The translations under genes and the position numbers were made by a program. Below the pieces are notes generated by a model, which did not search any database, was not told the DNA's origin, and was given only the letters and a program-made list of their open reading frames with translations. Shown here in pieces: positions 1 to 64,000 of a stretch of DNA of 64,000 bases. Numbering within the stretch: position 1 is the stretch's first letter; each line of letters starts with the position of its first letter. This stretch comes from Nitrosopumilus sp. (GTDB taxonomy: Archaea; Thermoproteota; Nitrososphaeria; Nitrososphaerales; Nitrosopumilaceae), in contig CBDBGZ010000009.1 in assembly GCA_965205425.1 (NCBI GenBank), positions 64,001-128,000 of the forward strand, read 5' to 3'.

Positions 1-40
1 CCATGACTCTGGCACAAATATTGCAAATATTAACTATGAT

Positions 41-163
41 TTAGATTTCAATTATTTTCTCACAAGAACGGCATTTTACAGTGACCTTCGCACCAGGAAG
101 TCTAGTGAATCTCTTTGAACCACATTCAGGACAAATTGGACAAGCACGTAGAGGTTCTCCCAT
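41..163 (-). CDS. Zn-ribbon micro-protein (40 aa)
   Basis: Hand translation MGEPLRACPICPECGSKRFTRLPGAKVTVKCRSCEKIIEI*; two CxxC pairs; below the ORF-track cutoff. Confidence 0.65.
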   Translation of the reverse strand: MGEPLRACPICPECGSKRFTRLPGAKVTVKCRSCEKIIEI

Positions 164-197
164 ATGCAACAATCAATTTTGATTTAATTAAATCAGT

Positions 198-1118
198 CTA
201 TTGTATAGTGCCACTGCCAAGGATTCGAATTGTTGTGGATTCAGGTTTTAGAATAACTGCTACTTGTCCTTTTTTACAAACAATTGGTTTCTCAAATGTT
301 AACTTTAGAGGAGATATTGATGAAAATTTTGCAGCCTTTATTTGTAAACCAATACTAACTAGACATCCTTGATTTTCTGCAATGTCACTTTTGTAAAATG
401 GGCTCTTTTTAAAATCAAGATCAATCTCAGTTTTTATATCAACGGCGCCTTCTACTGAAATCACGTCACCACGACTAACTTCATCAGGTTTTGCACCTTT
501 TACAGCCAATCCAACTCTTGCAGGACATATTGATTCAGATACAGGGTCATCATGCATTTGAATTGATTTTATTAAAACATCAATCCCAGCAGGGTATAAT
601 TTCAAATTATCATATTGTTTCACAGTTCCATTTGTCACCTTACCTAAAATGACAGTTCCAACACCTTTTACATCAAAACAATGATCAATTAGTAATTCAG
701 AAGGATCATTATTTGTAATAGGTTCTAGTTTATTCATTTCTTCTTTAATTTTATCTTGTTCAACTTTGATGTAATTTTCTACAACTGTTCCTTTGATCAT
801 CATATCTAATTTAGATTCATCAACATCAAAAGTATGAGACAAAATTCCTTTTTCTTTTTTCAAAGAGTCAAGAGCAATAATTTGCTCCCCAGTGAATTTA
901 TCTAATTTGTCAACATGTAATATCACATATTCAGCCAAATTAATTGCCTGAAATAGAGGTTGGATTTTGTCGGGAAATCCATTTGGGATTACCCATGTTT
1001 TGATAATGTCAGATTCTTTTCTATCATAAAGAGTAAGATCTGATTCCGTACCTTTCTTTCCAAATTCAGAAGCAAGGTCTTGTTTACCCAAAACTACAAA
1101 ATTAATTGACTGTACCAC
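198..1118 (-). CDS. SelB/EF-Tu domain-2-containing protein with degenerate G domain
   Basis: IDHCFDVKGVGTVILG and IKSIQMHD beta-barrel motifs; no intact P-loop. Confidence 0.8.
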   Translation of the reverse strand: MVQSINFVVLGKQDLASEFGKKGTESDLTLYDRKESDIIKTWVIPNGFPDKIQPLFQAINLAEYVILHVDKLDKFTGEQIIALDSLKKEKGILSHTFDVDESKLDMMIKGTVVENYIKVEQDKIKEEMNKLEPITNNDPSELLIDHCFDVKGVGTVILGKVTNGTVKQYDNLKLYPAGIDVLIKSIQMHDDPVSESICPARVGLAVKGAKPDEVSRGDVISVEGAVDIKTEIDLDFKKSPFYKSDIAENQGCLVSIGLQIKAAKFSSISPLKLTFEKPIVCKKGQVAVILKPESTTIRILGSGTIQ

Positions 1119-1621
1119 AACAATTTGCTAAGAAATAGACTTTATGAAGTTTTGAAGGATTTCATAATGAGATTAAAAAATTAAATCATTAATTTCAAAA
1201 TACAAAAGATCTTAAAAAAGACCAAAAATACCAGCCTGGAAGCGATCAAAGATTAAATGTTCCCTTGTCGATATAGGTTAGGCTCAATTAAGGAATATAA
1301 GAAAAATGACGATGAAAGAACAACTCAATCTATTTGATAATGAATCAGATACTGCCATGTATAAGCATAAACTTACTCTTGAAAAAATTAAGAATGAGTT
1401 AATTGATTTTGGATTAACAAAGAGTCAAGCCAAAGTTTTCATATATCTTGGAAAATATGGTGCTAAAACAGCTTCAGAGGTTTCAAAAGCATTACAATTA
1501 CCAAGAACTGAAACATATCATTTAGTTAATTCCTTACAAAGTTTAGGATTAGTAGTTGCAGAGCTATCTCATCCAACTAAATATACTGCAATGGAAATGA
1601 GAACAGCAATAACAACTTTAG

Positions 1622-2527
1622 TTAAACAAGAACAAGATAGAATTGGCCTTGTAGAAACCATAATAAAATAACAAAATCTAATTTTCTAATCCTGTAAGCA
1701 TTGTATGCAATTAACCTGTACAACATCTCATTGTCCTGAGTTGTAACATTTCTTGATGTGACATCTCCTGACATTATCTGTTTGATCACAAAAAAGATTG
1801 TTTCAGATTTGTTTCTCTGATGGTACAATTGTACAGGAAAGTTCCTCTTCATCTCCTTTCTGTGAATTCCACTGGTTCTGTAAATTGGAACTGTTCTATA
1901 TCGAGTTGGAATTATTGCAGCTGTGTTGATCTGTTCTGCACCAACATGGTTATTCTCATCATCAAAACCCATGTCACCTAACACAATATCAACTGGAACA
2001 ATATTGTTGGTTTTGTACAACAATGGCAGAAAATCAAGATTATCATGTTGCATGTTGTGGTGTGTCATGACACAGCAAACAAGCTGTGTATTCATGTCAG
2101 CACAAACAACAACTTTTAGGAAATTCCTGCGTAACTGTACTCTTTTTGTATAATAGTATGATGCTGTACTGTAACTGAATCCGCTACCATCAATTCCAGC
2201 TAGAACCAGTCTGACTTTTTTGTACAAAATGAATTCCTGCAACATTTTATGTAACAGATTTCCTTCCAGTCTTGCAGCTGCCTTTTGTAGTGTGGTGTAA
2301 TGTGGAATGGTAGACAAACCAAGATATTCCTGAATTCCTACACATTCTTCTAAAAATTCTGTAAATCTTCTATAACTCTTTGATTCGTACTGTCGTATTG
2401 CCAAGAGTATGAGATGTGTCCAAACAGAATAGATATGATTTGATTTTGGATGTAAGAACCTGGGAATTCTGCATCTGGTGATTATATTGAGTAGTGTTTT
2501 GCACATTTTGACGTATGATGAGACCAT
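1622..2527 (-). CDS. IS5-family DDE transposase (stop codon lies outside the element)
   Basis: IDGSG, GDMGFD and YHQRNKSETIF DDE motifs. Confidence 0.9.
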   Translation of the reverse strand: MVSSYVKMCKTLLNIITRCRIPRFLHPKSNHIYSVWTHLILLAIRQYESKSYRRFTEFLEECVGIQEYLGLSTIPHYTTLQKAAARLEGNLLHKMLQEFILYKKVRLVLAGIDGSGFSYSTASYYYTKRVQLRRNFLKVVVCADMNTQLVCCVMTHHNMQHDNLDFLPLLYKTNNIVPVDIVLGDMGFDDENNHVGAEQINTAAIIPTRYRTVPIYRTSGIHRKEMKRNFPVQLYHQRNKSETIFFVIKQIMSGDVTSRNVTTQDNEMLYRLIAYNAYRIRKLDFVILLWFLQGQFYLVLV

Positions 2528-2615
2528 ACTGTAATCTGCAAATACAATCCTAATGGATCTAAATTAGCTAAAATGTATCACAATTGGGTTAAAATCAGAT
2601 GGTTTCTACAAGGCC
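1645..2615 (-). mobile_element. IS5-family element, copy 1 (971 bp)
   Basis: Perfect 17-bp TIR GGCCTTGTAGAAACCAT; 9-bp TSD GATAGAATT at 1636-1644 and 2616-2624. Confidence 0.95.
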
Positions 2616-2726
2616 GATAGAATTGATTCTTTAGCAAATAAAGAAGATTCTTTATCAGAGTTATGGAAAGAAATTCCATTTTTTGCAGTTGAAACAGATG
2701 AATCAAAATCTGAAAAAATGCAATTA

Positions 2727-2858
2727 TAGCGAAAAGATAAAGTTCGTGAACTAAATTATTCCAAAACAAAAAACTTTTTGATCACTATGTATGGTAAAAT
2801 TTGATGAACAAGTTAGAATCACTTGAAAGCAGCATACAAAAAAGAAAACTCCAAGGTT
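2727..2858 (+). mobile_element. Truncated left end of IS630 type A
   Basis: Near-identical to the element starting at 10522; preceded by TA; cut off by IS630-B. Confidence 0.9.
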
Positions 2859-4004
2859 TAGTTAAGGCATTAAATATTTGAATAATTTCACAACTCGAAC
2901 GTCTCCATTATCTAGTCTCTTCTGCATGTGTTTTCTCATCTCAGTTCCATTTGCAAAGAATGTATTGGCATTACCATTTTTCTCTTCTCTCCACTGTACC
3001 TCAATTGGATTGAGTTCTGGAGTGTATGCAGGAAAATATCTTATGATTACATTTCTTTTTGATACCTTGAGAAATTCTTTTACTCTGACACTTTTGTGGT
3101 ATGATGCATTGTCTGCAAATAATAACAGTTTCTTACCAAATTGTTTCTGCAGTGATTCTAAAAAATCAAGAAATGAGTCTGTGTTTGATTTATCATAGAA
3201 CCTACAAAAAAATACGCCGTCATCCCCCAATGCACCAAATGATTGAAATTTTTCTCGAGTGTAATTAATTGGTGTGGTAATGTTATTGCCTGCAAGATAC
3301 CATCCGCGCTTTATGTTAGGTGCTATCTTGTTTGTTGACTCATCCAGACATAGTGTGGTGTATCCCAATTTGGAATATTTTTTGATACTCCTTTTTGCGT
3401 TTTTTTAAAACGGGTTTGTTCCTCTTTTGAGGCTGATTTGTGATGTGTGGGACGTGGTTTTTTTGATGAGAATCCAATTCTGTGCAGCAATTCACGCATT
3501 CCTCTTGCAGAGTATAGGGTGTTGTATTTTTTATTCACATGTGTAATTACCATTCTTGTACTCCACATGAATTGGTTAAATCCAAACTTTTCTGGACCTG
3601 AAATTAGATCATTTCTTAATGATACTAGCTGTTTTTCATTTAGAAAACATCTAGAACCAGAATATTTCTTGCGGTGTGATGCAGATATTCCCTCTTCATC
3701 CATTCGATTTAGCCAGTAGGACAGAGTTGATGGTATGACATCCAGACTTGCACATATCACAGAATACGGAATATTTTGTTTTCTTAGTATTGCAGCCTTT
3801 AATCTTATCTTTGCTTTTGCATTTTTTTCATTCTTGCATACTTTTCTTAAAAAATTAATGCTTGTACCTTTCATGAATTGATTTCCAGAGGAAACCTTGG
3901 ATTGTCTTGTACTCTTTGACATGGTTTCATGAATTGATTCTACGATCTAGATCTTTTGAGTTAAAATACTTGACAGTTTATTCAAAATTTATATGCCTAA
4001 ACTA
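2859..4004 (-). mobile_element. IS630-family element type B, copy 1
   Basis: Imperfect TIR TAGTTAAGGCATTAAATATTTGAATAA / TAGTTTAGGCATATAAATTTTGAATAA; TA at 4005-4006. Confidence 0.9.
2862..3922 (-). CDS. IS630 transposase in two ORFs (HTH 3323-3922, DDE 2862-3368) joined by a probable -1 frameshift
   Basis: LCLDES, FADNASYH and PAYTPELNPIE motifs; TTTTAAAAAAA slippery run at 3400-3410. Confidence 0.85.
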
Positions 4005-4006
4005 TA

Positions 4007-4137
4007 TAGCGAAAAGATAAAGTTCGTGAACTAAAAATCATCAAAAAACTAGAGATTAGATGATTTTACCTAAGGTAAATACGAATAAACAATCTGAAAC
4101 ACCTTGAAAATAGTTCATGAACATATGCTTCTCGCTA
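4007..4137. mobile_element. 131-bp MITE with IS630-A-type ends
   Basis: TIR TAGCGAAAAGATAAAGTTCGTGAACTA / TAGCGAGAAGCATATGTTCATGAACTA; TA on both sides; no ORF. Confidence 0.85.
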
Positions 4138-4700
4138 TATGTTCAGAGCAGGTTGAAAACGAGAATTTACTCCTTCATTTAATGGGTGTTCTACACCATC
4201 AATAATCACAACATAGGGCGTACTTGGAGGATCTTCCATTCTAGGATCACAATATTTGAAATTTGCAGGAAGCGAACCTGCAGGTAATTGAACGGACAGT
4301 ACCCCATATTCCTTAGTTGGAGTAACTGATACGACCAACATCTGATGGTCATATATCATCTTATCAAGTGTGGCACCAGTAATTTCAAAAGGAACTGAAT
4401 TCACAGTTCCAGGAGAATTTATTGGAACGACACCTTTGATATCAACTACATTTTTGTATTGTATGTACCATCCAGTTTTTTCTGCAGTACTATTTGTAAC
4501 ACATGCAAGTTTTCCACTAGGTCTTTCAGTCAAAACATGATCTTGATTGGGACACACAATGTTTGGCAGTACATAAAACTGAGATTGATATTTCAGTGAA
4601 TGAAACCTTGGATCTCCATAACACTCATGATCAGGCAAGCATTTTGCATATGCATCAGAAAAGATTACGGGAATCAATGCCATTACAAATAGCATAATTA

Positions 4701-5796
4701 TACCCAAGATCATAAGTCTTTTCAATTTATTGTTCTTGCAAAATACTGATACATATTCAAATTAAATTTGTGGGTTCTAAAATATTCCATAACTGTATGT
4801 CTCATTTCATGAATAGATTCATAAAATTCTGATTCAACATTAACATGTTTGCACTGTCTCCAAATCTCTTCAATCATACTCAAATGTGGGGAACCTCTTG
4901 GAAGATATGCCAGTTTGACATCTTTGTTTTTACGCAGATATTCTTTTACATCATTAGCTTTGTGTTGCGGTGCCCTATCGACGATAACAAATATTTTCCC
5001 GAATTTTCTACGAGCTGCCTCCAAATAATCCATAAATGCAATTGAATTAAATTTTTCATACGATCTAAAAAAACTTTGATTATCATCAGTCACCATCCCA
5101 TAAACCAAAAATCTTTGGTGTGATCCTCTCCAACGTACAATCATTCGTTGGTGTACATCTGTCCAGTATTTTTTACCAAGACGTACATCGTCTACAAATA
5201 CAGACTCGTCTTGGATGAATACTGTAAAACCTTTCTTTTTTGCCTTTTCTATGCGTGAAATGATGCGGTTTTTCCACTTGCGGCACACATCCTTGGATGC
5301 TGCTCGCACATGTACCTTTTGGGGAACCTTTGGTTTTAGATTCCATTTGTGCATCAAAGGACGCACATGAGTGATATGATATGTAATGCGTGTTCTGTAA
5401 AATATGAATTGTACCAGTTTTTTTGGAGTCATGCCGTTTGAAATTTTCTTAAATGTACGCTCTATTTTTTGTAATTTTTTGTGTGAAATTAATGGCGGAC
5501 GGCCAGAACGAGGGGGGTCCTCCAGGCCCTCTAGTCCGTATTTTTCAAATGAATCAAGCCAGTTCCTTACAGAGTTGTATGTACAAAACATTTGGTTGGC
5601 AGTTTCAGCAATTGTGGATTCGTTGATTTTAATCTTACACATTGCATGCAGTCTTTCCTTTTTCTTACCGTACTTTTCTTTTTTGTAGGCCTGGAGTAAC
5701 TCGTCATTTGTAATGTCCATGAAATTATTTCTAACTACTGATCAAAAAGTATTGCTATTTGTTTTGAAAAATTGCAAAGAATTATGCTCCGAGGTA
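4701..5796 (-). mobile_element. IS630-family element type C, full copy
   Basis: Imperfect TIR TACCCAAGATCATAAGTCTTTTCAATT / TACCTCGGAGCATAATTCTTTGCAATT; TA TSD at 4699-4700 and 5797-5798. Confidence 0.92.
4722..5720 (-). CDS. IS630-family transposase (single ORF)
   Basis: N-terminal HTH with RSGRP; IQDES, VDRAPQH and LPRGSPHLSMIE motifs. Confidence 0.9.
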   Translation of the reverse strand: MDITNDELLQAYKKEKYGKKKERLHAMCKIKINESTIAETANQMFCTYNSVRNWLDSFEKYGLEGLEDPPRSGRPPLISHKKLQKIERTFKKISNGMTPKKLVQFIFYRTRITYHITHVRPLMHKWNLKPKVPQKVHVRAASKDVCRKWKNRIISRIEKAKKKGFTVFIQDESVFVDDVRLGKKYWTDVHQRMIVRWRGSHQRFLVYGMVTDDNQSFFRSYEKFNSIAFMDYLEAARRKFGKIFVIVDRAPQHKANDVKEYLRKNKDVKLAYLPRGSPHLSMIEEIWRQCKHVNVESEFYESIHEMRHTVMEYFRTHKFNLNMYQYFARTIN

Positions 5797-5876
5797 TACA
5801 ATGAGTCCTAGCCTCATATCGAACATTTTGTAGGCTATCTGATAAAGTGTTCTATTGATTTCCAAATTTTAGAAAA

Positions 5877-6896
5877 TCAGATTTTGGATACTAAACTAAG
5901 AGAAAAATGCTTTTTCTCATCTAACCAAGTATGTTTTAATTCAAATCCAACATCATCAAGAAGATCATGAATTTCAGATAAGCGATATTTGTGAGAGTAT
6001 TCTGTATGAATTAATTCATCTTTGTTAAGTTTCAACTCTAAATTAGATTTAGAGACAACTACATATTGTTCAGTCATTGATTTTAGATACATTTCAATTC
6101 GTTGGTCTTTTTCATTGTAAATTGCATGATGTGAAAAATTATCTAGATTAAAATCGGCATCGAGTTCATCATTCATTCTAGACAACACGTTTAGATTAAA
6201 CGCTGCAGTTATTTTTTGTAAATCATTATATGCAGATTCAAGTATTCCTTTTTCTTTAACAAGGTCAAGACCAATTAAAAACAAATCACCGGATTTCATT
6301 GTCGAATAAACTTTTTCTAAAAACTTGTAACCATCAATTGGAGAAAAATTACCAAAGCTAGAACCTAAAAAAATTATCAGGTTTTTCTTTTCATCATATG
6401 TTCTAAGAAATTCTAAACCGCCTTCATAGGTATCAATGATTCCAGTAACTGTAAGATTTTCATAATCAGAAAGTAATTGTTCAGAACTTTCAGCAAGAAT
6501 TTCAGAAATATCAATTGGAAAATATTCTACATTATTTTGAGATGTCAAAACATCTAACAACAATCTTGTTTTAACTGAGGAACCACTTCCTAATTCAACT
6601 AGTCTAAAATCATCATCGAGAAAAGAGGGTAATTCATTTTGTAATTGTTTAAGAATAGAAATTTCGGTTCGAGTAGGATAATATTCTGGAGTTGAGCATA
6701 TTTTCTCAAATAAATCAGAGCCCTTTTTGTCATAGAAGAATTTTGGGGAGATGAACTTGGAATCCCGGTTCAAACTAGAAAAAACCTCTTCTGCAAAGGT
6801 CTTTTTAATTTGTGTTGCATGAGGTTTGAAATACCGTAGCCTAGAATCAACTACATATTTTTTGTAATCAAGGTTTTTTTGAATAATATCGGTCAA
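5877..6896 (-). CDS. egtD: L-histidine N-alpha-methyltransferase (ergothioneine pathway)
   Basis: PKFFYD..GSDLFEKI..PEYYPTRTE, LVELGSGS, GSSFGNF, AAFNLNVL and IHTEYSHKY motifs. Confidence 0.9.
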   Translation of the reverse strand: MTDIIQKNLDYKKYVVDSRLRYFKPHATQIKKTFAEEVFSSLNRDSKFISPKFFYDKKGSDLFEKICSTPEYYPTRTEISILKQLQNELPSFLDDDFRLVELGSGSSVKTRLLLDVLTSQNNVEYFPIDISEILAESSEQLLSDYENLTVTGIIDTYEGGLEFLRTYDEKKNLIIFLGSSFGNFSPIDGYKFLEKVYSTMKSGDLFLIGLDLVKEKGILESAYNDLQKITAAFNLNVLSRMNDELDADFNLDNFSHHAIYNEKDQRIEMYLKSMTEQYVVVSKSNLELKLNKDELIHTEYSHKYRLSEIHDLLDDVGFELKHTWLDEKKHFSLSLVSKI

Positions 6897-6932
6897 GTAT
6901 TAACCCAGCCAATATTTGACATAAATGCTTTA

Positions 6933-6947
6933 TCCCATTTTTTTATG
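6933..6947 (+). repeat. Left 15-bp direct repeat of the 10.3-kb island
   Basis: TCCCATTTTTTTATG, identical to 17243-17257. Confidence 0.85.
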
Positions 6948-6949
6948 TC

Positions 6950-7230
6950 TGTTCTTTCCAAAAATTATTTCGTGTCACTTTCATGAGTAATTCCTCCATA
7001 GAATACTTGGGTCTATGAGTATTTCGTTTGTTATCATCTTGGAGTGATACGCATCAGATGGTGTCTCCATGTTATCCAAGTCTAGTGCGCCATGAACTCT
7101 AATGTGATTGTACCAATGCATAAACTGCTCCACTGACTCAAAGTATTCTATTTTACACTCAAAGATATCCCAGAACTTTTCTAGCTTACCATTTGTTTGT
7201 GGATGTCTCACTCTTGTACGAGAGGTGCTT
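6950..7230 (-). pseudogene. IS481-family remnant (transposase C-terminus and right end)
   Basis: RHPQTNGKLEKFW...WYNHIRVHGAL; TGT-starting terminal repeat at 6950; truncated by IS630-C. Confidence 0.85.
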
Positions 7231-7232
7231 TA

Positions 7233-7942
7233 TACCCAAGATCATAAGTCTTTTCAATTTATTGTTCTTGCAAAATACTGATACATATTCAAATTAAATT
7301 TGTGGGTTCTAAAATATTCCATAACTGTATGCCTCATTTCATGAATAGATTCATAAAATTCTGATTCAACATTAACATGTTTGCACTGTCTCCAAATCTC
7401 TTCAATCATACTCAAATGTGGAGAACCTCTTGGAAGATATGCCAGTTTGACATCTTCGTTTTTACGCAGATATTCTTTTACATCATTAGCTTTGTGTTGC
7501 GGTGCTCTATCGACGATAACAAATATTTTTCCAAATTTTCTACGAGCTGCCTCTAAATAATCCATAAATGCAATTGAATTAAATTTTTCATACGATCTAA
7601 AAAAACTTTGATTATCATCAGTCACCATCCCATAAACCAAAAATCTTTGGTGTGATCCTCTCCAACGTACAATCATTCGTTGATGTACATCTGTCCAGTA
7701 TTTTTTACCAAGACGTACATCGTCTACAAATACAGACTCGTCTTGGATGAATACTGTAAAACCTTTCTTTTTTGCCTTTTCTATGCGTGAAATGATGCGG
7801 TTTTTACACTTGCGGCACACATCCTTGGATGCTGCTCGCACATGTACCTTTTGGGGAACCTTTGGTTTTAGATTCCATTTGTGCATCAAACGACGCACGT
7901 GAGTGATATGATATGTAATGCGTGTTCTGTAAAATATGAATT
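7233..7942 (-). mobile_element. IS630 type C, 5'-truncated copy
   Basis: Near-identical to 4701-5410; cut by IS630-B at 7943. Confidence 0.9.
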
Positions 7943-8791
7943 TAGTTAAGGCATTAAATATTTGAATATTTTAACAACTCTAACATCACCATTATCTAGT
8001 CTCTTCTGCATGTGTTTTCTCATCTCAGTTCCATTTGCAAAGAATGTGTTGGCATTGCCATTTTTTCTTCTCTCCACTGTACCTCAATTGGATTGAGTTC
8101 TGGAGTGTATGCAGGAAAATATCTGATGATTACTTTATTTTTTGGTGCTTTGAGAAATTCTTTTACTCTGAGACTTTTGTGGTATGATGCATTATCTGCA
8201 AACAATAACAATTTCTTACCAAATTGTTTTTGCAGTGATTCTAAAAAATCAAGAAATGCGTCTGTGTTTGATTTATCATAGAATCTGCAAAAAAACACAC
8301 CATCATCCCCCAATGCGCCAAATGATTGAAACTTTTCTCGAGTATAGTTGATTTTGGTTTGTGTATTTTTTCCTTTTAGATACCAGCCTTTTTTGATATT
8401 TGGAGCTATCTTGTTTGTTGACTCATCCAGACATAGTGTGGTGTATCCCAATTTGGAATATTTTTTGATACTCCTTTTTGCGTTTTTTTAAAACGGGTTT
8501 GTTCCTCTTTTGAGGCTGATTTGTGATGAGTCTGTCTTGGTTTTTTTGATGAGAATCCGATACGGTGTAGTAATTCACGCATTCCTCTTACAGAGTATAG
8601 GATATTGTATTTTTTATTCACATGTGTAATTACCATTCTTGTACTCCACATGAATTGGTTAAATCCAAACTTTTCTGGACCTGAAATTAGATCATTCCTT
8701 AATGACACTAGCTGTTTTTTATCTAAGAAACATCTAGAGCCAGAATATTCCTTACGGTGTGATGCAGATATTCCTTCTCGGTTCATTTGGT

Positions 8792-9736
8792 TTAACCAAT
8801 TACTAAGAGTTGATGGTATGATATCAAGACTGATGCATATTTGAGAATATGTCGGCCTTGTAGAAACCATAATAAAATAACAAAATCTAATTTTCTAATC
8901 CTGTAAGCATTGTATGCAATTAACCTGTACAACATCTCATTGTCCTGAGTTGTAACATTTCTTGATGTGACATCTCCTGACATTATCTGTTTGATCACAA
9001 AAAAGATTGTTTCAGATTTGTTTCTCTGATGGTACAATTGTACAGGAAAGTTCCTCTTCATCTCCTTTCTGTGAATTCCACTGGTTCTGTAAATTGGAAC
9101 TGTTCTATATCGAGTTGGAATCATTGCAGCTGTGTTGATCTGTTCTGCACCAACATGGTTATTCTCATCATCAAAACCCATGTCACCTAACACAATATCA
9201 ACTGGAACAATATTGTTGGTTTTGTACAACAATGGCAGAAAATCAGGATTATCATGTTGCATGTTGTGGTGTGTCATGACACAGCAAACAAGCTGTGTAT
9301 TCATGTCAGCACAAACAACAACTTTTAGGAAATTCCTGCGTAACTGTACTCTTTTTGTATAATAGTATGATGCTGTACTGTAACTGAATCCGCTACCATC
9401 AATTCCAGCTAGAACCAGTCTGACTTTTTTGTACAAAATGAATTCCTGCAACATTTTATGTAACAGATTTCCTTCCAGTCTTGCAGCTGCCTTTTGTAGT
9501 GTGGTGTAATGTGGAATGGTAGACAAACCAAGATATTCCTGAATTCCTACACATTCTTCTAAAAATTCTGTAAATCTTCTATAACTCTTTGATTCGTACT
9601 GTCGTATTGCCAAGAGTATGAGATGTGTCCAAACAGAATAGATATGATTTGATTTTGGATGTAAGAACCTGGGAATTCTGCATCTGGTGATTATATTGAG
9701 TAGTGTTTTGCACATTTTGACGTATGATGAGACCAT
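8792..9736 (-). CDS. IS5-family DDE transposase, copy 2
   Basis: Two internal amino-acid differences from copy 1; different C-terminus read from flanking DNA. Confidence 0.9.
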   Translation of the reverse strand: MVSSYVKMCKTLLNIITRCRIPRFLHPKSNHIYSVWTHLILLAIRQYESKSYRRFTEFLEECVGIQEYLGLSTIPHYTTLQKAAARLEGNLLHKMLQEFILYKKVRLVLAGIDGSGFSYSTASYYYTKRVQLRRNFLKVVVCADMNTQLVCCVMTHHNMQHDNPDFLPLLYKTNNIVPVDIVLGDMGFDDENNHVGAEQINTAAMIPTRYRTVPIYRTSGIHRKEMKRNFPVQLYHQRNKSETIFFVIKQIMSGDVTSRNVTTQDNEMLYRLIAYNAYRIRKLDFVILLWFLQGRHILKYASVLISYHQLLVIG

Positions 9737-9824
9737 ACTGTAATCTGCAAATACAATCCTAATGGATCTAAATTAGCTAAAATGTATCACAATTGGGTTA
9801 AAATCAGATGGTTTCTACAAGGCC
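8854..9824 (-). mobile_element. IS5-family element, copy 2 (971 bp)
   Basis: Same 17-bp TIR; 9-bp TSD GAATATGTC at 8845-8853 and 9825-9833. Confidence 0.95.
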
Positions 9825-10067
9825 GAATATGTCATGTCTTGTTTGCGTAGAATTGCAGCCTTTAGTCTTATCTTTGCTTTTGCATTTTTTTCATTCTTGC
9901 ATGTTTTTCTTAAAAAATTAATGCTTGTACCTTTCATGAATTGATTCCCAGAGGAAACCTTGGATTGTCTTGTACTCTTTGACATGGTTTCATGAATTGA
10001 TTCTACGATCTAGATCTTTTGGGTTAAAATACTTGACAGTTTATTCAGAATTTATATGCCTAAACTA

Positions 10068-10206
10068 TAGTATAGATAATCTTTTAAAATATGGTCAATG
10101 GAAAAATCCATGTGTGAATGTTGATTTATACAAAAAAGCAGATCGTATGGATATGATTTTTTATAATGAAAAATTTGATTGTTATTCTACAAAACAATCG
10201 GATTAA
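10068..10206 (+). pseudogene. 3' fragment of an unidentified gene between IS ends
   Basis: Open frame SIDNLLKYGQWKNPCVNVDLYKKADRMDMIFYNEKFDCYSTKQSD* running from the IS630-B boundary. Confidence 0.35.
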
Positions 10207-10222
10207 TAGATCGCAATAACAA

Positions 10223-10521
10223 GGGTGTGTCCTAAAACCATCCTCTAACATGTTTTGTAACCTCCATCAAATTAACAACTCGTATGTTGTAACAAATTAC
10301 ACGCAACGCCAACTCTTTTCTTTGAACCAACTTGTTTTTTGATGACAAGCTATTTCCAAAGATTCCTTTGAGTACTGCAAATACTGATTCAACAAGTGAC
10401 CTCTTGTGATAATGTCTGTCAAATTCATCTTGATTGTCCTGGAATAATGTTATCATTTTTTTCCATGATGCAGAGCCTTTGGGATTTCTAACCGTGTTCT
10501 TCTTTGGTTTGATGTATGGTA
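10223..10521 (-). pseudogene. Remnant of a second IS5-like (DDE_Tnp_1) element
   Basis: YHKRSLVESVF...ICYNI C-terminal DDE motif; GG-starting end at 10223; truncated at TA by IS630-A. Confidence 0.8.
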
Positions 10522-11607
10522 TAGCGAAAAGATAAAGTTCGTGAACTAAATTATTCCAAAACAAAAAACTTTTTGATCACTATGTATGGTAAAATTTGAT
10601 GAACAAGTTAGAATCACTTGAAAGCAGCATACAAAAAAAACTCCAAGGTTGCAGTAAGGATGCTTGCAGTGTTGATGATTCTAAAGGATGGAAAGGACAT
10701 ACAGTGCACTGCAAAGACATTACACCACTGCACAAGCTGGATGAGAAAATGGACGAGTCGTTTTGAGATAGATGGCCTCTACGACCACCCAAGAAGTGGC
10801 AGGCCAAGAACAATCTCCCAGACTCGAATGGATGCTATCATGTCAAAAGCAATGCTAACTTTGTTTACCCCCATAATGTTGCAACAAAGTATCTTTTATT
10901 CCACTGGAGTAAAATTTCACATAACCCACATCAGAAAGATAATGCACCAATACGGCATGTCTGCAAAAACTGCACAAAAATATCACATCAACCATGCAAG
11001 TATATCTGCTGTGAGAAGCTGGCAACAACGCACCAAAAAGAGAATTTCACGCCTAAAAAAGAAAGGATTTGTAATTGCAATGGCTGATGAAGCATTCTTT
11101 GTAAGGGATACAAAAACAGGAAAAAAGTACTGGTCACCAGTTGCCAAGAGAATATTTCTTCCATATACAGGACGACATGAGAGTCTGGCAGTGTATGGTA
11201 CAATTACAGAAAATGGCAATCAACTATTCAGAGTTTATGACAAATTCAACGCTGTAACATTTGTAGAGTACCTAAAGGAATTGCATCAGAAATATGGCAA
11301 AATTGCAATCATTTTAGATAGAGCATCAGTTCACAAATCAAAGAAGGTAAAGAAATACCTTGCAAACAATAGAGATGTCAAACTAATCTGGTTGCCAAAG
11401 GGATCACCATACTTGAAGAACATGATAGAGCAGTGCTGGAAGATAAGCAAGTATGCATTGTTGTTGGTTTCAGAGTATTATGCAATGTTTACAATAATGA
11501 ACAAGGCAGTGTCCGAATATTTCAGAGTAACCAAATTCAAGCTTGATGTTGCAAATTATATCTTTAGAAATCCTGCAAAGATGTTTGCGAACTTTTGATC
11601 GTCGCTA
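10522..11607 (+). mobile_element. IS630-family element type A, full length
   Basis: TIR TAGCGAAAAGATAAAGTTCGTGAAC / TAGCGACGATCAAAAGTTCGCAAAC; TA on both sides. Confidence 0.9.
10618..11598 (+). CDS. IS630-family transposase (start uncertain, possibly decaying)
   Basis: RSGRP, MADEA, ILDRASVH and LPKGSPYL motifs. Confidence 0.8.
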   Translation: MKAAYKKNSKVAVRMLAVLMILKDGKDIQCTAKTLHHCTSWMRKWTSRFEIDGLYDHPRSGRPRTISQTRMDAIMSKAMLTLFTPIMLQQSIFYSTGVKFHITHIRKIMHQYGMSAKTAQKYHINHASISAVRSWQQRTKKRISRLKKKGFVIAMADEAFFVRDTKTGKKYWSPVAKRIFLPYTGRHESLAVYGTITENGNQLFRVYDKFNAVTFVEYLKELHQKYGKIAIILDRASVHKSKKVKKYLANNRDVKLIWLPKGSPYLKNMIEQCWKISKYALLLVSEYYAMFTIMNKAVSEYFRVTKFKLDVANYIFRNPAKMFANF

Positions 11608-11737
11608 TAGCATTGAGAGAATAGTCTCGTATGGATACATGTCTGCCATCTTTTGATTGAAACCATTCTCTAGCGAAAGCCATGCCCTGATGTATAGAAA
11701 GAGAGGAAATGTATAAAAACAATTCACATGGATAATT
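11608..11737 (+). mobile_element. IS110 right-end remnant (130 bp)
   Basis: Matches 23886-24015 with 2 mismatches. Confidence 0.92.
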
Positions 11738-11830
11738 ACATAAAATTAGTTTGGGGGTAATAGGTTTACAATCACCAATATCTATTATGTTTGAATCATG
11801 TTTACTGTGAGAAAGGAAAATCGCGGTCAT
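11738..11830 (-). pseudogene. 5' fragment of a probable TIR-domain gene truncated by IS110
   Basis: MTAIFLSHSKHD matches the TIR N-terminal (V/I)FLSHSxxD motif; its ATG overlaps the reconstructed Mrr stop (ATGA). Confidence 0.6.
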
Positions 11831-11836
11831 TGATTT

Positions 11837-11925
11837 TCACCATTAAAATTATCTATTAGCTTCATCACCATTAAAATTATCTATTAGCTTCATCACCATT
11901 AAAATTATCTATTAGCTTCATCACC
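11837..11925. repeat. 28-bp tandem repeat, 3.2 copies
   Basis: TCACCATTAAAATTATCTATTAGCTTCA at 11837, 11865 and 11893, then TCACC. Confidence 0.95.
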
Positions 11926-12569
11926 TCTTGTCTATTCCACAATTCAATGCCTATTTTTGCAGCTAATTCTCTTGCCCCATTTGTGTAAACTGAATTTGTA
12001 ATTACTATGCCAACGTCTGTGTCATAATACGCTACTGCTCCATGTGCTTCTTGTACTGCACCGTTTGATACTTTTCTGTCAATAGAGTATCGCTTTGCTT
12101 GAAAAACATATTTGGTCTCATCTTTTGTTGCAAGTACATCTCCTCCTTGATCACCACTTTTTCCTGTAACTACTACGTCTGAAAATCCATTACTTTTTAA
12201 CAACTCCGCCACAAAGTCTTGAAATTCATTCCCATCTAATCTATCAGCCTGAAATATACTTAATTTTTGAATATTTGTTCTAGTTGGTTCATTTCTATTT
12301 TTAATTTGAGGTTTTGCGATATCTGCCTTTTCAATTTCAACATGAATTAATTCCATTAATTTCCTCTTTGATAATTTTTTTCTTATCATTTGATTTTGTA
12401 CAATTACTGTAGCAAAACTTTCTATATATTCTTCATCATCATATGAAAAATTTCGCATGAAATGTTGAATCACATTGGACAAAGTTCTTGTAGATTCAAA
12501 ATTATTCCAAAAGTTATTTTCTAAATCTAATGCTTTTGGAGAATAAGCGTTCCCATCAAAATATTCCAA
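11877..12569 (-). CDS. Mrr-like (type IV) restriction endonuclease domain protein
   Basis: DGNEFQDFVAELL, GDQGGDVLA, FQAKRY, AVQE and VITNS Mrr_cat motifs. Confidence 0.9.
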   Translation of the reverse strand: MEYFDGNAYSPKALDLENNFWNNFESTRTLSNVIQHFMRNFSYDDEEYIESFATVIVQNQMIRKKLSKRKLMELIHVEIEKADIAKPQIKNRNEPTRTNIQKLSIFQADRLDGNEFQDFVAELLKSNGFSDVVVTGKSGDQGGDVLATKDETKYVFQAKRYSIDRKVSNGAVQEAHGAVAYYDTDVGIVITNSVYTNGARELAAKIGIELWNRQEVMKLIDNFNGDEANR

Positions 12570-14228
12570 CTATCTCCATCCTCCTTTTTTATGAACTAGA
12601 GTCTGTTTTTTGATTTTATCAAATACTATAATTTTACTTCCAAATAATTTTTTGACTTTAAACACAGAGAATTTACTGTTTGATGAACATTCCCATTTTT
12701 TTATTTTTTCTAGTTCTTTGTATGCTGAAATAACATTTTGGACTTCTTGATGTTCCTTTTCTACTGGTTGTAATTGTTTACACGTATCACAAAGTTTTCC
12801 ACTAACACAACTGTTACTGTAAGATTGTTCGCACAATTCACATTTTCTAGAATCCTTCAAACAATGATTTTTCTCACAAATTCCGCAAATGGTGATATCA
12901 TTTGAGCAAAATTGTGATTTACATTCAATACATTCCGTGGAATCTAACTGGCATAGACGTTTTTCACATTTTTTACAGGCATGAAGTGACTCTTCGCAGA
13001 ATCTTTGGAAACAAATCTGACAGTTATCAGAACAAAGTCCTTCTTGGCACAGATAACATGGATTAAGTTCATTAGTACATGATGCACAAACATCCTTCTC
13101 ACATTTTACACAATGAGTTGTACAAAAATCACAACTTAGATGAGAGTTAATACAAAGATGAGTCTTTTCCATTTGATTTTTACAAATTTCACAATTTACA
13201 ATAAAATTTTTTGAAGGATCAACATATTTTATATGAACTTGTTTATTTGAAACATTATTTTTAAATTCTAAATTACAATCTGTTATACTATACGAATACA
13301 CTTTAGCTGCGACAAGTACAAAATCTACTATTGGACGATATCTTTTTTCTATTTGTTCTATCTGAATTGCTTTATCTTTAGTTACTCTTTGAACTAGTTT
13401 TCCTAATTTTTCTTGTTCTTTTGAAATTTTTTCCTCTTGTTTATTTTTCTGTTCTGCATATTTTACTTGAGTTTTATATGAACGTGCATTAGAAATTTTT
13501 CTATCATATTCATATAATTTGTTTCTCTGTAAGCTAACATCTTGATTATATTCTTTAATCCGTCTTTCATGTGCTTGGTGAACTGAATTGATATCTCTAG
13601 TTTTATTGTTTTCAGTTAAATCTGCATATTTTAGTGCTAAATATTTAATCTCATCATTTAGAAATTCTGTTGCTTTACTATATGCATAATCAATTCTAGA
13701 ATCGTTTTGTTCATACTTTATTTCTCCCAATGATTCATCAACCATTATTTCTGATGGAAATTCAAGAATCTCAAGTGTCTCTAAATCAACATCTACCCAT
13801 CTTAGCATAGCAACTCGTTTGATACTCTTTACATTGATGTTGAAAAAATATCTAACTGCCAGTTTGAATTCTTCTTCAGAATCAACACAGCTAATTTTAC
13901 AGTTATGAGTAGATATTGTGCCTACAGCTTCCTGTGGATTTTGTGTCTGTTTTTGGAGATGTGCGCCTACTACTGGAGCTTGTTTTCGAATCTGATCTAG
14001 AATAATATCTAGAAAATTACTTCCAGGTACCACAAGTTCACATGAATGAGTTTCAGCAATTCCATAATCAAATGTTACTCTTTTAGAAATTGTTCTAAAT
14101 ATTGGTTCAAATTTCTCAGGTATTGTAATAGAATACAATCCGTGGGATTCTTCCACTTCAGCTCCGATTTTCTGTAGATAATCTAGAGAAAGTTCTTTTG
14201 AAAGTTCTAAAATTTCTTTGTCATCCAT
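12570..14228 (-). CDS. Hypothetical protein: YqhG-like N-terminus (tentative), central coiled coil, C-terminal multi-CxxC Zn-finger array
   Basis: Helical K/E/Q-rich region at about aa 210-300; more than 10 CxxC motifs; 2 nt downstream of the helicase. Confidence 0.75.
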   Translation of the reverse strand: MDDKEILELSKELSLDYLQKIGAEVEESHGLYSITIPEKFEPIFRTISKRVTFDYGIAETHSCELVVPGSNFLDIILDQIRKQAPVVGAHLQKQTQNPQEAVGTISTHNCKISCVDSEEEFKLAVRYFFNINVKSIKRVAMLRWVDVDLETLEILEFPSEIMVDESLGEIKYEQNDSRIDYAYSKATEFLNDEIKYLALKYADLTENNKTRDINSVHQAHERRIKEYNQDVSLQRNKLYEYDRKISNARSYKTQVKYAEQKNKQEEKISKEQEKLGKLVQRVTKDKAIQIEQIEKRYRPIVDFVLVAAKVYSYSITDCNLEFKNNVSNKQVHIKYVDPSKNFIVNCEICKNQMEKTHLCINSHLSCDFCTTHCVKCEKDVCASCTNELNPCYLCQEGLCSDNCQICFQRFCEESLHACKKCEKRLCQLDSTECIECKSQFCSNDITICGICEKNHCLKDSRKCELCEQSYSNSCVSGKLCDTCKQLQPVEKEHQEVQNVISAYKELEKIKKWECSSNSKFSVFKVKKLFGSKIIVFDKIKKQTLVHKKGGWR

Positions 14229-14230
14229 TT

Positions 14231-16003
14231 TTATCTACTCGCTGACAAATCAAAATTAGCAAATACTTGATCATCAAAATCCATTATTGTATCATGCAAG
14301 TCTTTTTTGGTATGAGATAACTTATCACCTAGCGCTGAGAATTTATTTTGTGTGTCTTTTCTAGTTGTTGCTGACATGTATGATTCAAAAATTTCCGAAG
14401 GAAGTTTCTCAAATCCCTCATCTTCAAATAATAAATCAAGATCTCCGATTGTCATTTTAAATAAGTTAATTTTATCAAACAATAATTTTAGAACATATTC
14501 TTCAATACTTCCAATGATTGCTAAATTATGAATATGTACATCTTCATCCTGTCCGATTCTATGAACTCGTCCCACTCTTTGTTCTACTCGCATTGGATTC
14601 CATGGTAGATCATAATTGATCACTTTACTACAAAATTGAAAATTTTGACCCTCGCCACCAGCTTCAGTTGCAATCATAATTTGAATATCTCGTTTGAATT
14701 TACTAACTGCAGTATCCCTTTCTCTTGCAGACATTGAACCGTTAAATTTTACTGCTTCAATTCCTTCATCATCAAAATAATCAAAAATATAATCTTGTGT
14801 ATCTCTAAATTCTGTAAAGATTAGATGTTTTTCTTCTGGGTTTTCTTTAATTATATCTCGTAACCTCTGCATTTTAGAATCTACTTTGATTTTGTCAGCT
14901 AACTCCAAAATACTCTCAAGTTCATCTACATACTGAGGGAATTGTTGTTTTTTGTTCTTAATTGCACCTCTCAAAGCAGATGTACTGCTTGAAATTTGCC
15001 TCTGAAGTGTCATTAGAGGTAAAACAAAGTTTCTTCCTCCTTTTTGATCAAGCCATAATTTTCTAACAAATTCCGTAGCATGTTGATACAGTTGACTTTC
15101 ATATTCAGATGGTTCTAAAAGATGGGTTCTTGGGATTCTGTCTGTAAATTCAATGTATTCTTTTACTTCTTCTCTAGTTGTTCTGATAATTACTTGTCTT
15201 AGAATTTCTTGTAATTCAAATCTTCTTTGAGGAATAATCTTTTGTGCCTTTTTATCACTTGTAAAACTTGATGCAAAATCTCTCCAAGACCCAAGATATC
15301 CTGGTTTGATTATTTCAACTAGGTTGTATAATTCTTCTAAATTATTTTGAATGGGTGTTGCAGATAATAAGAAAATAAATTTTTTCTGTAATTCTCTTAC
15401 AAACTGATTGGCTTGTGTAGTTGATTTTTTTAATCTATGAGCTTCATCTACAATCACTACGTCCCATTCAATATATTTTAACAAATTTGCATTTCGTGGT
15501 TGAATTGCTGATGAAATTGAAGAAATTAGCATAGTATGTTTATCATACCCTTCAAATCTAGAATCATCTTTGTTAACTATAAAATCAAGTTCAAATTTCG
15601 ATTTTAGTTCTTCTTGCCATTGACTTCGTAATGAAGGTGGAGTAAGAATTAATGCATTGTGTATCATTCCAGTTACAAAATATTCTTTTAGTAAAATTCC
15701 TGCTTCAACGGTTTTTCCTAAACCTACTTCATCAGCTAAAATCACTCTACCATTAAGATTATTTTTTACAAGTTTAGCTGCCATGATTTGATGATCAAAA
15801 ATTGAGATAGTCGAATTTAGTGAATTTTGAATTGTTAGTCCACGAGATTGCTGTGCATTAATAATTTCATACGCCTTTAGAAGATTTGACAGATCATCAG
15901 ATTTGTTAAAGAGTAATCGTCTTAGTTTATTTTTTACTCCATAGGTATCAAAATACCTCAATTCCACTCTATTACCGCTATTCCAATCTGACAAAATTTC
16001 CAC
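14231..16003 (-). CDS. SNF2/RapA-type SF2 helicase (YqhH-like)
   Basis: ILADEVGLGKT, DEAH, LLSATP, TEAGGEGQNFQ and QRVGRVHRIGQ motifs. Confidence 0.92.
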   Translation of the reverse strand: MEILSDWNSGNRVELRYFDTYGVKNKLRRLLFNKSDDLSNLLKAYEIINAQQSRGLTIQNSLNSTISIFDHQIMAAKLVKNNLNGRVILADEVGLGKTVEAGILLKEYFVTGMIHNALILTPPSLRSQWQEELKSKFELDFIVNKDDSRFEGYDKHTMLISSISSAIQPRNANLLKYIEWDVVIVDEAHRLKKSTTQANQFVRELQKKFIFLLSATPIQNNLEELYNLVEIIKPGYLGSWRDFASSFTSDKKAQKIIPQRRFELQEILRQVIIRTTREEVKEYIEFTDRIPRTHLLEPSEYESQLYQHATEFVRKLWLDQKGGRNFVLPLMTLQRQISSSTSALRGAIKNKKQQFPQYVDELESILELADKIKVDSKMQRLRDIIKENPEEKHLIFTEFRDTQDYIFDYFDDEGIEAVKFNGSMSARERDTAVSKFKRDIQIMIATEAGGEGQNFQFCSKVINYDLPWNPMRVEQRVGRVHRIGQDEDVHIHNLAIIGSIEEYVLKLLFDKINLFKMTIGDLDLLFEDEGFEKLPSEIFESYMSATTRKDTQNKFSALGDKLSHTKKDLHDTIMDFDDQVFANFDLSASR

Positions 16004-16061
16004 TTATTGCTAACCTCATCTTCTCATATTTTTGCTTATTTAGTTTAGGCATGCAGTCTAT

Positions 16062-16203
16062 TAGACGTCTTGCGTAATTATTTCTAGGCATGAATTTTGT
16101 TGCAGGATTTTTCAAATTGGTTGAGAAATTTGAATTTTCAGGTATGAATTCTGTTAAAATACAAAATTTGAGAAAAAATTTCTATAATTACGCAAGTGGT
16201 CTA
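16062..16203. mobile_element. 142-bp MITE
   Basis: TIR TAGACGTCTTGCGTAATTA / TAGACCACTTGCGTAATTA (17/19); non-coding. Confidence 0.75.
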
Positions 16204-17242
16204 TTGTACAAAAATTAGGTCGTCCTAAGATTAGACATTGTGTAAAGGAATACTATAGACTATATCGATCTAAAATTATGAGGAAATATCTTACTGAGAA
16301 ATCAATACGTTACATCATTGCACAGTGTAAACAAGGGTCGTAGAACAGCTACAATTGCATATGAAACGAATGTAACACAGAGACATATTCAACGTATTTG
16401 GGCAGAATTTCGTAAAACAGGTGGTACCACATGTACAAAAAACTCCTGGAAGACATTCATCAGCACCATCAGAGACCCAAACCAATCTAGTATTACAAAA
16501 ACACAAAGAACAACCAATAGGTGCAGTACGTCTTACAAAAGAACTCAAAGAAAAAGGTCACATTATAAGTTACCATAAAGTATACCAGATAATGAAGGCG
16601 AATCATCTATCAATTCCATCCCCTGCAAAATCACGTAAACGCAAATGGGTAAGATTTGAACGCAAGTATTCCAATGCAATGTGGCATGTGGATTGGCATA
16701 TGATGAAGGACCCACGCTTTAGAGGGCTGAATCTAGTCACATATCTTGATGATTCTTCAAGGTGTATCATGGCAGCACAAATATTCACTCAAGCTACATC
16801 AGAAAATGCAGCACGAGTCTTGTATAAAGCAGTCAAAAAGTTTGGTGTCCCTGCTACAATACTTTCAGATAACGGATTATGCTTTGTTGGAAGACATCAA
16901 AAAAAACCAAAAGGTTCATGGAGTCCAACACTTTTTGAAGAAGCATTGCTAGACATGGGAATTGAGTTGATAAACTCCAGACCATATCATCCACAGACAA
17001 ATGGCAAGCTAGAACGATTCCACAGAAGTATTGAAGAAGAGATATTTCACTATGATAGTCTGTCTGAATATGTCAAATATTACAATGAACGCAGACTACA
17101 CTTTTCACTAGATATTGATGCAGGTGAACGACCACTAGATGCATTTAAAGCAAGAATTGCCACAAAAACGATCAGAGATGATAACCCCAATTGGGCTGAA
17201 GAGGATACAAATGGATAAGCGACATAATTTCCGTATAGTACA
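16200..17242 (+). mobile_element. IS481-family element
   Basis: Ends TCTATTGTACAAAAATTAGGTCG and (reverse complement) TGTACTATACGGAAATTATGTCG. Confidence 0.85.
16278..17218 (+). pseudogene. IS481-family (rve integrase core) transposase with two frameshifts
   Basis: ATG at 16278 (MRKYLTEKSIRYII); frame breaks near 16328 and 16422; WHVDW, LDDSSR, SDNG and PQTNGKLERF motifs. Confidence 0.85.
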
Positions 17243-17257
17243 TCCCATTTTTTTATG
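17243..17257 (+). repeat. Right 15-bp direct repeat of the island
   Basis: TCCCATTTTTTTATG immediately after the terminal ACA. Confidence 0.85.
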
Positions 17258-17299
17258 CGTAAATCATATTTCTTGATATACCTCTTAATGTAACAATAA

Positions 17300-18268
17300 T
17301 TGTTGAGTGAAATCCTAAAAGTTGAACATTTAAAAAAATATTTTACCAAAAAAGGAATGTTTGGAACAAAATCATCAACAGTTAGAGCAACAGATGATGT
17401 TTCATTTTCATTAAAAGAAGGAGAAGTTTTTGTTTTAGCTGGAGAATCTGGCTCTGGAAAATCAACTATTGCAAAATTAATTTTAAAGTCAATTGAATTA
17501 GATTCAGGTAAAATATTTTTTGACGACCAAGAAATTGATAATCAAAAAGAAAACTTGGCAAAAATTAGAATGAACTGTCAAATGATTCACCAAGATCCAT
17601 ATGATTCCATCAATCCAAGAATGAGGATTGGAGACATTGTGTCAGAGCCACTAGAGATTCACAAAATTGGTAATAAAGAAGACAGGTACAAGAGAGTTAT
17701 CGAAGTATTACAAGAAGTAAAGCTTGAACCTGCAGAAGATATTGTAAAAAGATATCCTCACATGTTATCAGGAGGGCAAAGACAAAGAGTTGTTTTAGCA
17801 CGAGCACTTGCATTAAAACCAAAAGTAATTCTTGCTGATGAACCAGTCTCCATGTTAGATGTATCCATCAGAACAGAGATGCTAGAATTGATGCAAGAGT
17901 TACAACAAAAATACAATATTTCATTTATCTACATCACACATGATTTAGCAACTGCAAGATATTTTGGTCAAAGAATAGGTATTTTGTATATGGGGAAAAT
18001 TGTAGAAATGGGTCCAATAGATCAAGTATTAGAAAAACCCAGACATCCATATACACAGGCACTAATTGATGCAATTTCAGAGCCAGATCCAGAAAACTTG
18101 CACCGAGAAAGAAAAATTAGAATTAATGAGCCCAAGGATGTAGATGTCTGCCAAGGATGTAGATTCAGAGCAAGATGTTCCTATGTAATTGAGAAATGTA
18201 CAAGCGAACCTAATCTAGAGAAAATAAACGATGAACATTATTCTGCATGTTTTGTAAAACTAGATTAG
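17300..18268 (+). CDS. oppF: Oligopeptide/dipeptide ABC transporter ATP-binding protein
   Basis: GESGSGKS, LSGGQRQR, ADEP, HPYT and Cys-containing C-terminal domain. Confidence 0.9.
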   Translation: MLSEILKVEHLKKYFTKKGMFGTKSSTVRATDDVSFSLKEGEVFVLAGESGSGKSTIAKLILKSIELDSGKIFFDDQEIDNQKENLAKIRMNCQMIHQDPYDSINPRMRIGDIVSEPLEIHKIGNKEDRYKRVIEVLQEVKLEPAEDIVKRYPHMLSGGQRQRVVLARALALKPKVILADEPVSMLDVSIRTEMLELMQELQQKYNISFIYITHDLATARYFGQRIGILYMGKIVEMGPIDQVLEKPRHPYTQALIDAISEPDPENLHRERKIRINEPKDVDVCQGCRFRARCSYVIEKCTSEPNLEKINDEHYSACFVKLD

Positions 18269-21200
18269 GAAGTTTTCACAGAAGGCATTCTTTTGTCTTT
18301 GTATGTAACAACATTTGATACACCATTCTTTGGGAATACACCATAGATCAGTTTGGCCTTTTGTATAACAGAATCTTTTAGAGACACCATGATGAATTGG
18401 CTTTCCTTGGATCGTTCTTCTAAAATTTTTGCCAATCTCTCAGAGTTTGGAGCATCAAGATGAGCATCAACTTCATCAAACAAGTAAAACGGCGAAGGTT
18501 TTAGTTTTTGTAAAGCCAAAACAAATACAATGGCAGCTAGAGTTTTTTCACCACCACTAATGGATGTAGATTCTCTTTTTGGTTTGTTTGGGAATTGAAT
18601 CAGATAAGAAATTCCTGAATTAAATATATCATCTTCATTTTGTAATTCCAACCAAGCGTTTCCATCAGTCATTTTATTGAAAATTAAACGAATTTCTTTA
18701 TCGACTTTATCAAAAGCATCCAAGAAAGTTTGGCGTTTGTCTTTCTCAATATCTTCAATGAATTTTACAATTGAATTCCTTTCTTCTTCAAGGGAATTCT
18801 TTCTAGTAGACATTGAACGATAACCATAAGACACTTCAAGATATGTTTCAGGTGCTTTTGCATTTAATGCATTAAGGGAAGTCAATTCAGTAGTTAATCC
18901 ATGTACAATAGATTCAACATCAAATGTCTCCATGTCTTTATCAAATCCAAATGCAGAGAGTAATTGTTGCAATTTAGTCTCTTTTTCAATTAAATCATGT
19001 AAATCACGATTCAAAGAATCAGATTGTCGTTCAATAGTATTGATTTGTTTTGTAAGTTCTTTGTCTTTTTCAGATGCAACTTTTAATTTATCATCATATT
19101 CTTTTAATTCACCAATAGAAGAACCAGATGAAGAAATTAGTTCCTGTTCTCTTTCTCTAAGTTTTACAAGTATTTCATTTTTAGATTCTTTTTGAGTTTC
19201 CAACTCTTTGATCTTTGTTTCTAATTCTTGTTGTTCGGATTTGAGTGAATTTTCTTCATCATGAAGGAGATTAGACTGAGATTTTTCTCGGTTATCTTGC
19301 GTCTCCATAGTTGTAAGCTGAGAGGACTTGTCACGATATTCATTCATTAAAGTAGTATGTAATTTTTCAATCTCTGTTTTTTTAAGATTAATTCTTTGTA
19401 ATTCACTTGCAATTCTAGTTTGTTCTCCACTTGCATAATTTTGTTCAACGATTGAAATTCTATCATTAAGGGAATCAATGTGAGATTCATCAGTGCTAAC
19501 TTGGGATTCAATGAGATTATTTCGAGCAGTCAAATCTGAAATTCTTTTTGTCAATTGTTCTTTCATAACAAATGCAGATGAAAGTCTGGATTTTAAATTA
19601 GAATAATTTTCAGTAGCAGAAGATAAAGATTTTTCAGATAATGAAAGTCTATCAGTGTTTAATTGAATAGCATTATCCAATTTTTTGATTTCTTGTTTTT
19701 TATTTAACATCACTTTTTTGACCAAACTGATAGATTGGAACAAACCTTCAATGTCACTACTTAGAGAAATTAATTTTGTGAGTTTTGAAATTTTGGAATT
19801 ATTATCAATTGTAACAGTGCTACCTTTAGCTTCAAAGAATTCACCATCAATAGTTACTGCTTTGTAACCAGATTGGGATAGATTATAGGCAGATTCTCGA
19901 GTCTCAGTTAAGACAATATTGCCAAATAGGAAGGTTTTGAGAGCAGAATAGGCAGGATTACATCTCACATTATCAGATAAGACCCCCATAACTCCAGGTT
20001 CTTTTGGGAGAGTCAATTTGAATTTTGGAATAGCATCTAATGGAATAATTTTTAGTTTTGGAAGTTTTTTGTTTCTTGCAACCTCAACAATTCCAAGTAG
20101 TGTTGCAAAGTCTTTGACAACAATTGCCTTAATCCAATCAGAACTTGCTGCTAAAACAGAACGCTCATATTTTTTATCCCAAGAAATCATTTCATACACC
20201 AATCCTTCAATGCCAAGCTTTTCTGCATCTTCTTTTAATTTTGCAACGGTGTAATCTTCATGCATGAATCCTTTAACAGTTTTAATTTTAGATTCATAAC
20301 GAGTTGCTTGTTGATCTGATTTTTCAATTATTTGTGCCCATTCATCTAAATCATTAAGAGTATGAGATTTTTTTGTTTGGTATTTTTTTATTCTAGATTT
20401 TAATTCAGTAATTGTAGCAGTATTATTTTGCATTAGAGATTCTAGTTGAGTTTGGGGTTTACTTAGTTCTTCAATTCCAGATTCCATGTCAGATAATTTT
20501 AAAGAATTAGTTTCAATAATCTTTTTAGATTGTTCTTTTTCATGTTGAGCCTTAGAGAATTTTAATTTTGCATTGTTTAATTGTTCATTTAGTGTTTTAA
20601 TTTTTGTGTCAATTTCAGATTTTTTAGCAGCAGCTTCGGATTGTTCAGATAATACTTTTTGTCTTTGAGAGTCTACAATTTCTAATTCTTTACCAATATT
20701 ATTTTTCTGTTCGTTGGTTTCTTGTATAGATTCTTTTATCTTTTGAATTTGAGTATCAATGTCAGTTCGAGCATTATCAATAGAGTCCAATTCTATTTTG
20801 AGTTCTGGAATTCTTGTGGAAATTCTTTCAATTCTTTTTTGAGATGCAGAAATTGCACTGTTATCAATTTCATATTGTTCCATAGCAGTAGAAATTTCAG
20901 AGTCCAATGCAGACTTTGTCTGGTTGTAAGTATTAGCTTCCCCCATTAATTTTGATTTTTCAGTTTCAAGTGATTCAATTTCTGTTCTTAAAAGAGTCCT
21001 TTCTTCTTCAAATTTTGTGACTTCTGCAGTCAAAGCGTGTAAAGTGGTCTCTTTGGAGACTTTTTTACCAGAAATATCCTTCATTTTATTGGCAGCATCA
21101 ATGGCTTTGTACCTGTTTAGTTCACGCTCAAGAATGTCATGTCGTAGTTTTTGATTTCTTTCTTCTTCAAGTTCATCAATTCTTTTTTTGATTTCACCCA

Positions 21201-21789
21201 TTTTGGCTAGAGCAATCTCTAATCTCCTATCTGCCTCATCAAGTTGTTTTACAGATTCAATTTTCTTATCATCAAAGTATGATAGACCGATTAAATCTTC
21301 AATTGTTTTTCTTTTTTCTTCAGAAGTAAATTCAGATATTCTAGTTACAGTTCCTTGTTGTACTGCATTTAATTGTCCCAATCCAGCATTTGCCATATCA
21401 AGCAAATCAAGAACTTGATTTCTTTGTACTTTCTTTTTGTTTAGATAGTATGTATTCTCACCCTCACCATTCATCTCTCTGGTAATTTCAACAATATCAG
21501 AATCTACAGGGATTTTCCTATCAGAATTATCAAAGTGAACACTGGATCGTGCCATTTTTGGTCCACGTCTATTCCCCTCAATATCATGAATTAGTGATCG
21601 TAGTTTATCAACCCTCATAACTTTGGGTTTGTTTTCACCCATTGCAAAAATAATTGCATCTAAAATGTTACTTTTACCAGAACCGTTTGGTCCAGAAATT
21701 GAAACTAGACCAGGTTCAAACTGAACTGTCGTATTCTTAAATCCAAATGACTTGAAACCAAAGATCTCAACTTTTTTAACATGAACCAA
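18265..21789 (-). CDS. smc: Chromosome segregation protein SMC
   Basis: GFKSF, GPNGSGKSN, long coiled coils with hinge, ISGGEK, FDEVDAHLD. Confidence 0.97.
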   Translation of the reverse strand: MVHVKKVEIFGFKSFGFKNTTVQFEPGLVSISGPNGSGKSNILDAIIFAMGENKPKVMRVDKLRSLIHDIEGNRRGPKMARSSVHFDNSDRKIPVDSDIVEITREMNGEGENTYYLNKKKVQRNQVLDLLDMANAGLGQLNAVQQGTVTRISEFTSEEKRKTIEDLIGLSYFDDKKIESVKQLDEADRRLEIALAKMGEIKKRIDELEEERNQKLRHDILERELNRYKAIDAANKMKDISGKKVSKETTLHALTAEVTKFEEERTLLRTEIESLETEKSKLMGEANTYNQTKSALDSEISTAMEQYEIDNSAISASQKRIERISTRIPELKIELDSIDNARTDIDTQIQKIKESIQETNEQKNNIGKELEIVDSQRQKVLSEQSEAAAKKSEIDTKIKTLNEQLNNAKLKFSKAQHEKEQSKKIIETNSLKLSDMESGIEELSKPQTQLESLMQNNTATITELKSRIKKYQTKKSHTLNDLDEWAQIIEKSDQQATRYESKIKTVKGFMHEDYTVAKLKEDAEKLGIEGLVYEMISWDKKYERSVLAASSDWIKAIVVKDFATLLGIVEVARNKKLPKLKIIPLDAIPKFKLTLPKEPGVMGVLSDNVRCNPAYSALKTFLFGNIVLTETRESAYNLSQSGYKAVTIDGEFFEAKGSTVTIDNNSKISKLTKLISLSSDIEGLFQSISLVKKVMLNKKQEIKKLDNAIQLNTDRLSLSEKSLSSATENYSNLKSRLSSAFVMKEQLTKRISDLTARNNLIESQVSTDESHIDSLNDRISIVEQNYASGEQTRIASELQRINLKKTEIEKLHTTLMNEYRDKSSQLTTMETQDNREKSQSNLLHDEENSLKSEQQELETKIKELETQKESKNEILVKLREREQELISSSGSSIGELKEYDDKLKVASEKDKELTKQINTIERQSDSLNRDLHDLIEKETKLQQLLSAFGFDKDMETFDVESIVHGLTTELTSLNALNAKAPETYLEVSYGYRSMSTRKNSLEEERNSIVKFIEDIEKDKRQTFLDAFDKVDKEIRLIFNKMTDGNAWLELQNEDDIFNSGISYLIQFPNKPKRESTSISGGEKTLAAIVFVLALQKLKPSPFYLFDEVDAHLDAPNSERLAKILEERSKESQFIMVSLKDSVIQKAKLIYGVFPKNGVSNVVTYKDKRMPSVKTS

Positions 21790-21970
21790 TGATAATAATT
21801 TCTCAACACGTGGGATAATCGATGGTTAACAAGTTTAGTTGACATAATTGCATAATTTTTCTTGTTGTGTTATGATATTTTTCGTAGCGGTACAAATACA
21901 CGGATTATTTTTTTATGAATTGATCGCATATTTACGCCTACTATAATTACTAAGAACCAATTATAAATTC

Positions 21971-22741
21971 ATGGTAAAGCTTGGATTAATTCAAACTACA
22001 TCGCAAAGTACAAATCAAAAAGGAATTGTGCAAGCTTCAAAAATTTTAAAAAAATTAGGAAGGGCAGACACGGACATTGTGTGCCTGCCAGAACAATGGC
22101 TCAAAAATAATGAGATCAGTAATTTTGATGTAGAATTTTCAGAGTTTAAAAAAATAGCAAAAGAATTTTCCATGACCATAATTCCAGGCGCATTTTATGA
22201 AATCATAAAAACCAAGACATCAATAATTTCTCCAATAATAGGGCCAAATGTGGAAATCATAGGTAAGCAAGAAAAAATCCATCCTTTTGACTATGAACGT
22301 GACAATGTCAAGCCTGGGAAAGAGACCAAAATATTCAATACAGCATGTAAGTTCGGAGTAGTAATTTGTTATGACATGGTATTTCCCAAAGTTGCCAATA
22401 CATTTGTGAAAAAAGGAGCCCAAGTACTATTTTCACCAAGTAGAATAGTCAAACGTGGAATTGAGCCATGGCAAATGTATGTTCAAGTACGAGCATTAGA
22501 AAATAGAGTTCCAATTTTAGCCGCAAATGTTGAAAATCATAGATTTGGAGGAAACAGTCTCATCGTAGATTTGACTGAAAATAACAAAGTAGTGACAACC
22601 AAAATTATGAAGTTAAATGGCGAGTACGGAACAAGTAAAGAATTTGACTTGAACAAATATGAAGAGAGTAGAAAAATAAGATTTTCAGATTCAAATAACT
22701 ATAACCATAACCATATGTGCCAAAATCAGCTAGGAAATTAG
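21971..22741 (+). CDS. Carbon-nitrogen hydrolase (nitrilase family); last ~13 residues come from IS110
   Basis: LPE, KIH and ICYD catalytic triad; RALEN. Confidence 0.9.
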   Translation: MVKLGLIQTTSQSTNQKGIVQASKILKKLGRADTDIVCLPEQWLKNNEISNFDVEFSEFKKIAKEFSMTIIPGAFYEIIKTKTSIISPIIGPNVEIIGKQEKIHPFDYERDNVKPGKETKIFNTACKFGVVICYDMVFPKVANTFVKKGAQVLFSPSRIVKRGIEPWQMYVQVRALENRVPILAANVENHRFGGNSLIVDLTENNKVVTTKIMKLNGEYGTSKEFDLNKYEESRKIRFSDSNNYNHNHMCQNQLGN

Positions 22742-24013
22742 ATGGTACTTGCATTCGTATCAAGAAAGTAAGAAATGCAAACAAACACACTACCCTTCCT
22801 GAAAAAAAATATTTGATGTTTGTAGGATTGGATGTTCACAAGAACTCTGTACAGGTGGCAGCAGTAGATGAGATTGGCAAATTATTATTTAACAAAAAGA
22901 TTTCCAGTGATTTTTCTGCTATTAGCAAAATTACATCCAAAATTCCAAAGAACGCAAAATATGTTTTAGAGTCATCATCTGTCTGGTATGGCCTTTATAG
23001 ACACATGACAGACAAATTACATCTTGATGTTATACTATCTAATCCATACAACACAAAGATAATAGCATCATCACTCAAAAAGACTGATAAAATTGATGCG
23101 TACCATCTTGCAAATTTGCTACGAGGAGGATACATTGCAGAATCATTCGTGCCAGATCACACAATTGTGCAATACAGACAGCTTGTAAGACATCGACACA
23201 AGATTGTGCGCATCATTGTAAAGATGAAGAATTCCATACATGGTATTACACTACAGGAGGGAATCCATATCAAAGCAACACCATTTTCCTCAGAACACAT
23301 ACGTGCACTTGGAAAATTGGAGAGTTATAGAATAGATTCGTACCTACAAAGCATAAAATTTCACAAAAAGGAGGTTGCAAAAATAGATTCCATGATACGT
23401 CGCATGGTAAATGATAATCCTGACGTGTGTATTTTGACATCAATATCTGGAGTTGGACCATACACTGCATTGAGCATATTCTCAGAAATTGCAGAGATTA
23501 GTAGATTTTCAAATTCTCACAAGTTATGTGCATATGCAGGGATTGTTCCATCGGTGAGAAATTCTGCAGATACAATACATCACGGAAGAATTACAAAGAG
23601 AGGAAGCATGACATTGAGATGGGTTCTAACAGAATGCATACACACTCATGCAATACATGCCAAAGATAGTGACATTACAAAATTTTACAATCGCATTAAG
23701 AAAAAGAGAGGGACCTCAAAGGCTGCAGTTGCTGGCGCATCAAAGATTCTGAGGGTGATTTATTGGATGCTAAAGGAGAGGAGAGAATTTGTACAAAATT
23801 ACAGTTAGGACTGCAAGTCGCGTTAAAATGCTTGAGGGACAAGGCCTCGTCTGATAACTGCGAACAATCCTAACTAGGATGAAGATAGCATTGAGAGAAT
23901 AGTCTCGTATGGATACATGTCTGCCATCTTTTGATTGAAACCATTCTCTAGCGAAAGCCATGCCCTGATGTATGAAAAGAGAGGAAATGTATAAAAACAA
24001 TTCACATGGATAA
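22699..24013 (+). mobile_element. IS110-family element with long 3' non-coding end
   Basis: ATAA at both boundaries (22695-22698 and 24010-24013); right boundary supported by the second copy ending at 11737. Confidence 0.8.
22816..23808 (+). CDS. IS110-family DEDD transposase/recombinase
   Basis: VGLDVHK, VLES, KTDKIDA and AYAGIVPSVRNS (catalytic Ser) motifs; ATG 22816 preferred over GTG 22717. Confidence 0.93.
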   Translation: MFVGLDVHKNSVQVAAVDEIGKLLFNKKISSDFSAISKITSKIPKNAKYVLESSSVWYGLYRHMTDKLHLDVILSNPYNTKIIASSLKKTDKIDAYHLANLLRGGYIAESFVPDHTIVQYRQLVRHRHKIVRIIVKMKNSIHGITLQEGIHIKATPFSSEHIRALGKLESYRIDSYLQSIKFHKKEVAKIDSMIRRMVNDNPDVCILTSISGVGPYTALSIFSEIAEISRFSNSHKLCAYAGIVPSVRNSADTIHHGRITKRGSMTLRWVLTECIHTHAIHAKDSDITKFYNRIKKKRGTSKAAVAGASKILRVIYWMLKERREFVQNYS

Positions 24014-24022
24014 TTTCAGTGA

Positions 24023-25117
24023 TTAGTCACCTGCAACAAATTCTTCACATGCAGTTTTTGCTTTAACATCAGAAGTTTGTTCAATTGGATGTTTCATCAA
24101 ATAAGCACTAGCAGGTTTAATTGGTCCACCTACACCTCTATCAAGTGCAATTCTTGCCAACCTAATAGCATCAATTACAATTCCTGCAGAATTTGCTTTG
24201 TCATCAACTTCTAATCGTACTTCCATATTGTAAGGAATGTTTGCCCATTGACGTCCTTCAATTCTCATAAACATGAGTTTTGTGTTACCTAAAAATGGAA
24301 TAAAATCTGAAGGGCCAACATAAATTTGATCATCATCTAGTCTTTCGTTTAGTTGACTTTGAACACTTTCAGTTTTAGAAATTTTCTTCGAAACAAGTCT
24401 ATCTTGTTCTTTCATGTTTAAGAAATCAGTGTTACCACCTACATTGATTTGATATGTTTTTTCAATTTTAGTTCCTCTATCATTACATAGTTTAGCTAGA
24501 GTTCTATGAACAATAGTTGCACCTACTTGACCTTTGATATCATCTCCAATACAAGGAATATTTTTTTCTGTGAATTTTTTTGCCCATGTTTCATCAGATG
24601 CGATAAATGACGGAATACAATTTACAAATGCAGTATTAGTATCAAGGCAAATTTGTGCCCAGAATTTAGTTACTTTATCAGAACCTACAGGCAAGTAAGA
24701 AACAATAATTTCTACACCAGTATCTTTGATTACTTGTTTAACTTCTTCAGTTATTTGTTCTACCGATTTTGGATTATCAATTGGCTTAATTCTATTCTCT
24801 ACCCACAATCCAACTCCATCTAAAATTGGACTTTCGTAAATTTTAGCATCAGTCTTTGGTAATTCATCTTTTGGAATCCAATCAACCATGTTTGGGAATG
24901 CATAGATTGCTTCATGTAGTGGCTTTCCAACCTTATTCTCACCAACATCAAAGCCGCAAACAAAATCAATATCATGAATACCATAACCAGATAATTTATC
25001 GTGAATAATTCCAGTAACTTCTTGTGTAGGGTTTTTTCTATAGTATTCAATTCCCTGAATTAGTCCTGAAAAGCAATTACCAATACCAACTAAACCAACT
25101 TTAATTCTATCTGACAT
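24023..25117 (-). CDS. ino1: myo-Inositol-1-phosphate synthase
   Basis: GIGNC, GDDIKGQVGAT, GGNTDFLN, SKKISKT and DDKANSAG motifs. Confidence 0.95.
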   Translation of the reverse strand: MSDRIKVGLVGIGNCFSGLIQGIEYYRKNPTQEVTGIIHDKLSGYGIHDIDFVCGFDVGENKVGKPLHEAIYAFPNMVDWIPKDELPKTDAKIYESPILDGVGLWVENRIKPIDNPKSVEQITEEVKQVIKDTGVEIIVSYLPVGSDKVTKFWAQICLDTNTAFVNCIPSFIASDETWAKKFTEKNIPCIGDDIKGQVGATIVHRTLAKLCNDRGTKIEKTYQINVGGNTDFLNMKEQDRLVSKKISKTESVQSQLNERLDDDQIYVGPSDFIPFLGNTKLMFMRIEGRQWANIPYNMEVRLEVDDKANSAGIVIDAIRLARIALDRGVGGPIKPASAYLMKHPIEQTSDVKAKTACEEFVAGD

Positions 25118-25200
25118 TCGAAATTTGGTGTTATTAGGCGGGTTTAAAGTTTTCTTAGATAATAGAAAGAAATCATTTCAATGAAGGCAGAATTTTATAC

Positions 25201-26163
25201 TTGACATCAACTCACAAATTCATGGTAGATCCAGGTCGTCCAGTAAAAGACATAGAAATTGATGCTAACACATCATTGGAGAAAATTTTTGAAGAATTAT
25301 CTCAATCAGGAGGATTTGAATCAGTAAATCTATCAGACGGATTAGAAATTTTGTCAGAAATGATTTCAGACAAACAATGTTTAAGATTTGTATCATTTGT
25401 TGGTGCAGTAGTATCTACAGGGCTAAGGGGAATAATCAAAGACATGATAAAAAACAAATGGTTTGATGTGGCAATAACAACTTGCGGAGCGTTAGATCAT
25501 GACATTGCAAGACATTTTTCACATTACAAAGAAGGTTCATTTACAATGGACGATATGGAACTTGCAAATCAAAACATTCACAGACTAGGCAATGTTCTAG
25601 TTCCAATGGATAGTTATGGACCACTAATTGAAGAAAAAATGCAGGCATTTCTAGAAGAGGAGTATCAAAATGGAAATAAAGAAATGAGTACTGCTGAAAT
25701 ATGTAAAATGATTGGAAAGCATCTAGGAGAAGATTCATTTCTTCATTGGGCATACAAAAATGACATTGACGTAGTTGTTCCAGGTATAATGGATGGGGCA
25801 GTAGGAAGTCAGATTTGGTTATTTACACAAAAACATAGTGATTTTAAATTAAACATAGCAGGAGATGCAAACTTACTTTCAGGATTAATTTTCAAAGCTG
25901 AGAAATCAGGAGCATTCATGATAGGTGGAGGAATTTCTAAACATCACACATTATGGTGGAATCAATACAGAGAAGGATTAGATTATGCATTTTACATTAC
26001 TACTGCACAAGAATTTGATGGAAGTTTAAGTGGTGCACTAGTAAGAGAAGCAATTTCATGGGGCAAAGTAACACAAATTGCAAAACAATCAACGCTACAT
26101 GCAGAAGTGACAACAATTTTGCCATTCATCTATGCTGCTTTAATTTCAAAATTACAAAAATAG
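25201..26163 (+). CDS. dys: Deoxyhypusine synthase
   Basis: STGLRG, IHRLGN, GGGISKHH and DGSLSGA..EAISWGK motifs. Confidence 0.95.
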   Translation: MTSTHKFMVDPGRPVKDIEIDANTSLEKIFEELSQSGGFESVNLSDGLEILSEMISDKQCLRFVSFVGAVVSTGLRGIIKDMIKNKWFDVAITTCGALDHDIARHFSHYKEGSFTMDDMELANQNIHRLGNVLVPMDSYGPLIEEKMQAFLEEEYQNGNKEMSTAEICKMIGKHLGEDSFLHWAYKNDIDVVVPGIMDGAVGSQIWLFTQKHSDFKLNIAGDANLLSGLIFKAEKSGAFMIGGGISKHHTLWWNQYREGLDYAFYITTAQEFDGSLSGALVREAISWGKVTQIAKQSTLHAEVTTILPFIYAALISKLQK

Positions 26164-26206
26164 AATAAGATAAAAGCTATTATTTGATCAATACTGAAAA
26201 TATTCA

Positions 26207-26920
26207 TTGAATCCTAGAATAAGAATCAGAGAACTAAAAGAATTAAATTTAGAAAATGGGTACTTAATTGACGGATTTCCCTCAGTAGGATTTAGTAGTG
26301 CAATTGCAACTGAATCAATGATTCATACATCACAATTTGAATTAGGAGGAGTGATAGATTCAGAAAGTTTTCCTCCAATCAGTGTAATAAAAGATGGAAA
26401 ACCAAATTTTCCAACAAGAATATTTGTTAATGAAGATTTGAAAGTAGGGGTTTTTTTGTCATATATTACACTTGATCAATCATTACATAGAGTTACAGCA
26501 AAAACTATGTTATCGTGGGCAAAAAAACATAAAATTAAATTAATTATTAGCAGTGTTGCCATAAAATCACCTAATGGAAATGAAGAGATGATTGGTATAG
26601 GTAGTACTGAGTCTGCAAGAAACAAAGTAAAAGATGCAGGACTCAAAGTGTTAGAACACGGAACAGTTCCAGGAATTCCAGGAATGTTGTTAAATGAAGG
26701 AAGTATGTCAAATCAAGATGTCATTGTAATAATTTTTCATACAGATGGACAAGGTCCAGATTTTAAATCAAGTGCCGAATTATGCATGGCAATGTCAAAA
26801 TTAATTCCAGGAGCATCATGTGACATACCATCATTACAAAAAGAAGCAGAGAAAGCAGAAATTGTGATTAAAGAGGCACAAGAAGAGTCAAAACATCTCA
26901 AAGATTCTATGTATAGATAG
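26207..26920 (+). CDS. Proteasome assembly chaperone (PAC2) family protein
   Basis: IDGFPSVG, FPP..P.RI, GIPGMLL, PD and SMYR C-terminus. Confidence 0.85.
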   Translation: MNPRIRIRELKELNLENGYLIDGFPSVGFSSAIATESMIHTSQFELGGVIDSESFPPISVIKDGKPNFPTRIFVNEDLKVGVFLSYITLDQSLHRVTAKTMLSWAKKHKIKLIISSVAIKSPNGNEEMIGIGSTESARNKVKDAGLKVLEHGTVPGIPGMLLNEGSMSNQDVIVIIFHTDGQGPDFKSSAELCMAMSKLIPGASCDIPSLQKEAEKAEIVIKEAQEESKHLKDSMYR

Positions 26921-26966
26921 AATACTCAATCAGATTTATTTTGTTATCGTGTAGAAATAAAAGATA

Positions 26967-27587
26967 ATGAATCAAATTTTTGAGTTTGCAGTCATTGTAA
27001 TTGCTATTTCAGCATCAGGAGTAATGGCACCAGGGCCACTTTTTGCAGCAAATGTATCATACGGATTACGAGATGGTGCGAAATCAGGAATTAAAATGGC
27101 AATAGGTCATTCAATTGTAGAATTTCCACTAGTGGTTTTGTTAGGTTTAGGAGTATTTTCTCTAGAAACATTTCCAGAATTTAGAATTGTAATTTCAATT
27201 TTTGGAGCAATTACACTTTTTGGATTTGCAATATTGCAAATTAAAACAGTTTTGCAAAAAAAAGAAAACACCATATCAAAATTAAAACACGGTCCATTAG
27301 TTACAGGGATTGTATTTAGTGCACTAAATCCATTTTTCATCATATGGTGGTTAACCATAGGTTTCAAGTTAATTTCAGATGCCATGTTGATTTGGGCATT
27401 TTCAGGCATACTAGTGATGTTTTTACTCCACATATGGATGGATTTTGTATGGTTAGGAGGAGTATCATTTCTTGCTTCAAAGAGTTCACGAATTCTTTCA
27501 AATAGGAATTACAAAATATTGATGATAGGATTAAGTCTAATGTTAGTATATTTTGGAATAACATTTGTAATAGATATCATTCCTTAA
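26967..27587 (+). CDS. LysE-family translocator
   Basis: SGVMAPGP and LNPFFIIWW motifs; multiple TM helices. Confidence 0.88.
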   Translation: MNQIFEFAVIVIAISASGVMAPGPLFAANVSYGLRDGAKSGIKMAIGHSIVEFPLVVLLGLGVFSLETFPEFRIVISIFGAITLFGFAILQIKTVLQKKENTISKLKHGPLVTGIVFSALNPFFIIWWLTIGFKLISDAMLIWAFSGILVMFLLHIWMDFVWLGGVSFLASKSSRILSNRNYKILMIGLSLMLVYFGITFVIDIIP

Positions 27588-27859
27588 CCACAATCTAAAA
27601 TTTCAATCGGATGTTCGCATTGATCATTATACAAATCAATTTCTTCAAGAATATTTTCACAATATTCAGGATCTAAGGATTGCTCATATGTAGAAATATC
27701 ATTAGTGATTATTACATAATCTATACTGCAAGAATTATTATTGTTAAGTACAATTAGTACCATTACAGACAATCCTCCAAGTAATATCAGTGTAAAGTAT
27801 TTTGGATTAGTTTTTTGAAATATCAATTTCCATTGTGGATACGTTACGTTGTTTTCCAT
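27584..27859 (-). CDS. Small membrane-anchored hypothetical protein (start uncertain)
   Basis: One TM helix then a Cys-containing acidic domain ending EILDCG. Confidence 0.55.
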   Translation of the reverse strand: MENNVTYPQWKLIFQKTNPKYFTLILLGGLSVMVLIVLNNNNSCSIDYVIITNDISTYEQSLDPEYCENILEEIDLYNDQCEHPIEILDCG

Positions 27860-28514
27860 CTTGAGAAGTTAACGAATCAGATGTAATTCGTACATCACTT
27901 ATCACGTATCCCACAGAATCCATTCGTTTAACAATCATTTGAGAAACGTCAACAGCTTGTGTAATTCTTTTTCCTCTAGCTTTGATTGTAACAGTTGTTC
28001 TAGTTGAGAGTTGAGTCAAAGTTGCAGAAACATATGTCATGATTGGTTTAGTACCAACGAAAATTATATCTCGTTCTTCATGAACTTTGGGTGAATCGGA
28101 TGTATTAGTAGAAGGTTGTTCTGGTGTTGGTTCTGGTGTTGGTTCTGGGGTTGGTTCTGGGGTTGGTTCAGGTTCTGGTGTTGGTTCAGGTGTTGGTTCA
28201 GGTTCAGGTGTTGGTTCAGGTGTTGGTTCAGGTTCAGGTGTTGGTTCAGGTGTTGGTTCAGGTGTTGGTTCAGGTGTTGGTTCAGGTGTTGGTTCAGGTG
28301 TTGGTTCAGGTGTTGGTTCAGGTGTTGGTTCAGGTGTTGGTTCAGGTGTTGGTTCAGGTGTTGGTTCAGGTGTTGGTTCAGGTGTTGGTTCTGGTGTTGG
28401 TTCAGGTGTTGGTTCTGGTGTTGGTTCAGGTTCTGGTGTTAGTTCAGGTTTATTTCTTGAATCAAATTCAGATAAGATATCTTCTGCGTCTTTAGATTTT
28501 TTGTTGCTGCTCAA
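27807..28514 (-). CDS. alba: Alba DNA/RNA-binding protein with long Pro-Glu-Pro-Thr N-terminal extension
   Basis: IFVGTKPIMTYV, IKARGKRITQAVDV and NVSTMEI motifs. Confidence 0.9.
   Translation of the reverse strand: MSSNKKSKDAEDILSEFDSRNKPELTPEPEPTPEPTPEPTPEPTPEPTPEPTPEPTPEPTPEPTPEPTPEPTPEPTPEPTPEPTPEPTPEPTPEPEPTPEPTPEPEPTPEPTPEPEPTPEPTPEPTPEPTPEQPSTNTSDSPKVHEERDIIFVGTKPIMTYVSATLTQLSTRTTVTIKARGKRITQAVDVSQMIVKRMDSVGYVISDVRITSDSLTSQDGKQRNVSTMEIDISKN
28119..28446. repeat. 12-bp coding tandem repeat (GGTGTTGGTTCA)n encoding PEPT
   Basis: Directly visible; about 27 units with occasional 6-bp PE half-units. Confidence 0.97.
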
Positions 28515-28563
28515 TTTTAAATTCCCGTTATAACAAATTTCTCTCTCGCTTTTATTTAATTTT

Positions 28564-28803
28564 TCAGGTATTTCCTTTCAAATAGTCTTCAAATAATTTT
28601 TCAAGATCGCCATCATTGTTAATTTTCTTAATTTGCTCGACTAGATCTGCTTCTTCAATTTCATAGCAATTTAGAACGTCTTGAGAATCTTTGAAAATTA
28701 GCATCGCTTTATTTTTGAAAATACAATGATAGAGTTTCTCTTTTTCCATTTTTTCAGGTTTAAGATTAACCCCATTTTCATCCACAGACAAAGGATATTC
28801 CAT
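28564..28803 (-). CDS. Hypothetical protein
   Basis: ORF from MEYPLS with typical composition. Confidence 0.65.
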   Translation of the reverse strand: MEYPLSVDENGVNLKPEKMEKEKLYHCIFKNKAMLIFKDSQDVLNCYEIEEADLVEQIKKINNDGDLEKLFEDYLKGNT

Positions 28804-28875
28804 GAAAATACATTCTCGTATCAATATTTAGATGAATCCACAATACAGTAATAATCAAAAATATTCAGAGAAACA

Positions 28876-29970
28876 TTGGAAACAAGAATAGTTTTCCACA
28901 TAGATTTTGACTATTTTTATGCCCAGTGTGAAGAAACAAGGGCTCCCGAACTAAAATCCAAACCAGTATGTGTTTGTGTTTTTTCAGATAGAGGTGGAGA
29001 TAGTGGAGCAATTGCAACTGCAAATTATACAGCAAGAAAATATGGAGTAAAATCTGGAATACCAATTGCATTTGCAAAAAAAAGATTGGAAGAGAGAAAT
29101 GATGCAGTGTTTTTACCGGTTGATTTTGATTTGTACTCAGACATTTCTGAAAAAGCAATGGAGATTATGAAAGAAAATGCAGATATTTTTGAATATGTAG
29201 GTCGGGATGAAGCATATTTGGATGTAACAGAAAGAGTGGGAGGAAATTTTGAAAAAGCAAGTCATCTTGCTCAACAAATTAAAAATTCCATAAGGGATAA
29301 AATAAAACTTAGTTGTTCAATTGGGATTTCACCTAACAAGCTTATTTCAAAGATAGCATCTGATTTCCAAAAACCAGATGGATTAACAATAGTTTCGCCT
29401 GAAAAAATTGAAGCTTTTTTAGATCCATTAAAAATTAGAACAATCCCAGGAATAGGTAAAAAAACTGAAGAAAAGTTTTCAGAGATGAAGTTAGAAACAA
29501 TTCAAGATTTAAAAAAAATAGACATTTTTACATTAAACAAATTTTTTGGTAGAAAGACAGGAGCTTACATTCACAATGCAGCAAGAGGAACAGATAATGA
29601 ACCAGTTAAAGAACGTGAAGCTCATATCCAGTACAGTAAAATTATGACATTGAAACAAGATTCAAAAGATTATGTATTTTTATCAGAAAATATTTTAGAA
29701 TTATGTAAAGAAGTCTATAGTGTAGTTAAGAAAAACAATCAAATGTTCAAATCAGTTGGAATACATTTTGTCCAGTCAGACTTATCAAATAAATCAAAAT
29801 CTAGAATGTTAAGAAATCCCATATCAAGCATTGAAGAATTGGAAAGAACAGCTGATCAATTATTAAAAGAAGCACTAGAAAATCAAACCATCACAATCAG
29901 AAGATTAGGAGTAAAGGTATCAGAACTTTCAGATGTACAAGGTCAAAGTGACATCACTTCTTATTTTTAG
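28876..29970 (+). CDS. dinB: DNA polymerase IV (Y family)
   Basis: HIDFDYFYAQ, TANYTARKYG, DEAYLD, SKIASDFQKPDG and C-terminal PIP-like QSDITSYF. Confidence 0.95.
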   Translation: METRIVFHIDFDYFYAQCEETRAPELKSKPVCVCVFSDRGGDSGAIATANYTARKYGVKSGIPIAFAKKRLEERNDAVFLPVDFDLYSDISEKAMEIMKENADIFEYVGRDEAYLDVTERVGGNFEKASHLAQQIKNSIRDKIKLSCSIGISPNKLISKIASDFQKPDGLTIVSPEKIEAFLDPLKIRTIPGIGKKTEEKFSEMKLETIQDLKKIDIFTLNKFFGRKTGAYIHNAARGTDNEPVKEREAHIQYSKIMTLKQDSKDYVFLSENILELCKEVYSVVKKNNQMFKSVGIHFVQSDLSNKSKSRMLRNPISSIEELERTADQLLKEALENQTITIRRLGVKVSELSDVQGQSDITSYF

Positions 29971-29973
29971 AAG

Positions 29974-30894
29974 TTATTTTTCAGATTTTTTGAGTCGTCT
30001 AGATTCAATCAAAATTACTACCAAAATGAATGCAAATAGCCATGGCAAGAACATTATTTCGCCTGCAACTTCATGATATTTTTCCCACGCAACAGGATCA
30101 GTCGTGACTTTAAGAGCATACCAAGATAATGAGAAAATTCGAATTAGATTAACAGTAATTGTTCCAATGATTCCTAAAATAAAATAAACTGCTTTTCTAT
30201 TTCTTGGAATATTTAATTTTAACATAAATGCACCTATGACTAGTGAAAAAATGATTATGCTATGAACACCAGCTGATGGCCAAAATACTTGTAGAGCCAT
30301 TGAACCATGTTCTCCACGCAAAAACATTACATTGTCACGTGCAACTGCAGTTCCAAGATCAAGTACGGTAATTAACCAAACATTTGCTTGAACAAAATAT
30401 GGAACAACATATTGTAATGGTCCAAGTGTATCATATGGGAAAAATGCATCAAGTGAAAGTATGATAGCAGTTCCAGTTAAAAAAATAGGACCAGCAGGAG
30501 CAATTCGAATCCAACGTTTTCCAAAGAAAATACTCAGAGCAGCAACAATAAAGATAGCCATAACAACAAAATCCCACATCCAAGTCCAAGAATCAATTAA
30601 TTGTACATCAAAGGATTCAGCAGATGCAACAATGTATTCTCTTAATCCATATTCTAGTGAAATAAGGAATGCAATAGTGGCCATAGCCATAGGGATTACA
30701 GCAAGAAGTTTTTTCTTTGAAATGACAATTTTTAGACCTATTAATTCAGCAACTACAAAAATAATTGCAAAAATATAGCCACCTCGACCCTCATTCCAGC
30801 TTAAAGATATAGAATCAGGAAATGCAATCATGGCAAAAAGAATTGGACTAGAAATTATGAAAATTCCAAAAATTAAATTCCAATTCTTCATCAA
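29974..30894 (-). CDS. Thaumarchaeosortase (exosortase/archaeosortase family)
   Basis: Multi-TM protein with VFWPSAG, NLIRI and YHEVAG motifs. Confidence 0.75.
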   Translation of the reverse strand: MMKNWNLIFGIFIISSPILFAMIAFPDSISLSWNEGRGGYIFAIIFVVAELIGLKIVISKKKLLAVIPMAMATIAFLISLEYGLREYIVASAESFDVQLIDSWTWMWDFVVMAIFIVAALSIFFGKRWIRIAPAGPIFLTGTAIILSLDAFFPYDTLGPLQYVVPYFVQANVWLITVLDLGTAVARDNVMFLRGEHGSMALQVFWPSAGVHSIIIFSLVIGAFMLKLNIPRNRKAVYFILGIIGTITVNLIRIFSLSWYALKVTTDPVAWEKYHEVAGEIMFLPWLFAFILVVILIESRRLKKSEK

Positions 30895-30979
30895 ATTAAA
30901 TCTAAAAAAGGCAAATAAATATCTGGACTTTACTAATTTTTAAAATTCATCAAAATCTAATAGAAATTTGGGATGGATG

Positions 30980-31087
30980 CTAATCTTCAGCATCTTCAAT
31001 TTCATCAGCTTCTGGATCTCTCCTACTTGGCCTAATTGGTACATAGATGAATGTCACAGTAACTCTTGAAATGACTGAAAGATACAT
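30980..31087 (-). CDS. Possible small acidic peptide (35 aa)
   Basis: MYLSVISRVTVTFIYVPIRPSRRDPEADEIEDAED* fills the intergenic gap. Confidence 0.3.
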   Translation of the reverse strand: MYLSVISRVTVTFIYVPIRPSRRDPEADEIEDAED

Positions 31088-31130
31088 TCCAAGGTTACAA
31101 AAATTTGCCCATTTGGTAATTTCTTATCAA

Positions 31131-31616
31131 TTAGGAATTTGGATCAAATTTGCATTCAATTTTCAAGGATTTTACAGTTGTAAAGTAAGTAATAGTAAGA
31201 ATTCCTATTGCAATTATTCTAATTGGAATTTCATAATTTGTTAGAAATGCCGTAGCAGTGGCTCCAACTGAACCAAATGTAGAGATCACGGCAAATCCTA
31301 TTGGGCCACAGCTACATGCACCAGCAGCAGCACCAATGATTGAACCAAAAATTCCTCCACTCATTTTTTGTTTTGATTTTTTTAGGATATTTATACGAAA
31401 AATGTTCATAGGTAAAACTAATGCAGAAAGTGCAGAGATGGTTAAAATTAATATAAATCCAAATTCAGTTCCCGAAGGAATATGACTAACGACATAAGGT
31501 TCCAAAAAAATGTATTCAGATAAAATTAACAATCCAATCATCATAGATGAAAAAATTACAAATGCCAGAAGAAGGTATTTTGGATTTGAAAATACTAAAC
31601 TAATTACCGATGTCAT
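31131..31616 (-). CDS. Membrane protein with CxC motif, coupled to DsbA
   Basis: About four TM helices; GACSCGP; abuts the DsbA stop. Confidence 0.75.
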   Translation of the reverse strand: MTSVISLVFSNPKYLLLAFVIFSSMMIGLLILSEYIFLEPYVVSHIPSGTEFGFILILTISALSALVLPMNIFRINILKKSKQKMSGGIFGSIIGAAAGACSCGPIGFAVISTFGSVGATATAFLTNYEIPIRIIAIGILTITYFTTVKSLKIECKFDPNS

Positions 31617-32279
31617 CTAGACCATAGAATCCAATACTTGTTTGAACACAGAAAATGGTTGTGCACCTCCAAGTTGTTGTTGTCCATCAGGGCCTACAAT
31701 AAAGAAACCAGGAGTTCCCCTCACACCATGATCTCTTGCTTGTTGAACATTGTACTGGACACGTTTTGAATATTTTCCAGAATCAAGACAACTTTCAAAT
31801 AAATCCATATCAAGTCCCAAGCTAAAAGCAAATGCCTTTAGTCGCTCGTTATTTGCCCATCCACCATCAATTTTTGATTCTTGTGAATTATAAAGTATAT
31901 CATGATATTCCCAATACATTTCTTGATCTTCTGCACAGTATGAAGCTTGAGCAGCTTTTGGAGAATCACGTCCTAAAAATGCCAAATCAACAAAAACTAA
32001 ATTTGCTTTTCCAGTTTCAATATAATCTTCAAAGATTGCAGGTTTTGTGTCATGGAACCAATTGTAGCATTGATGACATTGATAATCTCCGAATTCAACA
32101 ATAGTAATTGGTGCAGACGGATCACCTAAGATAGGCGAGCCCATAGCAGTAGAAATTGTGCCATGAGATCTTTCCATATCTAAATTAACAGTTTCAGAAG
32201 TAGATGCAGACAAAGATGCGGCAACTCCAGCAATTATAGCAATAATTATGACGCCTATAACTAGACCTTTTTTATTCAT
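31617..32279 (-). CDS. DsbA-family thiol-disulfide oxidoreductase
   Basis: EFGDYQCHQC and GVRGTP motifs; N-terminal anchor. Confidence 0.92.
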   Translation of the reverse strand: MNKKGLVIGVIIIAIIAGVAASLSASTSETVNLDMERSHGTISTAMGSPILGDPSAPITIVEFGDYQCHQCYNWFHDTKPAIFEDYIETGKANLVFVDLAFLGRDSPKAAQASYCAEDQEMYWEYHDILYNSQESKIDGGWANNERLKAFAFSLGLDMDLFESCLDSGKYSKRVQYNVQQARDHGVRGTPGFFIVGPDGQQQLGGAQPFSVFKQVLDSMV

Positions 32280-32311
32280 AATTCAAAACAGATAGGGCAG
32301 GTTAAAAAAAC

Positions 32312-32506
32312 TTATTCCAAATTACGGGATGATTTTCGTCTGAAGAGGTTTACAAATTTTGCAATGGCAGTATCAATTGGACAAACTTCACATGAAACAC
32401 TAGAAGAATGACCATCAAGATGTTTTTCAAATTTTTCACGAGATTCTAAAATGAGATCACATTTTTCACAATACACTTTGGCAATGTTATTTTTTGTCAC
32501 AATCAT
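32312..32506 (-). CDS. Small C2H2 zinc-finger protein
   Basis: CEKC-x12-HLDGH plus CEVC. Confidence 0.7.
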   Translation of the reverse strand: MIVTKNNIAKVYCEKCDLILESREKFEKHLDGHSSSVSCEVCPIDTAIAKFVNLFRRKSSRNLE

Positions 32507-32550
32507 TTTGAGTAATTAGTGCTTATAAAGATCCTGTTGAAAATCAACAT

Positions 32551-32820
32551 ATGAGAAAAATTGTAGATACATTAGTAACAGGATTTTTCATAGTTTTGTT
32601 AGGAACATTATGGTATTGTACAAAATGTTTTGTCAAACCAACTAAATACAAAATTATCATTTATGATGTTTTAGGAAATCAAGTAAATGTTGATGGAATT
32701 AGAACAAGTTTTAACACACCAAAAGTCGCAAATAATTACATTTTTGAATATCAGAATAGATTCGCTCAGTATAATTTTTCAATGGCATCAGAAATGCCAA
32801 TCATTAAAAAAATTGGTTAA
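32551..32820 (+). CDS. Hypothetical membrane-anchored protein
   Basis: N-terminal TM helix; fills the gap between genes. Confidence 0.6.
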   Translation: MRKIVDTLVTGFFIVLLGTLWYCTKCFVKPTKYKIIIYDVLGNQVNVDGIRTSFNTPKVANNYIFEYQNRFAQYNFSMASEMPIIKKIG

Positions 32821-32836
32821 TTAAAAAATTAAAAAT

Positions 32837-33208
32837 TTAAAGATAATGAATTCTCATATGAACATTCAACTCAACTTGATATTGAGTTACATATCCACAA
32901 TGAGTACATGAAAACAATCCAGGTTGAGATTCACTTTCTGTTTTCTCTATTACTCTCCCAGAAATTGATGTGATGTTAATTATATCATTATTTGAGATCA
33001 CAGCAAAATTACTACCCTCATCTATTGAATCCAAATATCCCTTTATTGCAGAAATTACTTTAGTAGTATCAATAATCTCATCGTCATCTAAGGATGATAA
33101 AGTAAATTGATTGTTCTTTAAAGTAGGAATTGCAGCTACCTCATCTGCCACATATACAAGTAAGTCATTCTTTATTGAGACTACATCTTTACAATCAATA
33201 GTAAGCAT
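32837..33208 (-). CDS. Protein with C-terminal C2H2 zinc finger
   Basis: CTHC-x12-HMRIH. Confidence 0.75.
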   Translation of the reverse strand: MLTIDCKDVVSIKNDLLVYVADEVAAIPTLKNNQFTLSSLDDDEIIDTTKVISAIKGYLDSIDEGSNFAVISNNDIINITSISGRVIEKTESESQPGLFSCTHCGYVTQYQVELNVHMRIHYL

Positions 33209-33291
33209 AAGATAAGGTTAGTTGAATCAATATTTTAGTTTAACATTCATAGAAAATGATTATTATGGATTAAGATTGTAAATTAAATTAC

Positions 33292-33678
33292 ATGGGAGAT
33301 TCAGAAACATTCGGAATTGAAAAAGGTCATGGAGAAGAAGTTATCTCATGGTTAAATGAACAATCTAACTCTCAATCCATGAAACTGGAAGCCAGATTGT
33401 ATGGATATACTGTAACAACTGAAAATTTTGGAGATTTTGAAATGTTTTCATGGATTGGAGATGTACAAAATGCAAGGAAAATGATTATCAAAGCAAGTAA
33501 AAGATTCAAAGTGAAAGTTATCGAGGGAGGATACAAACCTAAAGAAAAAATTTTCAAAATGAAAAAATTTGATTTTGCCAAAGTCAAAAAAGGGGATAAA
33601 ACAATTGGACAATTACAATTTGCAGCATCAAGATTTGGTAACAAAAATTGGGAAATTCAAGATGAAGAACGCCATTAA
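33292..33678 (+). CDS. Hypothetical protein
   Basis: 128-aa ORF with typical codon usage. Confidence 0.7.
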   Translation: MGDSETFGIEKGHGEEVISWLNEQSNSQSMKLEARLYGYTVTTENFGDFEMFSWIGDVQNARKMIIKASKRFKVKVIEGGYKPKEKIFKMKKFDFAKVKKGDKTIGQLQFAASRFGNKNWEIQDEERH

Positions 33679-33702
33679 CAGTAGAATATCGGAGAGATTT
33701 TA

Positions 33703-34575
33703 ATGAAAAAAATAGGAATAATTGGATTGGGAATGCTAGGTAATGCAGTAGCATTACATCTGTTAAATTCAAATTTTGAAATAATTGCATATAACAGAAC
33801 AAAAGAAAAAACAAACGAGTTAAAAGAAAAAGGAGCAACTATCGTTTCAGATCCAAAAGAAGTTGCAGAAAAATCAGAGTTGGTAATCATAGTAGTAAAA
33901 GATGCAGATGCAGTAAAACAAGTTTCATTTGAAGAAAGTGGAATCATCAGAGGAAATCATGAGGGATTAATTGTGGCAGATATGAGTACAATTGACCCAT
34001 CAGAATCAAAAAATATTTCAAAAAAATTTCTAGAACAGGGCATAAACAAACTAGACATTCCAGTAATGGGAGGGCCCAATGTTGCAATTACAGGGGATTT
34101 GGTCATGATGGCATCAGGAGATAGAGATAGTTTTGAGCAGTGTAAAACAGTGTTTGACACCATTGCAAGTAAAGTGTTTCATCTTGGAGACAGTGGAGTA
34201 GCGCATTCGGTAAAATTAGCAATGAATCTTCAAATTACCATGTTAGCATTGTCATTATCTGAAGGTATTACACTTGTAAAAAACGCAGGGGGGGATCCCA
34301 AAATATTTCTTGGAATTTTAAACTCTACATATTTCAAAACAGGAATGAGTGAAAAAAAGGCGTACAAAATGATTGAAGGGAAATACGATGCAACATTCAC
34401 TCTTGCTAATTTGAAAAAAGATATCACCACAATGACAAATACAGCAAAATCTCTAGGAATTGAACTACCAATGATTAGCAAAGCTGAAGAAGTATATGAA
34501 AACGCAATCAAAGAAGGTCTTGGAGATATAGATTATACAGGAATTATTGAATATCTCAAAAAAATTAATGGATAA
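33703..34575 (+). CDS. beta-Hydroxyacid dehydrogenase (3-hydroxyisobutyrate/6PGD family)
   Basis: GIIGLGMLG, YNRT, DMST, DIPVMGG and VKLAMN motifs. Confidence 0.9.
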   Translation: MKKIGIIGLGMLGNAVALHLLNSNFEIIAYNRTKEKTNELKEKGATIVSDPKEVAEKSELVIIVVKDADAVKQVSFEESGIIRGNHEGLIVADMSTIDPSESKNISKKFLEQGINKLDIPVMGGPNVAITGDLVMMASGDRDSFEQCKTVFDTIASKVFHLGDSGVAHSVKLAMNLQITMLALSLSEGITLVKNAGGDPKIFLGILNSTYFKTGMSEKKAYKMIEGKYDATFTLANLKKDITTMTNTAKSLGIELPMISKAEEVYENAIKEGLGDIDYTGIIEYLKKING

Positions 34576-34640
34576 AATAAACCAAAATCATGAATAGAAT
34601 TCAACAAAAATTCTATAAGTTATGAATACAGTATAAAATT

Positions 34641-35402
34641 ATGCGATTAAATGAAAAAGTTGCCATAGTCACTGGAGCATCAAGTGACATTGGGAAAGGT
34701 ATTGCCAAGAGATTTGCTAAAGAAGGAGCCAAAGTTATCCTAGTTGCCAGGAATTTAGAGCAGTTAGAAGCCACTAGAAAAGAAATTGGTAATGAAGAAT
34801 TAACCGCATCCATATCTTGTGATTTAACTGATGAGTCCCAAGTATTGCAAGCTGTAAATCAGATAATGGACACATATGGAAAAATCGATATTTTAGTAAA
34901 TAATGCAGGAGCGATTAATGATCCAATACATTTTCATGAAATGCAAGATTCAGAAATTAAAAAATTGATTGATGTGAACTTGTTAGGAGTATTCCACATG
35001 ACAAAAGCGGTATTATCAAAGATGTCAGATGTTAAAAATGGTGCAATAGTAAATGTGGGCTCAATTTCTAGTGAAAGGGCAATTCCAAGAGTACACTTGG
35101 CAGTTTATTCATCTACAAAAGCTGCAATTTCGATGTTTACAAAATCAATTGCAGTAGAATATGCCAGAAGAAACATTAGATGTAATTGTGTAAATCCAGG
35201 AATTATTAATTCAGGAATGATAAAACCATATCTTGATGATCCACAAGCAAGAAAAGTTCTTGAAGAAAGATTACCGCTTGCAAGAGTAGGAGAACCAGAA
35301 GATGTAGCAAATGCGGCATTGTATTTGACTTCAGATGAAGCAAATTGGGTTACAGGAACCATTCTAAATGTAGATGGCGGTAAAACAGCTTCAGAAGGAT
35401 GA
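34641..35402 (+). CDS. SDR-family oxidoreductase
   Basis: [17 protein letters not shown] and VDGG motifs. Confidence 0.92.
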
Positions 35403-35435
35403 AAATCTTAAATTTAAAATTCACATATAGAATAT

Positions 35436-35633
35436 GTGGCAACTAGAGATGATCTCAAAAATGACATTCTAAAAGCTACAGACGAACAGCAAAAATTGAT
35501 GATTTTAAGGAAACCATATCTAGGTTCAAAAGACAATGAAGACCAAATGAATGCATTTAGAATAACCACTCAAATAATGAAATATGAAGATTTCATCAGA
35601 GACACAGAAAAGCAACTTAGAGTAATGGAATAA
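35436..35633 (+). CDS. Small coiled-coil hypothetical protein
   Basis: 65-aa ORF downstream of a TATA-like TTTAAA. Confidence 0.65.
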   Translation: MATRDDLKNDILKATDEQQKLMILRKPYLGSKDNEDQMNAFRITTQIMKYEDFIRDTEKQLRVME

Positions 35634-35648
35634 TTTTACATAAACAAA

Positions 35649-35768
35649 TCAAGATGAAGAGATCTTATTTTTCTTAGAGTATGCGCGATAACTAAATCCA
35701 GTGATCAACATTACAATTCCAGTGAGAGCAGACCATATAGCAAACGATCCAAATTCAGATTCATCCAT
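35649..35768 (-). CDS. Single-TM micro-protein (39 aa)
   Basis: MDESEFGSFAIWSALTGIVMLITGFSYRAYSKKNKISSS*; TM followed by a basic tail. Confidence 0.55.
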   Translation of the reverse strand: MDESEFGSFAIWSALTGIVMLITGFSYRAYSKKNKISSS

Positions 35769-35867
35769 AATTTACTGCAGATAGATAACCATCTAAAGTT
35801 TAGGTTGAGAATAGATAATTCTCCAAAAGTATGAAACATCTAAATAGATTTGATACGGATGGAATTT

Positions 35868-36077
35868 ATGCCTGAATTTACATGTCCAGACTGTGGAAAA
35901 CGGCTATTTCATGAAAATGAAACAACATTAAAAATTGAAGAGACAATCCACTCTAAATTCTGTAGAAAAACAGAAGGGGAAACTCATAGCTTTATGCACA
36001 GAGATCCAGGACATATGGAAACCTTTGATGCTGAAAGAGAAAATGACACTACAGGTACTCCAGTATTAAAAAAGTAA
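35868..36077 (+). CDS. Small zinc-finger protein
   Basis: MPEFTCPDCG...HSKFC (C2HC pattern). Confidence 0.65.
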   Translation: MPEFTCPDCGKRLFHENETTLKIEETIHSKFCRKTEGETHSFMHRDPGHMETFDAERENDTTGTPVLKK

Positions 36078-36128
36078 ACTAGACGTTTACCTCAAAATTA
36101 TATCCTAGGTCAATATGATTCAAATTAA

Positions 36129-37343
36129 TTGTCTGAAGAATACCATTATGATTTAGTAGTTGTAGGAGGAGGACCAGCTGGATCCTCAGCAGCATTTTCT
36201 GCAGCAAAAAATGGAATCAAAGTAGCTTTGATTGAGAAAGAAAATTCAATTGCAGAAACAGTAAGAACTAGTGGGGTTACATGGATTCAAAATATCAAAG
36301 AATTTGGGATTCCAGATGATTGTTTTAATCCAATCAAAAATTTTTCATTTTGTTCTCCTAATAACGAAGTCACAATAAGTGATGTAGTGCCAAGAGCTGC
36401 AGTTTTAGATGTAAGAAAAACATACAGATGGTTAGCAAATGAAGCAGAAAAAATAGGTGCAGATATTTTTGTTAAAACAAATATTAAAGATATAATCAAA
36501 AATGAAAAAGGAGATATCATAGGAGTCAAAGGAATCGGAGTTAATGGAGAAGTAACATTCCATTCCAAAGTAGTTATTGACGCCAGTGGTTTTCAATCAA
36601 CAGTTTGCAAAGCCATGGGATTTGCATCTCAATGGGAACGATTTGGAGCAGGTGCAGAATATGAAGTAGAAGCAGAAAATGTAGATTCTGAAACCTGGTG
36701 GTTAATGGTGGGGCAAGAATATTCACCTGCAGGTTATGCTTGGATTTTTCCTTTAGGAAATAATATTGTCAGAATTGGTGTAGGAGTTGGAAAACCAGAA
36801 TCAAATGTAGATCCTACTCAAAGACTAAAGGAGATTATGGAGAAAAAACTGGGCCCTATCAAAAAATTAGGAAAATTAAAGGAGATTGAATTTCATTATG
36901 GATTAATTCCCAACGACGGATTATCTAGAAAAACAGTTTTCAATAATTTAATTTTGGTGGGAGATTCAGCAGGACAAGCAAATCCATTAGTTTTGGAAGG
37001 GATAAGATATGCCATAAAATTTGGAAGAGTTGCAGGGAAAGTAGCATCAGATGCAATAAAATCAGGCACCACAGATAGAAAATCCCTCAACCCATACGAA
37101 GAAAATTGGAGAAAAGAGATTGAAACTAAAATTAATTCAGCAGGTAAAGTTCAGGACAGATGGATTGGATTAACAGATGAAGAGTGGGATAAAGAATTGG
37201 ACATCATCAAGGAATTAAAATCTGAAGAATTTATTGAATTCATTAAAGCAGATTTTAGATTATCAAACATGATCAAATTAGCAACACATCACCCAAAATT
37301 GGCAGTTAGACAATTGTTTAATCTAGTTAAAGGGGGAAAATAA
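36129..37343 (+). CDS. Geranylgeranyl reductase family (DGGGPL reductase-like)
   Basis: GGGPAG, PAGYAWIFP and GDSAGQANPLVLEGI motifs. Confidence 0.88.
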   Translation: MSEEYHYDLVVVGGGPAGSSAAFSAAKNGIKVALIEKENSIAETVRTSGVTWIQNIKEFGIPDDCFNPIKNFSFCSPNNEVTISDVVPRAAVLDVRKTYRWLANEAEKIGADIFVKTNIKDIIKNEKGDIIGVKGIGVNGEVTFHSKVVIDASGFQSTVCKAMGFASQWERFGAGAEYEVEAENVDSETWWLMVGQEYSPAGYAWIFPLGNNIVRIGVGVGKPESNVDPTQRLKEIMEKKLGPIKKLGKLKEIEFHYGLIPNDGLSRKTVFNNLILVGDSAGQANPLVLEGIRYAIKFGRVAGKVASDAIKSGTTDRKSLNPYEENWRKEIETKINSAGKVQDRWIGLTDEEWDKELDIIKELKSEEFIEFIKADFRLSNMIKLATHHPKLAVRQLFNLVKGGK

Positions 37344-40301
37344 TTATTTAACATTAAAGAAATCAGTAACTACAATATCATGGTATTCCAACTGAGTTAC
37401 ATACACACCAGAATCAAATGGACGAGATATTGTTTCAGTGAATAATCCAGATGAATTATCTTTTAGTGCAATCTCTGTAACCAAAGTACCCTGTTGATCA
37501 TAAACGTCTACAAACAAATCTTCTCTAAAAGCAAGAGTTTTTTGAACGGCACCAGACACAATCAATTTATCATCATCATAAATGGCTTCAACTACCGCAA
37601 CACGAGATCTTACAGGAAGGTATCGTTCAATGATGAGTTTTAATTCATTTAGATTATCATTCACTTTTTCATCATCCTTATCTTTGAATGCAAATTCAAT
37701 TTCATTTATCACAGATGCAAATCTAGGGTTAGTGTAAAAGCTCTCACCTCCAAACTTGTCTGCAAAGGATTCTAGTTCTTCAAATTCGCGTGCAAGTTCA
37801 GTCATACTCAAATCAGAAGAATCATACTCATAATCGAAATCTTCTTCAACATGTACAATTTGAGAAGCCTTGGAATCTTTGTATTGTAGCATTACAACAT
37901 AGAGACCAGGATCAGTTGGAGCAACCCATTGTGTGAAAAAGTTACCTTGTTTAGTATCAGTAAATTCAAGGCTGCTGTGTGTACTACCATCCATATTGTA
38001 CACAGTTACGTACAAATTTTCACGTCTATCAAAAACAGATTTTTCAGTTGCACCATTAATCACCCAAATATCTTTTTCAGTATCAAATGAAATGTCATAG
38101 ATGATACTCTCATCATGAAGAACCAAATAATCACTCAAATATTCACCGATTTCCATAATCTCAGATTCTGCATCTACAAAATTTCCAAGTTCAAGTAACT
38201 TTTCAACACCATTCATTTTATGATTATATTCATCAACATATTCGGAAAATCCTGCATTGTAAAACGTAGAGACCATATTTGAGAAAGTAGTTAATTTTTT
38301 ACGAAATTCAATACGTTTGATTTCATCAATAGTGTACCCAACATCTGAACCGTTAGGATCATCAGTATATGCTTGTGACACAATAGTCCATTCGTCAAAC
38401 AAATCACGAACTAATTCATCAGCTTGATCAAGATCATTTTTAATTACAAGGTCTCTAACAGCATCAATTTTTTCATTAAATGTTTCAGTAAATTCAATAT
38501 AATTTGGTAAGAATCTATTTTTGGTTAAACTTAATTCAACTAAATTTTCAAGAGATTTTGCACGTTGTAAAATATCACTTGCACGAATTTTGTATGCATC
38601 TTTATTGTAAGAATCTAAATCATCTTTTATTTTTGGAGATATATCACTAACCCATGTAAGTAATACTTCGATTCTATCAATTCTAGTAATTGAAGGGTTT
38701 CCAGATTCCATTTGTTTAGCTGTATCTAAAATTCTTAATGCGTTATCTATTAGGAATAAATTTTCATAGTCAGCTTGTAGTTCTGCCTTTTCTTTCATAG
38801 TTTTATATTGAAATTCTAAAACAACGATTGGATTTCTTTTCTCCCGGAGTTCAGTCATAGATTGATCAAATTCAGAAACAATTTCTAAAACATCATCAAT
38901 AGAATTAGCATTCTCTACACGTTCTAAAAGTAATTTCCAATCATTAACAAGGCCACTGTCAACACCGCTTGTTTGGGAAATTTCTACACTTTTACTAATT
39001 CTAGAGGAGATGTCAATGACTTGAACCATTTGATGAATTTTTGATTCAGATTCCAAAAGATCATCAACAGAAGATGCCAAAGCCAAATTGCCTTCCAACT
39101 TATTCCAATCAGGCATGATCAAATTAACCAGATCACTGTTTTCTTCAGAATCAGATGAAATGAATCTATCAACATTATCAAGTTCTCGTAAAAGAATTGC
39201 GGCGTGATGCAAGTCTGAAACACGGGTGTTTGAAGCAATTAATTCTTCAATAGATTCCTTAGCAGATAATGAAGGTTTTAGAGATTCCCAATCGTTTTGG
39301 ACTAATCTGTATAGATCACTTTGTTTTCTAGAAATTACATCAAGATATCTGGATTTTGAAAGAATATCAATTAATTCAGTTATCTCATCAGAGTAAACAG
39401 GAGCAGTTCCTCTTGCAAAAATAAACCCAACTTCATTCTTTACAGATTTACTCATCACGGTGTCAGATTTTTTCATTAAATTCAACAAGGTTTCTTCCAA
39501 CTCATCAAAAGTTGGAGCTCTTTGGGTTGCTGCTTTTTCAGGATTAACATTTCTAACATCAACAAATGCATCAGTTAACAAATCAATTGCTTTTGTCTTA
39601 TCACCTATTTCATAATAAAATACAGATGTAAAGATGGTCTTATCAATGGATTTTGCAATTTCAAATGAAATTTCATCCTCATCCAGTAATTGTTGTACAG
39701 AATCAAGTGCAGAAGAAACTGCAGGTCTTATCAAAGGATTAATTTCAATTATTAAGTCATCTACAAAAAATTCACTCCACAAATTTACATAACTAGATTC
39801 TAATTCTGATAAATTATTTGTTAATTCGCTTGAAATAGGGGAAGGGATATCAAATAGAGTTCCAACAACATCACCATGAGCAGATACTAGATTTTGTGCA
39901 GAAGAAATCAATTGATCATTGTTTGGAGTAGAAAATGAGCCAGAAGAAACAGTGAATGTTGTGGATTTAGAATAATCACCATAAAATAATTTTATTTCAT
40001 ATTCACCTGAAATACCACATATTCTTCCTTCTAGTGGAATCACGTCAGTGATAAAAGCGCCATTTGATAATGGCATCAATTGTTGAATTTGACACAAATC
40101 ACCTTGTGGGTTAAAAATTTGCATAATCAAAAAAGAATCATCCAAAATGTTTGCAATTTGGCCATAAACAAATAATGGCTCACCGCTATCATAATTACCA
40201 AAATTCTCTAGAAGGGTAATACGATCAGGAGTCTGAGCTGAGGCATAAACAGGCATCAAAAGTATTACAAATAGGCTCAAAACTACAGGAATTCGACTCA
40301 T
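37344..40301 (-). CDS. Large secreted protein with Ig-like and helical regions
   Basis: Signal peptide ending ASA; acidic composition; G.Y.V..Y Ig-like motifs. Confidence 0.75.
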   Translation of the reverse strand: MSRIPVVLSLFVILLMPVYASAQTPDRITLLENFGNYDSGEPLFVYGQIANILDDSFLIMQIFNPQGDLCQIQQLMPLSNGAFITDVIPLEGRICGISGEYEIKLFYGDYSKSTTFTVSSGSFSTPNNDQLISSAQNLVSAHGDVVGTLFDIPSPISSELTNNLSELESSYVNLWSEFFVDDLIIEINPLIRPAVSSALDSVQQLLDEDEISFEIAKSIDKTIFTSVFYYEIGDKTKAIDLLTDAFVDVRNVNPEKAATQRAPTFDELEETLLNLMKKSDTVMSKSVKNEVGFIFARGTAPVYSDEITELIDILSKSRYLDVISRKQSDLYRLVQNDWESLKPSLSAKESIEELIASNTRVSDLHHAAILLRELDNVDRFISSDSEENSDLVNLIMPDWNKLEGNLALASSVDDLLESESKIHQMVQVIDISSRISKSVEISQTSGVDSGLVNDWKLLLERVENANSIDDVLEIVSEFDQSMTELREKRNPIVVLEFQYKTMKEKAELQADYENLFLIDNALRILDTAKQMESGNPSITRIDRIEVLLTWVSDISPKIKDDLDSYNKDAYKIRASDILQRAKSLENLVELSLTKNRFLPNYIEFTETFNEKIDAVRDLVIKNDLDQADELVRDLFDEWTIVSQAYTDDPNGSDVGYTIDEIKRIEFRKKLTTFSNMVSTFYNAGFSEYVDEYNHKMNGVEKLLELGNFVDAESEIMEIGEYLSDYLVLHDESIIYDISFDTEKDIWVINGATEKSVFDRRENLYVTVYNMDGSTHSSLEFTDTKQGNFFTQWVAPTDPGLYVVMLQYKDSKASQIVHVEEDFDYEYDSSDLSMTELAREFEELESFADKFGGESFYTNPRFASVINEIEFAFKDKDDEKVNDNLNELKLIIERYLPVRSRVAVVEAIYDDDKLIVSGAVQKTLAFREDLFVDVYDQQGTLVTEIALKDNSSGLFTETISRPFDSGVYVTQLEYHDIVVTDFFNVK

Positions 40302-40444
40302 AAGGATCCAAATCGAGGCTCATACTACTTAAAACTTGAGCAGCTATGATATGGAAAATGTCTTCAATTTGAGTAGTTAAGCCATGACAACTACCCTAGA
40401 GTAGCTGTCAAGCTTAACTGATGACGTAGTGTTGATTTGGTTGA

Positions 40445-40693
40445 TTGAATAAGGTATGCAGATGGAATGAAATTGTTCGAGTACAAGTTGCGCAATCATT
40501 ACAAATCATACTAGTTGATTTGAAACATCCAGAACATTTAGTATTCTCAAATAATTTTCCACTACAATTTCGACACGATCCATCAGGCAAATCTCTTCAA
40601 AGAAAATTATTAAAAATTGGATATAAGATGCACGAAAAAGTTATTCATCTCAAAGCTCAGCAAGTGTGGATTATATTAGAAATAAGAAAATAG
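40445..40693 (+). CDS. Hypothetical protein
   Basis: 82-aa ORF ending just before the methyltransferase start. Confidence 0.4.
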   Translation: MNKVCRWNEIVRVQVAQSLQIILVDLKHPEHLVFSNNFPLQFRHDPSGKSLQRKLLKIGYKMHEKVIHLKAQQVWIILEIRK

Positions 40694-40698
40694 ACAAT

Positions 40699-41328
40699 AT
40701 GGACAGAGTAAGAAAAACTTTTGATAAATGGGCTCAAAATGGGAGAGCAGAATTAATGGAGATTGAACATGGAGAAAATGTTGTAAAATTTTTAAAGACA
40801 ATATCATTTGACAAACCATTTACATTTCTGGATGTAGGATGCGGAAATGGATGGGTAGTAAGAAAAATTGCAAGTGAGAAAAATTGTAAAAAATCCATAG
40901 GAATTGACAAAAGCAGCAAAATGATCATTCAATCTAAAAAAAAGATAGAAAGTAAGAAAGAGACATTTTATCACACAGATATTGAATCAATGAAATACAA
41001 GGGAAAATTTGATTTTATTTTTTCGATGGAGTCTATATATTATGCAGACTCTATTGAAATTGCACTTGGAAAGATATTCAAATTATTAAAACCAGGTGGA
41101 CAATTTTTTTGTGGAACTGATTTTTACACAGATAACAAAGCAACAGCAAGGTGGGCGGGAATTATGGAAATTCAAATGCATTTACACTCAAAAAAAGAAT
41201 GGAAAGAATTTTTCAAAAATACAGGATTCATAGTGAAAACAAAACACATCAAAGATTTGAAAAATAAGAAAAAATGGAAAAGAGAATACGGAACACTGTT
41301 CATCACAGGCACAAAACCTAGAAAGTAA
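40699..41328 (+). CDS. Class I SAM-dependent methyltransferase
   Basis: LDVGCGNG, GID, FDFIFS and LKPGG motifs. Confidence 0.9.
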   Translation: MDRVRKTFDKWAQNGRAELMEIEHGENVVKFLKTISFDKPFTFLDVGCGNGWVVRKIASEKNCKKSIGIDKSSKMIIQSKKKIESKKETFYHTDIESMKYKGKFDFIFSMESIYYADSIEIALGKIFKLLKPGGQFFCGTDFYTDNKATARWAGIMEIQMHLHSKKEWKEFFKNTGFIVKTKHIKDLKNKKKWKREYGTLFITGTKPRK

Positions 41329-41360
41329 TACTCAAATCAGATAAGCAATTACAATCATCA

Positions 41361-41641
41361 TGTGAGCTGGAGCACGACACGCTGCTACGGCAGAGGAAAC
41401 TCCTCCCTCCAAACAGGAAATGTGATCTGGAGATAGATAATCAGAGATGGTTGGCAACGGAGCAGAAAATAATCCAATATGGCGCACTATGATGGCAAAA
41501 CCTGAGGTTTCCATAAACGGAATGAAAAAGACGACCCACATGGAGCAAAGCCAAACAGAACTTAAAGTTCCTGTACTAGGTTCAGGTAGGCTGCAAAGCG
41601 AAATATCGTGAAAACAGAAGGAGGGTTACTCCCAGCACACA
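41361..41641 (+). ncRNA. rnpB: RNase P RNA
   Basis: CR-I GAGGAAACTCC, GAGCAA and CR-V AACAGAAGGAGGGTTA; complementary P1 ends TGTGAGCTGG / CCAGCACACA. Confidence 0.93.
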
Positions 41642-41700
41642 TATTTTTAAAATCAAGCATTGGTTAATATATGAACTTCATAAAAAGTATGAATATAGGT

Positions 41701-41814
41701 ATGGTAAAAAGAATTCAATGCCCACATTGTAAAAAAAATCTAGCAGGAGAAGGGCATCTAAAAAGACACCTTAGAACAATACACAAATTAAAAAATAATA
41801 AAACTAACAAATAG
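41701..41814 (+). CDS. C2H2 zinc-finger micro-protein (37 aa)
   Basis: MVKRIQCPHCKKNLAGEGHLKRHLRTIHK... Confidence 0.7.
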   Translation: MVKRIQCPHCKKNLAGEGHLKRHLRTIHKLKNNKTNK

Positions 41815-41821
41815 ATTTTAG

Positions 41822-41965
41822 TTATTTTAATCCTTTTTCTAAAACTTCATTGACTATTCTTGAAAAGCTAACAGTGGAAGAAGATTCTTTGATTTTTTTT
41901 GCCTGTAATGCTCTAAGTTTTTTTGCAATATCACTATTCAACATTATAGTTAATCTTTCGGACAT
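41822..41965 (-). CDS. Ribbon-helix-helix-like micro-protein (47 aa)
   Basis: MSERLTIMLNSDIAKKLR...SFSRIVNEVLEKGLK*. Confidence 0.7.
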   Translation of the reverse strand: MSERLTIMLNSDIAKKLRALQAKKIKESSSTVSFSRIVNEVLEKGLK

Positions 41966-42086
41966 TACAATTTATGATGCAACCTACTATTTTGAATAAC
42001 AATAAATCATTTTTTTAACAAAATATCAAACATGCGATAATATTCCCATTTGTGGAAATATTAAGAATTGAAAATTAAAACAACTA

Positions 42087-43451
42087 CTAACTCATTGAGT
42101 TAACTTGTTCTTTACAAATATCTGCGCCACATTGACATGAGCCATCACAAAGACATGCACCTTGCATTGCACAATCACATTCAGAGCCCATTTCAGCAGA
42201 TGCTGCACATCCACATGCTGCTTCTTCCTGAATAGAAGGAGTTGCTTGTGGAGGCGGACTTTGTTGTGAAGCGTCATCATAATGGCTTCGTGTTTGTTGA
42301 TAATCAGCATCATCCTTTAGTTGAGCCTCACCTCTATTGGTCTTATAGCCTCCAGAAGAATCACTGGTCTCATAACCTTGTAATCTATTAGGATCAATTC
42401 CTTGTTGTCCTTGTTGTTCATTTTTGAGTGATCTGCTACTAATAAAGAAAAATGCTATACCTGCAACAGCTGCTATTCCAGCCATTCCGTAAACTATCAT
42501 TACTGGGAAATCACCAGTAGATGTGGTCATATAATCCTCAGGTGGAGTTGGAGTTACACCTGCAATTTCAATTCCATCTAAATTATCTAAAGCACCAAAA
42601 CCAATTGTTGATAAGTTTGCAGTATCAGTAGATTGAACACTTCTGACAATGTAAGTTTGATCAGAAGTTACTGAAGCCTCAAAGATTCTCTCAACTTGTC
42701 TTCCTTCTCTAATACTACTTTCACCCATAGTCCAAGAAGAGACTACAAATCCTGCAATTTCATCATCTAATCCAAAAGTTCCAGCATCTACATTGATTCC
42801 AGTTGGATCAAACAAAAAGTGCCAGTTAGTTAATGGTTGTTCTAAAATAAAATCAGCATTAATGAGATGTTTACCTAATACTTCTTCAGCTTCAGTGTCA
42901 ACAAAGTAAGTGTACACTTCAGGTTCTTGATCTCGCAATATGTTAATTGGAATATTAATTTCAATACCATCAATTACAATTTCTTTATCAGTAGACATTG
43001 CTCTCCATCCCATATCAACTAAGGTTCTCTGACCATCATCAGTGATTACATAATCAGTTAAAGTACCTTCTAGGATTATACGATAATCAATCGAAGTATT
43101 GATGTTTCTTGCTTTAAGATGAATTTCATAATCTACAGATAAATCGTCAATTTGAGCTTGACTGCCATCATTTGCAATACCACGATTTAGTTCATCTTTT
43201 AGTTGTTGAACTCCTGAATTGGATGTATCTGCAGTTCCAGAAACAGTCCATTCTTTACCTTGTAATTCATCAAAGAGATTTCCGCCATTTGGATATTCAA
43301 TAAAGACGGTTTTTAGATATGTCATCTTAAATGGAGATGTTTCAGTATTAGGGTTAATTCTAGCATCTAATTGAGCAGCCCAAACTGGAGTACTTGTACC
43401 TATAACGATAAGAGTTGCTAGCAAAACGGATAGAATTACTGCCCTAGACAC
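42087..43451 (-). CDS. Membrane-anchored surface protein with Cys-rich cytoplasmic tail
   Basis: Signal peptide; TM near aa 316-338; CxC-rich C-terminus. Confidence 0.8.
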   Translation of the reverse strand: MSRAVILSVLLATLIVIGTSTPVWAAQLDARINPNTETSPFKMTYLKTVFIEYPNGGNLFDELQGKEWTVSGTADTSNSGVQQLKDELNRGIANDGSQAQIDDLSVDYEIHLKARNINTSIDYRIILEGTLTDYVITDDGQRTLVDMGWRAMSTDKEIVIDGIEINIPINILRDQEPEVYTYFVDTEAEEVLGKHLINADFILEQPLTNWHFLFDPTGINVDAGTFGLDDEIAGFVVSSWTMGESSIREGRQVERIFEASVTSDQTYIVRSVQSTDTANLSTIGFGALDNLDGIEIAGVTPTPPEDYMTTSTGDFPVMIVYGMAGIAAVAGIAFFFISSRSLKNEQQGQQGIDPNRLQGYETSDSSGGYKTNRGEAQLKDDADYQQTRSHYDDASQQSPPPQATPSIQEEAACGCAASAEMGSECDCAMQGACLCDGSCQCGADICKEQVNSMS

Positions 43452-43567
43452 GAGTAAAATCCATGAAATTACGGTAATAAACTTATCCTAATTATCTAGA
43501 TCAGCATTTTTTGAAAAAGTAATATTGAGTGAGAAAGTTAGGATTTTTGGTTTTAGAGGGATATGAT

Positions 43568-44488
43568 ATGATTACAGTATTAGCAGGAGGAACAGGTTCG
43601 GTTAAACTCGTTAGAGGATTAGTAGCCCAAGAATCCAAAGTTAATGTAATTAGTAATGTGGGAGATAATTATTGGTTATACGGACTTTACGTATGTCCAG
43701 ATATTGATACTATTGTGTACGGATTAGCAGATTTGCTTGATCAAGAAAGAGGTTGGGGAATGAAAAAAGACACATTCAACTTTTTACGCCAAATGGAGGT
43801 TTTTGGAGAAGAGACATGGTTTAGAGTTGGGGATAGAGATGCTGCAACTCATTTGATTAGAACAAACATGTTGAAAAACGGAAAGAACCTCAGCGATATT
43901 ACAAAATGGATGTGTGAAAAATTTGCAGTTAGTGCAAATATCATCCCAGTTACAGACAACAGTATTGAAACAAGAATTACTACAGACAAAGGAGAATTAC
44001 ATTTGCAAGAATATTGGGTAAAACATAGAGGAAAAGACCCCGTAGAAGGTATTCAATATATTGGAGCAGACAAAGCTCGTCCAAATCCTGAAGCAGTAAA
44101 TGCAATTCATGATGCAGACATGGTAATTTTAGCACCAGGAAATCCATTGACATCAATTGGGCCAATGCTTCAGATTAAAGGAATTAGAAAAGAGTTATCA
44201 AAAATAAAAAAGAAAGTAGTTGCAATTAGTCCATTAATCGGAGAGAATGCAATTAGCGGACCTGCTGCAAAATATATGCAGGCTGCAGGCATAGAATCAA
44301 ACGCATATGGTTTAGCAAAAATGTATTCAGATGTTTGTTCAAATATTATTGTAGATACCAAAGACAGAATGTTAGTAAAGAAAATTCAGAGTTTAGACAT
44401 GAAAGTATTTGAAACAAAAATCACAATGAAAAATAAATTAGCCGAAGACGCATTAGCAAATTTCATTTTAAAACAAGTACACGTATAA
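43568..44488 (+). CDS. cofD: 2-phospho-L-lactate transferase (F420 biosynthesis)
   Basis: LAGGTG, NVGD, PDIDT, GDRD, HLQEYWV, NPLTSIGP and SGPA motifs. Confidence 0.95.
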   Translation: MITVLAGGTGSVKLVRGLVAQESKVNVISNVGDNYWLYGLYVCPDIDTIVYGLADLLDQERGWGMKKDTFNFLRQMEVFGEETWFRVGDRDAATHLIRTNMLKNGKNLSDITKWMCEKFAVSANIIPVTDNSIETRITTDKGELHLQEYWVKHRGKDPVEGIQYIGADKARPNPEAVNAIHDADMVILAPGNPLTSIGPMLQIKGIRKELSKIKKKVVAISPLIGENAISGPAAKYMQAAGIESNAYGLAKMYSDVCSNIIVDTKDRMLVKKIQSLDMKVFETKITMKNKLAEDALANFILKQVHV

Positions 44489-44489
44489 T

Positions 44490-45128
44490 TTGAAAATAGC
44501 AGCAATAATTCCTGTAAAGACTTTCTCTAAAGCAAAAACACGTTTAGATTTATCTCCACATCAAGTTGAAGATTTGTGTATTGTCATGTTAGAAGAAATT
44601 TTACACACTTTATCAATTTCTTCTCAAATTGAAAAAATCATCATGGTTACTAGAGAAGAAAAAGCAATTGAAATAGGGAAAAAATTCAATACAATCACCA
44701 TCATTGATGAAAAAGAAGAAAGTGTCAACAGTGCAGTTGCATTAGCAGATAATTACTTGTTAGAAAATAACTATGATGCATCAATTGTATTTCCTCAAGA
44801 CATACCATTTATCAAAACTCAAGATATTGATTTTATGTTAAACTACAAAATGCATCCAAATTTTGCAATTATTGTTCCATCAAGGAGATTTGATGGTACT
44901 AATGCTTTGGCTAGAATGCCAATAGATTTGATGAAGACCCATTATGATGAAGACAGTTATAAAATTCACATGAATACTGCAAAAGAACACACACTAAATA
45001 TTGCCATGGTTTTTGTTAAAAGAATAATGTGGGATGTAGATAATGCAGAAGACTTGAAATTTTTATTAGAACAAAATGAAAAACCAAATATCGCAGAAAA
45101 AATTAAAAAAATCTTAGAATCAAATTAG
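44490..45128 (+). CDS. cofC: 2-phospho-L-lactate guanylyltransferase
   Basis: IPVKTFSKAKTRL, GTNAL and DVDNAEDL motifs; follows cofD. Confidence 0.93.
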   Translation: MKIAAIIPVKTFSKAKTRLDLSPHQVEDLCIVMLEEILHTLSISSQIEKIIMVTREEKAIEIGKKFNTITIIDEKEESVNSAVALADNYLLENNYDASIVFPQDIPFIKTQDIDFMLNYKMHPNFAIIVPSRRFDGTNALARMPIDLMKTHYDEDSYKIHMNTAKEHTLNIAMVFVKRIMWDVDNAEDLKFLLEQNEKPNIAEKIKKILESN

Positions 45129-45205
45129 CGAGAAATCGGCAAAAGATAAAAAAATTACTAATTTAGGTACGAAATCACTGTTGTATCTCAAAATCAGTTC
45201 GTCCC

Positions 45206-46193
45206 TTATTTGACATCGTATTCTTCTCCTGTCTGCTCATCAATAACTCTTGTTCCCTTCTCTGGCATCTTTCTTGCATATGCCTTTGCAGGGGTCTCAA
45301 GATTATCCCAGTCAAGTGACATGTGTGGCTTTATGTGATTGTACCAGTGGACCAGCTCATCAATGGTACCAAACCATTTCTGCTTTCTCTGAATCTCGCC
45401 GTGAAATCTTTCGAGCTAGCCATTGGTTTGAGGATGGTTCACTCTTGCCATGATATGCTTTATCTCTAATTTTACCAGTTCCTGCTCAAACTGGGATGCT
45501 CCTTTTCTCTTGTATTCTGATTGGTTTGCATAAAACTGGGAGCCATGATCAGTTAGAATTGATGCAGGCCTACCGTGCTTTGCAATTGCCTCATGTAATA
45601 CCACAAGTGCGTTATCTGTTGTTGCCTCTGCAAACACTCCATGAGAAACGATAAACCTTGATGCGTCATCCTGGTAGCATAAGAACCATCTGCCATCATC
45701 TAGCTTCTTCCAGTCAGTATGCCACATGGAGTTTGAATATGTCCTTTCATATCGAACCCACTTTCGTCTTCTCCTCTTCTTTGGCTGAGCTTCTGCCAAC
45801 CCTTCATCTCTCATAATTTTGTGTATGGTATTGTGAGGTATGTGTGTTCCAGTAGTATCAATTATTTTCTCCAAGAATACTGCAGAACACCTGAACTTTT
45901 CAAATGCTGACTGGACAGTCTGTACCATCTGCTCTGTGATTATTCAAGGCCCGACCAAAATCACTGGAGTGGGGGGGAGACTGGACAGTCTGTACCATCT
46001 GCTCTGTGATTATTCCCTTTGGCCTTCCAGGCTTGCCTAGGATTGGAACTGCACCAGTACGGCGATACCGTGAGTAGAGTTTCTGCACCCACCCAACAGA
46101 TATCTTCATGGATGAGGCTACGTCTGCGTTCTTGGCACCATCCTCTTTTGACTTGATTATCTAGGATATCTGGATTGGATCTAATTTTTGCAT
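45206..46193 (-). pseudogene. IS481-family transposase with two in-frame TAG stops and a 70-bp insertion
   Basis: WHTDW, DDASR, TDHGSQF and PQTNG*LERF; stops at 46161 and 45416; insertion within 45909-46015. Confidence 0.9.
45909..46015. repeat. 37-bp perfect direct repeat around a 33-bp GC-rich insert
   Basis: GACTGGACAGTCTGTACCATCTGCTCTGTGATTATTC at 45909-45945 and 45979-46015. Confidence 0.95.
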
Positions 46194-46295
46194 AATCTTG
46201 TGATTCTTTCCTCTTTTCCAAACGTATCTTGACTTTAGTCTGGAAATAATGGGGTGAACTAATTTGAGGATAATAGAGATAGGTACGAAATCACA

Positions 46296-46310
46296 GATAT
46301 ACTTATATAC
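46296..46310 (+). promoter_or_regulatory. Probable BRE/TATA box of tfb
   Basis: GATATACTTATATAC about 55 nt upstream of the ATG. Confidence 0.45.
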
Positions 46311-46361
46311 AATGAATTAGAAAATGTTAAATATTATCATAAAAGGTTTTGAGAGAGAAAA

Positions 46362-47270
46362 ATGGTCAAATCAACTAATCCAAAAGACAAGTGTCCTAGA
46401 TGTGGAAAAGGTACCCTAGTAACAGATGCCAATACCGGTGAAAATTTTTGTGGTAAATGTGGATTTGTAATTACAGATAAAGTCGAAGAATCAGGTCCAG
46501 AATGGAGGTCATTTTCAAATGAAGGGGAGAACAAAAGTAGAGCAGGCGTTCCAACATCACTTGCTATGCACGACATGGGATTAGCCACAGTAATCAATCC
46601 ACAAAATAGAGATGCGACAGGAAAGCCACTAACTGCTGCAATGAAAAGTACTATTGAAAGATTAAGAACCTGGGATAGTAGAAGTCAAGTTCATGAACCA
46701 GTTGATAGAAACTTTAGACAGGCATTTAGTGAATTAGACAGACTAAAAGACAAACTTGCAGTTGGTGATTCAGTAATTGAAAAGGCAGCTTATATTTACA
46801 GAAAGGCATTGGAAAAAGGTCTAGTTAGAGGTCGTTCTATTTCAGCATTAATTGCATCAGCACTTTATGCAGCATGTCGAGATACTGAAACTCCTAGAAC
46901 ACTAAAAGATATTGGTCAAGCAAGTAATATCAAACGAAAAGATATTGCAAGATGCTACAGATTATTGTTAAGAGAATTAAATTTAAAAATGCCAGTTGTT
47001 GATCCTGTAAAATGCATATCTAGAATAGCAAGCAAGGCAGGATTATCTGAAAAAACAAAAAGAAAAGCTACCAAAATATTACAAACTGCAGAAGAACAAA
47101 AAATTTCAGCAGGTAAAGATCCTATGGGGTTAGCTGCTGCTGCACTTTACGTAGCTTGCGTTACAAATGGAGAAAATAAAACACAAAGAGATGTGGCTGA
47201 AGCTGCAGGAGTAACAGAAGTAACAATTCGAAACAGGTACAAAGGTTTGAAAGTAGCCTTAAACCTCTAA
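46362..47270 (+). CDS. tfb: Transcription initiation factor IIB
   Basis: Zn ribbon CPRC/CGKC, GPEWRSF, two cyclin repeats, GVTEVTIRNRY. Confidence 0.97.
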   Translation: MVKSTNPKDKCPRCGKGTLVTDANTGENFCGKCGFVITDKVEESGPEWRSFSNEGENKSRAGVPTSLAMHDMGLATVINPQNRDATGKPLTAAMKSTIERLRTWDSRSQVHEPVDRNFRQAFSELDRLKDKLAVGDSVIEKAAYIYRKALEKGLVRGRSISALIASALYAACRDTETPRTLKDIGQASNIKRKDIARCYRLLLRELNLKMPVVDPVKCISRIASKAGLSEKTKRKATKILQTAEEQKISAGKDPMGLAAAALYVACVTNGENKTQRDVAEAAGVTEVTIRNRYKGLKVALNL

Positions 47271-48248
47271 GTTAGATTCTTTTTTAGAATAAAATCTATT
47301 TACAATTAAAACACTAATAGATAATACTCCTGAAATTAAAAATAACATTTCCAAAGTATGCATCAATGAATGGGAAAAAGCAGATTCAATTGAAATTAAA
47401 TTTATTTGAGAAATAAAAGTTGCATACGAAAAAATAAAGTAATTTGTAGCCCAGTGAATCATTAATGAAACTACAAATCCATATCTGAGATAAACCCAAC
47501 CAAGTATTATTCCACTAGCAGTTGCTTGAGCAAATTTTCCACCACTCCATGAATCTCCAAAGGCAATATGGGCAAAACCAAAAAGCACACCTACAAAGAC
47601 AATTAAAAGAAGTGCTTTTTTTGCATCAAAAATATCAAGATGGTTAGGATTCCACAAACATTTGATGAAATATTTTATTGAGGATTTATGAGAATAAAGA
47701 GCAAATAAAGGAATTCCAATTAAAATAAGACGAAATCCAAATTCTTCAATTAATGGAGCAAGAGTGACATAAAAAAATTGAAAAAGATCATTATCAGCAA
47801 GAGGAGGAACAATTGTAATACCAAATCCCTCTTGAATGTAATTAATCAGACCTGAAATTAAAATTAAGATTGAGAACCATTTTGTAATACCAATCATATA
47901 GTTAAATCGCGTATCATATTTTCCAAAAGATATAATCGGAGACAAAGCTTTGAAGAAATCATGTTTTGGTCCTAACATAGCAATTACAAAAATTACAAGA
48001 TAAAAAATCCATAAAACAACAAATACATCACCAATACTGACATCAGAGGAAGACTGATAGAAATCTGAACCAATAAAAATATCCAGATGGCTTAGTGGAT
48101 ATTCATAATTAATGTCACCTCCAACATCACTTTCAAAAACAACAAAGATTCCAATAGGGAAAGAAACTACCAACAAACCAAAGATTACAGATAGTAATGC
48201 AGTGTAAGGTATCCCAATAGATTGAAGTAATTTATTGGAATTTTTCAA
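47259..48248 (-). CDS. CPBP (CAAX/Abi) intramembrane metalloprotease
   Basis: APLIEEFGFR, FGFAH and HWATN motifs. Confidence 0.9.
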   Translation of the reverse strand: MKNSNKLLQSIGIPYTALLSVIFGLLVVSFPIGIFVVFESDVGGDINYEYPLSHLDIFIGSDFYQSSSDVSIGDVFVVLWIFYLVIFVIAMLGPKHDFFKALSPIISFGKYDTRFNYMIGITKWFSILILISGLINYIQEGFGITIVPPLADNDLFQFFYVTLAPLIEEFGFRLILIGIPLFALYSHKSSIKYFIKCLWNPNHLDIFDAKKALLLIVFVGVLFGFAHIAFGDSWSGGKFAQATASGIILGWVYLRYGFVVSLMIHWATNYFIFSYATFISQINLISIESAFSHSLMHTLEMLFLISGVLSISVLIVNRFYSKKESNLEV

Positions 48249-48254
48249 TTCGTT

Positions 48255-48563
48255 CTAATGTAATTCTATAGTATCTTCGGCAAATCCTAAATTAATCAAA
48301 GTATCTTTGATTGTATCTCTATGATCACCTTGTAAGAAGATGTAACCTTCTTTAGCAGTTCCACCACATGCATATTTGTTTTTAAGTTCTTTTGCAACAG
48401 TTTCTAAATTATTTAATTTAGGATCCAATCCTTCAATCATAGTACCCTTTTTTTTAAATCGTCTAGTTTCTAATCGAATAATAATTTTAGTACTATCTTT
48501 GGCAAGTTCACCACAAGCACACAAATCTTCTGGAAGACCACAAGTATTACAAATTACTGCCAT
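48255..48563 (-). CDS. Translation initiation factor SUI1/aIF-1
   Basis: CGLPEDLC, LKNKYACGGT and LQGDHR motifs. Confidence 0.93.
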   Translation of the reverse strand: MAVICNTCGLPEDLCACGELAKDSTKIIIRLETRRFKKKGTMIEGLDPKLNNLETVAKELKNKYACGGTAKEGYIFLQGDHRDTIKDTLINLGFAEDTIELH

Positions 48564-48667
48564 TCGTTCGAAATCAATTCAATTATTCACACTATTAAGC
48601 CTTGTTTGAATATGAATTAAGAATCAAAAATAAACGGATTTTTTAGATAGAAAATTAAAGAAAAAGA

Positions 48668-49000
48668 ATGACGGATGATCTAACAAAAAAAGCTGCAGAA
48701 ATGCTTCTAAAAGGAGCCACATTACTCAGTGAACCATGTCCGTATTGTAAAGGGGTTAGAGTAATGAAAGAAGGGCAGGCATTATGTACTAGTTGTGGAC
48801 GTCAACCTGAAAAAAAAGAAATTCCAATTGAAAATCCACCAAATGAAATGACACTCAACTTAGAAAAAACATTAGAAAAGAAACTAGAATTACTTTCAAA
48901 AGAATTAGAGGAAGAAAAAGATCATGAAAAGCAACAAAATATTCTAAAAACGATCAATTCACTATTAGAGACAATAGACAAAATGAAAGGCAAACAATAA
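48668..49000 (+). CDS. Autoantigen p27 (SSSCA1-like) Zn-ribbon protein
   Basis: MLLKGATLLSEPCPYC...CTSC. Confidence 0.85.
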   Translation: MTDDLTKKAAEMLLKGATLLSEPCPYCKGVRVMKEGQALCTSCGRQPEKKEIPIENPPNEMTLNLEKTLEKKLELLSKELEEEKDHEKQQNILKTINSLLETIDKMKGKQ

Positions 49001-49035
49001 AGTTTTTATGTTAAAATCCTTGATTTCGAATTGTA

Positions 49036-49200
49036 ATGGCAGATAAGAAATCAGCACCACTTCCAGCATCAAGTGGAGGTCTCATGAGATTCTTTGAAGA
49101 TGAGACAAAGGGATTCAAATTAGATCCAAAAATTGTAGTAACAATCCCAATTAGTTTGATTGCCATTTCATGGATAATCGATTTATTTCTAGCTCCGTGA
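49036..49200 (+). CDS. secG: Preprotein translocase subunit Sec61-beta
   Basis: Hand translation MADKKSAPLPASSGGLMRFFEDETKGFKLDPKIVV plus TM; GLMRFF..E motif. Confidence 0.88.
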   Translation: MADKKSAPLPASSGGLMRFFEDETKGFKLDPKIVVTIPISLIAISWIIDLFLAP

Positions 49201-49207
49201 AGAAACA

Positions 49208-50956
49208 ATGGAACAAGATACAGATAATGTTTCAAATATACACAATAGATTTTCCCTCACTTTAGTTAATCCATCATCAAAGTATTTTTCTCTAGTTGTA
49301 TCAATGGTAGTAGCTGCAGTAACAGTTCTTGCAACATATTTGGGTTATTTGAGTAATTTAGGATTTGAAGAAAATTGGTACATATTGCCATTGGTCTTAG
49401 GTGTTCTATATGCAACACAATTTCTAGATACACGATTTGCAAAGAAAAAAGAATACTCAAAGTCACTTCATTCATCACTTTTTGGAAATATGTTATGGAC
49501 AATTACATTACTAATGGGAATTCTTTCAAGTATTGTTTTATCAAAAGATTTAGAATTGTTCTTCATAACTTTTGGATTATTACTTTTTGCAAGTTTTAGA
49601 ATAGGAATATACACCACAACTCTAGGAGCAAGTCTCAAAAAAGCTTGGGCTATTTGTCTTATTCAGCCACTAGCAATGTTTTTTGTATTAATTCCTCAAG
49701 ATATGTGGATTTCAATACTTAGTGAACCAATTGGATTAGGATATGGAATATCTTTTATGATAATTGCAAGTGTGTGGTCAATTGTGACAGATAGAGCAGG
49801 AAGACCAGCAATGGAGAGTACTCATAAAACTATTCAAGCTTATCTGGCATCACAAGGAAATGATTTTGAAGATGCTGAAGAATTAATGGAACAACGCTCA
49901 AATGAAACCAAAGTATCAACATCACAAATAAAATTTTCAGCACAAAATGGAGAGAAGGAATTCCGAATGATTTTGCCAGGAATACATCCAGGTCCATATC
50001 ATCCAGTTGGTGGAAGTAACATCCCATACCTGATTTACAAGAATTTATCGTCATCAGCTATGGTAATGCATAGCATTTCTGATCATGCACTAAATCTACC
50101 ATCAAGGAATGAAGTTGAAAAGTACTTGAAAAATTTAGAAAATAGCAAAGTCAAAGATGAAGGAGTACAATGTACAGAACCAGTAACAGTTCAAATAAAC
50201 AAAGCTAGAGTTACAGGATTACTTTTTGGAAATAATCCATTATTGTTTTTATCGTTATCACCACATGGGATGGAGGATCTTCCTAGCTATATGAAGACAG
50301 AAATTGTGCAATATGCAAACAATAGAAATTATTCAAGAACCATGATTGTAGATTGCCATAATGCAATGGGTGAAGAAATATCAAAAGAGGACGGGGAAGA
50401 TATGCTAAAAGCTGCAAAATCATGTTTAGATACTCTAATTACAAAAGAAAGTTTCCCAATTGAACTAGGTTATGCAAATACAGAGGAAATGGATGTATGG
50501 ACAGAAGATCTTGGGATGGCAGGATTAGGAATAATTTGTCTCAAATTGAATGAAAAAAAATATTTTCTAGGATGGTCAGATTCAAACAATATGGAAAACG
50601 GAATTAGAGAAAAAATCATAGACATATTTGCAAAAAGGGATTATCAATTACTAGAAATTTGCACATCAGATACACATTATGCACCAGTTAAAGCCAGAAA
50701 CAGAAACGGATACTATCAACTAGGACTAATTACAAGTGCAGATAAACTTTCAAAATGGTTCTTCAAAATTGCAAAAAGTGCAGAAGCCAATACAACATCT
50801 ACAAAATTTGAAATTTTAGAAAACGAAACTAACGTGAAAGTGATGGGTCAGGGAATTTATGAAGACTATTCAAAAGCATTAGATAATTCATTAAAAATTA
50901 CCAAAGGATTTGTTATTGGAGGAATAGTATTTTTTGTTACTAGTTTGTTCCTATAG
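49208..50956 (+). CDS. DUF2070-family membrane protein
   Basis: N-terminal TMs; IHPGP, DCHN, DSNN and TSDTH motifs. Confidence 0.85.
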   Translation: MEQDTDNVSNIHNRFSLTLVNPSSKYFSLVVSMVVAAVTVLATYLGYLSNLGFEENWYILPLVLGVLYATQFLDTRFAKKKEYSKSLHSSLFGNMLWTITLLMGILSSIVLSKDLELFFITFGLLLFASFRIGIYTTTLGASLKKAWAICLIQPLAMFFVLIPQDMWISILSEPIGLGYGISFMIIASVWSIVTDRAGRPAMESTHKTIQAYLASQGNDFEDAEELMEQRSNETKVSTSQIKFSAQNGEKEFRMILPGIHPGPYHPVGGSNIPYLIYKNLSSSAMVMHSISDHALNLPSRNEVEKYLKNLENSKVKDEGVQCTEPVTVQINKARVTGLLFGNNPLLFLSLSPHGMEDLPSYMKTEIVQYANNRNYSRTMIVDCHNAMGEEISKEDGEDMLKAAKSCLDTLITKESFPIELGYANTEEMDVWTEDLGMAGLGIICLKLNEKKYFLGWSDSNNMENGIREKIIDIFAKRDYQLLEICTSDTHYAPVKARNRNGYYQLGLITSADKLSKWFFKIAKSAEANTTSTKFEILENETNVKVMGQGIYEDYSKALDNSLKITKGFVIGGIVFFVTSLFL

Positions 50957-51593
50957 TCTTCATTTGATCAATATTTCCATAGAATTCATCCACAAATGAA
51001 GTAAATTGAGAAATAGGTACAATAGGAACATTTTCAATAAAATCAACATTATCTTGATATAATGTTACGATTACAGGCACCGCAATAGCTCCAGGTGTTT
51101 TAGCAACATATTGTTTTGTACGTTCAATTTGTTTTTTAACAGCAGTTGAGAGAGCAGATGAACTATATCTTTTCCAATGTTTGCAATCAATCAAAATAGC
51201 AATACCAAGCCTAATACCAACAACATCAATTTCCATCCTAGGTTTTGTCAACATCATATTTTTAATTACTGCAAAATTTTTTTCAGTCAATACTTCTGCA
51301 GTTAATCCTTCAAAATCTCTCCAATCTAATGCAATTGAAATTTCATCTATAGGAAATCCTTTTTCAAGTAAAGAAACAGCAATTTTTAATTTATCACCAT
51401 CCTCAAAATAATAAAAATTATTCTCTTTTGTCCCAATTTCATTTTTAATGAATTCGTTTAAAATTATTTTAGAATCATCATTTGTAATTTTAGTGACAGC
51501 AGAGAAATCCTGAATGGAAACTCCACCTGCGATTATTCCGGATAACCCATTTATCATTTTTGGATGAATTTTCAATTGTAATTTTTGATTCAT
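50940..51593 (-). CDS. PD-(D/E)xK nuclease (Mrr/NERD-like) in a core-gene context
   Basis: DWRDFEGL, EIDVVG and IDCKHW motifs; start uncertain. Confidence 0.75.
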   Translation of the reverse strand: MNQKLQLKIHPKMINGLSGIIAGGVSIQDFSAVTKITNDDSKIILNEFIKNEIGTKENNFYYFEDGDKLKIAVSLLEKGFPIDEISIALDWRDFEGLTAEVLTEKNFAVIKNMMLTKPRMEIDVVGIRLGIAILIDCKHWKRYSSSALSTAVKKQIERTKQYVAKTPGAIAVPVIVTLYQDNVDFIENVPIVPISQFTSFVDEFYGNIDQMKTIGTN

Positions 51594-51674
51594 ATTAGAA
51601 ATATAGGTTTTAGCAGCTAATAACATCAAGGTATTATGATATAGGTTTTATTACATGAGTAGAAAAGTAACAAT

Positions 51675-54128
51675 ATGGAAAAAATGCTAGTTGTCATACT
51701 AGCAATTTTAGTAGTATCAATAACATTTAGTGAATCTTTTGCAGAAAAAAATACATTTTTCGATTCAGTCAAATTCATACAGTATCTTGATGGAAATACT
51801 GCTTTAGAAGAAGTAAGAAATGGCAATCTAGACATATACTATGATACAGTTTCTGCAGATAGATTAGAAAATCATCAAGAGAGAGAAGGATTACAAGTTT
51901 ACGATGCAACAAGTAGATTTTACAGCATACTAGTAAATCCTGCAGAATCAGAAAAATTCAATCCTTTTTCAGACAAAGACAGTAGATTTGCTTTAAATTA
52001 TTTAGTAGATAGAAATTTGATAGTAAATGAGTTAATGGGAGGGTATGGCTCCCCAAGTATTTCATATTATGGTATTTCAAGCCCAGAATTTCTCACCATA
52101 ATTGAAGAATTAGAGACGTTTGATTTCAAATATAATCCAACATTAGCAAAAAAAATTATTTCTAATTCACTAATAGAGAAAGGGGCAATCAAAAAAGAAG
52201 GGAAATGGCAAATTGATGAATCGCCAATAGGAATTACAATTTTCATTAGAAGTGATGATCCTATAAGAAAATCAATAGGAGAAATATTATCAATTGAACT
52301 AGAAAAAATAGGATTTGTAGTCAAAAAGGATTTTGGTGATTTGAATAAAGCATTCGTGATAGTCTATGGTTCAAACCCATCAGATATAAAATGGAATTTG
52401 TATACGGAAGCATGGCAACGTTCAGCATTTGTAAAATATGATTCTACAGGATTAGGACATATGTATTCACCTTGGTTTTCAAACATGCCAGGGTTTAACG
52501 ATCCAACATATTGGAATTATAAAAATGAAAAATTAGATACGATCACTCAAAAGATATACACAAGTGATTTTGAAACAGAAGAACAAAGAGCAGAATTAAT
52601 TCAAGAAGCAGTTGTGGAAGGAATTAATGAATCAGTTAGAATCTTTCTGGCAAATAAAATTGATCAGTATGTTGTAAACGAAAAAATTGATGGGGTGGTA
52701 AACGACTTTGGAGCAGGAGTTCCAAGTAGATTTACACCAATAAATGCAAAAAGTGATCATGACGAATTGGTAATAGGAGTTAAACAAATCTATCAAGGAG
52801 CATGGAATCCAGTAATGGGTATGACGGACAGTTACAGTGTACAAATTTGGAATGCAGTTTCAGACCCTCCAACATTCAAACACCCATTCACAGGGGAAAC
52901 CATACCAATTAGAGCAGATTGGCAAATAGATACAGCAGGTCCAAATGACAAACTGAAGATTCCACAAGATGCAAAAATTTGGAATACATCGTTACAAAAA
53001 TGGGAAAACGTAAAAGCAGATGCAATTGCTACTAGTAAAGTAACATTTGATGTAAAACTCAGTAATTGGCATAATGGTCAAAAAATGGATATGAACGACA
53101 TCATGCACGCATTATATTTTACAATCGAATGGGGAACACAAGATGATGAAAACGATAAAACTTTTGATACAGAATTTACACCACGGGCAGCACAAAGCAT
53201 TCAAACAATTAAAGGAATAAAACCAATAAATGAAGATACAGTTGAAGTATATGTAGACTATTGGCATTTTGACGAAGGAGAAATTGCGGATTGGGCAAGC
53301 ATAGCAACTCCAATACCATGGGAAATTACAACAGCTATGGAAAAAGCAGTACTTGATGGGAAAGTATCATTTTCAAGATCAGGTGCAGTAAGTAAAAATG
53401 TTAACTGGTTATCATTAATAATTCCAAATGATGCAAGGATTATCAAAGAATATTTGTATGAATTCAAAAATGCTAATTATATTCCAAAGTCATTAGAAGA
53501 AAATGATTACAGTACAGAATACTATCAGAATAGATATGATGCATCAATAAAATGGATTGAGGCAAAGAATCATGCAGTAATTAGTAATGGCCCATTTTAC
53601 TTAGAAGAATATTCTCCAGAATCAAGAACAATCAAAATTAATGCATTTGAAGATGATTCATATCCATTTAAGAAAGGTGAATGGTCAAAATTTGAAAATA
53701 CAGATTTTCCAATAATTGAAAAAGTCGAGATAGAAAATATACTTCAAAAAGGGGAAGAGATGTATGTGAAAGTAGAAACGAGAAATTCAGATAAAATATT
53801 ATACTTTTTAACAAATAGTCAGGGTGAAAAAATCATTTCTGAAACTCTAGACATAGAAAACAATCACGCCAATATCAAAATAGCCTCAGAAGATTCAGAT
53901 AAGTTAGGTATAGGTGCAAATAGTATCAAAATATTTGCAATTTCAAATTCAGTGTTAAAACCTGATTTTTATGAATCTAGTTTCATTGTAACAGATCACA
54001 CTTTGGAATTACCCACTAGTTTACAGAAAGATATAGAATTTTCTAAAAATGAATCAAATTATTTGGTATGGATCATACCAATAATTGCAATTATAATAAT
54101 TGTAATTTATTTGAAAAAAAGGAATTAA
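51675..54128 (+). CDS. ABC transporter substrate-binding protein (peptide family 5)
   Basis: Signal peptide; NPF....RFALN, WHNG and SNGPFYL motifs; C-terminal TM anchor. Confidence 0.85.
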   Translation: MEKMLVVILAILVVSITFSESFAEKNTFFDSVKFIQYLDGNTALEEVRNGNLDIYYDTVSADRLENHQEREGLQVYDATSRFYSILVNPAESEKFNPFSDKDSRFALNYLVDRNLIVNELMGGYGSPSISYYGISSPEFLTIIEELETFDFKYNPTLAKKIISNSLIEKGAIKKEGKWQIDESPIGITIFIRSDDPIRKSIGEILSIELEKIGFVVKKDFGDLNKAFVIVYGSNPSDIKWNLYTEAWQRSAFVKYDSTGLGHMYSPWFSNMPGFNDPTYWNYKNEKLDTITQKIYTSDFETEEQRAELIQEAVVEGINESVRIFLANKIDQYVVNEKIDGVVNDFGAGVPSRFTPINAKSDHDELVIGVKQIYQGAWNPVMGMTDSYSVQIWNAVSDPPTFKHPFTGETIPIRADWQIDTAGPNDKLKIPQDAKIWNTSLQKWENVKADAIATSKVTFDVKLSNWHNGQKMDMNDIMHALYFTIEWGTQDDENDKTFDTEFTPRAAQSIQTIKGIKPINEDTVEVYVDYWHFDEGEIADWASIATPIPWEITTAMEKAVLDGKVSFSRSGAVSKNVNWLSLIIPNDARIIKEYLYEFKNANYIPKSLEENDYSTEYYQNRYDASIKWIEAKNHAVISNGPFYLEEYSPESRTIKINAFEDDSYPFKKGEWSKFENTDFPIIEKVEIENILQKGEEMYVKVETRNSDKILYFLTNSQGEKIISETLDIENNHANIKIASEDSDKLGIGANSIKIFAISNSVLKPDFYESSFIVTDHTLELPTSLQKDIEFSKNESNYLVWIIPIIAIIIIVIYLKKRN

Positions 54129-54625
54129 AAAAGTCCATAATCTTTCAGAATTAATTCTATTTGAGATTCATTTTCAAGTTTAGAGTATTCATCCAACAGA
54201 TTTTGATTTAATTCATAAAAAGTATGACCCCACTTGAATTTGTTAAGTAATTCCAAAGCCTGTTCTTTGGAACCTAAAATAAATAATGATGCGGCTAATG
54301 CTTCAACTGTAGTTAATTTATTTAATTTAGAATAATTTACAGGATTTCCGGCAAGTAATGGAGGGAGTTTTCTTTTGATACCTGCAAAGTTTTTAGAAAA
54401 AGCCTGATCTGCAAGATTCCATGAGCAATCAATACCTATAATGGAATGTACTATAGATTTGTCTTTAGGTAACAGTGTTTTTTCAGAAAAAGGATCCAAC
54501 ACCAAACCTTTGGAACTAATTTTTTTGATGTTTTGTGCAAGACCAAATTTTACCATTTTAGCAGCTGTGCATTTTTTAGGATCATCCTGATAAAACATTA
54601 AAACTTGTAATTTCATTTTAATCAA
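54125..54625 (-). CDS. tsr3: 16S rRNA aminocarboxypropyltransferase
   Basis: DDPKKCT, DCSW, LLAGNPVNY, LTTVEA and FKWGHTF motifs. Confidence 0.93.
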   Translation of the reverse strand: MIKMKLQVLMFYQDDPKKCTAAKMVKFGLAQNIKKISSKGLVLDPFSEKTLLPKDKSIVHSIIGIDCSWNLADQAFSKNFAGIKRKLPPLLAGNPVNYSKLNKLTTVEALAASLFILGSKEQALELLNKFKWGHTFYELNQNLLDEYSKLENESQIELILKDYGLF

Positions 54626-54650
54626 GAATTAGATTGAGAGTATTTTGAAT

Positions 54651-57600
54651 TTACTCTGAAGTCTTGTATGTGACTTTATAATAGAATCTTGAAACTTGTT
54701 CATCTTTGAGTACTTCAACATTCCAATTTGTATCGGGTAAAAATGCAGTAGTTGATTCAGGTAAAATACTAAATTTTTCTAGGCGTACATCAGGACCACT
54801 ATACCTAACATTAAGGCCAACTCCATCAACTTCTACAACAGCATAGATTTGACCTTGTGTTCTAGTAGATTCTTTAACCAAACATTCGGCATCAGGTCCA
54901 ATTATACAAGTTCCAGCAATAGTGGTGACTCTGAGATCTACGTTGGATTCATCACCCCTAGTAGGAGTAATTAAAGATCCAGATAGAACTCGAGGAGCAA
55001 TAGTAGTACTATCAGTAGTTTTTTCTTCAGTTAAAATTGAAATAGTTGTATCAGGAATTCTATTTTGTTTTTCAATAACGATGTTTAATTTTGGTGCAGA
55101 TGGTTTTTCTATAACATCAAAAATTACAGAACCAGTGTCAAAATCGGCATCAACATTAACTTCGTATGAACCAATTGAAGAAACATTATCAGGAATAACA
55201 TATTCATGAGTAAATGAACCAGATGGGCTTGGACGAATGGTTGCAACAGGACCAGTATTGGTTCCACAAATAAATGACCCACATGTAATTTCAGAATTGG
55301 ATTTTTCAATTACGCTAACTTCAAATTTTTCCAAATAAATTAATTTATTTGGCTTTCCAAATATCACTACAGTATCACCAGGATAATATTCATTTTTATC
55401 AATACTTAGCACCAAAGCTAAATCTTCATCAGAACCAAATACAAAATCATTTGCCACACTAAAGATTGATTCAGTTTGAGTTCCTACATAATTGGCTCGT
55501 ACAATATATTCACCTTCTGAAAAGATTGTTGCAGGTAATTCAAATAGACTTGAAAATTTGCCACCTTGATTTGGATAAACGTATGCTTCATGAATCAAAT
55601 GGAAAGGAAATGTACCATCAATGATTCTTAGCTGTACACGTTCTGTGACAACCAATCCTTCATCACCTTGTTCACGTAGAATAACATTGCCAGATACCTT
55701 TAATTCATCACCTGCCTTGTATAGAGATTTTTCAGGTTCTACAAACAATGGATTAGTAGATAATGAATCATTAGCAGGATCTTCTGAGACTTTGAAGAAA
55801 ATATCTATACTTTCAGAAGCAATTGCTGCTCTGATTTTGTAAATACCATAATTAGAGGTTCTAACATCTCGTCCATCTTCTTCTTTCAATAATTGTGTTT
55901 TTTCATATACAGGGGTATCCCAAGTCCATGAAAATCTTTGATTCTCAACAGTTGCGCCATAGTCAGTTCTAGTTCCATCAGGTCTAGTTACCGAAATCTC
56001 TATAGAATTATCACCTGTTCGTGGCAATATTCCCGTAAGGTGAACAATTTCACCCAAGCCATAAACATCCTTGTCAATTGACAATATTGCCCCATCTTCT
56101 AAATCAAGTGAATCAACAACGGAAAAAGTTGCAGTTACAACATCTGAGGAATATGTTGCCTTGATAATGTAATTTCCAACAGTGAAGATATTTTTAGTAA
56201 CATCAACTTGTGTAGAATATCTTCCAGAGATTTCAGGAATTGCTGTAAAATCATAACCAATTACACCACCACCATCTAATCTTTTTGAATCCTGTAGATC
56301 AATAATTTCTAAAGGAGTTCCATCTTCATGAGAAATAGAAATTTTCACAGATGAGCCAGTAATATAACTAGAATTACCAAATGGATCTTTAACAAAACCA
56401 CTAACAGTAATAGTATCAGAGAATTCATAGACACCAGCATCAGTCTCCACAGTTAATGGATCATTTGAAGGAATAAAATTTTCAGGATCATCTACAACAT
56501 TAGCAATAATTGTTGCAGAACCAATTTCTTTAGATACAGTAATTTTGTAATCACCCAATCTAACAACATTGTCAGGGATTGTAAAAGAATAAGTGAAAGA
56601 ACCATCACCCATTATTTTCAAACTATCTAAAATTTTAAATCCAGCATCACTAGTAGAGGATGAAGTTTGTTTTGTTTGGACAATTTCTAAATCCAAATTG
56701 CCAATCCAAACATCATTTAATCTACCACTTAGAGTAACTTCATCACCTAAACCATATGCAACTTCATCAGTCCAAAGTGATATTGGAACATCTTCTTTGA
56801 TATCTTCAACAACTTCAAAGCTAGTTGTAGTAGATTTATCAGAATATTCTGCATGAATATTGTATGTACCGTAAATAGGATCTATAGTTGTGAGATATAT
56901 TGTAGTTGAGAATTCTCCATCAGTTGGGAAAAGATTTCCAGTTGAGATGACTTGGCCACCAGCATCAGTTACAGTAAATGCCATTCCTTGAAATGGAATA
57001 ATATCAGAAGCAAATCCAGAAATTGAAACATGATCCCCAGGAAGGTATTGAGATTTGTCAGTAAGTATTCCCACATCAGATTCTTCTTGGATATCTTGTT
57101 CTATAATTTCAGTACCAACAGAAAAACTAGTGCTATCAGTTGAACCAGCATAATTTGCAACAACATCATATGTTCCTGCATTAATTCCTAAAACTTGATG
57201 TAAACTTAATGTTGTTTCATATTCAAGATTCAGATCAGGATACATTGTAATTATTTTATTAAAGTTAGGTCCAGTGATAGAAATTATAATTTGTTCAGGT
57301 TGGAAAAATGGTTGTATGATATAGACTTCTTCAGAAACAGTACCAGAAATAACTGCCACATCACCAAAGATGTAAGAAGGATCTTCTGAAGAAACAGATA
57401 CTACAACACCTTCTGTTTCTTGAGCTTGGATTAATTTTCCATTAGAAGAGCCAGCAGTTGAAGTTGCAAACTTCCAATCATCAGAATTATCAAAGTCATA
57501 TCCATCATAGATTCTCTGCCACGAAGTAAAATCATTTTGTATATCAGTAATAGCAGGAGTCTTGTCAATAATTATATTATTTTCATCTCGAAGTTCAACA

Positions 57601-57917
57601 GATTCATTTGCATCGGTAAACCAAACATTTTGAAAAGAATATGTCAAAAATTGTTCGGGTTCAATAACAGTTCCAGAAGGAATGGTCATTGTTTTCTTCA
57701 GAACTGTTGTGGATGCAATCTCCCATCCTCCAATATTGATTTCAGAATCAGTAGGATTGTAAAGTTCAACCCATTCTGAAATAGTTTGAAAATCATCTCC
57801 AGGAGGGTTAATGTCGACTTCGTTAATTACAACACTTTCAGTAGTCTGAGCATATGCAGGTACAAGAATTCCTGCAAAAAGGAGTATAGAAAATACTAGC
57901 GGTATATTACGATTCAT
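54651..57917 (-). CDS. Lamin-tail-domain secreted protein with repeated Ig-like modules
   Basis: VVINEVDINPPG...EWVELYN; repeated TDK..Y..GD.V. Confidence 0.85.
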   Translation of the reverse strand: MNRNIPLVFSILLFAGILVPAYAQTTESVVINEVDINPPGDDFQTISEWVELYNPTDSEINIGGWEIASTTVLKKTMTIPSGTVIEPEQFLTYSFQNVWFTDANESVELRDENNIIIDKTPAITDIQNDFTSWQRIYDGYDFDNSDDWKFATSTAGSSNGKLIQAQETEGVVVSVSSEDPSYIFGDVAVISGTVSEEVYIIQPFFQPEQIIISITGPNFNKIITMYPDLNLEYETTLSLHQVLGINAGTYDVVANYAGSTDSTSFSVGTEIIEQDIQEESDVGILTDKSQYLPGDHVSISGFASDIIPFQGMAFTVTDAGGQVISTGNLFPTDGEFSTTIYLTTIDPIYGTYNIHAEYSDKSTTTSFEVVEDIKEDVPISLWTDEVAYGLGDEVTLSGRLNDVWIGNLDLEIVQTKQTSSSTSDAGFKILDSLKIMGDGSFTYSFTIPDNVVRLGDYKITVSKEIGSATIIANVVDDPENFIPSNDPLTVETDAGVYEFSDTITVSGFVKDPFGNSSYITGSSVKISISHEDGTPLEIIDLQDSKRLDGGGVIGYDFTAIPEISGRYSTQVDVTKNIFTVGNYIIKATYSSDVVTATFSVVDSLDLEDGAILSIDKDVYGLGEIVHLTGILPRTGDNSIEISVTRPDGTRTDYGATVENQRFSWTWDTPVYEKTQLLKEEDGRDVRTSNYGIYKIRAAIASESIDIFFKVSEDPANDSLSTNPLFVEPEKSLYKAGDELKVSGNVILREQGDEGLVVTERVQLRIIDGTFPFHLIHEAYVYPNQGGKFSSLFELPATIFSEGEYIVRANYVGTQTESIFSVANDFVFGSDEDLALVLSIDKNEYYPGDTVVIFGKPNKLIYLEKFEVSVIEKSNSEITCGSFICGTNTGPVATIRPSPSGSFTHEYVIPDNVSSIGSYEVNVDADFDTGSVIFDVIEKPSAPKLNIVIEKQNRIPDTTISILTEEKTTDSTTIAPRVLSGSLITPTRGDESNVDLRVTTIAGTCIIGPDAECLVKESTRTQGQIYAVVEVDGVGLNVRYSGPDVRLEKFSILPESTTAFLPDTNWNVEVLKDEQVSRFYYKVTYKTSE

Positions 57918-58145
57918 TGTTATTTCCTAATTTGGTTGCCTAGAAGACTCATTTTAGAATGGGATTGAGGAAAAGTTGAGCTAGTTGTTAAAGTTGACCT
58001 GAGAAATCTGACTTTGGGCATGTTTTGCATACCTAGAATTAATCATTTTTTGCATATAGAGGATCCGTAGGAATCATTCTTAGAATAAACGAGGCATGCA
58101 AAAAATATCAATTTCAGGTTGTAAAAATGACTCATGATTTCCATA

Positions 58146-59171
58146 TTAAAATCTCTTTTTGTATTTCATTACAATCAATATTGAAACAACAGTTACAATA
58201 CTGACAAGCAATAATAATGAAAAAATGAAATCAATGGAATTTATCCTAAAATTACAGTCATCTATGGCATAATTCCAAATATACAAAACTTCACAATCTA
58301 ATCCATACACTGGTTGTGGATTAGATACTATACACACTCCATCTACAAGTTCATCCCCAACACGACAAATTTGTTCTTCAGGTTTTGGTTCAGGGTAATT
58401 TTTGGGATTAATTATCTGACCATATGTTGAAGAACCTTGAGTTTTATCTAGAAAGTCACAATCAAGATTATCAATATAGTGAGTCATATTCCACCATCTT
58501 AATTCAGGTTCTATACATGATTGATCTGATTCTTGACAATTACAATTATCTAAAACGTCTTGTAACATGTTATCAGATTCTTCATACACTTTGTTACATT
58601 TTCCAAAGTCATGTTTAGGATTAGGATTACAAATAGGATTATCACGATTCATTTCCTCCAATGTGATACAAACATCATCAGATAATCCATAACCTTCGTC
58701 ACAAGGATCTACATATTCTGGATTCTCTGAATAATAGTTACCATCTTCAGGTCCTGGCTCCCACATGTAATCTGCAGGAGGGGTTGTAGTTTTTGTAGTG
58801 CATTGACGGGTATCGCCATTCATAACGTATACTTTGTAGGTTTTTCCAATTGTGTATTCTACACTAATTGATGAACTCGCAATTGTATCATTTCCAAGAA
58901 ACATCAATCCATAATTTTCTAAAATATATTTTGGAGTATTAATTTCTCCTTTAATCACATCATGAATAAAAAAAGTAACTTTTTGTGGGCCATCATAATT
59001 ATCTAGACGTGTTACAGTGCCTACAAAAACTAATTCAGATTCATCTAATGTAGTATTCCAATTAATTTCATTTTCTGCAACACAAAGTGCATAAGCTTGA
59101 TCAAATCCTAGTAAAGGTAATGCAAATGTTGCTAAAGCAATTACAGTTATCATAAAAAATCTAGTTTTCAT
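58146..59171 (-). CDS. Secreted Cys-rich protein (TIMP/NTR-like N-terminus, C-terminal TM)
   Basis: AYA-LC signal cleavage; VFVGTV; C..G..L.DGVC-type repeats. Confidence 0.7.
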   Translation of the reverse strand: MKTRFFMITVIALATFALPLLGFDQAYALCVAENEINWNTTLDESELVFVGTVTRLDNYDGPQKVTFFIHDVIKGEINTPKYILENYGLMFLGNDTIASSSISVEYTIGKTYKVYVMNGDTRQCTTKTTTPPADYMWEPGPEDGNYYSENPEYVDPCDEGYGLSDDVCITLEEMNRDNPICNPNPKHDFGKCNKVYEESDNMLQDVLDNCNCQESDQSCIEPELRWWNMTHYIDNLDCDFLDKTQGSSTYGQIINPKNYPEPKPEEQICRVGDELVDGVCIVSNPQPVYGLDCEVLYIWNYAIDDCNFRINSIDFIFSLLLLVSIVTVVSILIVMKYKKRF

Positions 59172-59616
59172 TTTCTTTTTTCCTCTTTTTTATTTTCATA
59201 ACTACATATGCAAAAATGATGAATGATGATAACGCCAGACCAGACCACCCAAATAGATTTGTAAAATTGCCTAGAGTTTCACCTGTTTGTAAAGATTGGC
59301 GGGTAAATGTAGGATCATCTACTCTAAAAAAATTAGCATTTTCAATGCATAAACCATCTTTAAGCACAGACCCAGTCTCACAAATATCTAATTTCTCCAC
59401 TACACAAAATCCATTTTTTGCAAATGATGGTTCTGGACACGGAGGAGAGTCTCTTGTGGAACACTGTACATGGTCAGTTACAAAAATGCCAGTATAACAA
59501 GAAGGAATTGAGAAATAATCCTCAGAAAAAGAATCTTGGATTTGGGAAGATCCAAAAGTTACAAGTGCTAGAAAAAGTAATAATTTAATTTTCATAGATA
59601 ACCTGTACCTCGGCAT
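59161..59616 (-). CDS. Secreted/membrane Cys-rich hypothetical protein
   Basis: Signal peptide; C..G...DGLC repeat; TM with basic tail. Confidence 0.65.
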   Translation of the reverse strand: MPRYRLSMKIKLLLFLALVTFGSSQIQDSFSEDYFSIPSCYTGIFVTDHVQCSTRDSPPCPEPSFAKNGFCVVEKLDICETGSVLKDGLCIENANFFRVDDPTFTRQSLQTGETLGNFTNLFGWSGLALSSFIIFAYVVMKIKKRKKENEN

Positions 59617-59788
59617 CTAAGACATGGGGGGGATCATTACTTACAGACATTTCGAATCCCATTCCACTGCATTTATCACATTGTGTTTTCTTTAATTTTT
59701 TACGATAACTTCTAACTAGCATTACAGTAACAAGAACACTAAACAGTCCCCAAACAATAGTAAAAATAATTGTTGAAGAATCCATCAT
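59585..59788 (-). CDS. Small membrane protein
   Basis: TM followed by basic residues and CDKC. Confidence 0.45.
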   Translation of the reverse strand: MMDSSTIIFTIVWGLFSVLVTVMLVRSYRKKLKKTQCDKCSGMGFEMSVSNDPPHVLDAEVQVIYEN

Positions 59789-59944
59789 TTTTATCCAGAT
59801 AAGAGAGTCATAAAGTATTCTAAGCTAGAGTTCAATTCCAGAAAAGATTGAATCATTTTTGAGAGAAATGGTTGCAGGTATACAAATTATATGTCAATGT
59901 GTCACATATAGGAAAAATTATCCATAGTAAGGCATACACATGAA

Positions 59945-60190
59945 TTATTCTTCAGAATAGTCACAATTAGGGCATTTTTTATCTACAACTACAGAGCCAC
60001 ATTCCATACATATTCCATCTCCAACATCACGCTCCATAGATTGTCTTCTTTTTTCTACATACACTTTGATTCCAAAATACATGATAATTACAATCACTGC
60101 AGCAAGAGCAAGACCAGTAAAAGGAGTTAATCCAATCATGAAAAGAACCAATCCTACTATCAAAATGATATCTCGTCTTTCAAATTTCAA
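59945..60190 (-). CDS. Small two-TM protein with C-terminal Zn ribbon
   Basis: CMECG...CPNC. Confidence 0.75.
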   Translation of the reverse strand: MKFERRDIILIVGLVLFMIGLTPFTGLALAAVIVIIMYFGIKVYVEKRRQSMERDVGDGICMECGSVVVDKKCPNCDYSEE

Positions 60191-60223
60191 TAAAACCCAA
60201 GAGACAAAATATTCATAAAAACA

Positions 60224-60294
60224 TGCCGGAGCTCAGACTCAATTAGTTACTTCATATCAAAGTCATTACTCTAACTCTTCTTCATTGCTCGGCA
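60224..60294 (-). ncRNA. Candidate C/D-box sRNA
   Basis: Terminal stem TGCCGAGC / GCTCCGGCA; C box ATGAAGA, D' ATGA, C'-like TGATATGA, D box CTGA. Confidence 0.65.
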
Positions 60295-60330
60295 ATTAGA
60301 CTAGAAGATAATTTGATAATAAGATGGTGA

Positions 60331-60407
60331 TGGTGGGATCGGCGAAATTTGAATTCGCGACCTCTGCGTCCCAAACGCAGAATCATACCAAGCTAGACCA
60401 CGATCCC
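60331..60407 (-). tRNA. tRNA-Pro(UGG), CCA encoded, no intron
   Basis: Acceptor stem GGGATCG/CGATCCC; anticodon arm CTGCG-TTTGGGA-CGCAG; T arm GCGAA-TTCAAAT-TTCGC. Confidence 0.97.
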
Positions 60408-60479
60408 AGTAAAACCAGAGAATTACCCAATTTAAGCTTCACAGATAATCATTTTAAAGGTAAAATTAGGATCGAAATT

Positions 60480-61376
60480 GTGTTAGCTGAACAATATCTC
60501 AAAGCAGGTAAAATTGCAGCAGAGGTTAGAGAAATGGTGAGAGTAAAAGATTGGATTGGCAAATCAGTTTTTGAGATTTGTGAAGAAGTAGAAGGAGAGA
60601 TTAAAAAAAGAGGTGCCAAATGTGCATTTCCAGTGAATGCAAGTATTAACGAAATTGCAGCTCATTATACTGCTGAACCAAATGATCCAATTACAATCAA
60701 AGATACGGATTTAGTAAAAATTGATCTAGGAGCACAAATAGATGGATACATTGCAGATACTGCAGTAACTGTTTGTTATGATGCTCAGTATGACGTATTG
60801 GTTCAAGCTGCAGAAGAATCATTAGGAAATGCAATGTCAATGATAAAAGCAGGAGTCAAAGCAAGTGATATTGGACGAACTATTGAAACAACTATTAAAA
60901 AAATGGGATTCAAACCAATTGCAAATCTCAGCGGACATTCATTAGAACAATACACAATACATGCAGGAAGATCTATTCCAAATATTTGGTCAATTGGAGG
61001 ATTTTCACTTTCAGAAAATTCAGCATACGCATGTGAACCATTTGTAACAACAGAACAAGGAGGGGGTTTTGTGAGAAATGGAAAAATAAAAAATATTTTT
61101 GCACTAAACTCACGAAAGAAAACAAAAAATGATGAAGCAGATAGATTACTAAATTTTATTTGGGAAAATTGTAACATGTTGCCATTTGCATTAAGATGGA
61201 TTACAAAAGAATGGGAAGAAAAGAAAGCAAGGGAATTATTAGATTTCTTGATAAAGAAAAAAGCAGTACAAGCATATCCAGTTCTAATTGAAGTGAATGA
61301 ACAAAGAGTTGCTCAGGCAGAACACACCTTCATCCCAAACGAGAATGGAGTAACAGTAACAACTAGAGCCGAATGA
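60480..61376 (+). CDS. map: Type II methionine aminopeptidase
   Basis: AFP, AAHYT, KIDLG, DTA, NLSGH, EPF and QAEHT motifs; GTG start at 60480 avoids overlapping the tRNA. Confidence 0.95.
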   Translation: MLAEQYLKAGKIAAEVREMVRVKDWIGKSVFEICEEVEGEIKKRGAKCAFPVNASINEIAAHYTAEPNDPITIKDTDLVKIDLGAQIDGYIADTAVTVCYDAQYDVLVQAAEESLGNAMSMIKAGVKASDIGRTIETTIKKMGFKPIANLSGHSLEQYTIHAGRSIPNIWSIGGFSLSENSAYACEPFVTTEQGGGFVRNGKIKNIFALNSRKKTKNDEADRLLNFIWENCNMLPFALRWITKEWEEKKARELLDFLIKKKAVQAYPVLIEVNEQRVAQAEHTFIPNENGVTVTTRAE

Positions 61377-61395
61377 GATTCAAAAGTGAGAAGTT

Positions 61396-61509
61396 TTGAG
61401 TGAAGAAGTAAGACCTTGTCCCAAATGTGTCGGATTCATGTTCAAAGAGCAAGGAGAAGGTGCATCATGGTTTTGCCCCTCTTGTAATGTCAAGTATAGA
61501 ACAAAATAA
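61396..61509 (+). CDS. Zn-ribbon micro-protein (37 aa)
   Basis: MSEEVRPCPKCVGFMFKEQGEGASWFCPSCNVKYRTK*. Confidence 0.65.
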   Translation: MSEEVRPCPKCVGFMFKEQGEGASWFCPSCNVKYRTK

Positions 61510-61517
61510 TCTAAATT

Positions 61518-61700
61518 TTATTGTTCAGTTGTTTCGCCAAAGATTTTTTCAATTCGAATTAACCCATCACATGAATTACATTTTGAAAGTTCTGTAAATA
61601 ACACATCACCATCATTAAATTTTCTTTTTGTCATAGTACCACATTTAGTACATCGTTCCACAGTGTAAGCAGTAGTAATTTTGGTCTTGGAGAATATCAT
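61518..61700 (-). CDS. Small Zn-ribbon protein coupled to the DUF1512 gene
   Basis: CTKC...CNSC; ATGA overlap with the upstream gene. Confidence 0.75.
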   Translation of the reverse strand: MIFSKTKITTAYTVERCTKCGTMTKRKFNDGDVLFTELSKCNSCDGLIRIEKIFGETTEQ

Positions 61701-62827
61701 TGTGGAACTCCTGCAGTATTACCTACACCAATAACGATAACTGATTGACCAGGTTTAGTATTCTCACGAATCATATCACATACTTGAGAAGTAACATCTT
61801 CTGCAGTATCAGCAATTTCTTTAGTCATCAAAGTAATTGCTTCTTTAACAGATTGTTTTATCACAATTGAGAATATTGGAACATTGGTACTAGTGGCAAT
61901 TGCTTCAATTTGGAATCTTTCAGTACCTATTCCTCCAATAGCTGCACCAAATCCTTGTGCAATTGATGCAGAGTCTTCACCTTCCATTTTTAATGCAGCA
62001 TCAATCATAATTATTGCATCAAGTTTATTTTCAGAAACAATTTTTTCTAATCCGTCAGAAGGTCTTCCAACTGTAGAACCAGGGCCTTCAGCTTTTAAAA
62101 GAAACAATTTCCTATCTTCAAAATCAATTTTTGCAAGAGAAGTTTGGAATGTAATTGTTTCTTTTGGAGTATCAAGCATCATTTTTCCAACAACCATTGG
62201 GCCTATTCCATCACCCACAGGTTGACCAGTTTTAAACGCAAGAATTGCATCTTTCATAGCCTCTGCTTGTTCCATAACAAAAGGAAGAATCATCTGTAAG
62301 GGTAAAATCAAAGGATAGTTGTTTTGTTTTTTAGCAGTCAGGAACATGTGATTAATTATTTTGTATATCATTTGTAATGAAGATGCTATTTCAAGTAAAG
62401 TTTGAACTTTAGTTAATTCAATATCAGACATTTCAGGTGCAAGTAATTTTACATGTTCTCGAGTGTAATCTTCTCTTGATCTAACGATATGCTGAACTTT
62501 ATCAACAATTCCATTTGTATCCATATCAACGGGCATTATTGTAAAATATTCCAAAAATCTATCAATTTTCTTAACAGGATCATCTTTTGCTTTTAAATTA
62601 TTTTTTACAAAATTAATTAATTCAGTTCTAGACTCTACTCTAAAACTATCTAATTTTTTAATTCCTTTTTTTATTTCTCGGGATGTTACAAACAGTTGAA
62701 TTTGTTGCCCATAAAATACAAAAAGAATTATCGGAAGAATCCAAACAAGCATCATCAATGGATTGGAGTCATCGCTCATGGAGAACAGTTGATCAAGATC
62801 AAAATTTGTGAAATTCACTAGAATCAA
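61697..62827 (-). CDS. DUF1512-family protein
   Basis: PVGDGIGP, KAEGPG, DAALKMEGE and GVGNT motifs. Confidence 0.85.
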   Translation of the reverse strand: MILVNFTNFDLDQLFSMSDDSNPLMMLVWILPIILFVFYGQQIQLFVTSREIKKGIKKLDSFRVESRTELINFVKNNLKAKDDPVKKIDRFLEYFTIMPVDMDTNGIVDKVQHIVRSREDYTREHVKLLAPEMSDIELTKVQTLLEIASSLQMIYKIINHMFLTAKKQNNYPLILPLQMILPFVMEQAEAMKDAILAFKTGQPVGDGIGPMVVGKMMLDTPKETITFQTSLAKIDFEDRKLFLLKAEGPGSTVGRPSDGLEKIVSENKLDAIIMIDAALKMEGEDSASIAQGFGAAIGGIGTERFQIEAIATSTNVPIFSIVIKQSVKEAITLMTKEIADTAEDVTSQVCDMIRENTKPGQSVIVIGVGNTAGVPQ

Positions 62828-62961
62828 GAATCTTCAGAACCAAAATAAAGTATTCGTCTAGATTAAAGAGCGAAATACATCTCAACATGGAAAAAATGTG
62901 TATTTGAGAGTAAATAATGGCGAGTGCTTTTATTATAGTTCAAATACAAAAAAAGCCAAAT

Positions 62962-63522
62962 ATGCCACAAACAAAACCTATCGTAAGTGTAGAGAATGTT
63001 GTAGCTTCAGCAGATGTAATGCAGAAGATGGACTTGAATGAAATAACTAGAACATTTCCAGATGTTGAATACCATCCAGATCAATTTCCAGGACTAGTTT
63101 TCAGACTTAAAACTCCAAAGACTGCAACGTTGATTTTTACTTCAGGTAAAATGGTATGTACTGGTTCAAAATCTGAAGAAATGGCCAGAAAAGCAGTGAA
63201 AACAGTGGTACAAAAACTTCGAAAAGATGGAATTAAAGTTAAGAAAGATGCAGTTGTAACAATTCAAAATATTGTTGCATCCATCAATTTAGGTGGAAAA
63301 ATCCATTTGGAGCAGGCTGCAAGAACATTACCAAGAAGCATGTACGAACCTGAGCAATTTCCAGGACTTATTCACAGAATGTTAGATCCAAAGACAGTGA
63401 TTTTGTTATTCTCATCAGGAAAACTAGTCTGCACAGGTGCTAAACAAGAACCAGATGTATACCGTTCTGTAAACAACTTACATGCATTACTAGAAGAAAA
63501 AGAATTAATGATTTATGATTAA
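62962..63522 (+). CDS. tbp: TATA-box-binding protein
   Basis: Two repeats of NVVAS/NIVAS, Y.P.QFPGL and F.SGK.VCTG. Confidence 0.97.
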   Translation: MPQTKPIVSVENVVASADVMQKMDLNEITRTFPDVEYHPDQFPGLVFRLKTPKTATLIFTSGKMVCTGSKSEEMARKAVKTVVQKLRKDGIKVKKDAVVTIQNIVASINLGGKIHLEQAARTLPRSMYEPEQFPGLIHRMLDPKTVILLFSSGKLVCTGAKQEPDVYRSVNNLHALLEEKELMIYD

Positions 63523-63567
63523 TCTCATAAGTCAAAAACCTATTTTCATTAATTTCTAAAATACAAA

Positions 63568-63897
63568 TTATTTAATTGGACTTCCTAAAGGAACATCTTC
63601 TGTCACTGTCAACCAAAATGGTTTGTCATCAACATCAGCTGCTAACAACATTGCATTTGATTCAACTCCTGCCATTTTTTTAGGTTCAAGATTTGCAATA
63701 ACAATGACAGTTTTTCCCACAATCTCATCAGGTTGAAAATACTGAGCCCCACCAATTATTACATCACGTTGATCATCATTTCCTAAATCAATTTTGCCTT
63801 TGATAATTCTAGATTTTCCTTCAATGGGTTCAGTACCAATGATTTTTGCAACTCTAATGTCTAATTTTGCAAAATCATCATAGGTTATTGTAGACAT
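63568..63897 (-). CDS. tRNA-binding OB-fold protein (Trbp111/CsaA-like)
   Basis: DFAKLDIRV and NLEPKKMAGVESNAMLL motifs. Confidence 0.9.
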   Translation of the reverse strand: MSTITYDDFAKLDIRVAKIIGTEPIEGKSRIIKGKIDLGNDDQRDVIIGGAQYFQPDEIVGKTVIVIANLEPKKMAGVESNAMLLAADVDDKPFWLTVTEDVPLGSPIK

Positions 63898-63937
63898 AAT
63901 TGACCTTAATTATTCCCGTTAAAATGAATTTCGAATG

Positions 63938-64000
63938 TCATTGTAATTCTTTTTTATCAATACCACTAATTTCAATTTCATATCTAAGTGCTGCAGGAAG
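63938..64000 (-). CDS. 3' end of a gene running off the window
   Basis: ...LPAALRYEIEISGIDKKELQ*. Confidence 0.4.
   Translation of the reverse strand, partial: LPAALRYEIEISGIDKKELQ

Follow-up and report, generated by a model that had tools for sequence, protein, structure and literature searches.

Within the transposase gene of an insertion sequence (IS) copy in Nitrosopumilus sp., a segment of coding sequence is present twice, on either side of a short insert, an arrangement that recalls the repeat-spacer-repeat unit of a CRISPR array and raises the question of which enzyme or process made it. The locus lies in a window of 64,000 nt (G000:C9:64001-128000), which is the whole stretch of DNA that was analysed, in an assembly of 2.196 Mb and 9 contigs with 33.2% G+C and 99.55% completeness. 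An earlier note on the same DNA, made from its letters, had read the unit as a natural off-target spacer integration and hence a nascent one-spacer array, with repair-associated template switching as an alternative.

Anatomy of the duplication and its host element

The 37-mer GACTGGACAGTCTGTACCATCTGCTCTGTGATTATTC at 45909-45945 of the window recurs with 100% identity at 45979-46015, and the two copies are separated by 33 nt (45946-45978) that are unrelated to them and contain 61% G+C (20/33) compared to 33.2% for the genome. The perfect 37-bp duplication round a 33-bp insert is therefore as the earlier note described it, and its alternative partitions of 36+34 or 35+35 are unneeded, since the bases just outside the two 37-mers disagree (t and a on the left side, a and c on the right), which, barring chance terminal matches, fixes the duplication at 37 nt and the insert at 33 nt. 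By our own arithmetic, about 2e-12 exact 36-nt direct repeats are expected by chance in 2.2 Mb of the same composition over 81 spacings. A whole-genome scan for exact direct repeats found no third copy of the 37-mer at the period. The features of the locus, in window coordinates, are these:

45164..45178, no strand: left 15-bp target-site duplication of the IS (TAGGTACGAAATCAC), a direct-repeat match
45179..46279, minus strand: scarred IS copy with rve-family transposase, 94-99% identical to more than 20 genomic copies or fragments
45416..45928, minus strand: C-terminal transposase fragment of 170 aa with the rve catalytic core (Pfam rve, PF00665), ending early compared to the 305-aa sister
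45900-46109, minus strand: overlapping second reading of 69 aa, from the list of open reading frames (ORFs)
45909..45945, no strand: first copy of the duplicated 37-nt target, identical to 45979-46015 and single in 16 sister IS copies
45946..45978, no strand: spacer-like 33-nt insert, 61% G+C, genome-unique at up to 4 substitutions
45961..46221, minus strand: N-terminal transposase fragment severed by the 70-nt insertion, an ORF compared with the intact sister protein
45979..46015, no strand: second copy of the duplicated 37-nt target, identical to 45909-45945
46280..46294, no strand: right 15-bp target-site duplication of the IS, a direct-repeat match

The host IS is about 1030 bp long and has the ends TGTTG...ATAATAGA, with the terminal GA at 46278-46279 being extra relative to the sister copies, five of which are also flanked by 15-bp duplications. 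An intact ORF of 305 aa is found in 7/10 full-length sister copies, compared to a longest ORF of 170 aa in the window copy. Excision of the 70 nt in silico recovers just 207 aa, which indicates a second lesion in this copy; the proposed frameshift by the 70-bp gain is thus borne out and the gene is split, although the gain is not the only damage that it carries. A cofD-like gene neighbours the locus, and its named relatives are Nitrosopumilus.

The sister copies provide the empty site. In all 16 other genomic matches (at most 1 mismatch) the 37-mer is single, in the context ...caaatg(ct/ta)-37mer-cctttggcc, so the comparison that the earlier note had called for came out at 16/16. The insertion is also absent from the listed IS copies of four congeners, G077, G009, G015 and G036 (the best 4 per genome). 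The short palindrome GACTG-GA-CAGTC, to which attention had been drawn at the start of the duplicated site, is indeed present, but it is borne by the IS and found in every sister, and there is no evidence of its importance.

Public sequencing runs bear on the reality of the junctions. Contigs from run X15 (depth 1117) and from run X1 (depth 5.6, a separate study) each extend over 45916-46007/8 and contain both junctions with zero differences, and the read support that had been sought from the outset is accordingly provided by assembled contigs; either X15 or X1 may be the source sample. The contig from run X16 is a sister IS copy that carries no scar, and a 1295-nt contig from run X17 (depth 22) matches 45944-46007 and then continues leftward into unlike sequence. 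The unit is not a canonical array, as it has only two copies, a 'repeat' made of transposase coding sequence and no cas genes, and 'nascent array' is an overstatement for a structure that has neither a leader nor any sign of use.

Recurrence in the genome and origin of the inserts

Standard CRISPR finders generally need three or more repeats and would miss such two-copy units. Direct repeats were scanned genome-wide at periods of 40-120; the exact version gave 29 non-tandem pairs of at least 18 nt, and the mismatch-tolerant version gave 56 rows, 12 of them free of a tandem flag. Both scans yield one tight class of five units, with duplications of 36-38 nt, inserts of 32-34 nt and periods of 69-72; the remaining seven unflagged rows, which have other geometries (e.g. 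39+16 and 33+23) or are coding repeats, were left out.

S1, C9:109909: duplication 37 nt, insert 33 nt, in the host IS family (the locus under study)
S2, C7:83610: duplication 37 nt, insert 34 nt, in the same IS family at another position
S3, C8:25035: duplication 36 nt, insert 34 nt, in the same IS family at another position
S4, C4:117180: duplication 37 nt, insert 32 nt, at the edge of a 73%-identical multi-copy element
S5, C8:42829: duplication 38 nt (1 mismatch), insert 34 nt, in another repeated element whose paralogs have one copy of the segment

The search for similar scars that the earlier note had suggested thus added four units of like geometry. Each of the five is located within or at a repeated element, 4/5 have perfect duplications, and empty sites with a single copy of the segment are also known for S2, S3 and S5. 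The five inserts are mutually unrelated.

The source of one insert could be traced. That of S3 is a 34/34 copy of C9:1141146-1141179, which lies within an ordinary ORF of 520 aa conserved in congeners. The S1 insert has no counterpart elsewhere in its own genome at up to 4 substitutions, and an origin in nearby DNA, which had been named as a point against integration, finds no source either near the locus or elsewhere in the genome. Zero exact matches to the S1 insert were found in viral, metagenome and genome contigs, nor does it occur, with as many as 3 mismatches allowed, in the 150 other Nitrosopumilus genomes, and S1 accordingly yielded no protospacer-adjacent motif; the inserts of S2, S4 and S5 likewise have zero exact matches in viral contigs. 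Exact matching is a blunt test, and failure to match does not show that a source is absent. All 10 insert ends of S1-S5 are A or T (P=0.018).

CRISPR-Cas in the genus and unit geometry in congeners

Cas1 is encoded by 42/100 Nitrosopumilus congeners, and 15 Cas1 neighbourhoods, from which the array types were drawn, present three arrangements:

Type A: repeat of 30 nt, spacers of 35-38 nt, period of about 66-67
Type B: repeat of 36 nt, spacers of 36-38 nt, period of 72-74, with a Cas4-Cas1 fusion, Cas3 and GSU0053/0054
Type C: repeat of 36-37 nt ending GATTGAAAC, spacers mostly of 34-36 nt, period mostly of 70-72 (3/4 loci)

The gene set of type B (Cas4-Cas1 fusion, Cas3, GSU0053/0054) identifies it as I-G/I-U-like, and that of type C, in the order cas7-cas5-cas3-cas6b-cas1-cas2-cas4, as I-B-like. 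The period of the scars, 69-72, fits type C best. A genomic period of about 70 bp had been proposed as a check, and the 36-37-nt repeats and 70-72 period of type C are compatible with 37+33, although the inserts fall 1-2 nt short of the commonest type C spacer (35 nt) and the duplications exceed the commonest type C repeat (36 nt) by up to 1-2 nt. Native type C spacers likewise begin with T or A in most cases, and A is their most frequent last base. The genome G099, one of the closest congeners sampled (89% identical in DNA beside the locus), encodes a Cas1 that belongs to the type C group. Targets of 36-38 nt, those of S1-S5 among them, show no significant resemblance to the type B or C repeats compared (best p 0.07-0.66 for S1-S5, uncorrected for the 6 repeats tried).

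The genome that carries the scars is a different matter. Profiles of Cas1 and Cas2 (PF01867 and PF09827) gave 0 matches in the 99.55% complete assembly; a tblastn search for 16 Cas proteins (E<=1) returned weak helicase matches only, whereas 13/16 matched in the G014 control; ORFs of six congener cas loci met only flanking housekeeping genes in the genome; and five congener repeat consensuses, used in search of CRISPR-repeat remnants, gave just chance matches of 11-19 nt. The assembly thus offers no array of its own for comparison with the scars. No arrays, partial ones included, were found at the contig ends. The outcome for the proposed cas1/cas2 check is consequently divided, the genes being absent from this assembly and Cas1 being present in the lineage. 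The flanks of a type A locus (in G036) map to C7:54707-61233, in a block that halts at an IS copy, and those of a type C locus (in G065) map to C9:533281-535384, a synteny that may hint at a deleted cas locus.

Two congeners with resident systems served as controls. The main contig of G014 (1.86 Mb) encodes Cas1 of types A, B and C. The scan of this contig returned 34 rows outside arrays, which were curated to 20 isolated units by leaving out 11/12 tandem-flagged rows, two collagen-like coding repeats and one 30+32 pair (2 mismatches); the borders of units T3, T12, T16 and T20 were placed by eye. Sixteen of these 20 units have duplications of 36-39 nt, inserts of 34-37 nt and periods of 72-74, like the type B and C arrays of the same genome. 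Four of the inserts match other chromosomal sites perfectly over their full length, unscarred paralogs are available for 11/20 targets, and two sites were each targeted twice with different inserts (T3/T11 and T7/T20). The second control, G077, in which only a 30-nt-repeat system was seen, was sampled over 600 kb of its 2.01-Mb chromosome (30%), and 14 rows reduced to four units (30+37, 30+35, about 34+30 and 37+35) after eight flagged rows and two short-period tandems were left out. The targets of 30 nt in this genome are similar to its own type A repeat, with 19/30 (p=0.001) and 18/30 (p=0.002) identical positions, and with 15/30 where the first 7 are identical. The 37+35 unit is an exception to the match between geometry and resident system, as the Cas1 search saw no system that would fit it.

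Unit periods are thus 69-72 in the present genome, 72-74 in G014 and 65-67 in G077, and the dimensions of the units follow the resident integrase in all but one case, in a comparison of two genomes of which G077 was sampled to 30%. The bases at the borders of the duplications are G or C in 9/10 cases for S1-S5, in a genome of 33% G+C (P=3.4e-4), and in 23/40 cases in G014 (P=0.0066); the preference was not seen in G077 (3/8). For six protospacers, pooled from S3 and G014, a 5' TTR flank occurs in one orientation in 5/6, a post hoc observation that 7/2000 random sets equal when any pattern of this sort is counted. No protospacer-adjacent motif could be derived from native spacers, for which 1691 spacers were compared with the available DNA: the 88 hits were almost entirely a matter of the same arrays recurring in overlapping loci, and the one real hit (listed twice) is that of a G014 type B spacer to C9:1057100-1057135.

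Probable off-target spacer integration and its rivals

The features described above are most readily understood, with a probability that we would put at roughly three in four, as the product of off-target spacer integration by Cas1-Cas2 from a system since lost or lying outside the assembly. We infer this authorship, and with it the identity of the system and its loss, from what is directly observed, namely the anatomy of the unit, its empty sites, its recurrence, the chromosomal copy in S3, the lack of cas genes in the assembly, the CRISPR systems of congeners with their geometry, and the agreement of isolated units in two congeners with the arrays of those genomes; the original proposal of off-target integration gains support from the same features and from the presence of Cas1 in the lineage, and as the enzyme is not in the genome, its link to the scars is circumstantial. 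On this view an adaptation integrase of a CRISPR system (Cas1-Cas2, probably assisted by Cas4) would have carried out one full-site integration of spacer-sized DNA outside any CRISPR locus. Through its two 3'-OH ends, a prespacer of about 33 bp would attack opposite strands of the IS 37 bp apart, a spacing that would be the integrase's usual measure across a CRISPR repeat of 36-37 bp, and gap filling would then copy the 37 bp to both sides of the insert. At least four further such events would have occurred in the same genome, one of which (S3) would have taken a fragment of the host chromosome, the other inserts being of probably foreign origin. The integrase was most likely of the type I-B-like kind seen in congeners, with 36-37-nt repeats ending GATTGAAAC and a period of 70-72, and its system may later have been lost from the lineage or may reside on DNA outside the 9-contig assembly.

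Such an event is of a known kind in the laboratory, and its one unusual feature is a host that lacks cas genes. In Escherichia coli over-producing the type I-E Cas1-Cas2, off-target integration gave rise to 'neo-CRISPR' loci (Nivala, Shipman and Church 2018, Nat Microbiol 3:310), and according to a preprint that cites that study, it also held circumstantial evidence from two other species. The neo-CRISPR loci share with the present units a spacer-sized insert at a non-CRISPR site and a target duplication of repeat length, but they arose in the laboratory with an over-produced integrase and a 28-bp repeat, whereas here a wild archaeon with a cas-less assembly carries several fixed events with a stagger of 37 bp. 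The Cas1-Cas2 of Pyrococcus furiosus was reported to perform full-site off-target integration in vitro through paired attacks at G and/or C one repeat length apart, with G preferred over C, at sites that share features with the repeat (PMC6698737). The 9/10 G/C borders in this genome and the repeat-like targets in G077 are in keeping with that account, although it concerns plasmids in vitro and a ruler of 30 bp, in contrast to the 37-nt units found here, which have no demonstrable resemblance to a repeat (PMC6698737). Closest in dimensions are the type I-B-like arrays of congeners (L020-L023), with repeats of 36-37 nt, spacers mostly of 34-36 nt, a period of 70-73, and spacers that resemble the inserts in their A/T-biased ends and, at 38-44%, in their G+C. 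They differ from the scar in that its 'repeat' is a piece of transposase, its spacer is single, leader and cas genes are missing and, as in the other units, the insert is 1-2 nt shorter.

Elements that duplicate their targets by other means compare less well. An ordinary IS insertion also leaves a direct repeat of the target on both sides of the inserted DNA, but what lies between the 37-bp copies is 33 nt with no terminal repeats, unlike the host IS with its length of about 1030 bp and its 15-bp duplication. Insertion of an IS or transposon was rejected as an explanation for S1, the five inserts being unrelated and the duplication made by the host IS being 15 bp. Casposons span several kilobases and duplicate about 14-15 bp of their target. 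The casposase that integrates them is a Cas1 homologue found in Nitrosopumilus, and it shares with the proposed enzyme its membership of the Cas1 family, its genus and the duplication of its target (PMC8464041), but no Cas1-family gene is present in this genome. The literature consulted reports off-target spacer integration chiefly from over-expression and in vitro work, and no natural case in this lineage was found in print; the natural events described here are cleanly resolved and accompanied by empty-site controls.

An integrase or repair process other than Cas1-Cas2 might make staggered cuts of about 37 bp and capture about 33 bp of DNA throughout the genus, regardless of CRISPR-Cas, and this would accommodate five scars in a genome with zero cas genes, the 37+35 unit of G077 for which the Cas1 search found no matching CRISPR system, and targets of 36-38 nt that are unlike known repeats. 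The ruler of such an enzyme would, however, have to differ from genome to genome in parallel with the CRISPR arrays, and both the likeness of G077 targets to the native repeat and the preference for G/C borders, which fits Cas1-Cas2, speak against it; we know of no enzyme other than Cas1-Cas2 with such geometry, and we consider this explanation unlikely. A distinctly improbable variant holds that the integrase was never chromosomal, having acted in trans from a plasmid or virus module (cas1-cas2 with or without cas4), or that its cas locus was left unbinned. The inspected contig ends lie in repeated elements (the 5' end of C4, for example, is the reverse complement of the 3' end of C9), the named relatives are metagenome-assembled genomes, so that a cas island could be missed, and perfect duplications in 4/5 units mark the events as recent. 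Against these points stand the completeness of 99.55%, the nature of cas genes as unique sequence that is normally assembled, and the lack of a partial array at any contig end; moreover, the variant concerns the location of the enzyme and leaves the mechanism unchanged. It is rather unlikely that the scars were written in cells with no chromosomal CRISPR-Cas, whether by a virus or plasmid adaptation module in trans or by a non-Cas1 enzyme that shares the 36-37-bp ruler. If it were true, encounters with mobile adaptation modules would have left a durable trace in the genome in the form of these scars, and scar geometry could tell which CRISPR types a lineage has met, or has owned, after the loss of its cas genes.

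Microhomology-mediated template switching, in which about 33 nt would be copied from elsewhere before re-annealing 37 nt behind, has in its favour that the S3 insert copies a distant chromosomal site, but local similarity between inserts and targets does not exceed the level seen with random genome segments (p 0.07-0.94 in 10 tests), and the process predicts neither a fixed 36-38 + 32-34 nt five times over nor sizes specific to a genome. Microhomology glimpsed by eye between insert and target in S1, S3 and S4 was not significant in the same range (p 0.07-0.94). The alternative put forward in the earlier note is accordingly left with no support from homology between insert and target, and we regard it as very improbable. 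Scarcely credible, finally, is an artefact of assembly or sequencing, or a by-product of the transposase of the IS itself. The unit does lie within a multi-copy element, where assemblers err, but independent contigs from two runs of two studies have both junctions identical, the anatomy is shared by five units here and 24 in two other genomes, and the IS transposase duplicates 15 bp rather than 37 bp.

If the scars are indeed off-target integrations by Cas1-Cas2, then the CRISPR integrase of wild Nitrosopumilus makes enough mistakes for a genome to retain 5 to 20 fixed scars, and errors that break genes would represent an insertional-mutagenesis cost of adaptation. The surviving scars lie mostly in copies of mobile elements, a distribution that fits purifying selection elsewhere and to which a target preference could also contribute. 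Such scars would preserve the ruler of the integrase that made them, and so can persist, as fossils of a system that has been lost, after its cas genes are gone.

The host insertion sequence of the scar

The insertion sequence (IS) that carries the scar under study is about 1030 bp long, runs from TGTTG to ATAATAGA at its ends and encodes an rve-family transposase of 305 aa; the window copy and one example of its full-length sisters are located as follows.

Window 45164-46294: host IS with its target-site duplications
G000:C9:995423-996451: full-length sister copy of the host IS, in the same genome

By reading of the full-length copies listed, target-site duplications of 15 bp flank five of the ten sister copies as well as the window copy, where two extra bases (GA) precede the right-hand duplication. 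A duplication of 15 bp is long for a transposase of this class. The window copy bears a second lesion, at window 45416, on top of the 70-nt insertion: the longest open reading frame obtained by removing these 70 nt in silico reaches just 207 aa, and the C-terminal transposase fragment meets a stop after ...HPQTNG, a point through which the sister copies continue.

A contig of 1295 nt (depth 22) from the public sequencing run X17 spans window 45944-46007. It carries the insert together with 29 nt of the right-hand repeat, and unrelated sequence occupies the place of the left repeat. This contig could represent a rearranged variant or an artefact of the contig graph.

Mobile elements, assembly breaks and possible former cas sites

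Copies of mobile elements are unusually abundant in this genome, and it is at such copies that its assembly is broken. The 5' end of contig C4 is the reverse complement of the 3' end of C9, and further contig ends also fall within repeated elements. Also on C4, a perfect 39-nt direct repeat encloses a 16-nt insert (G000:C4:98189-98282) and directly adjoins an IS end fragment; the geometry of this unit is unlike that of the five scars of the genome.

Two blocks of the genome are syntenic with genes flanking CRISPR-cas loci of congeners, namely C7:54707-61233 with those of the type A locus (30-nt repeat) in G036, and C9:533281-535384 with those of the type C locus (I-B-like) in G065. The C7 block ends exactly at an IS copy (C7:61235), which could mark the place where a cas locus was lost.

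Isolated units and native spacers in congeners

Single duplication-plus-insert units outside arrays occur in two congener genomes.

G014:C1:1737748-1737858: isolated unit near the type C cas operon
G014:C1:1747638-1747749: isolated unit near the type C cas operon
G077:C1:541166-541277: 37+35 unit

The target is tRNA-like (GGGAGTCGAACCCCC) in one of the two G014 units (loci L142-L143); the other is located between the cas8-like gene and cas1. The G077 unit (L176) resides in a genome where a 30-nt-repeat Cas1 system is the only one found, and its target includes GTTTCAAT, the reverse complement of ATTGAAAC in the type C repeat and thus the start of that repeat in reverse reading.

One spacer from the native type B array of G014 (36-nt repeat, C1 near 93162), 40 nt long, shares a perfect match of 36 nt with the chromosomal segment G000:C9:1057100-1057135 in the genome of the window; arrays native to the genus therefore also contain spacers of Nitrosopumilus chromosomal DNA.
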